Source: a candidate division WOR-3 bacterium (lineage in GTDB: Bacteria > Hydrothermota > Hydrothermia > B15-G9 > WFZT01). Taken from it: DNA of 17,556 bases. Positions 1-17,556 of this stretch are shown one piece after another; positions within the stretch are counted from its first letter, which is position 1; each line of letters starts with the position of its first letter. The position numbers and the translations under genes are program-made. The DNA is taken from contig JALUEE010000022.1 of the NCBI GenBank assembly GCA_027053075.1, forward strand, positions 1-17,556, in the 5' to 3' direction. The notes beneath the pieces were generated by a model that saw nothing but the letters and a program-made list of their open reading frames with translations, did not search any database and was not told the origin of the DNA.

Positions 1-11
1 CCCCTCTGCCA
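1..11 (+). tRNA. Possible 3' end of a tRNA (tRNA-Ser-like) cut by the window edge
   Basis: Window opens with CCCCTCTG-CCA: an acceptor-stem-like 3' strand, G discriminator and CCA, followed by an AT-rich tract. Only 11 nt are visible. Confidence 0.25.
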
Positions 12-321
12 TTTTATTAACAACAACACGGTTATAAGCTGCAGTTACAGGGGGGTAGGTTGACGCTTGTTACTTCACATTACAAGTTTCACAAGCAATT
101 CTCACGGTCCTTATTCCTGCACCTTCAACATCTTCATACATGTCTCGCCGGATGACCGATTATCCTTTTGACCATTTCTCGCGAAGCGAGTGTTAGCAAA
201 CACTTTGTCCCACAGGCAAAGCCTGTCGGCGGAGAATCCAAATATTTCCCTCTCAAGCTTACTATGCAAGTGGAGAAGGGGGTGGTATGAAACATGCCTC
301 CTGAATATTTAAAAATTCAAG

Positions 322-505
322 ATGTAACCCCTCACCTGACCTCTCCCCGCAAAGAATTTACGCGGGGAGAGGAAGATTCTCGGGCTATGAGAAAAGACCC
401 TTTCTCAAACCTATTTCACTATGTCCCTGCATATCCAGAATTTTCAAATACTTCAAGACAAATTCCGCTCCTTTTCTTGAGCAAAGGGTTAGGGGAGAAT
501 GGAGA
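322..505. repeat. ~185-bp composite repeat (REP doublet, REPIN/BIME-like), copy 1
   Basis: Aligns along its length with 12653-12840: ATGTAACCC..CACCT..CCTCTCCCCGC-loop-GCGGGGAGAGGAAGATT...CAAACCT..CACTATG.CCCTGCAT..CA.AATTTTCA...GGGTTAGGGGAGAATGG. Palindrome at 340-372 has an 11-bp stem; the second palindrome (~465-489) is degenerate. Confidence 0.85.
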
Positions 506-605
506 AAAAAGCTCAAACTTTCGTAGAAGGACATTTAAAAAAATTTCTAATGTTCCTTTTTGACCATTACTCACGGAGCAAGTGAATCAGAAGTAAATAA
601 TTATC

Positions 606-634
606 CCCTCCCCCGCGCTCTGCGCGGGGGAGGG
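606..634. repeat. REP-like palindrome
   Basis: CCCTCCCCCGCGC-TCT-GCGCGGGGGAGGG, 13-bp stem. Followed by TTCCGCTTGAAA, as is the related palindrome at 13127-13159. Confidence 0.8.
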
Positions 635-730
635 CTTTCCGCTTGAAATTTTTAAATTTTGAGATAATTTCTGATCCCTATCTCATCATCCACAGGTGTG
701 CCCACAATGCGAAGAATGCAAGCCTAAGTT

Positions 731-770
731 CCCCTCCTTCCTCGAGGAAGGAGGGGTTAGGGGAGAATGG
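731..770. repeat. REP-like palindrome with GGTTAGGGGAGAATGG tail
   Basis: Perfect 26-bp palindrome CCCCTCCTTCCTCGAGGAAGGAGGGG (731-756) plus tail, nearly identical to 12797-12835. Segment 754-826 also repeats 486-560 imperfectly. Confidence 0.85.
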
Positions 771-858
771 GAAAAAGCTTAAATCTTCATAGAGGGTAAT
801 TTAAAAGAATTTCTAATATGCCCTTTAATTCAAATTTTCCGAACAGGCTCTTCTCACG

Positions 859-887
859 TTGACCTTTGAGGTGTTTGCGATTAAAAT
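859..887 (+). promoter_or_regulatory. Sigma70-type promoter of the Rrf2 gene
   Basis: TTGACC (859-864), 17-bp spacer, TAAAAT (882-887). Confidence 0.7.
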
Positions 888-910
888 AATTGACCATATT
901 AGTCAGGATT
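886..910. promoter_or_regulatory. IscR type-1-like operator (autoregulation)
   Basis: ATAATTGACCATATTAGTCAGGATT matches the E. coli IscR type-1 consensus ATASYYGACTRWWWYAGTCRRSTAT (recalled) at 21/25 positions by manual comparison. It overlaps the -10/+1 region. Confidence 0.65.
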
Positions 911-1339
911 ATGCTGAAGCTATCGACAAAAATTTTATACGGATTAAGAGCTACAATTACCATAGCTCAAAACGATGGTGTTCCCCTATCTGCAAAGGAA
1001 ATCTCGATCTCTCAGGGGATTCCTGAGCAGTATCTGGAGCAGATACTTGTGAGATTGCGCAAGGCGGGCATTCTCGAGAGTGTCCGTGGCCCCGGTGGAG
1101 GCTATAAGCTTGCCCGTCCACCGGAAGAAATATCAGTTTTTGATATTGCCGTACGACTCGAAGGACCAATTGGACTTGCAAAGTGTCTTGACCCTGAGGA
1201 GAACTACGAGTGTGATCGGAAGAACGATTGCATTGCCCGTCTTGTCTGGAGCCACCTCCAGCAACAGATCGAATCCACACTAAAGAATTTATCCCTCAAA
1301 CAGGTAATCCAGGAAGCAGAAGAACTGGGAATAATCTGA
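911..1339 (+). CDS. Rrf2-family transcriptional regulator (IscR-like, 3-Cys Fe-S motif)
   Basis: MLKLSTK..YGLRA, wHTH ISISQGIPEQYLEQILVRLRKAGILESVRGPGGGYKLA, C-terminal C-x8-C-x5-C. ATG 911 preferred over TTG 890, which lies inside the promoter/operator. Confidence 0.93.
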   Translation: MLKLSTKILYGLRATITIAQNDGVPLSAKEISISQGIPEQYLEQILVRLRKAGILESVRGPGGGYKLARPPEEISVFDIAVRLEGPIGLAKCLDPEENYECDRKNDCIARLVWSHLQQQIESTLKNLSLKQVIQEAEELGII

Positions 1340-1471
1340 TCCTATCTTTAACTATTTCCTGAAAATCAAACCGTTCGCAAAATTCAAGAGTGAGTGGGCT
1401 GGATTTCTGATCTTTCTTTGATGGAATGGGGTTCAATGATGGTCTTTGGCCATAAAAAAATGGCAATTTGA

Positions 1472-1512
1472 TAAAACCAGAGGGGGAGGCGCCCGAAGGG
1501 CGCCTCCCCCCC
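1472..1512 (-). terminator. Rho-independent terminator after rpoD (possibly bidirectional)
   Basis: GGGGGAGGCGCCC-GAA-GGGCGCCTCCCCC (1482-1510). On the minus strand it has a C(UUCG)G loop followed by TCTGGTTTT. Confidence 0.75.
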
Positions 1513-1537
1513 TTCTAATATATCCTAAGTTTCTAAA

Positions 1538-3223
1538 TCACCACGGTTTTTCCGGGGGTTCGATGAACATGCGGAGCTTTGAAGCTCGCATTGGATGCTG
1601 AAGTTTCTTTAGGGCTTTTACCTCGATCTGGCGGATTCTTTCCCTTGTTACGTTGAATATCTGGCCCACCTCTTCCAAAGTCTTCGGTGGCTGGTCACCA
1701 AGACCAAACCTGTACTCGATGACCTTTCTTTCCCTTGCGGAGAGTGTATCGAGTACCTCTTCGAGCTTTTCCTTCAAAAGATTCTCTCTTGCATATTCAA
1801 ACGGGGTTTTCTGGAGGTCATCTACGATGAAGTCACCGACAAAGTTATCCTTTTCCTTTCCGATAGGCTTATCAATTGAAATGGGTTCTTTTGCCGCATC
1901 TATTGCCTGTTTCACTTTTTCAATAGGCATATCGAGGTAATCGGCAATTTCCTCGACAGTGGGCTCACGGCCGAAATCCTGCATCAAAGCACGGGATGCC
2001 CTTGAGACTTTAGTAATGGTCTCAATCATGTGAATCGGCACCCTTATAGTTCTCGACTGATCAGCTATTGCCCTTGTGATGGACTGTCTGATCCACCATG
2101 TGGCGTAAGTTGAGAACTTAAAGCCCTTCCTGTAGTCAAACTTTTCTACAGCTTTTATCAAGCCTGCGTTACCTTCCTGTATGAGATCAAGAAATTCGAG
2201 CCCTCTATTCAGGAATCTCTTTGCAATTCCGATAACAAGTCGGACGTTGCCTTCCACCATCTTTGCCTTCGCATCCTCAAGGTCTCTAAATTCTTTTCGT
2301 ATCTTTTTGTAGGTTTCAAAGGCTTCCTCTGAAGTCATGCCAAGCTCTTCTTCGATTGCCCGTATCTCCTGCTGGATCTTTGTCATCCTTTCTGAGATGC
2401 CATTCAGTAATTTGCGACTCTCGCTATCAAGCCCACCGTTCTCACGTGAGCGAATCCAGATCTCAGCTGCATTGTCCTCAAAGTTCTTATATCTGTTTTC
2501 GAGTGCCCTGAGTTTCTTAACTTTTTCGTCAAACTCTTTGGAAATTGCAATTACCCGCTTGAACTGGGGCTTAAGATTGACGATTTTCCTCCTAATGGAC
2601 TTCATGCGGGCTTCTAAGGTTTCCCGCTCCTCGTCGGTTAGCTCCTTCTTATTCCAGTAAACCTGGATTTCTTCGTAAATTTTTTTGATGGATTTGAAGG
2701 CGCGATTGACCCTCTCCTTTTCCTTCTTATTTTTCTGTCTGGAGGTCCAGTACTGGGAATCAACCTGCACGATCTCCTCGATCTGGGTGATTCCCCTGTC
2801 GGTTTCATAAACGAGCTTCATGAATTTATTCAGGCCAAACTTTGTGTTGAAGAGTATTTTCATTATGTTTGTTCTTGCATCGTCAAGCTGCTTGGAGAGC
2901 TGGACTTCCTGCTCTTTTGTCAGGAGTCCAAGGTCGGAAATCTGCTTCAGATATGTTTTGGCAGGGTCATCACCGGAACGGAAGTAGTCATCGGCTGAGA
3001 TTTCGTCTTTCTTTTTCTTTTTCTTCTTCTTTTCTATGGTTTCTACAATTTCAATCCCGTTTTCCATCAGGGTGACCATTATGTCATCGATCATCTCGCT
3101 GTGGGAAAAGTAAGGAGGAAGCATCTTGACCACGGTATCGTAAGTCACCTTTTTCTGGCCATCAAGCTTCTTTACAATTTCCTCAATAACTTCTTTTTTG
3201 GTTTTAATCTTTATAACCGACAT
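1538..3223 (-). CDS. rpoD: RNA polymerase primary sigma factor (sigma-70)
   Basis: Region 1.2 [11 protein letters not shown], long non-conserved region, region 2 [35 protein letters not shown], region 4 [27 protein letters not shown]. Directly downstream of dnaG. Confidence 0.98.
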
Positions 3224-4930
3224 TTAGAGAAGACCTCCTTTTCCCCTCAAATTTTTCTTAATTTCGGACATTCTTTTTAAAAAATAGTCCATTTCTTCTT
3301 TATTGTTTGCCTTTTTGGCCTCTTCAAATCTGCGTCGGGCCTCACGATAGTCTTTGCGGTATTTCCAGAAACGGATCTTTTCCTCAAGAAGTTTATAATT
3401 CTGGCTAATATTACCTGCCTTGAGGATGGCCTCACTTACAGAAACTCTCAAAATTTCACTTCCTTCTGCCATTATTTCTTCGTACCCAAGCCCCTTTTTA
3501 ATTGCTCTCACCAATTCTTTTGAAAGGGAATCACTAAAATCATCTTCATCAAAAAGTTCCGCCACAATCTCAATTAGTTCACGATTATTCAGTATGTTTG
3601 CAAGAATGATAAAATCCGCTGTTAACTTAACTTCTACCCTGTTTGACTTCTTATTAATACGTGGTTCATCCAAAAATTTCAACCCTTGGTTTCTCAAGGA
3701 TTCAACAGGGATTCCCGAGAGCTTAGAAAGGCGGGAAACATAAACGTCTCTTGTGATAGCATCAGGTATGCTGTAAATGTTTTTAAGAATCCCCTTAATT
3801 TCCTCGCTAAATTGAGCCGGAGAGTCTTTTACACGTTCCGCATTTTTATACTGGTAATCAATGAAATCCTCAGCTTCGTCAAGAAAGTGTTTTATGGTAT
3901 CAGGACCAAATTTGTCGATTATACTGTCCGGGTCTTCACCTTCTGGTAGGAGTGAAATGGTGACGTTTAAACCTGCTTTTAGGAGTATGGGGATGGACCT
4001 GTCAACTGCTTTTCTTCCTGCCTCGTCGCCATCGTATAGCAGAAGAGCATTTTTTGTGTATCTTCTAAGGACAAGTGATTGGTTTTCCGTGAGAGCTGTG
4101 CCCATGGGAGCAATAGCATTGGAGAATCCCGCTTCGTGCATTTTTATGACATCAAAATATCCCTCAACAACTATCGCAAAGCCTTTCATCCGGATGGTGC
4201 TTTTTGCCTGGTAAAGTCCGTAAAGAATGTCTCCCTTTTTGAAAATTTCACTATCAGGTGAATTTAAATACTTGGGCTGATTTTCATCGGATAGAGCGCG
4301 ACCACCGAAGGCCACAATATTCCCACCCGGTGTGAAAATGGGGAAAATAAGCCTGTTCCTGAAATAATCAATTAAAACACCGGAATCCGTTTTCTTTGCA
4401 AGACCAGCACTCATGAGAGTTGCTCTATCAAAGTTTTTCGAGATTGCCCTATTCACAAAAGATTTTCCATCAGGCGGTGCAAAGCCCAACTTAAAATTGG
4501 CTATAGAGCGGGATTTTATTTTTCTTTTTGTGTAAAGGTACTTGAGAGCATCTTTGCCTTCGGGTGACATGAGGAGCTGGTGATAATAATCAGCAGCAAA
4601 CTGAAGCGCGGCGTAAACGGGAGAGGTTTTTCGCTCCACCTCCGATGAAGGAATCTCAATGCCATATTCTTTTGCAAGTTTAAGAACCGCTTCTCTGAAG
4701 CTTAAGCCCTCGATATCCATGACAAAGCGGAAGATGTTACCGGATGCACCACAGCCAAAGCAATGATAGACCCCTTTGTCGGGATCGACGTAAAATGAAG
4801 GTGTTTTCTCCTGATGAAAAGGACAAAGGCCTTTGTAGGACTTGCCACTGGGCTTTAGATTGACATATCTGCCAATGTACTCAACTATATCAACGGCCTC
4901 GCGTACACGCTCTATAAAATCTCTATTCAA
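3224..4930 (-). CDS. dnaG: DNA primase
   Basis: Zn finger CPFHQEKTPSF...CFGC, FRNRLIFPI, PKYLNSP, TOPRIM EGYFD and YDGD. TTG start with GAGGTGG SD. Confidence 0.98.
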   Translation of the reverse strand: MNRDFIERVREAVDIVEYIGRYVNLKPSGKSYKGLCPFHQEKTPSFYVDPDKGVYHCFGCGASGNIFRFVMDIEGLSFREAVLKLAKEYGIEIPSSEVERKTSPVYAALQFAADYYHQLLMSPEGKDALKYLYTKRKIKSRSIANFKLGFAPPDGKSFVNRAISKNFDRATLMSAGLAKKTDSGVLIDYFRNRLIFPIFTPGGNIVAFGGRALSDENQPKYLNSPDSEIFKKGDILYGLYQAKSTIRMKGFAIVVEGYFDVIKMHEAGFSNAIAPMGTALTENQSLVLRRYTKNALLLYDGDEAGRKAVDRSIPILLKAGLNVTISLLPEGEDPDSIIDKFGPDTIKHFLDEAEDFIDYQYKNAERVKDSPAQFSEEIKGILKNIYSIPDAITRDVYVSRLSKLSGIPVESLRNQGLKFLDEPRINKKSNRVEVKLTADFIILANILNNRELIEIVAELFDEDDFSDSLSKELVRAIKKGLGYEEIMAEGSEILRVSVSEAILKAGNISQNYKLLEEKIRFWKYRKDYREARRRFEEAKKANNKEEMDYFLKRMSEIKKNLRGKGGLL

Positions 4931-4932
4931 AT

Positions 4933-6897
4933 CTACACCACCTCGTAGAGTGAATCGAGAGGCACCTCAATTTTTGTTTTTCCGACCCTTACATAAGCTT
5001 TATTGTCCACTATTTCCACCAGCTCTGCGGTAAACCCGAAGGGTTTTATTCTGTAAACTTTTCCGACCTCCGGGTTTTCAGCTTTCTTTTCAAAAATATC
5101 GACTTCCTGACGGATATTTTCAAGGGTCTTTTTGATTTCGCGTGCACGCTTGAGCTTTGCCTCTTTTTTCACCTCTTTGTCGAGGGTTTTGATAAGTTCT
5201 CTTATCTCCCTTTCACGAGATTCAACTATTGCTCGAACCTTTCTTTTTGATTCTCGGGTGATTTTTTCTTCCTGTTCTTTGATGAATTTTTCCTTCTCCC
5301 GAATTTCTTTTAAAAGGCTCTGGAGCTCCCTCTCCCTTTCCTTGAGCTTCCTTGTGAGCTCTGCCATCTCCTGATCGATTCCCTCAAGGTAGCTTTTTGC
5401 CTCGTCTATCAGGTCCTCTGGTATCCCTGAATTTTTCGCTATATCAAGTGCATGGCTTTCCCCGATTTTTCCGACCTCGAGCCTGTAGTTGGGTTTGTTG
5501 GTCACCGGGTCAAATCCCATCTGCGCATTTAACATCAATGGGTGTTTTTCGATGAAAATTTTGAGGGGTGAAAGATGAGTATTGGCAAAAACCCGTGCCC
5601 CTTTCTCTACGAGTCTTTTGATAATAACAAATGCAAGGGCTGCACCTTCCCTTGGATCAGTTGAAGCGAGGAGCTCATCCAGCAAAACAAGGTCATCCTG
5701 CTCTGCCTTCTCAAGGATTTCTCTGATCTGTCTCAGTAAGGATGTGAAAGAGGACTCACCCTCGATAATATCCTGCTGGTCCTCAAATCCACCGGTGAAG
5801 ATGTTTCCAACATAAGGAATCTTTGCGTACTCGGCAGGCACGGGTATCGCATGCTTCATCAGGAGAAAAATAACTCCTATAGTTTTAAGAAAAACCGTTT
5901 TGCCCCCGGCATTGGGGCCGGAGACAAGGAGTGCCCTGTATTTTGCAGGAAAATCAAAGTTAAGGGGCACGACTTTATCGTACCCTTTTGCCTTTAAAAG
6001 GAGCGGATGTCTTGCATTTCTAATGGTGATGTCACCGGTTTCTGAAAACTCTGGAATGCTGCCGTAAAAATCGGCCATAAACTCAATTTTTGCGTTCATG
6101 AGCTCAAGCTCACCAAGAAGGTCATAGATTTCCCTCAGCAGCGGGTATAGTTCATGCAGCTTGTCTACAAGCTCTCTCTTTATGCGCTCAATCTCCTCTT
6201 TTTCTGCATCAATGACAGAGATGTACCTGTTTTGCAGATCAATGGTCTCCATGGGTTCGATATAAACAGTCTCACGAGTATTGGAAAATCCGTGAACAAC
6301 CCCGTTTACCCGCGCATGTGTGGCAACCGGAAGAACAAATCTGCCGTTTACGATTGTGACAAGACGATCGCGGAGTAGATTTTTCTTAGAGTAATACTCC
6401 ATGAGTTCGTTCATTTTATTGAGGATCTGGTTCCGCAGGCTCTTTTTCTGCTGTCTGAACTTCATAAGCTCCGGTGTCGCATCATCCCTGATTTCACCAT
6501 CTGGCATTATCTTTTTCTTTATTTCGCGTCTGATCCCTCTTAAAAGCTGTGGGTCATGGGGAAGTGCAAGGGGTGTGTCCATGAGGGAGAAGTAGAATTT
6601 TTCGTAGGTTTCGAGGAAAACGGAGAAGTTGTAGATTTCTTTTGTGGTAATAGAAGCCCCTGCCCTTACCTTATCGAGGGAAGAGCTTAATGGAGGTATG
6701 TCTCCAAACGCAAACTGAACACCTTTTTTCTTCAAACCGAGGAGGAAGTTTAATTTTGAAAATTCCTCCTCTATCTCTTCCCTTGAATTGAGAGGGGCAA
6801 GTCTCTCAAGTGAAATCCTGCCAGGTTCTGATAAAAGGTAAGAGCCCAGTATCTCCTTTATAGAATCGAATTCCAGGCTTTTCAGGGCTGATATCAT
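4933..6897 (-). CDS. mutS2: MutS2-family ATPase (KOW-like C-terminus, no Smr domain)
   Basis: N-terminal LEFDSIKE, GVVHGFS..ETVYIEP, ARHPLL, Walker A GPNAGGKT, SSFTS, LLDEL..TDPREGAAL, TH motif, G.S.ALDIA, coiled coil, KOW-like end. Confidence 0.92.
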   Translation of the reverse strand: MISALKSLEFDSIKEILGSYLLSEPGRISLERLAPLNSREEIEEEFSKLNFLLGLKKKGVQFAFGDIPPLSSSLDKVRAGASITTKEIYNFSVFLETYEKFYFSLMDTPLALPHDPQLLRGIRREIKKKIMPDGEIRDDATPELMKFRQQKKSLRNQILNKMNELMEYYSKKNLLRDRLVTIVNGRFVLPVATHARVNGVVHGFSNTRETVYIEPMETIDLQNRYISVIDAEKEEIERIKRELVDKLHELYPLLREIYDLLGELELMNAKIEFMADFYGSIPEFSETGDITIRNARHPLLLKAKGYDKVVPLNFDFPAKYRALLVSGPNAGGKTVFLKTIGVIFLLMKHAIPVPAEYAKIPYVGNIFTGGFEDQQDIIEGESSFTSLLRQIREILEKAEQDDLVLLDELLASTDPREGAALAFVIIKRLVEKGARVFANTHLSPLKIFIEKHPLMLNAQMGFDPVTNKPNYRLEVGKIGESHALDIAKNSGIPEDLIDEAKSYLEGIDQEMAELTRKLKERERELQSLLKEIREKEKFIKEQEEKITRESKRKVRAIVESREREIRELIKTLDKEVKKEAKLKRAREIKKTLENIRQEVDIFEKKAENPEVGKVYRIKPFGFTAELVEIVDNKAYVRVGKTKIEVPLDSLYEVV

Positions 6898-7091
6898 TCT
6901 TCGGACTTTCTCATCTTCCGCAAGAGTCTCCTTCTGGCAGCCATCAGTTCTTTCTTCCTTTTCTCTGAAGGTTTCTCATAGAACTGAATCCTTTTCAGGT
7001 CCTGCATTATTCCATCTTTGGACAGAACTTTTCTGAACCGCTTCATCAGGCTTTCGAAGGATTCTCCGTCTCTCAAACGGACTCCTGACAT
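6894..7091 (-). CDS. rpsU: 30S ribosomal protein S21
   Basis: ESFESLMKRFRK...FYEKPSEKRK. Strong SD AAGGAGGTG. Confidence 0.96.
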   Translation of the reverse strand: MSGVRLRDGESFESLMKRFRKVLSKDGIMQDLKRIQFYEKPSEKRKKELMAARRRLLRKMRKSEE

Positions 7092-7131
7092 TCAAATCAC
7101 CTCCTTAAGTTTTATAAAGGACAGGGGCTCC

Positions 7132-7839
7132 TTACAGATCATCTTTTAAATGCAAAGTTATGCCGAGGGCAATCACTCCCGCAGTTTCTGCCCTCAGAAT
7201 TCTTTTGCCAAGTTTCACAGTTTCGAATCCCCAGCTTTTTGCCATATGTACTTCATCTTCCTCAAATCCTGACTCTGGCCCAACGAGAAGTAAAATTTTA
7301 TTTGCAAGCTCCTGATTTTTCAAACTTTTCTGAGCGCGCGGCTCAAGCATCAAAAGCGTATCATAATTTTCAAGAAACCCGGGGATTTTTTCAAACTCTA
7401 CAGGCTCATGAATATTGGGCAGCTTTGCTCTGCCCGATTGCTTCATTGCTGAAATTGCGACTTTCTTCCATCTTTCTACTTTTCCTGCTCCGGGTCTGTA
7501 TGACTTTGCAGTGATGAGAGGGATAATTTCTGAAACCCCCACCTCGGTTGCCTTTTCCACAAAATAGTCCATGCGCTCACCCTTTATAACTCCCTGCATG
7601 ATGGCAACATGGGTTTGAGGATCGGCTTCTGACGTGGTTTTTTCTTCGATTTCCAGTACTGCGATGTTGTCCTGGATTTCCTCGAGGGTGGCGAAATAGA
7701 CATTCCCCAGTCCGTCCACCACTCTCAATCTATCCCCCCTCTTACTCCGTGTGACATGGATGGCATGGTGAAATTCCTGATCTGTGAGGTAAATTCTGCC
7801 GTTTTTAATGAGCTCGGGTGGTGCATAATAGGTGATCAT
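7132..7839 (-). CDS. rsmE: 16S rRNA m3U1498 methyltransferase
   Basis: [49 protein letters not shown]. Follows dnaJ with an ATGA overlap. Confidence 0.96.
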
Positions 7840-9026
7840 CTAAACGCGTTTTTGATCTTTTCAAAAACACTTTCCTCGTGCCCCACCTGGCCGTTCCCCT
7901 CAAACTCTGCCAGTTTCTCGATCAATTCCCGCATTTCGGGTGTGAGTTTCTTTGGTACCTTTATCTCGACTTTGACATATAGGTCACCTCTACCACCATT
8001 GAGTCTCGGCATGCCTTTGCCCCTCACTCGAAATGTTGTGTGACTGTGTGTACCTGGTGGAATGTGGATTTTCACCTTCTCGCCAAGGATATCCTTAAGT
8101 TCAATATCGCCACCGAGGACGGCCATTGAGTAAGAAATAGGGACTTCAGTGTAAAGGTCATCACCCTTGCGCTTAAACCTATCGTGGGGCTTTTCAACTA
8201 CTGTGGCATAGAGGTCTCCATGAGGTCCACCTTTGTAGCCAGCGTGACCTTCTCCTCTCAATACAACGGACTGCCCTTCGTGTATACCACGGGGGAATCC
8301 AATCTTGAGCTCTACCTTTTTCTTTACGCGGCCTGTTCCGTGGCAAACCGGGCACGGGTCTTTGATAATCACACCTTCACCGTGGCATGTGGGGCAGGTG
8401 GTGGTCTGTACAAACTGGCCAAAGAATGTCCGCTGTACCTTTCTTACAACACCAGTGCCACCACAGGTTGGGCAGGTTTCGACTTTACCAGATTTTGAGC
8501 CTGTTCCATGACAGGCGTCACAAACCTCGTATCTCTCAAGTCTAACAGTTTTCGTTGCCCCTTTTGCGATTTCTTCAAGGGTCAGTGGAATTTTTATGCG
8601 AATATCCTCACCCTTTTGAGGTCCGTGGTGTGTAACTCCGTATCCATCCCTCCTGCGACGTGGACCTCCGAAAATGTCACTCATGAAGTCGAAAAATCCA
8701 CCACCAAAATCAATTCCAAACTCTCTGAATATGTCCCTTAAATCATCAAAATGTGAGAAATCGTGCCAGGTAAAGTCACCCTGCTTGAATACACCCTGAA
8801 GACCTTCATGTCCGTACTGGTCGTAGATTTTCCTCTTTTCAGGATCAATTAAAACTTCGTATGCCTCAGAAATTTCTTTGAATTTTTCCTCGGCCTCTTC
8901 TTTATTATCAGGATTTTTATCAGGGTGGTACTTTATGGCAAGACGGCGATACGCCCTTTTAATTTCTTCGGGCGTTGCGTTACGCGGAACACCAAGGATT
9001 TCGTAGTAATCTCTCTTCTTTTTCAT
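7836..9026 (-). CDS. dnaJ: Chaperone DnaJ
   Basis: J domain with HPD, G/F-rich region, four CxxCxGxG repeats, C-terminal domain. Confidence 0.99.
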
Positions 9027-9067
9027 GTTGGTAAATAATAATGTTCGAGGGGATTAAAATCCATAGT

Positions 9068-9107
9068 TTGAAAGGGGGCGGAGGCAGCTTCGCTGCCTCC
9101 GCCCCCT
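9068..9107 (-). terminator. Strong hairpin between dnaK and dnaJ (terminator/attenuator or mRNA stabiliser)
   Basis: 16-bp perfect stem AGGGGGCGGAGGCAGC-TTC-GCTGCCTCCGCCCCCT (9073-9107), 4 nt after the dnaK stop, with a short U tail. Confidence 0.7.
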
Positions 9108-9111
9108 GATT

Positions 9112-11010
9112 TTAATCCACTACCTCATAGTTTGTTGAATCGTCACCCTTATCCTGCTGCTGTTGCTGCTGGGTCTGTGCCCCTGCTCCTGCAGCCTGCT
9201 GGGCCTTATAAATCTCCTGTGTCACTTCGTTCCAGATACGCTGCAGATTTTCAAATTCCTGCCTGATCTTTCCGGCGTCATCCTGGTTGAGCACATCTCT
9301 TAAGGATTTGATTGCACTTTCCACCTGAGATTTCTTATCTGCCGGTATCTTGTCTCCGAGTTCCTTGAGGCTCTTTTCCACAGAGTAAGCAAAAGCATCA
9401 GCCTGATTGCGGAGATCGATAAGCTCTTTCCTCTTCCGGTCTTCCTCAGCATGTGCCTCAGCTTCTTTTACCATTCTTTCAATCTCTTCCTCAGTCAGTC
9501 CGGTTCTCGCATGAATCTTAATTGAAGCTTCCTTGTTTGTGCCCTTGTCAACGGCTTTCACATGCAGTATTCCATCTGCATCCAGATCAAATGTTACTTC
9601 TATCTGGGGCACGCCTCTTGGGGCTGGTGGAATTCCTGTAAGCTCAAACTGCCCAAGCAGCCTGTTCTCCGAAGCAATAGGTCTTTCGCCCTGATAAACT
9701 TTGATTAAAACACTGGTCTGGTTGTCTTCAGCAGTTGTGTAGATCTTGGATTTCCTTGTTGGAATGGTTGTATTCCTTGGAATCACAACGTCAAATACAC
9801 CACCGAGAGTTTCCACACCGAGAGAGAGTGGTGTAACGTCAAGGAGAACAATGTCCTTGTCCTTGTATTCACCGGCAAGGATTCCTGCCTGAATGGCAGC
9901 TCCAATGGCCACGACCTCATCGGGGTTGATTCCCTTGTGAGGCTCTTTGCCGAAAAACTCTTTCACCATCTGCTGAACGAGTGGCATCCTTGTCTGACCA
10001 CCAACAAGGATTACCTCGTCAATATCCGCAGGTGAAACTTTGGCATCTTCAAGGGCCTGACGGCAGATTGTGATGGTTCTCTCGATCAGGTCACGGGACA
10101 TCGCCTCAAGTCTCGCACGGGTAAGCTTTCTCTCAAGATGCTTGGGGCCAGAAGCGTCGGCCGCAATAAATGGCAGGGAGATGGTGGTTTCCATCATTGT
10201 TGAAAGCTCTTTCTTCGCCTTCTCCGCTGCTTCCCTGAGCCTCTGGAGTGCCATTTTATCCTGTCTCAGGTCGATTCCGGTCTCGTTTTTGAACTCTTCG
10301 ATAAGCCATTCAACTATTCTCTGGTCAATGTCATCGCCACCAAGATGGGTATCACCCTTTGTGGCTTTTACCTCAAAGACACCCTGATCAAGCTCGAGGA
10401 TGGAAATGTCGAAAGTACCGCCACCGAGGTCATAAACCGCGACACGGATGGTTCTGTCAGTCTTGTTTAAGCCATAGGCCAGAGCTGCTGCTGTTGGCTC
10501 GGGGAATACACGTAAAACCTCGAGTCCTGCAATGATTCCTGCGTCTTTGGTTGCCTGCCTCTGTGCGTCGTTGAAGTAAGCCGGAACTGTAATGACAGCC
10601 TTCTTGACGGGTTCACCGAGGTAGCTTTCAGCGGCTTTTTTGAGGTATGAGAGAATCTTTGCCGAAATCTCTTCAGGGGTGAAGTTTTTGTTTACTGCCG
10701 GTATGAATATCTCCACGCGATCGTTCTTTCCACGAACTACTTTATACGGTACTCTTCTAATGTCTTCGAGGGCCTCGTCGTATCTGCGGCCCATGAATCT
10801 TTTTACAGAATAAACTGTATTCTCAGAGTTTGTGATTGCCTGTCTTTTTGCAAGGGAACCAACAAGGACCTCAGAGTCCTTAAAGCCAACAACAGAGGGA
10901 GTTAATCTTTCTCCCTCAGGATTTGGAATAACAGTTGGTTCACCACCTATGACAACAGCTACCACAGAGTTTGTCGTTCCAAGGTCAATACCTATGATCT
11001 TTTCGGCCAT
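9112..11010 (-). CDS. dnaK: Chaperone DnaK (Hsp70)
   Basis: [62 protein letters not shown]. Confidence 0.99.
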
Positions 11011-11011
11011 A

Positions 11012-11530
11012 TTACATCCCTCCCTTCGTAGGGTCTTCTTTTGCCCTTGCGGGCTCTTTGGAAACTGAGACCCTCGCTGGTCTCAGCAGTTTGTTTTTGA
11101 ATTTGTAACCTCTCTGGAATTCCTCGACTACCACACCAGGCTCCACTTCACTGGTTTCTTTAACTGAAATGGCCTCGTGGAGTCTCGGATCGAATTTTTC
11201 GCCTCTTGAATCAAATGGCTCAAGCCCTTCCTTTTTCAGTACTTCAAGGAGGCTTTTGTAAATCATTTCCACGCCTTTTTTGATGGAGTCCACATCAGTG
11301 GCCTCTTTCATCGCGTCGAGAGCCCGCTCGAAGTTGTCGAGAACCGGAAGTAGCTCGAAAACGAGGCGTTCATTGGCATATTCAACGGCCTTCTTCCACT
11401 CTGCCTCGATCCGCTTTTTGTAGTTATCATGATCTGCAAGGGCTCTCAAATAAAGGTTCTTATATTCATCTCTCTCTTTTTTGATTTTCTCCATCTCCTC
11501 TTTTAACCTCTGTGTCCAGTGCTTTTTCAC
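11012..11530 (-). CDS. grpE: Nucleotide exchange factor GrpE
   Basis: [38 protein letters not shown]...[13 protein letters not shown] start with AAGGAGG SD. Confidence 0.97.
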
Positions 11531-11573
11531 AGGGCCAACCTCCTTGATGGGAAGTGTTCATTGTGAGTAGTAA

Positions 11574-11602
11574 TAGATACCTGTTTATAATTTTATTGTC
11601 AA
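11574..11602 (-). promoter_or_regulatory. Putative sigma70 promoter of grpE-dnaK
   Basis: Perfect TTGACA (11602-11597), 17-bp AT-rich spacer, weak -10 TATCTA. Confidence 0.45.
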
Positions 11603-11799
11603 GCCGTTACTCAAGAATTTTTATAAAAGGGTGTAAGGACGTAACCTCTGTTAAATTCAGGACTTGGGCTAACTTTAATTCAAAAGGAATCCTATGGCTT
11701 GAGTTTTTGTAGATGTTTATGAGGGTTTCCCAAGAGGGGAATTTTGTTGATTATAGCGAGTTCACTGAGTTTCCAACGAAAAAAGTGTAATCCGCAGGT

Positions 11800-11828
11800 T
11801 TGTTCTGTCGTTCATGCGGTGCTATAAT
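11800..11828 (+). promoter_or_regulatory. Sigma70 promoter of mazG (extended -10)
   Basis: TTGTTC (11800-11805), 17-bp spacer, TATAAT (11823-11828) preceded by TGn. ATG is 8 nt downstream. Confidence 0.7.
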
Positions 11829-11836
11829 TCTGCACT

Positions 11837-12583
11837 ATGAAAAGGTCACTTGATGAAATATGGAAGATTGTGGAGAGGCTGAGGGCTCCAGACGGCTGTC
11901 CCTGGGATCGGGCACAGACCAATGAAACTATTCGCTTTGATCTCATCGAAGAGGCATACGAGGTTCTTGACGCAATTGAGAAAAAAGACTGGCAGTCTCT
12001 AAAGGAAGAGCTTGGAGATGTGATTTTCCTCGCTCTTTTACATGCAAAGATTGCGGAGGATGAGGGGAAATTTACTATTGATGATGTCATTGATACTATC
12101 GTCAAAAAAATGATTCACAGGCATCCTCACGTATTTGGAGACAAAAAATTCAAGAATCAGGAAGAGCTCCTTGAAAACTGGGAGAAGAGTAAGGGATACG
12201 GGATTTTTGAGCATGTGAATTTTTCGCTTCCCGCGTTGATGCTTGCACAGAAGGTGGGCAATCGAGCTGCAAGGGTGGGATTCGACTGGACGAAGGGAGA
12301 AGATGTGCTTGAAAAGGTCAAAGAGGAAATCGAAGAGCTAAAGAATGCGAAGGATGAGGAGCAGGTTGAAGAAGAAATGGGGGACCTACTGTTTTCCATC
12401 GTTAATTATGCACGTCATCGAGGTATAAATGCTGAAGATGCCCTGAGAAAGACTGTGAAAAAATTTGTCAAAAGGTTTTCATATATTGAAAGGAAGGCAA
12501 AGGAAAAGGGCAAGGATTTAAACGACATGTCCCTCGAAGAGATGGACAAACTCTGGGAAGAGTCAAAAGATAAGAAAAAGTAA
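11837..12583 (+). CDS. mazG: Nucleoside triphosphate pyrophosphohydrolase MazG (tandem domain)
   Basis: LRAPDGCPWDRAQT, EEAYEV, EELGDV, KMIHRHPHVF, LPALMLAQKV...VGFDW, EEMGDLLFS. Confidence 0.97.
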   Translation: MKRSLDEIWKIVERLRAPDGCPWDRAQTNETIRFDLIEEAYEVLDAIEKKDWQSLKEELGDVIFLALLHAKIAEDEGKFTIDDVIDTIVKKMIHRHPHVFGDKKFKNQEELLENWEKSKGYGIFEHVNFSLPALMLAQKVGNRAARVGFDWTKGEDVLEKVKEEIEELKNAKDEEQVEEEMGDLLFSIVNYARHRGINAEDALRKTVKKFVKRFSYIERKAKEKGKDLNDMSLEEMDKLWEESKDKKK

Positions 12584-12652
12584 AGAAAACCAATCACCTT
12601 TCCCACAATTTAACCCCTTGGTGGCACATCGAATCTCATATTTTGCCTGAAT

Positions 12653-12840
12653 ATGTAACCCATCACCTCAATCCTCTCCCCGCAAGAATTTATGCGGGGG
12701 AGAGGAAGATTTTTGGGATGTGAGTAAAATCCTTTTTCAAACCTGTTCCACTATGCCCCTGCATCTCCAAAATTTTCACACACTGCGAGCCAAAATCCCC
12801 TCCTTCCTTTGGAAGGAGGGGTTAGGGGAGAATGGTGAAA
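12653..12840. repeat. ~185-bp composite repeat (REP doublet), copy 2
   Basis: Homologous to 322-505. Palindromes at 12673-12705 and 12797-12821, with their asymmetric tails in opposite orientation. Confidence 0.85.
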
Positions 12841-12923
12841 GATGACACATTTAAAGTTCTGCTACATGTTCAAACATCTGATAGCTATGAAGGACTTAAA
12901 ATTTAAAAAATTTTAATATGTTT

Positions 12924-12967
12924 CCCCTCACCTAACCTCTCCCCGCAAGAATTTATGCGGGGAGAGG
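12924..12967. repeat. REP-like palindrome
   Basis: CCCCTCACCTAA-CCTCTCCCCGCA-AGAATTTA-TGCGGGGAGAGG, near-identical to 328-372 and 12660-12705. Confidence 0.88.
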
Positions 12968-13126
12968 GAGTGTTTTAATTTGCTATCTCAAAGTTTTAAA
13001 CAAAAAGCTGTGCACTTGGGCAAAGTGAATTGTCACATAATTATCTTTGAAACATGTGTAACCACAACATCAAAAATATTTCCCTACACAAGAGAAGCTT
13101 GTGTTATGAAATGGCTACAAACTTTT

Positions 13127-13170
13127 CCCTCCCCCGCTTGAGAAGCAAGCGGGGGAGGGTGAGGGAGGGG
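13127..13170. repeat. REP-like palindrome (reverse orientation)
   Basis: CCCTCCCCCGCTTG-AGAAG-CAAGCGGGGGAGGG, 14-bp stem, with TGAGGGAGGGG tail. May also act as a terminator for rlmB. Confidence 0.8.
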
Positions 13171-13201
13171 TCGTTCCGCTTGAAAATTCAAAATAAAATC
13201 T

Positions 13202-13927
13202 TCACCCCATATCCCTCACTGCAAATGCCAGGGCAATGGCAAAGGCTGAGGCTGCATTTAATGAGCCTGTTTTCCCCTTCATTGGGATACTAACTACATA
13301 ATCACTTTCTTTCAAAGTAAGCCGGCTCACACCCTTATCCTCTCCACCTATCACGATGGCAAGAGGGAATGGAAATTTGAAATTGAAGATATTTTCTCCA
13401 CCTATCTCAACGGATACAACAAAACCACCTTCTTTTTTAAAGTTTCTCAAAAAGCTTGCAATATTAGGAACTACAGCAATGGGGATGTGAAATATCGCTC
13501 CTGCTGAAGCCTTGACCACTGTTTCTGATAGGGGGGCTTGGCGTCGTGATGGAATCACGACGCCAAGCCCCCCTAAAACCTCCGTTGTCCTTATTATGTT
13601 CCCCAAATTCTGCGGGTCCTCTACATGATCAACCACCGCTACAATCCCTCGATTTTTTACAACCCTCTCAATAATCTCTGAAGCTGAAACCGTCTCTATT
13701 GGGCTTATCCTCGCAACTATACCCTGGTGATTTACATTCCCCACCATACTTTTGAGCTTTTCCCTCGATACAAGGGACACAGGAATCCTGGATTCTTTGA
13801 TCCTGTCGTAAATCTTCTGGTCAATTCTCACCCCCTTTTGAATATAAATTTTTGTGATACGCTCAGGATTGGTCTGGAGTAGCTCATAAACGGGATTCCG
13901 GCCAAAAATGAGGTTATCCGTTTTCAT
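13202..13927 (-). CDS. rlmB: 23S rRNA Gm2251 2'-O-methyltransferase (TrmH/SpoU family)
   Basis: LIFGRNPVYELL, NHQGIVA, DHVEDPQNLGNIIRT, KASAGA, IGGEDKGV, SIPMKG...SLNAA. Start placed at ATG 13927 (MKTDN). Confidence 0.92.
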   Translation of the reverse strand: MKTDNLIFGRNPVYELLQTNPERITKIYIQKGVRIDQKIYDRIKESRIPVSLVSREKLKSMVGNVNHQGIVARISPIETVSASEIIERVVKNRGIVAVVDHVEDPQNLGNIIRTTEVLGGLGVVIPSRRQAPLSETVVKASAGAIFHIPIAVVPNIASFLRNFKKEGGFVVSVEIGGENIFNFKFPFPLAIVIGGEDKGVSRLTLKESDYVVSIPMKGKTGSLNAASAFAIALAFAVRDMG

Positions 13928-15032
13928 GCCCACCTTCTTCATAGAGCTCCACAAGTTTCTCCACTATCCTGCGGGACGCGTTGCCATCTAATTTGTAAAA
14001 AAGCTCGCGTTTATATTCTTCGGCCTTCTCTTTCATCTCGTCCGTGGGATTCAGGGCACGCTCGATGGCCGCGGGAAGCTCCTCGGGCCTCGAGATATGC
14101 ACAAAGGCACCTTCCAAAAACTCCCGGTTGTCCTCACTCAAAATAGGAGTTCCGTCATGGTGCTTGAGCTTTTCATAAGGAAGGTTGTAGATGATACCAA
14201 ACTTTCCAATGGCCAGAAATTCAAACATGGTGCTCGAGGCCTCCGTGATCATGGTATCCGCAACGTAAATAAACGGCAGGATATTGTGCTCTTCTTTGGG
14301 AATCAAAACCGCGTGGGGATACTTCTTAAGCCGTTTTTCAAAGATTCTGTGCTGGGAATGGGGTGCATATTTTCCCCTCCACGAGTAGGGATGAAGTTTG
14401 ATGATAAGATTGTAATCCCTGGTGTATTCGAAGATGGCATCCTTCAGGGCGTAGATACTCGTTGGCTTGTAAGTAGGGGCATAAAGGACCGTTTTCTTCT
14501 CTGGATCAAGTCCCCATTTTCTCATAATTTCTTCCCGATTTAATTTGCCCTGAAAAATAGGGTCAAGCTTGGGATATCCCACCACGTATACCTCATTCTT
14601 CAAAAGGGCACCTTCCTCAATGATTTTACGCTTCCGGTAGGGCCCCTCAACGAATATGATATACTTTGTGTCTGGCTGGCTTTTCAGATTTCTGTAAAGA
14701 ATGGTCTTTATGCCTGTGCCGTGGTTTACAAAGGCAAGGATTGTTTTGCCATAGAGGTGTGCGTCTCTGATGGTATCCCCTGTAATAACGATGTCAAAAC
14801 CACTCTTGGTTTCAGCAATTTTCAAACCTTCGCGTCTCAACTGTTCGTGAATTTTGTCTTTTAGGCTTCTTGTAAAAATGGAAAATTTACGCTCTTTTTC
14901 GTCCTCACAGGAGAAATAGATATCAAAACGAGGGTCATCTTTCATAACCTCATAAATGGGGTCGAGTGAGGCTCTGTGGTAGAGAAAGCTCAGTCTGAAG
15001 AGGACTTTAATCTTACGGGAAGAGTTCTCCAT
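13914..15032 (-). CDS. CDP-glycerol glycerophosphotransferase family protein (TagB/TagF-like, GT-B fold)
   Basis: NHGTGIK, VGYPKLD, KTVLYAPTY, LIIKLHP, ADTMITEASS.MFEF, DGNASRRIV motifs. Confidence 0.82.
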   Translation of the reverse strand: MENSSRKIKVLFRLSFLYHRASLDPIYEVMKDDPRFDIYFSCEDEKERKFSIFTRSLKDKIHEQLRREGLKIAETKSGFDIVITGDTIRDAHLYGKTILAFVNHGTGIKTILYRNLKSQPDTKYIIFVEGPYRKRKIIEEGALLKNEVYVVGYPKLDPIFQGKLNREEIMRKWGLDPEKKTVLYAPTYKPTSIYALKDAIFEYTRDYNLIIKLHPYSWRGKYAPHSQHRIFEKRLKKYPHAVLIPKEEHNILPFIYVADTMITEASSTMFEFLAIGKFGIIYNLPYEKLKHHDGTPILSEDNREFLEGAFVHISRPEELPAAIERALNPTDEMKEKAEEYKRELFYKLDGNASRRIVEKLVELYEEGGHENG

Positions 15033-16011
15033 TGGGTGTCTCTTCTTCCTCCGGGAGTCCGAGGTAAACGTATCTTTTCAGATTCTGCATAAATTCAGAC
15101 CAGGGGGAATCGGGCTCTCTGCGTCTGTTTCTCGCATCAATGAACATCCATATTTTGGAATCCATGTTGTCTGCAAAGTGTAGAATCTGGGCTTCAAGGG
15201 TCATTGGTCGAACAGGTGAGCCCCATTCGAGCTCTCCGTGGTGGGAAATAACCAGATGGAGTAGCTGTAATTTGAGGTCTTCCGGGAATCCACCCCTGAA
15301 GTTCTTCATTTCCCGGATTTTCCGCATGATCATTTCGTAGCCTATCACCAGATGTCCAAGAAGTCGTCCAACATCTGTCCGGTCTATGCTCGGAAAATAG
15401 GAATATTCTTCGGTTTTGCCAATGTCATGTAAGAGCGCTCCGGTGACGAGCAGGTCAAAATTTACCTCTTTGTAACGGGAGGCAATGCTTATACAGAGTT
15501 CGGTTACGTTTAAAGTGTGCTCTAAAAGGCCACCGATATAAGCGTGATGGTGTGATTTGGCACCGGGGGCCATTTTGAATTTTTTCAGGAATTCAGGATC
15601 ACCGAAGAAACGCTTGAGAAGCTCTTTCATATGGGGGTTTTTGACCCTTTCGATTATTCTGTGGAGTTTTAATACCATTAGCTCGATATCATGCGGGGTG
15701 GTTGGGATAAAGTCGGTAACATCGTAGTCTTCAAGTGGTGTGACTTCAGCGATTTTTATGGTTATCTCCTCACGGTATTGGTCAACTGTGCCGCGAATTT
15801 TTATTACCTCGCCAGCCTTAATGTGAATGCGGTGCTTTTCAATGTCGTCAAAGACTCTTGCGGGAACTGAGCCGGTTGCATCAGAAAGGACCACATCGAG
15901 GAAGTCTCCACCGTCCCGCTTTTTCTTTGTTTTTATACTTGAAACGAGGAATGCATCCTCAATTTCTTCGTTGATATGGTCTCTTAAGTCCTTCACAAAA
16001 ACCTGCTTCAT
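15013..16011 (-). CDS. yhaM: OB-fold + HD-domain 3'-5' exoribonuclease (YhaM/Cbf1-like)
   Basis: OB fold (LSDATGSVPARVF), HHHAYIGGLLEHTL, LLHDIGK, GHL, SHHG.LEWGSP, HFADNMDS. Confidence 0.9.
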   Translation of the reverse strand: MKQVFVKDLRDHINEEIEDAFLVSSIKTKKKRDGGDFLDVVLSDATGSVPARVFDDIEKHRIHIKAGEVIKIRGTVDQYREEITIKIAEVTPLEDYDVTDFIPTTPHDIELMVLKLHRIIERVKNPHMKELLKRFFGDPEFLKKFKMAPGAKSHHHAYIGGLLEHTLNVTELCISIASRYKEVNFDLLVTGALLHDIGKTEEYSYFPSIDRTDVGRLLGHLVIGYEMIMRKIREMKNFRGGFPEDLKLQLLHLVISHHGELEWGSPVRPMTLEAQILHFADNMDSKIWMFIDARNRRREPDSPWSEFMQNLKRYVYLGLPEEEETPNGELFP

Positions 16012-16020
16012 AAGGTTAAC

Positions 16021-16049
16021 ATAATACTTTACCGCTTTGAATTTTGCAA
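16021..16049 (-). promoter_or_regulatory. Sigma70 promoter of the yhaM operon
   Basis: TTGCAA (16049-16044), 17-bp spacer, TATTAT (16026-16021). ATG is 9 nt downstream. Confidence 0.65.
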
Positions 16050-16115
16050 TTGATTTGGGTGAGATTTTATTGAGTAGTCAACATCTTGAATTTTTTGTAG
16101 AATTTAAGAGGAAGG

Positions 16116-16133
16116 CCCTCTCCCTCAATCCCT
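16116..16133 (+). repeat. Half REP-like element (interrupted target of the IS110)
   Basis: CCCTCTCCCTCAATCCCT resembles the REP leader (cf. CACCTCAATCCT at 12664-12675), but the palindrome that follows in other copies is missing. Confidence 0.6.
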
Positions 16134-16195
16134 TCTTCTATAATGTTTGTTGTTATTTATGATGGTTATCACTAAAAATATAGGGAAAACACTTC

Positions 16196-16375
16196 GGGAG
16201 GAGATGGTATGAGTGGGTGGAGACCGGCCTTGGTCCTGGGGCATGACCCCGAGGGGGAGATTGGTCCCTCCACCTGGGGTATAAGCCTGGATTGTTATTC
16301 GTGTAAAAAATCACTCCATTCAGAAGGTTAGGCTATACCCCATTCGGTGGAGGCTCCCACTCTCCATCTCCTCCC
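16196..16375 (+). ncRNA. Putative IS110 bridge RNA
   Basis: Closing stems 16196-16207/16364-16375 and 16211-16217/16356-16362 enclose two arms (16222-16266, 16267-16353), each with a large internal loop. Loop sequences match the junction and REP DNA. Confidence 0.72.
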
Positions 16376-16399
16376 AATAAAAAAAACAGGAGGTGCATT

Positions 16400-17556
16400 A
16401 TGGATACTTTATACGTTGGTATAGACGTAAGCTCAAAAGAACTATTCGCCTCCTTCTTCGATGATAATTCAAACCCCGTCATATCCTCCGCTAAATACCC
16501 TAATACCCCTGATGGCTGGCATGATTTCTCCCAACTCATATCCTCACTCTCCAAAAACTTCAAAATCGTCTGCGGCCTCGAATCCACCGGCGACTTCCAT
16601 ATCGGTATCCTTCATACCCTCCAAGCCATGGATAACATTGAAGTCCATCAACTCAACCCTGCCTCCGTCCGTTACTTTGCTAAAGCACTCAACGTCAGTG
16701 CCAAAACCGACCGTATCGATGCTCAAATTATAGCCCGCTACCTGGCCACTATCAAACCTCAGGGAGACTATCACGTCCCACTTTTCCTCCAACGTCTGCG
16801 TCATCTCGTTCGCACAAGACGTACCTTCACAGAGAATATGGCCTCTTTAAAGAATCAATTGTACCACATACTGAGAATTTATTTCCCTGGATACAGGATT
16901 CTTGTGAAGAGCGGGTTGCCTATCAGTTTTCTACACATACTCCAGAGATTTCCATCACCACATTTAATACTGGGAGCTGGAGAAGAGGAATTAATGAAGA
17001 TAAGGGTTGGGAGGCAGAAAATAAGGAGGAGCATAGTCAGGAAGGTAATAGATGTAGCGAGGAGTGCACCGATACAGGAATTAAGAGAGGCGGAGATGCT
17101 GATAATAAAGACAATAGTGAGGCAGATATTGGAGATCGATGGAGTGATAAAGGAGATAGACAGGGAAGTGAAGGAGATAGTTGAGGAATACTATTCGGAG
17201 TGCAAGATAACGAGCATACCGGGGATAGGCTGGGTGACAGCGGGAGTGATAATAGCGGAGGCAGGGGACATAAAGCGGAGGTTCAGGAGCAAGAAGAAAT
17301 TTGTGGGGTATTGTGGGTTGTATCCTACGGTGTGGGAGAGTGGTGATATGCGAAGGAGGGGGAAGATGACGAACAAGGGGAACAGGATGTTGAAGATGGC
17401 ATTTTTGCTAGCGGGTGTGAGTGCGAGGCGGACGAATCCGCAGATAAGGGCGTATTATGAGAGGTTATTGAGGCGTGGTAAGAGCAAGAGGGCAGCGGGA
17501 GGGGCGGTAGCGAGGAAATTAGCGGAGATAGTGTATGCGATAGCGGTTAGCGGAGA
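16400..17556 (+). CDS. IS110-family DEDD recombinase/transposase (3'-partial)
   Basis: Manual translation is open to the window end (385 codons): MDTLYVGIDVSSK...CGLESTG...LNP...KTDRIDAQIIA...SIPGIGWVTAGVIIAEAGD...YCGLYP..WESG...KGNRMLK...AVARKL. SD AGGAGG at 16388-16393. Confidence 0.96.
   Translation, partial: MDTLYVGIDVSSKELFASFFDDNSNPVISSAKYPNTPDGWHDFSQLISSLSKNFKIVCGLESTGDFHIGILHTLQAMDNIEVHQLNPASVRYFAKALNVSAKTDRIDAQIIARYLATIKPQGDYHVPLFLQRLRHLVRTRRTFTENMASLKNQLYHILRIYFPGYRILVKSGLPISFLHILQRFPSPHLILGAGEEELMKIRVGRQKIRRSIVRKVIDVARSAPIQELREAEMLIIKTIVRQILEIDGVIKEIDREVKEIVEEYYSECKITSIPGIGWVTAGVIIAEAGDIKRRFRSKKKFVGYCGLYPTVWESGDMRRRGKMTNKGNRMLKMAFLLAGVSARRTNPQIRAYYERLLRRGKSKRAAGGAVARKLAEIVYAIAVSG

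Follow-up and report, generated by a model that had tools for sequence, protein, structure and literature searches.

IS621 of E. coli carries a recombinase with a DEDD domain and a catalytic serine, a CT core and, upstream of the gene, a two-loop bridge RNA in which the left guide precedes the right one (PMC11208160; PMC11208158; PDB 8wt6). Both guides include the core (PMC11208160), and the two bases located 3' of the right guide act as handshake bases (PMC11208158). A sigma-70 promoter at the junction, palindromic repeats as targets and a G:T wobble that occurs naturally in the left guide (G53:T; PMC11208158) are further traits of IS621 which, like the preceding ones, have an observed or predicted counterpart in the element described here. 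The differences concern the right guide, which is of 4 nt in IS621 whereas matches of up to 9 nt are found in nature here; the target, since in the REPs quoted in PMC11208160 the left target is the 3' arm whereas here the core and the right target form the 5' arm of a hairpin; the left guide, often out of register here; the presence here of an 11-bp subterminal inverted repeat; and the size of the protein (431 against 328 aa).

The second comparable system is ISPpu10 of Pseudomonas putida, an IS110 element found on many REP copies, with a lax distal left guide, a stringent right guide and tolerance of wobbles, and for which the hairpin was likewise proposed as a second determinant (10.64898/2026.03.19.712850). 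In ISPpu10, the left target is part of a stem-loop on the 5' side, whereas the hairpin is on the right side in our case, and several guide variants coexist in one host. As reported, IS621 and ISPpu10 are both strict next to the core (PMC11208160; 10.64898/2026.03.19.712850). The IS1111 group shares the subterminal inverted repeat (11-13 bp; PMC11187229), but membership of that group was rejected: here the RNA is upstream and its bottom-strand guide comes first, as in the IS110 type, whereas in IS1111 the RNA is downstream and the top-strand guide comes first. Moreover, the left end bears the short extension and the right end the long one, the reverse of IS1111 (PMC11187229).

The element, its ends and its insertion site

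The window, i.e. the whole stretch of 17,556 nt that was analysed, is an entire contig (C22) of the source genome, G000. The features of the element and of its left junction are the following.

16110..16131, + strand: left half of the interrupted hairpin repeat, family R2; the same as in the empty site of a relative (genome G004, locus L066), the family being shared with empty copies, e.g. at C26:16162
16125-16131, + strand: left target (LT), within the left half of the R2 repeat
16132..16133, + strand: CT core dinucleotide (crossover point); the empty site continues CT-CCCCCTC, and the 12 right ends of G000 all terminate in CT
16134..16136, + strand: extra TCT triplet, which repeats the left end's first three bases and is missing from the copies on C14, C47 and C66
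16137..16150, + strand: left end, with a -10 box TATAAT (16139-16144) and, at 16140-16150, a subterminal inverted repeat of 11 bp whose complement is found, together with TTGACA, on right ends
16400..17556, + strand: IS110 DEDD recombinase gene, truncated where the contig stops; the complete copy on C14 encodes 431 aa

A domain search found both PF01548 and PF02371 in the product of 16400..17556, which thus combines a DEDD RuvC-like domain with a C-terminal Tnp domain bearing the catalytic serine. Residues D9, E61, D104, D107 and S314-G315 are invariant across 18 recombinase sequences, and D9, E61, D104, D107 and S314 are the counterparts of the IS621 catalytic set (PMC11208158). The sole PDB matches are IS621 and ISCro4. 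On this sequence evidence, we classify the element as an IS621-like bridge recombinase of the IS110 group.

Fourteen left ends and 12 right ends of the element are present in G000, a complete copy being of about 1.74 kb. Five left ends, that of the window included, begin CT-TCT (type A) and nine begin CT-CCT (type B). Close copies are confined to G000 and G004 among six genomes of the genus, and only one of 272 phylum genomes, namely the source genome itself, passed 1e-60 in the recombinase search; a single-protein scan of genome contigs and a profile scan of viral contigs gave no matches. The copies on C4, C30, C23 and C89 of G000 are mosaics, in which B-type right ends adjoin 3' parts of the transposase with 97-99% identity to type A; the N-termini of the transposase vary among the B copies. 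Another observation concerns an IS with a DDE (rve) transposase, which appears to be IS3-like. An 18-nt exact match links the IS110 left end (16139-16156) to the antisense of its first codons, in the copies on C26, C32, C37, C44, C50, C71 and C76, and it also interrupts IS110 copies at L027, L032 and C50.

The insertion point is intergenic and lies upstream of the nearest gene start, at a distance of about 120 bp. The preliminary description had placed the IS inside a broken repeat, and empty orthologous sites confirm it: in G004 and in the independent run X2 the site reads CCTCAATCC-CT-CCCCCTC. The G004 sequence (L066) is identical to the window up to 16133 and then runs into CCCCCTCGC and the hairpin; two contigs of run X2, which comes from a separate study, show the same CCCCCTCGC continuation. 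The empty site keeps one CT, which fixes the core at 16132-16133; the element has a core at both ends (the right ends being seen on other copies). The identity of the repeat was amended. The strings quoted earlier do stand at 16123-16132, 12666-12675 and 16253-16260, as does TCTCCCC at 342, 12675 and 12938, but the repeats of the 12666 type (ATCCT-CTCCCC), which had been cited as intact representatives of the interrupted one, form a distinct, sister family: the interrupted repeat belongs to the family ending ATCC-CT-CCCCC. Consequently, the half absent after the insertion is CCCCCTC...GGGGGAGGG and not the predicted TCTCCCC...GGGGAGAGG. None of the 12 right ends of G000 reads CT-CCCCCTCG, as would be expected of the right junction of the window's copy. 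The gene downstream of the G004 empty site is located on C40 in G000, behind another element, and the ancestral site of G000 may have differed from the empty site of G004.

Extra bases were found at 5 of 20 left junctions (+3 in the window, C50, C56 and G004:C80, with L022 listed too; +1, a single T, in C98) and at none of 17 right junctions. An identical contig from run X1, possibly the source sample itself, spans the extra TCT. An assembly error is unlikely, given the recurrence of the extra bases in other copies and their presence in the X1 contig, with the above proviso as to its origin. The +3 junction provides two equal registers for the donor guide and could be inherited. In normal copies, the perfect TTGACA and TATAAT carried by the right and the left end would be 18 nt apart if joined; the distance is 21 nt for the window's copy. 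By analogy with IS621 and ISPpu10, a TTGACA-18-TATAAT promoter would form on the circle junction, and the +3 junction would likely break it.

The predicted bridge RNA, its right guide and the hairpin targets

The region upstream of the recombinase gene is predicted to encode a bridge RNA with two internal loops, organized as follows.

16196..16375, + strand: predicted bridge RNA (fold and covariation), with an outer stem pairing 16196-16207 with 16364-16375
16226..16237, + strand: left target guide loop, 12 nt; the most variable columns among relatives, with an invariant last U aligned with the core T
16238..16250, + strand: inner stem-loop of the target-binding loop; 4 pairs, 2 of them with compensatory changes
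16251..16259, + strand: right target guide GAGGGGGAG, complementary to CT-CCCCCTC; 9/9 to the empty site
16260..16261, + strand: putative handshake bases AT of the target loop, complementary to donor positions 7 and 6; the A is invariant (12/12), and the role is assigned by analogy with IS621 (PMC11208158)
16276..16341, + strand: donor-binding loop, with left donor guide 16292-16299, right donor guide 16322-16326 and handshake GT 16327-16328

The fold of 16120-16400 has a z-score of -4.0, and no relevant Rfam family was found in 15900-16600. The stems covary over 12 related sequences, from the own lineage and from relatives at 38-53% identity: 97.7% of 264 cells are paired and 12 of 22 pairs show compensatory changes, in the same alignment as that from which the structure was derived. 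None of 500 shuffles reached the observed pairing, and slid controls were 26-51% paired. The frame of the target loop is constant: the left guide has 12 nt and an invariant final U, and is followed by a stem of 4 bp, a right guide of 9 nt whose last bases are AG, and an invariant A; the core-C position of the left guide, for its part, is not C in 5 of the 12 sequences. With these covarying stems, and with guides that covary with their targets, the first arm is a target-binding loop, as had been proposed. The opposite guide strand had been set at 16253-16260. A right guide is indeed present there, but the layout of guides and handshake bases in IS621, together with the invariance of A16260 in 12 of 12 sequences, gives 16251-16259 as its limits and leaves A16260, the handshake position, outside the target guide. 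As a side observation, 16268-16275 can pair either with 16216-16222, closing the target loop, or with 16347-16354, lengthening the outer stem; this alternative might constitute a conformational switch.

The loops match both target and donor. On the donor side, the donor loop covaries with the left ends (AGAAG with CT-TCT, AGGAG with CT-CCT), and the left donor guide tracks the right-end sequence in the six elements out of six that have both ends. On the target side, the right guide pairs at least 7/9 with each of the four A-type right junctions of G000, all of which begin CT-CCCCC; the B-type guide reads CT-TCC and the eight B-type junctions all start with CT-TCC. The full 9-mer, which the window's empty site matches, is carried by only 2 of the 295 empty CT-CCCCC arms of G000.

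The targets are hairpins. All right ends enter the 5' arm of an inverted repeat (12 of 12 in G000 and 4 of 4 in G004), although the folds are weak for the short B-type hairpins, so that the mapping of other copies and the comparison of empty with filled sites, both suggested at the outset, place these copies in related repeats. Four search patterns counted about 80, 121, 46 and 50 hairpins in G000 (about 300 repeats). These are abundant, short, intergenic palindromes, as REPs are, and to this extent the REP-type target announced earlier stands. The name REP is nevertheless used by analogy only: the Y1 (RAYT) transposase domain PF01797 was found in none of the five genomes searched (82-96% complete), while the control matched in 6 of 14. 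Two empty repeats of the window are filled in the relative:

12674..12704, - strand: sister hairpin repeat R1, empty here; filled in G004 from the opposite arm by the same IS family (right end L062 maps to window 12704)
13129..13157, - strand: empty repeat of R2, the family of the interrupted repeat; an IS left end is present in G004 (the L032 flank maps to window 13154-14045)

In addition, positions 300-830 and 12600-13200 of the window are composite intergenic modules in which three or four hairpin families follow each other in a fixed order, with no Y1 transposase detected in the genus genomes searched.

The register of the left guide

When the left guide is aligned with the window site through the core, the nine positions comprise three Watson-Crick pairs, three wobbles and three true mismatches (score 3.5/8), so that it does not pair contiguously through the core. 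Slipped by one base (+1), it forms pairs and wobbles throughout (6.5/8), which is modestly above chance (p about 0.01, from shuffled flanks with the best of five offsets). The left alignment of the preliminary description, in which every difference was a wobble, is this slipped one: the match is real but, the core being CT 16132-16133, it is shifted by one base. Since the right half of the site is matched exactly and the left half only when slipped, the guides of this IS110 group likely tolerate variable spacing, as judged from sequence matches.

The same guide scores 7/8 at offset 0 in C14 and 6.5/8 at +1 in C22 and C98. Over 28 sites, the best offset was -1 for eight, 0 for eight, +1 for seven, +2 for three and +3 for two; these offsets were picked after the fact, and eight B-type sites belong to one repeat family and are not independent. 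The 28-site test left out C16, C66 and L032 (guide absent from the contig), L075, L077 and L078 (unusable flank), L071, L072, L080, L082 and L085 (no left end), and L083, L086 and L087 (different loop frame). One Armatimonadota guide scores 7.5/8 both at +3 and at +1, as against 2/8 when held in register (p 0.001-0.002). G000 contains no perfect 11-mer target of the window's guide. The left-side signal of this guide is modest: sites scoring at least 6.5 make up 3 of its 6 insertions, against 34 of the 295 available arms.

We favour the following reading, with a probability of roughly 0.65: an IS110-group IS with a two-loop bridge RNA inserted at CT 16132-16133 of a hairpin repeat, directed mainly by its 9-base right guide, while its left guide paired one base out of register. 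It is built on features read from the DNA, namely the recombinase with its catalytic set, the element ends, the core and the empty site, the covariation within the loops and that of guides with targets and donors. On the model of IS621, the element would circularise and express its bridge RNA from the junction promoter, and recombination, with handshake pairing and strand exchange, would take place at a CT whose right side pairs with the long right guide. The left guide would add specificity, its duplex floating by a few bases relative to the core (+1 here, -1 to +3 clade-wide). This tolerance was likely inherited from relatives whose insertion sites lie between a Shine-Dalgarno (SD) sequence and a start codon. 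Wobble pairs would help without choosing the site. The hairpin has the right target as its 5' arm and may contribute by keeping hold of the displaced strand. Copy-out and direct-transfer routes have been described for another IS110 element (10.1101/2025.10.25.684509).

It could be argued that the left guide played no part, that site choice depended on nothing but the 9-bp right guide, the core and the hairpin, and that the slipped left match is a by-product of C/T-rich repeats. The window site has the longest possible right match, IS621 is reported to need only one matched arm in vitro, the right target included (10.64898/2026.08.31.748434), and two of the six sites with the same guide (L026 and L018) fit the left guide poorly in every register. 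Against this stands the covariation of left guides with left flanks, both between variants A, B and C and in distant relatives. Furthermore, when 12 guides are compared, the own guide comes first at 14 of the 28 sites, another guide being equally good at the remaining 14, and the six same-guide sites all rank above the median available arm (ranks 0.07-0.39). We therefore regard insertion on a half match as unlikely.

Less probable still is that the resident guide never read this flank, either because a different bridge RNA acted in trans or because the guide was later overwritten by recombination among copies. Such exchanges would be in keeping with the mosaic structure of copies having B-type right ends on an A-like transposase 3' part, with a D-guide copy lying in a repeat that best fits the A guide, with a B-type left end in an A-type repeat, and with the additional guide variants that appear in the runs. 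But among the guides observed in the genomes and loci, none pairs in register with TCAATCC. Of 12 guides, the resident one gives the best fit to the window flank, and the +1 offset is shared by three A-guide copies.

The preliminary description had proposed instead that a deliberately U/G-rich guide reads the CCTCAATCCT-CTCCCC family in register by means of wobbles, thereby covering its YYRRY variability. There are indeed 25 empty arms, 20 of them of the cited family (CTCAATC), that are wholly Watson-Crick or wobble in register, and wobbles account for 9 of the 16 differences located at G/U positions of the guide (p = 0.05 for an expectation of 1/3, with the best register chosen and related sites). 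Also, two of the four G004 right junctions begin CT-CTCCCC and would need a G:T wobble if the right guide is the same as that of the window; for both insertions, however, entry is from the opposite arm. The repeat interrupted in the window is of another family, 9 of the 18 differences at the six same-guide insertions are true mismatches, and none of these six insertions lies in the 25 fully compatible arms. Likewise, 44 of 200 sister-family arms score at least 6.5 in register, yet they are used by none of the six and by none of the four A-type right junctions of G000. Given this avoidance of well-fitting sister arms, wobble as a design principle of the guide is weakly supported, and we consider the in-register wobble reading very improbable.

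No description of an offset left guide was found in the accessible main texts on IS110 bridge recombinases; the guide-target tables of PMC11208160 may cover the clade. Bridge recombinases are under development as programmable editors, for which a fixed 7-2-5 register is assumed. If the preferred reading, insertion with a floating left guide, is correct, a clade in which additional bases are tolerated between the left target and the core would represent a class of off-targets missed by mismatch counting, and the floating register would explain target consensuses with variable spacers; otherwise the element is an ordinary new REP-type member of IS110. The guide variants, with hundreds of graded natural targets and matched empty and filled sites, constitute a ready test set.

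Related elements and retargeting

In distant relatives (L069-L087, L103 and L105), the insertion falls between an SD sequence and an ATG, on the opposite strand, AGGAG being restored by their left end. The RNA frame or the ends are shared by relatives at 32-48% protein identity, in which spacers of 4-10 nt separate AGGAG from ATG. The right guide of the relatives reads AGGAG in antisense, and several of their left guides start with the antisense of ATG. Of 10 distant left flanks, 8 contain, at 4-10 nt from the core, an ATG that starts a frame of 115-434 codons or one extending as far as the contig end, and a frame-opening ATG at the same distance is present in 3 of 3 outgroup sites. As the spacing from SD to ATG varies, such targets would account for the offset of the left guide throughout the clade.

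SD targeting is not new in itself. The target of IS900 lies between the ribosome-binding site and the start codon. In a related vein, the hed frame lacks its own ribosome-binding site and start codon (PMC8141618). Unlike these IS900-type elements, the lineage of the window targets intergenic hairpin repeats. In a midpoint-rooted tree of 17 proteins, the window's clade (support 99/97; targets known for two of its five rows) adjoins the SD-targeting elements, so that, under this root, hairpin targeting is likely derived: a vent lineage would have re-aimed a floating guide from SD sites to hairpin repeats. Four guide variants occur in two genomes, two of them on a near-identical scaffold in G000 and two more in G004. 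We tentatively propose, well short of a firm conclusion, that the floating left guide of the clade, with the right guide fixing the crossover, arose at SD-ATG sites; that in the vent lineage, retargeted to hairpins, at least four variants divide the repeat families, entering them by the 5' arm in mirror image to IS621 and ISPpu10; and that a self-blocked RNA such as the one described below may be a regulator retained by the host.

Two minor observations can be added. Runs X2, X3 and X5, from other vent samples, contain additional left-guide variants on the B scaffold, in loose ends that precede 16237. The other observation is a transposase-free, bridge-RNA-like locus in G000 (C33:137137-137300, L041/L042), divergent from a gene of 278 aa. 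No element ends were found nearby, and the RNA was not seen beside the same neighbouring gene in G001, G002 and G005. Isolated copies of a small RNA are known for ISPpu9 (PMC12288879). The C33 RNA has a B-type donor loop and an SD-like right guide followed by its own inverted repeat, and the orthologous locus of G004 (C180, L030/L043) is 96% identical.

Follow-up and report, generated by a model that had tools for sequence, protein, structure and literature searches.

A locus on a contig of a candidate division WOR-3 bacterium raises the question of what is encoded by the 180 bases at positions 16196–16375, which lie a short distance upstream of a recombinase gene, and of how their predicted fold relates to the guide RNAs of known IS110 elements. 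The window, i.e., the whole stretch of DNA analyzed, is 17,556 nt long. It is very probable that these bases encode a bridge RNA that would guide the adjacent recombinase; for this RNA, a fold is predicted in which a closing helix holds the two arms in a three-way junction. At the level of sequence, the boundaries of the element, its CT core, the empty site, the four guide matches, and the covariation can be regarded as established. Elsewhere in the window, the interval 1538–16011 carries what we take to be housekeeping genes (RpoD, DnaG, MutS2, RsmE, DnaJ, DnaK, GrpE, MazG, and an RNA methyltransferase), and a YhaM-like HD protein and a glycerophosphotransferase in the same interval were checked by domain and family searches.

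The recombinase, the element, and its landing site

The gene downstream had been called an IS110 recombinase in an earlier note made from the letters of the window, and this assignment was confirmed. The protein contains PF01548 and PF02371, i.e., a DEDD RuvC domain and a Tnp domain with the catalytic serine; it scores 235 bits against NF033542, where the cut-off is 140, and the residues D9, E61, D104, D107, and S314 are all intact. Its best solved relatives are IS621 and ISCro4, both by sequence and by fold; the predicted fold has a pLDDT of 89 and matches the solved relatives with an E-value of 8e-16 at approximately 20% identity. The contig stops within the gene, so that 385 of 431 amino acids lie in the window, and full 431-aa copies are present on contigs C14 and C98. 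The GC skew switches within the gene, the first 450 nt being C-rich (−0.37) and the last 550 nt G/purine-rich (+0.59); the switch is partly present in the relatives L050 and L051 and absent in distant ones, and no long inverted repeat accounting for the skew of the gene was found.

The 180-base stretch belongs to the left end of an IS110 element that is about 1.74 kb long, has a CT core, and is present in multiple copies. In the genome, the element has 14 left junctions and 12 right ones; the left ends form two variants, A (n = 5, with the window's copy among them) and B (n = 9), and all 12 right junctions end in CT. For the full copy on C14, a length of 1739 nt was computed from the end positions. 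Joints omitting the 1739-nt element were found in contigs of three public runs, although many of their sides are shorter than 30 nt and these joints may instead be other copies of the target repeat. In the sister genome G004, the orthologous site is empty, its sequence tracking the window up to 16133 and then continuing as a palindrome; run X9 has the same empty site with the same continuation. Because both depart from the window right after 16133, the core is placed at the CT of 16132–16133, and the target consists of the initial bases of a hairpin repeat that is dispersed in the genome. Joining the flanks at the CT core rebuilds the empty site of G004 and X9, and the window's copy has three extra nucleotides at its left junction. 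The features of the element and of its landing site are as follows:

16080..16131, + strand: left half of the dispersed hairpin repeat that is the target (many genome matches; palindrome in G004 and X9)
~16124–16131, + strand: left target, within the left half of the hairpin repeat
16132..16133, + strand: CT core, the crossover dinucleotide (divergence from the empty site; 12 right junctions)
16134..16136, + strand: extra TCT, a repeat of the left end's first three bases (missing in the empty site)
16137..16399, + strand: left non-coding end of the IS110 element, 263 nt (start common to the 14 left junctions)
16139..16144, + strand: presumed −10 hexamer TATAAT, 18 nt from the right end's TTGACA in the circle
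16140..16150, + strand: left arm of an 11-bp perfect subterminal inverted repeat (complete copy L001)
16388..16395, + strand: Shine-Dalgarno of the recombinase gene (sequence; GGAG conserved in the alignment)
16400..17556, + strand: IS110 recombinase gene, cut by the contig end (PF01548 + PF02371, NF033542, residues)
340–372, 606–634, 731–756, 12673–12705, 12797–12821, 12936–12967, and 13127–13159: empty copies of the target repeat

The right end of the element measures about 180 nt as against 263 nt for the left end. In variant A, the two arms of the subterminal inverted repeat, a perfect one of 11 bp, lie on either side of the junction of the joined ends; in the relatives, 4–10 of the 11 bp are found, partly fixed by the promoter hexamers. 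Empty sites resembling the target repeat number tens to hundreds in the genome, and at least seven empty palindromic copies lie in the window itself, in two intergenic clusters. The repeat at 13156 (minus strand) is empty in the window and filled by a variant-B left end in its G004 counterpart (L099, G004:C11); this left end stops after about 30 nt, running into a frame that we take to be an IS3-type orfA. An empty orthologue of the C98 site was not found in G004, and the ends of the element were not found in G001–G003 and G005 (82–96% complete). The plasmids searched gave no DNA match to the element, the closest plasmid proteins being about 30% identical. Judging by the labels of the runs, the habitat is likely hydrothermal.

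Fold of the stretch and concordance of its guides

On the + strand, 16196–16375 folds to −94.8 kcal/mol, as against −68.6 ± 4 for 200 dinucleotide shuffles (z −6.55), none of which folded as well. The − strand folds equally well (z −6.80), and the strand is therefore given by the guide matches and the promoter rather than by folding. Every string and coordinate that the earlier note had reported for the stretch was verified, 16196–16207 being the exact reverse complement of 16364–16375, and the three-way junction was recovered by the same fold. In the prediction, the closing helix and the donor stem have pair probabilities of 0.99–1.0 at 37, 60, and 70 °C, the 45-nt leader forms only weak hairpins, and the two arms abut without a linker; in place of an IS621-type fold, a closing helix and abutting arms are found. 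The closing helix carries a compensatory change from A-U to G-C in variant B. No Rfam family reached its gathering score in the window. The parts of the predicted RNA are as follows:

16196..16217, + strand: 5′ strand of the closing helix, 12 bp + 7 bp (fold, pair probabilities)
16216..16221 with 16269–16274, + strand: 6-bp remnant of a competing helix (prefix folds ending at 16275–16330)
16222..16266, + strand: target-binding loop with a 4-bp stem (guide matches, alignment)
16229–16237, 16238–16250, 16251–16259, and 16260–16261: left guide, hairpin, right guide, and handshake-position AT of the target loop
16267..16353, + strand: donor-binding loop arm with a long stem (guide matches, alignment)
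16291–16299, 16301–16314, 16322–16326, and 16327–16328: left guide, hairpin, right guide, and handshake-position GT of the donor loop
16356..16375, + strand: 3′ strand of the closing helix (fold, exact complement)

Two details of the arms had to be revised. The 6-bp stem GACCGG/TTGGTC proposed for the first arm exists, but only 4 bp of it are conserved (16222–16225 with 16263–16266), the two extra G-U pairs being missing in variant B and in the relatives. The two symmetric 10-nt loop strands were not borne out; the guides are instead 16229–16237, 16251/16253–16259, 16291–16299, and 16322–16326, as assigned by the IS621 rules in the accessible text of PMC11208160. The right target guide (16251–16259) is complementary at 9/9 positions to the core and the right target as they stand in the empty site. 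The left target guide matches the C14 flank at 8 of 9 positions, in register, and at the window locus it forms five Watson-Crick and four wobble pairs, 1 nt off the core and out of register. The left donor guide forms eight Watson-Crick pairs and one wobble pair with the right end, and the right donor guide is at 5/5 positions the reverse complement of the core plus the start of the left end. The left donor guide ends in TC in the window and in CT in most relatives; AT and G fit the donor/target handshake positions by eye, a comparison made for the window's element.

Variants A and B carry different guides that match different targets, and their right donor guide and left-end start differ in step. 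At 13/14 left junctions of the genome, the left guide of the element's own variant has the top score; at the C89 left junction, the guide of the other variant scores higher. The right flanks fall into two classes, four being matched best by guide A and seven by a B guide, with one tie, and a left end is linked to a right end only in C14 and C98. The joined ends give TTGACA-18 nt-TATAAT, a consensus sigma-70 promoter sequence. A promoter scan of the linear locus gave nothing above chance for the RNA (2 hits versus 1.3 expected), and no circle junction or back-joint was found in the contigs of four runs, which drop rare forms, or in viral contigs.

The concordance extends to the relatives. A query built from an alignment of 20 proteins led to 22 genome and 40 metagenome loci; an earlier scan of genome contigs with a single protein had given 191 pattern hits, none of which was confirmed. 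The loci used were those with enough upstream sequence plus the own-lineage copies; 54 of them have the donor-loop anchor, and L036 and L087 are without it. In L036 (~1080–1150), the donor loop is deleted from the left guide to the closing stem and the left-end start is missing, and this locus is probably a decayed copy. The right donor guide and the junction are reverse complements of each other in 48/48 loci with a called left end, in five sequence classes; for the six loci with an uncalled left end, inspection by eye indicated that L050 agrees and that L046 differs at one donor position. The left target guide match scores 6.97, as compared with 5.40 when permuted and 5.81 for the best of 2000 permutations (n = 43); the right target match is 4.41 of 5 versus 3.41, with a best permutation of 3.94 (n = 32), and the right flank of L085 does not match its guide. 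The right end with the −35 hexamer was located in 39/51 loci, where the left donor guide matches it; the −35/−10 spacing is 17 nt in 34/35 loci and 18 nt in the window's lineage. The left donor guide was set at 7 nt in the clade, an assumption of 8 nt having recovered the right end only in the window's lineage. These tests overstate the agreement somewhat because kin are not independent; the guides nonetheless vary freely between close relatives. Within the genome, the structured region is present only at the left ends of the element. The claim of a bridge RNA with a target and a donor loop is thus upheld by guide concordance in the genome and in about 50 homologous loci and by the covariation of the arms.

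The G004 loci L016/L098, L101, and L010/L100 and the vent runs X2, X3, and X4 hold further guide variants of the element, with mixed left and right target guides that suggest recombination between co-resident variants. Many relatives, such as L033, L034, L083, L085, and the L030 group, have a second −10-like hexamer a few bases 5′ of the structured RNA, which suggests an internal promoter that may be active from the integrated element and would be weak in the window's lineage.

The register of the left guide at the junction was analyzed with the guide register fixed, a good left-target match being at least 5.5 of 7. Good matches at 0, 1, 2, 3, and 4 nt from the core were found in 7, 3, 6, 2, and 2 of 43 loci, respectively, versus expected counts of 1.0, 0.7, 0.6, 0.7, and 0.5; in one genome, four copies with one guide have offsets of 3, 1, 1, and 2, the last two weakly supported. 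Extra bases occur at 5/18 left junctions (two genomes), four of these having 3 nt identical to the beginning of their own left end and one having 1 nt, and none were seen at right junctions. The offsets appear to be in part natural spacing in the target, as with the 1 nt at the window locus, and in part added sequence. As regards the extra triplet at 16134–16136, a contig of run X1 crosses the site with identical letters, and L100/L010 of G004 carry the same triplet; the variant-B copies on C50 and C56 show a matching triplet, judged only against similar empty repeats, and C98 has one extra base. Such bases could be produced by slippage, by off-register excision with reinsertion, or by repair after single-strand transfer.

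The closing helix and its competitors

Conservation of the fold was assessed with alignment A2, which comprises 44 of the 49 distinct left ends and omits L031 and L044, which nearly duplicate L030, as well as L043, L046, and L078, the three that diverge most. RNAalifold on A2 found both arms, with two-sided changes in 17/23 pairs, and recovered neither the closing nor the competing helix. Both helices were named by the analyst and counted afterwards, a procedure that favors both. For the named three-way structure, 87% of the A2 cells pair and two-sided changes occur in 29/36 pairs. On the gene tree, the target arm has 12 independent compensatory edges (1/300 in the null) and the donor arm has 16 (0/300). 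For the closing helix, 68.6% of the cells pair, 0/500 shuffles do as well on score and 57/500 on pair count, and the gene tree gives four compensatory edges (17/300 in the null, p about 0.06); this covariation is weak partly because of register shifts between lineages. In a register-free comparison, the leader pairs with its own tail better than leader shuffles do in 30/44 rows, and a closing helix of at least 6 bp forms in 43/44 when both arms are enforced, a count made without a shuffle control. In the window's lineage, L050, and L051, the element's own leader-tail pairing beats every partner from other groups, and L050 and L051, the two nearest relatives, retain the closing helix with a wholly different sequence. 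The folding and covariance check that had been proposed for the stretch speaks for the arms (1/300 and 0/300) and gives a weak result for the closing helix (17/300); the suggestion that the closing helix and its three-way junction are a fold variant is supported for this lineage and is plausible clade-wide, although the covariation there is weak. Meanwhile, positions 71–83 and 139–153 of A2 contain one motif common to the target and donor hairpins clade-wide, a pseudo-repeat, and the donor hairpin of the window's lineage has decayed to an A-rich loop in which this clade motif is lost.

In most relatives, the leader can instead form 12–19 bp with the 5′ side of the donor stem, and this competing helix excludes the closing helix and unfolds the donor arm. 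It possibly reflects a two-state RNA or the fold of a short target-only form, as in CazIS110-1 and ISEc21. In a two-state RNA, the leader would have two alternative partners: pairing with the 3′ tail would leave the donor arm folded, and pairing with the 5′ strand of that arm would give a long target-only hairpin; a molecule would then serve as target or as donor guide, with the window's lineage biased toward the closed state. This reading, which supplements the bridge RNA explanation, is considered tentative and less likely than not. It is favored by the pairing of 78.8% of the cells as against 36–49% when the strands are slid, by 0/500 shuffles on score, by 13 compensatory edges on the gene tree (0/300 in the null), by the 39/44 rows in which the competing pairing beats leader shuffles at p ≤ 0.05, and by the 23/44 rows in which the closed and alternative states lie at most 5 kcal/mol apart; in addition, short target-only RNAs dominate in CazIS110-1 (10.1101/2025.10.25.684509) and in the ISEc21 seekRNA (PMC11187229), according to the accessible text of both reports. 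Against it stand 64 breaking edges on the same tree, 270/500 shuffles on pair count, and a low cognate specificity with respect to other groups (0/13 in one group); in the window's lineage, the forced alternative state reaches 6 bp in only 1/6 rows and the closed state is ahead by about 10 kcal/mol. The relevance of the pairing may also be confined to a truncated RNA or to an intermediate of folding. In predicted prefix folds, the 6-bp remnant forms in partial transcripts and yields once the 3′ strands are made.

It may also be asked whether the closing helix matters at all, since it could be an incidental product of the G/C-rich flanks of an element from a hot habitat, trimmed or dispensable, with the arms as the working RNA. 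We regard this as doubtful. The weak tree-aware covariation and the register shifts between lineages agree with it, as do the processed target-only and donor-only RNAs known in other IS110 elements from the accessible text of the reports; however, the helix is kept in L050 and L051 with a different sequence that beats every other-group partner, it shows a compensatory change between variants A and B, and the leader-tail pairing exceeds leader shuffles in 30/44 rows. A role of the helix as a translation switch, in which its 3′ strand would be available for pairing with the Shine-Dalgarno of the recombinase gene whenever the helix is not formed, is improbable: this strand does contain a near complement of the Shine-Dalgarno, but full-length folds keep the closing helix at 0.99–1.0 at 37, 60, and 70 °C, the 3′ strand never takes the Shine-Dalgarno, and the latter, which forms weak pairs elsewhere at 37 °C, is largely unpaired at 70 °C. 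Very improbable is the reading that the structure is a repeat-derived hairpin or a terminator-like DNA feature with no guide RNA. Although G/C palindromic repeats abound in the genome and both strands of the stretch fold equally well, the loop strands change together with four distinct segments of DNA across phyla and the region occurs only at left ends, and this candidate is largely refuted by guide concordance.

Relation to known systems and significance

In every feature that can be tested from sequence, the system is an IS110-group bridge RNA. According to the accessible text of the sources cited, the IS621 RNA comprises a 5′ stem-loop, a long stem in the target arm, and a flexible linker (PMC11208160, PMC11208158; PDB 8WT6), its loops lie about 80 Å apart and are supplied by different RNAs (PMC11208158), and the target stem of IS622 (ISCro4) has 12 bp (10.1101/2025.05.14.653916; PDB 9T56). 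The window's element shares with IS621 and ISCro4 the left-end location, the sigma-70 promoter sequence formed at the junction, the CT core, the internal hairpins, the guide order (left target, right target, left donor, right donor), a DEDD + serine recombinase, and palindromic repeat targets, and it has candidate dinucleotides at the handshake positions. Unlike IS621, it has a predicted fold in which the arms abut with no linker, the target stem has 4 bp, and the 5′ and 3′ flanks form a 19-bp closing helix instead of a 5′ hairpin; its recombinase has 431 aa and is about 20% identical to that of IS621.

The subterminal repeats have 2–3 bp in the IS110 group and 7–17 bp in IS1111, and IS1111 elements have a long non-coding region and RNA downstream with a protein of 330–350 aa, compared with 395–455 aa in the IS110 subgroup, as given in the accessible text of PMC11208160 and PMC11187229. 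The 11-bp perfect subterminal repeat of the window's element thus differs from the IS110 group and falls within the IS1111 range; unlike IS1111, its RNA lies upstream and its protein of 431 aa is within the IS110-subgroup range. Like CazIS110-1 and ISEc21, it is an IS110-group element with an upstream non-coding region and a junction promoter, and like CazIS110-1 of the thermophile Caloranaerobacter azorensis, it is multicopy; the RNAs of these two systems were sequenced, whereas the RNA described here is predicted from DNA, and the systems are set apart by description. It has been reported for ISPpu10, in the accessible text of 10.64898/2026.03.19.712850, that insertion takes place into palindromic repeats at a CT core and that the right guide is strict and the left guide permissive. 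The CT core in palindromic repeats is the same here, and a permissive left guide would fit the loose left match; in ISPpu10, however, the stem-loop lies 5′ of the target, and here the core lies within the first bases of the palindrome. The accessible text on ISPpu10 does not describe a left guide with a shifted register.

Six folds of IS110 bridge RNAs are reported in the accessible text of PMC11208160, and 86 structural models for 32,190 bridge RNAs, many unlike IS621, in that of 10.64898/2026.10.21.760802; the clamped fold may already sit among the published models, the comparison having been made by text descriptions. A text search of the literature found no IS110 bridge RNA with a three-way junction, an alternative conformation, or a bulge, and no thermophilic bridge recombinase with a bridge RNA; the donor-guide motif of the clade is absent from the supplements of PMC11208160 that were searched.

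By analogy with the work on IS621, ISEc21, and CazIS110, the element would circularize or be copied out, and its joined ends would form the TTGACA/TATAAT promoter, whose transcript would contain a leader of about 45 nt, the RNA, and then the gene. Recombinase dimers would bind each loop, and the circle would be recombined at CT into the hairpin repeats of the genome. As the arms abut without a linker, a complex that contains both loops would need to draw them from two RNA molecules or from the halves of a processed one. Most likely, the closing helix lends stability to the target stem of 4 bp and maintains the folded state of the donor arm.

Bridge recombinases are being actively developed for genome editing, and to our knowledge, nearly all of those tested are close to IS621. 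The present locus offers a fully mapped distant system, about 20% identical, with recent transposition and a fold predicted to be stable to 70 °C, and its natural variants, already aimed at different targets, make a ready swap experiment. One more fold is only moderately surprising given tens of thousands of bridge RNAs and 86 models already predicted; the clamped, linker-less fold nevertheless provides a test of whether target and donor loops need separate RNAs. Similarly, the conserved competing helix would be a concrete origin for the abundant target-only RNAs of other IS110 elements, and if the sliding register of the left guide is real, it bears on the prediction of off-targets. A more speculative picture, which we hold to be possible rather than probable, is that the long IS110 recombinases of this clade use a self-switching bridge RNA whose folding determines the proportion of target guides to donor guides, and thereby that of insertion to excision, with a left register that slides by 0–4 nt. 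In this picture, the vent lineage would have become locked in the clamped form by its 19-bp helix and would have given rise to co-resident variants, each directed at other hairpin repeats.
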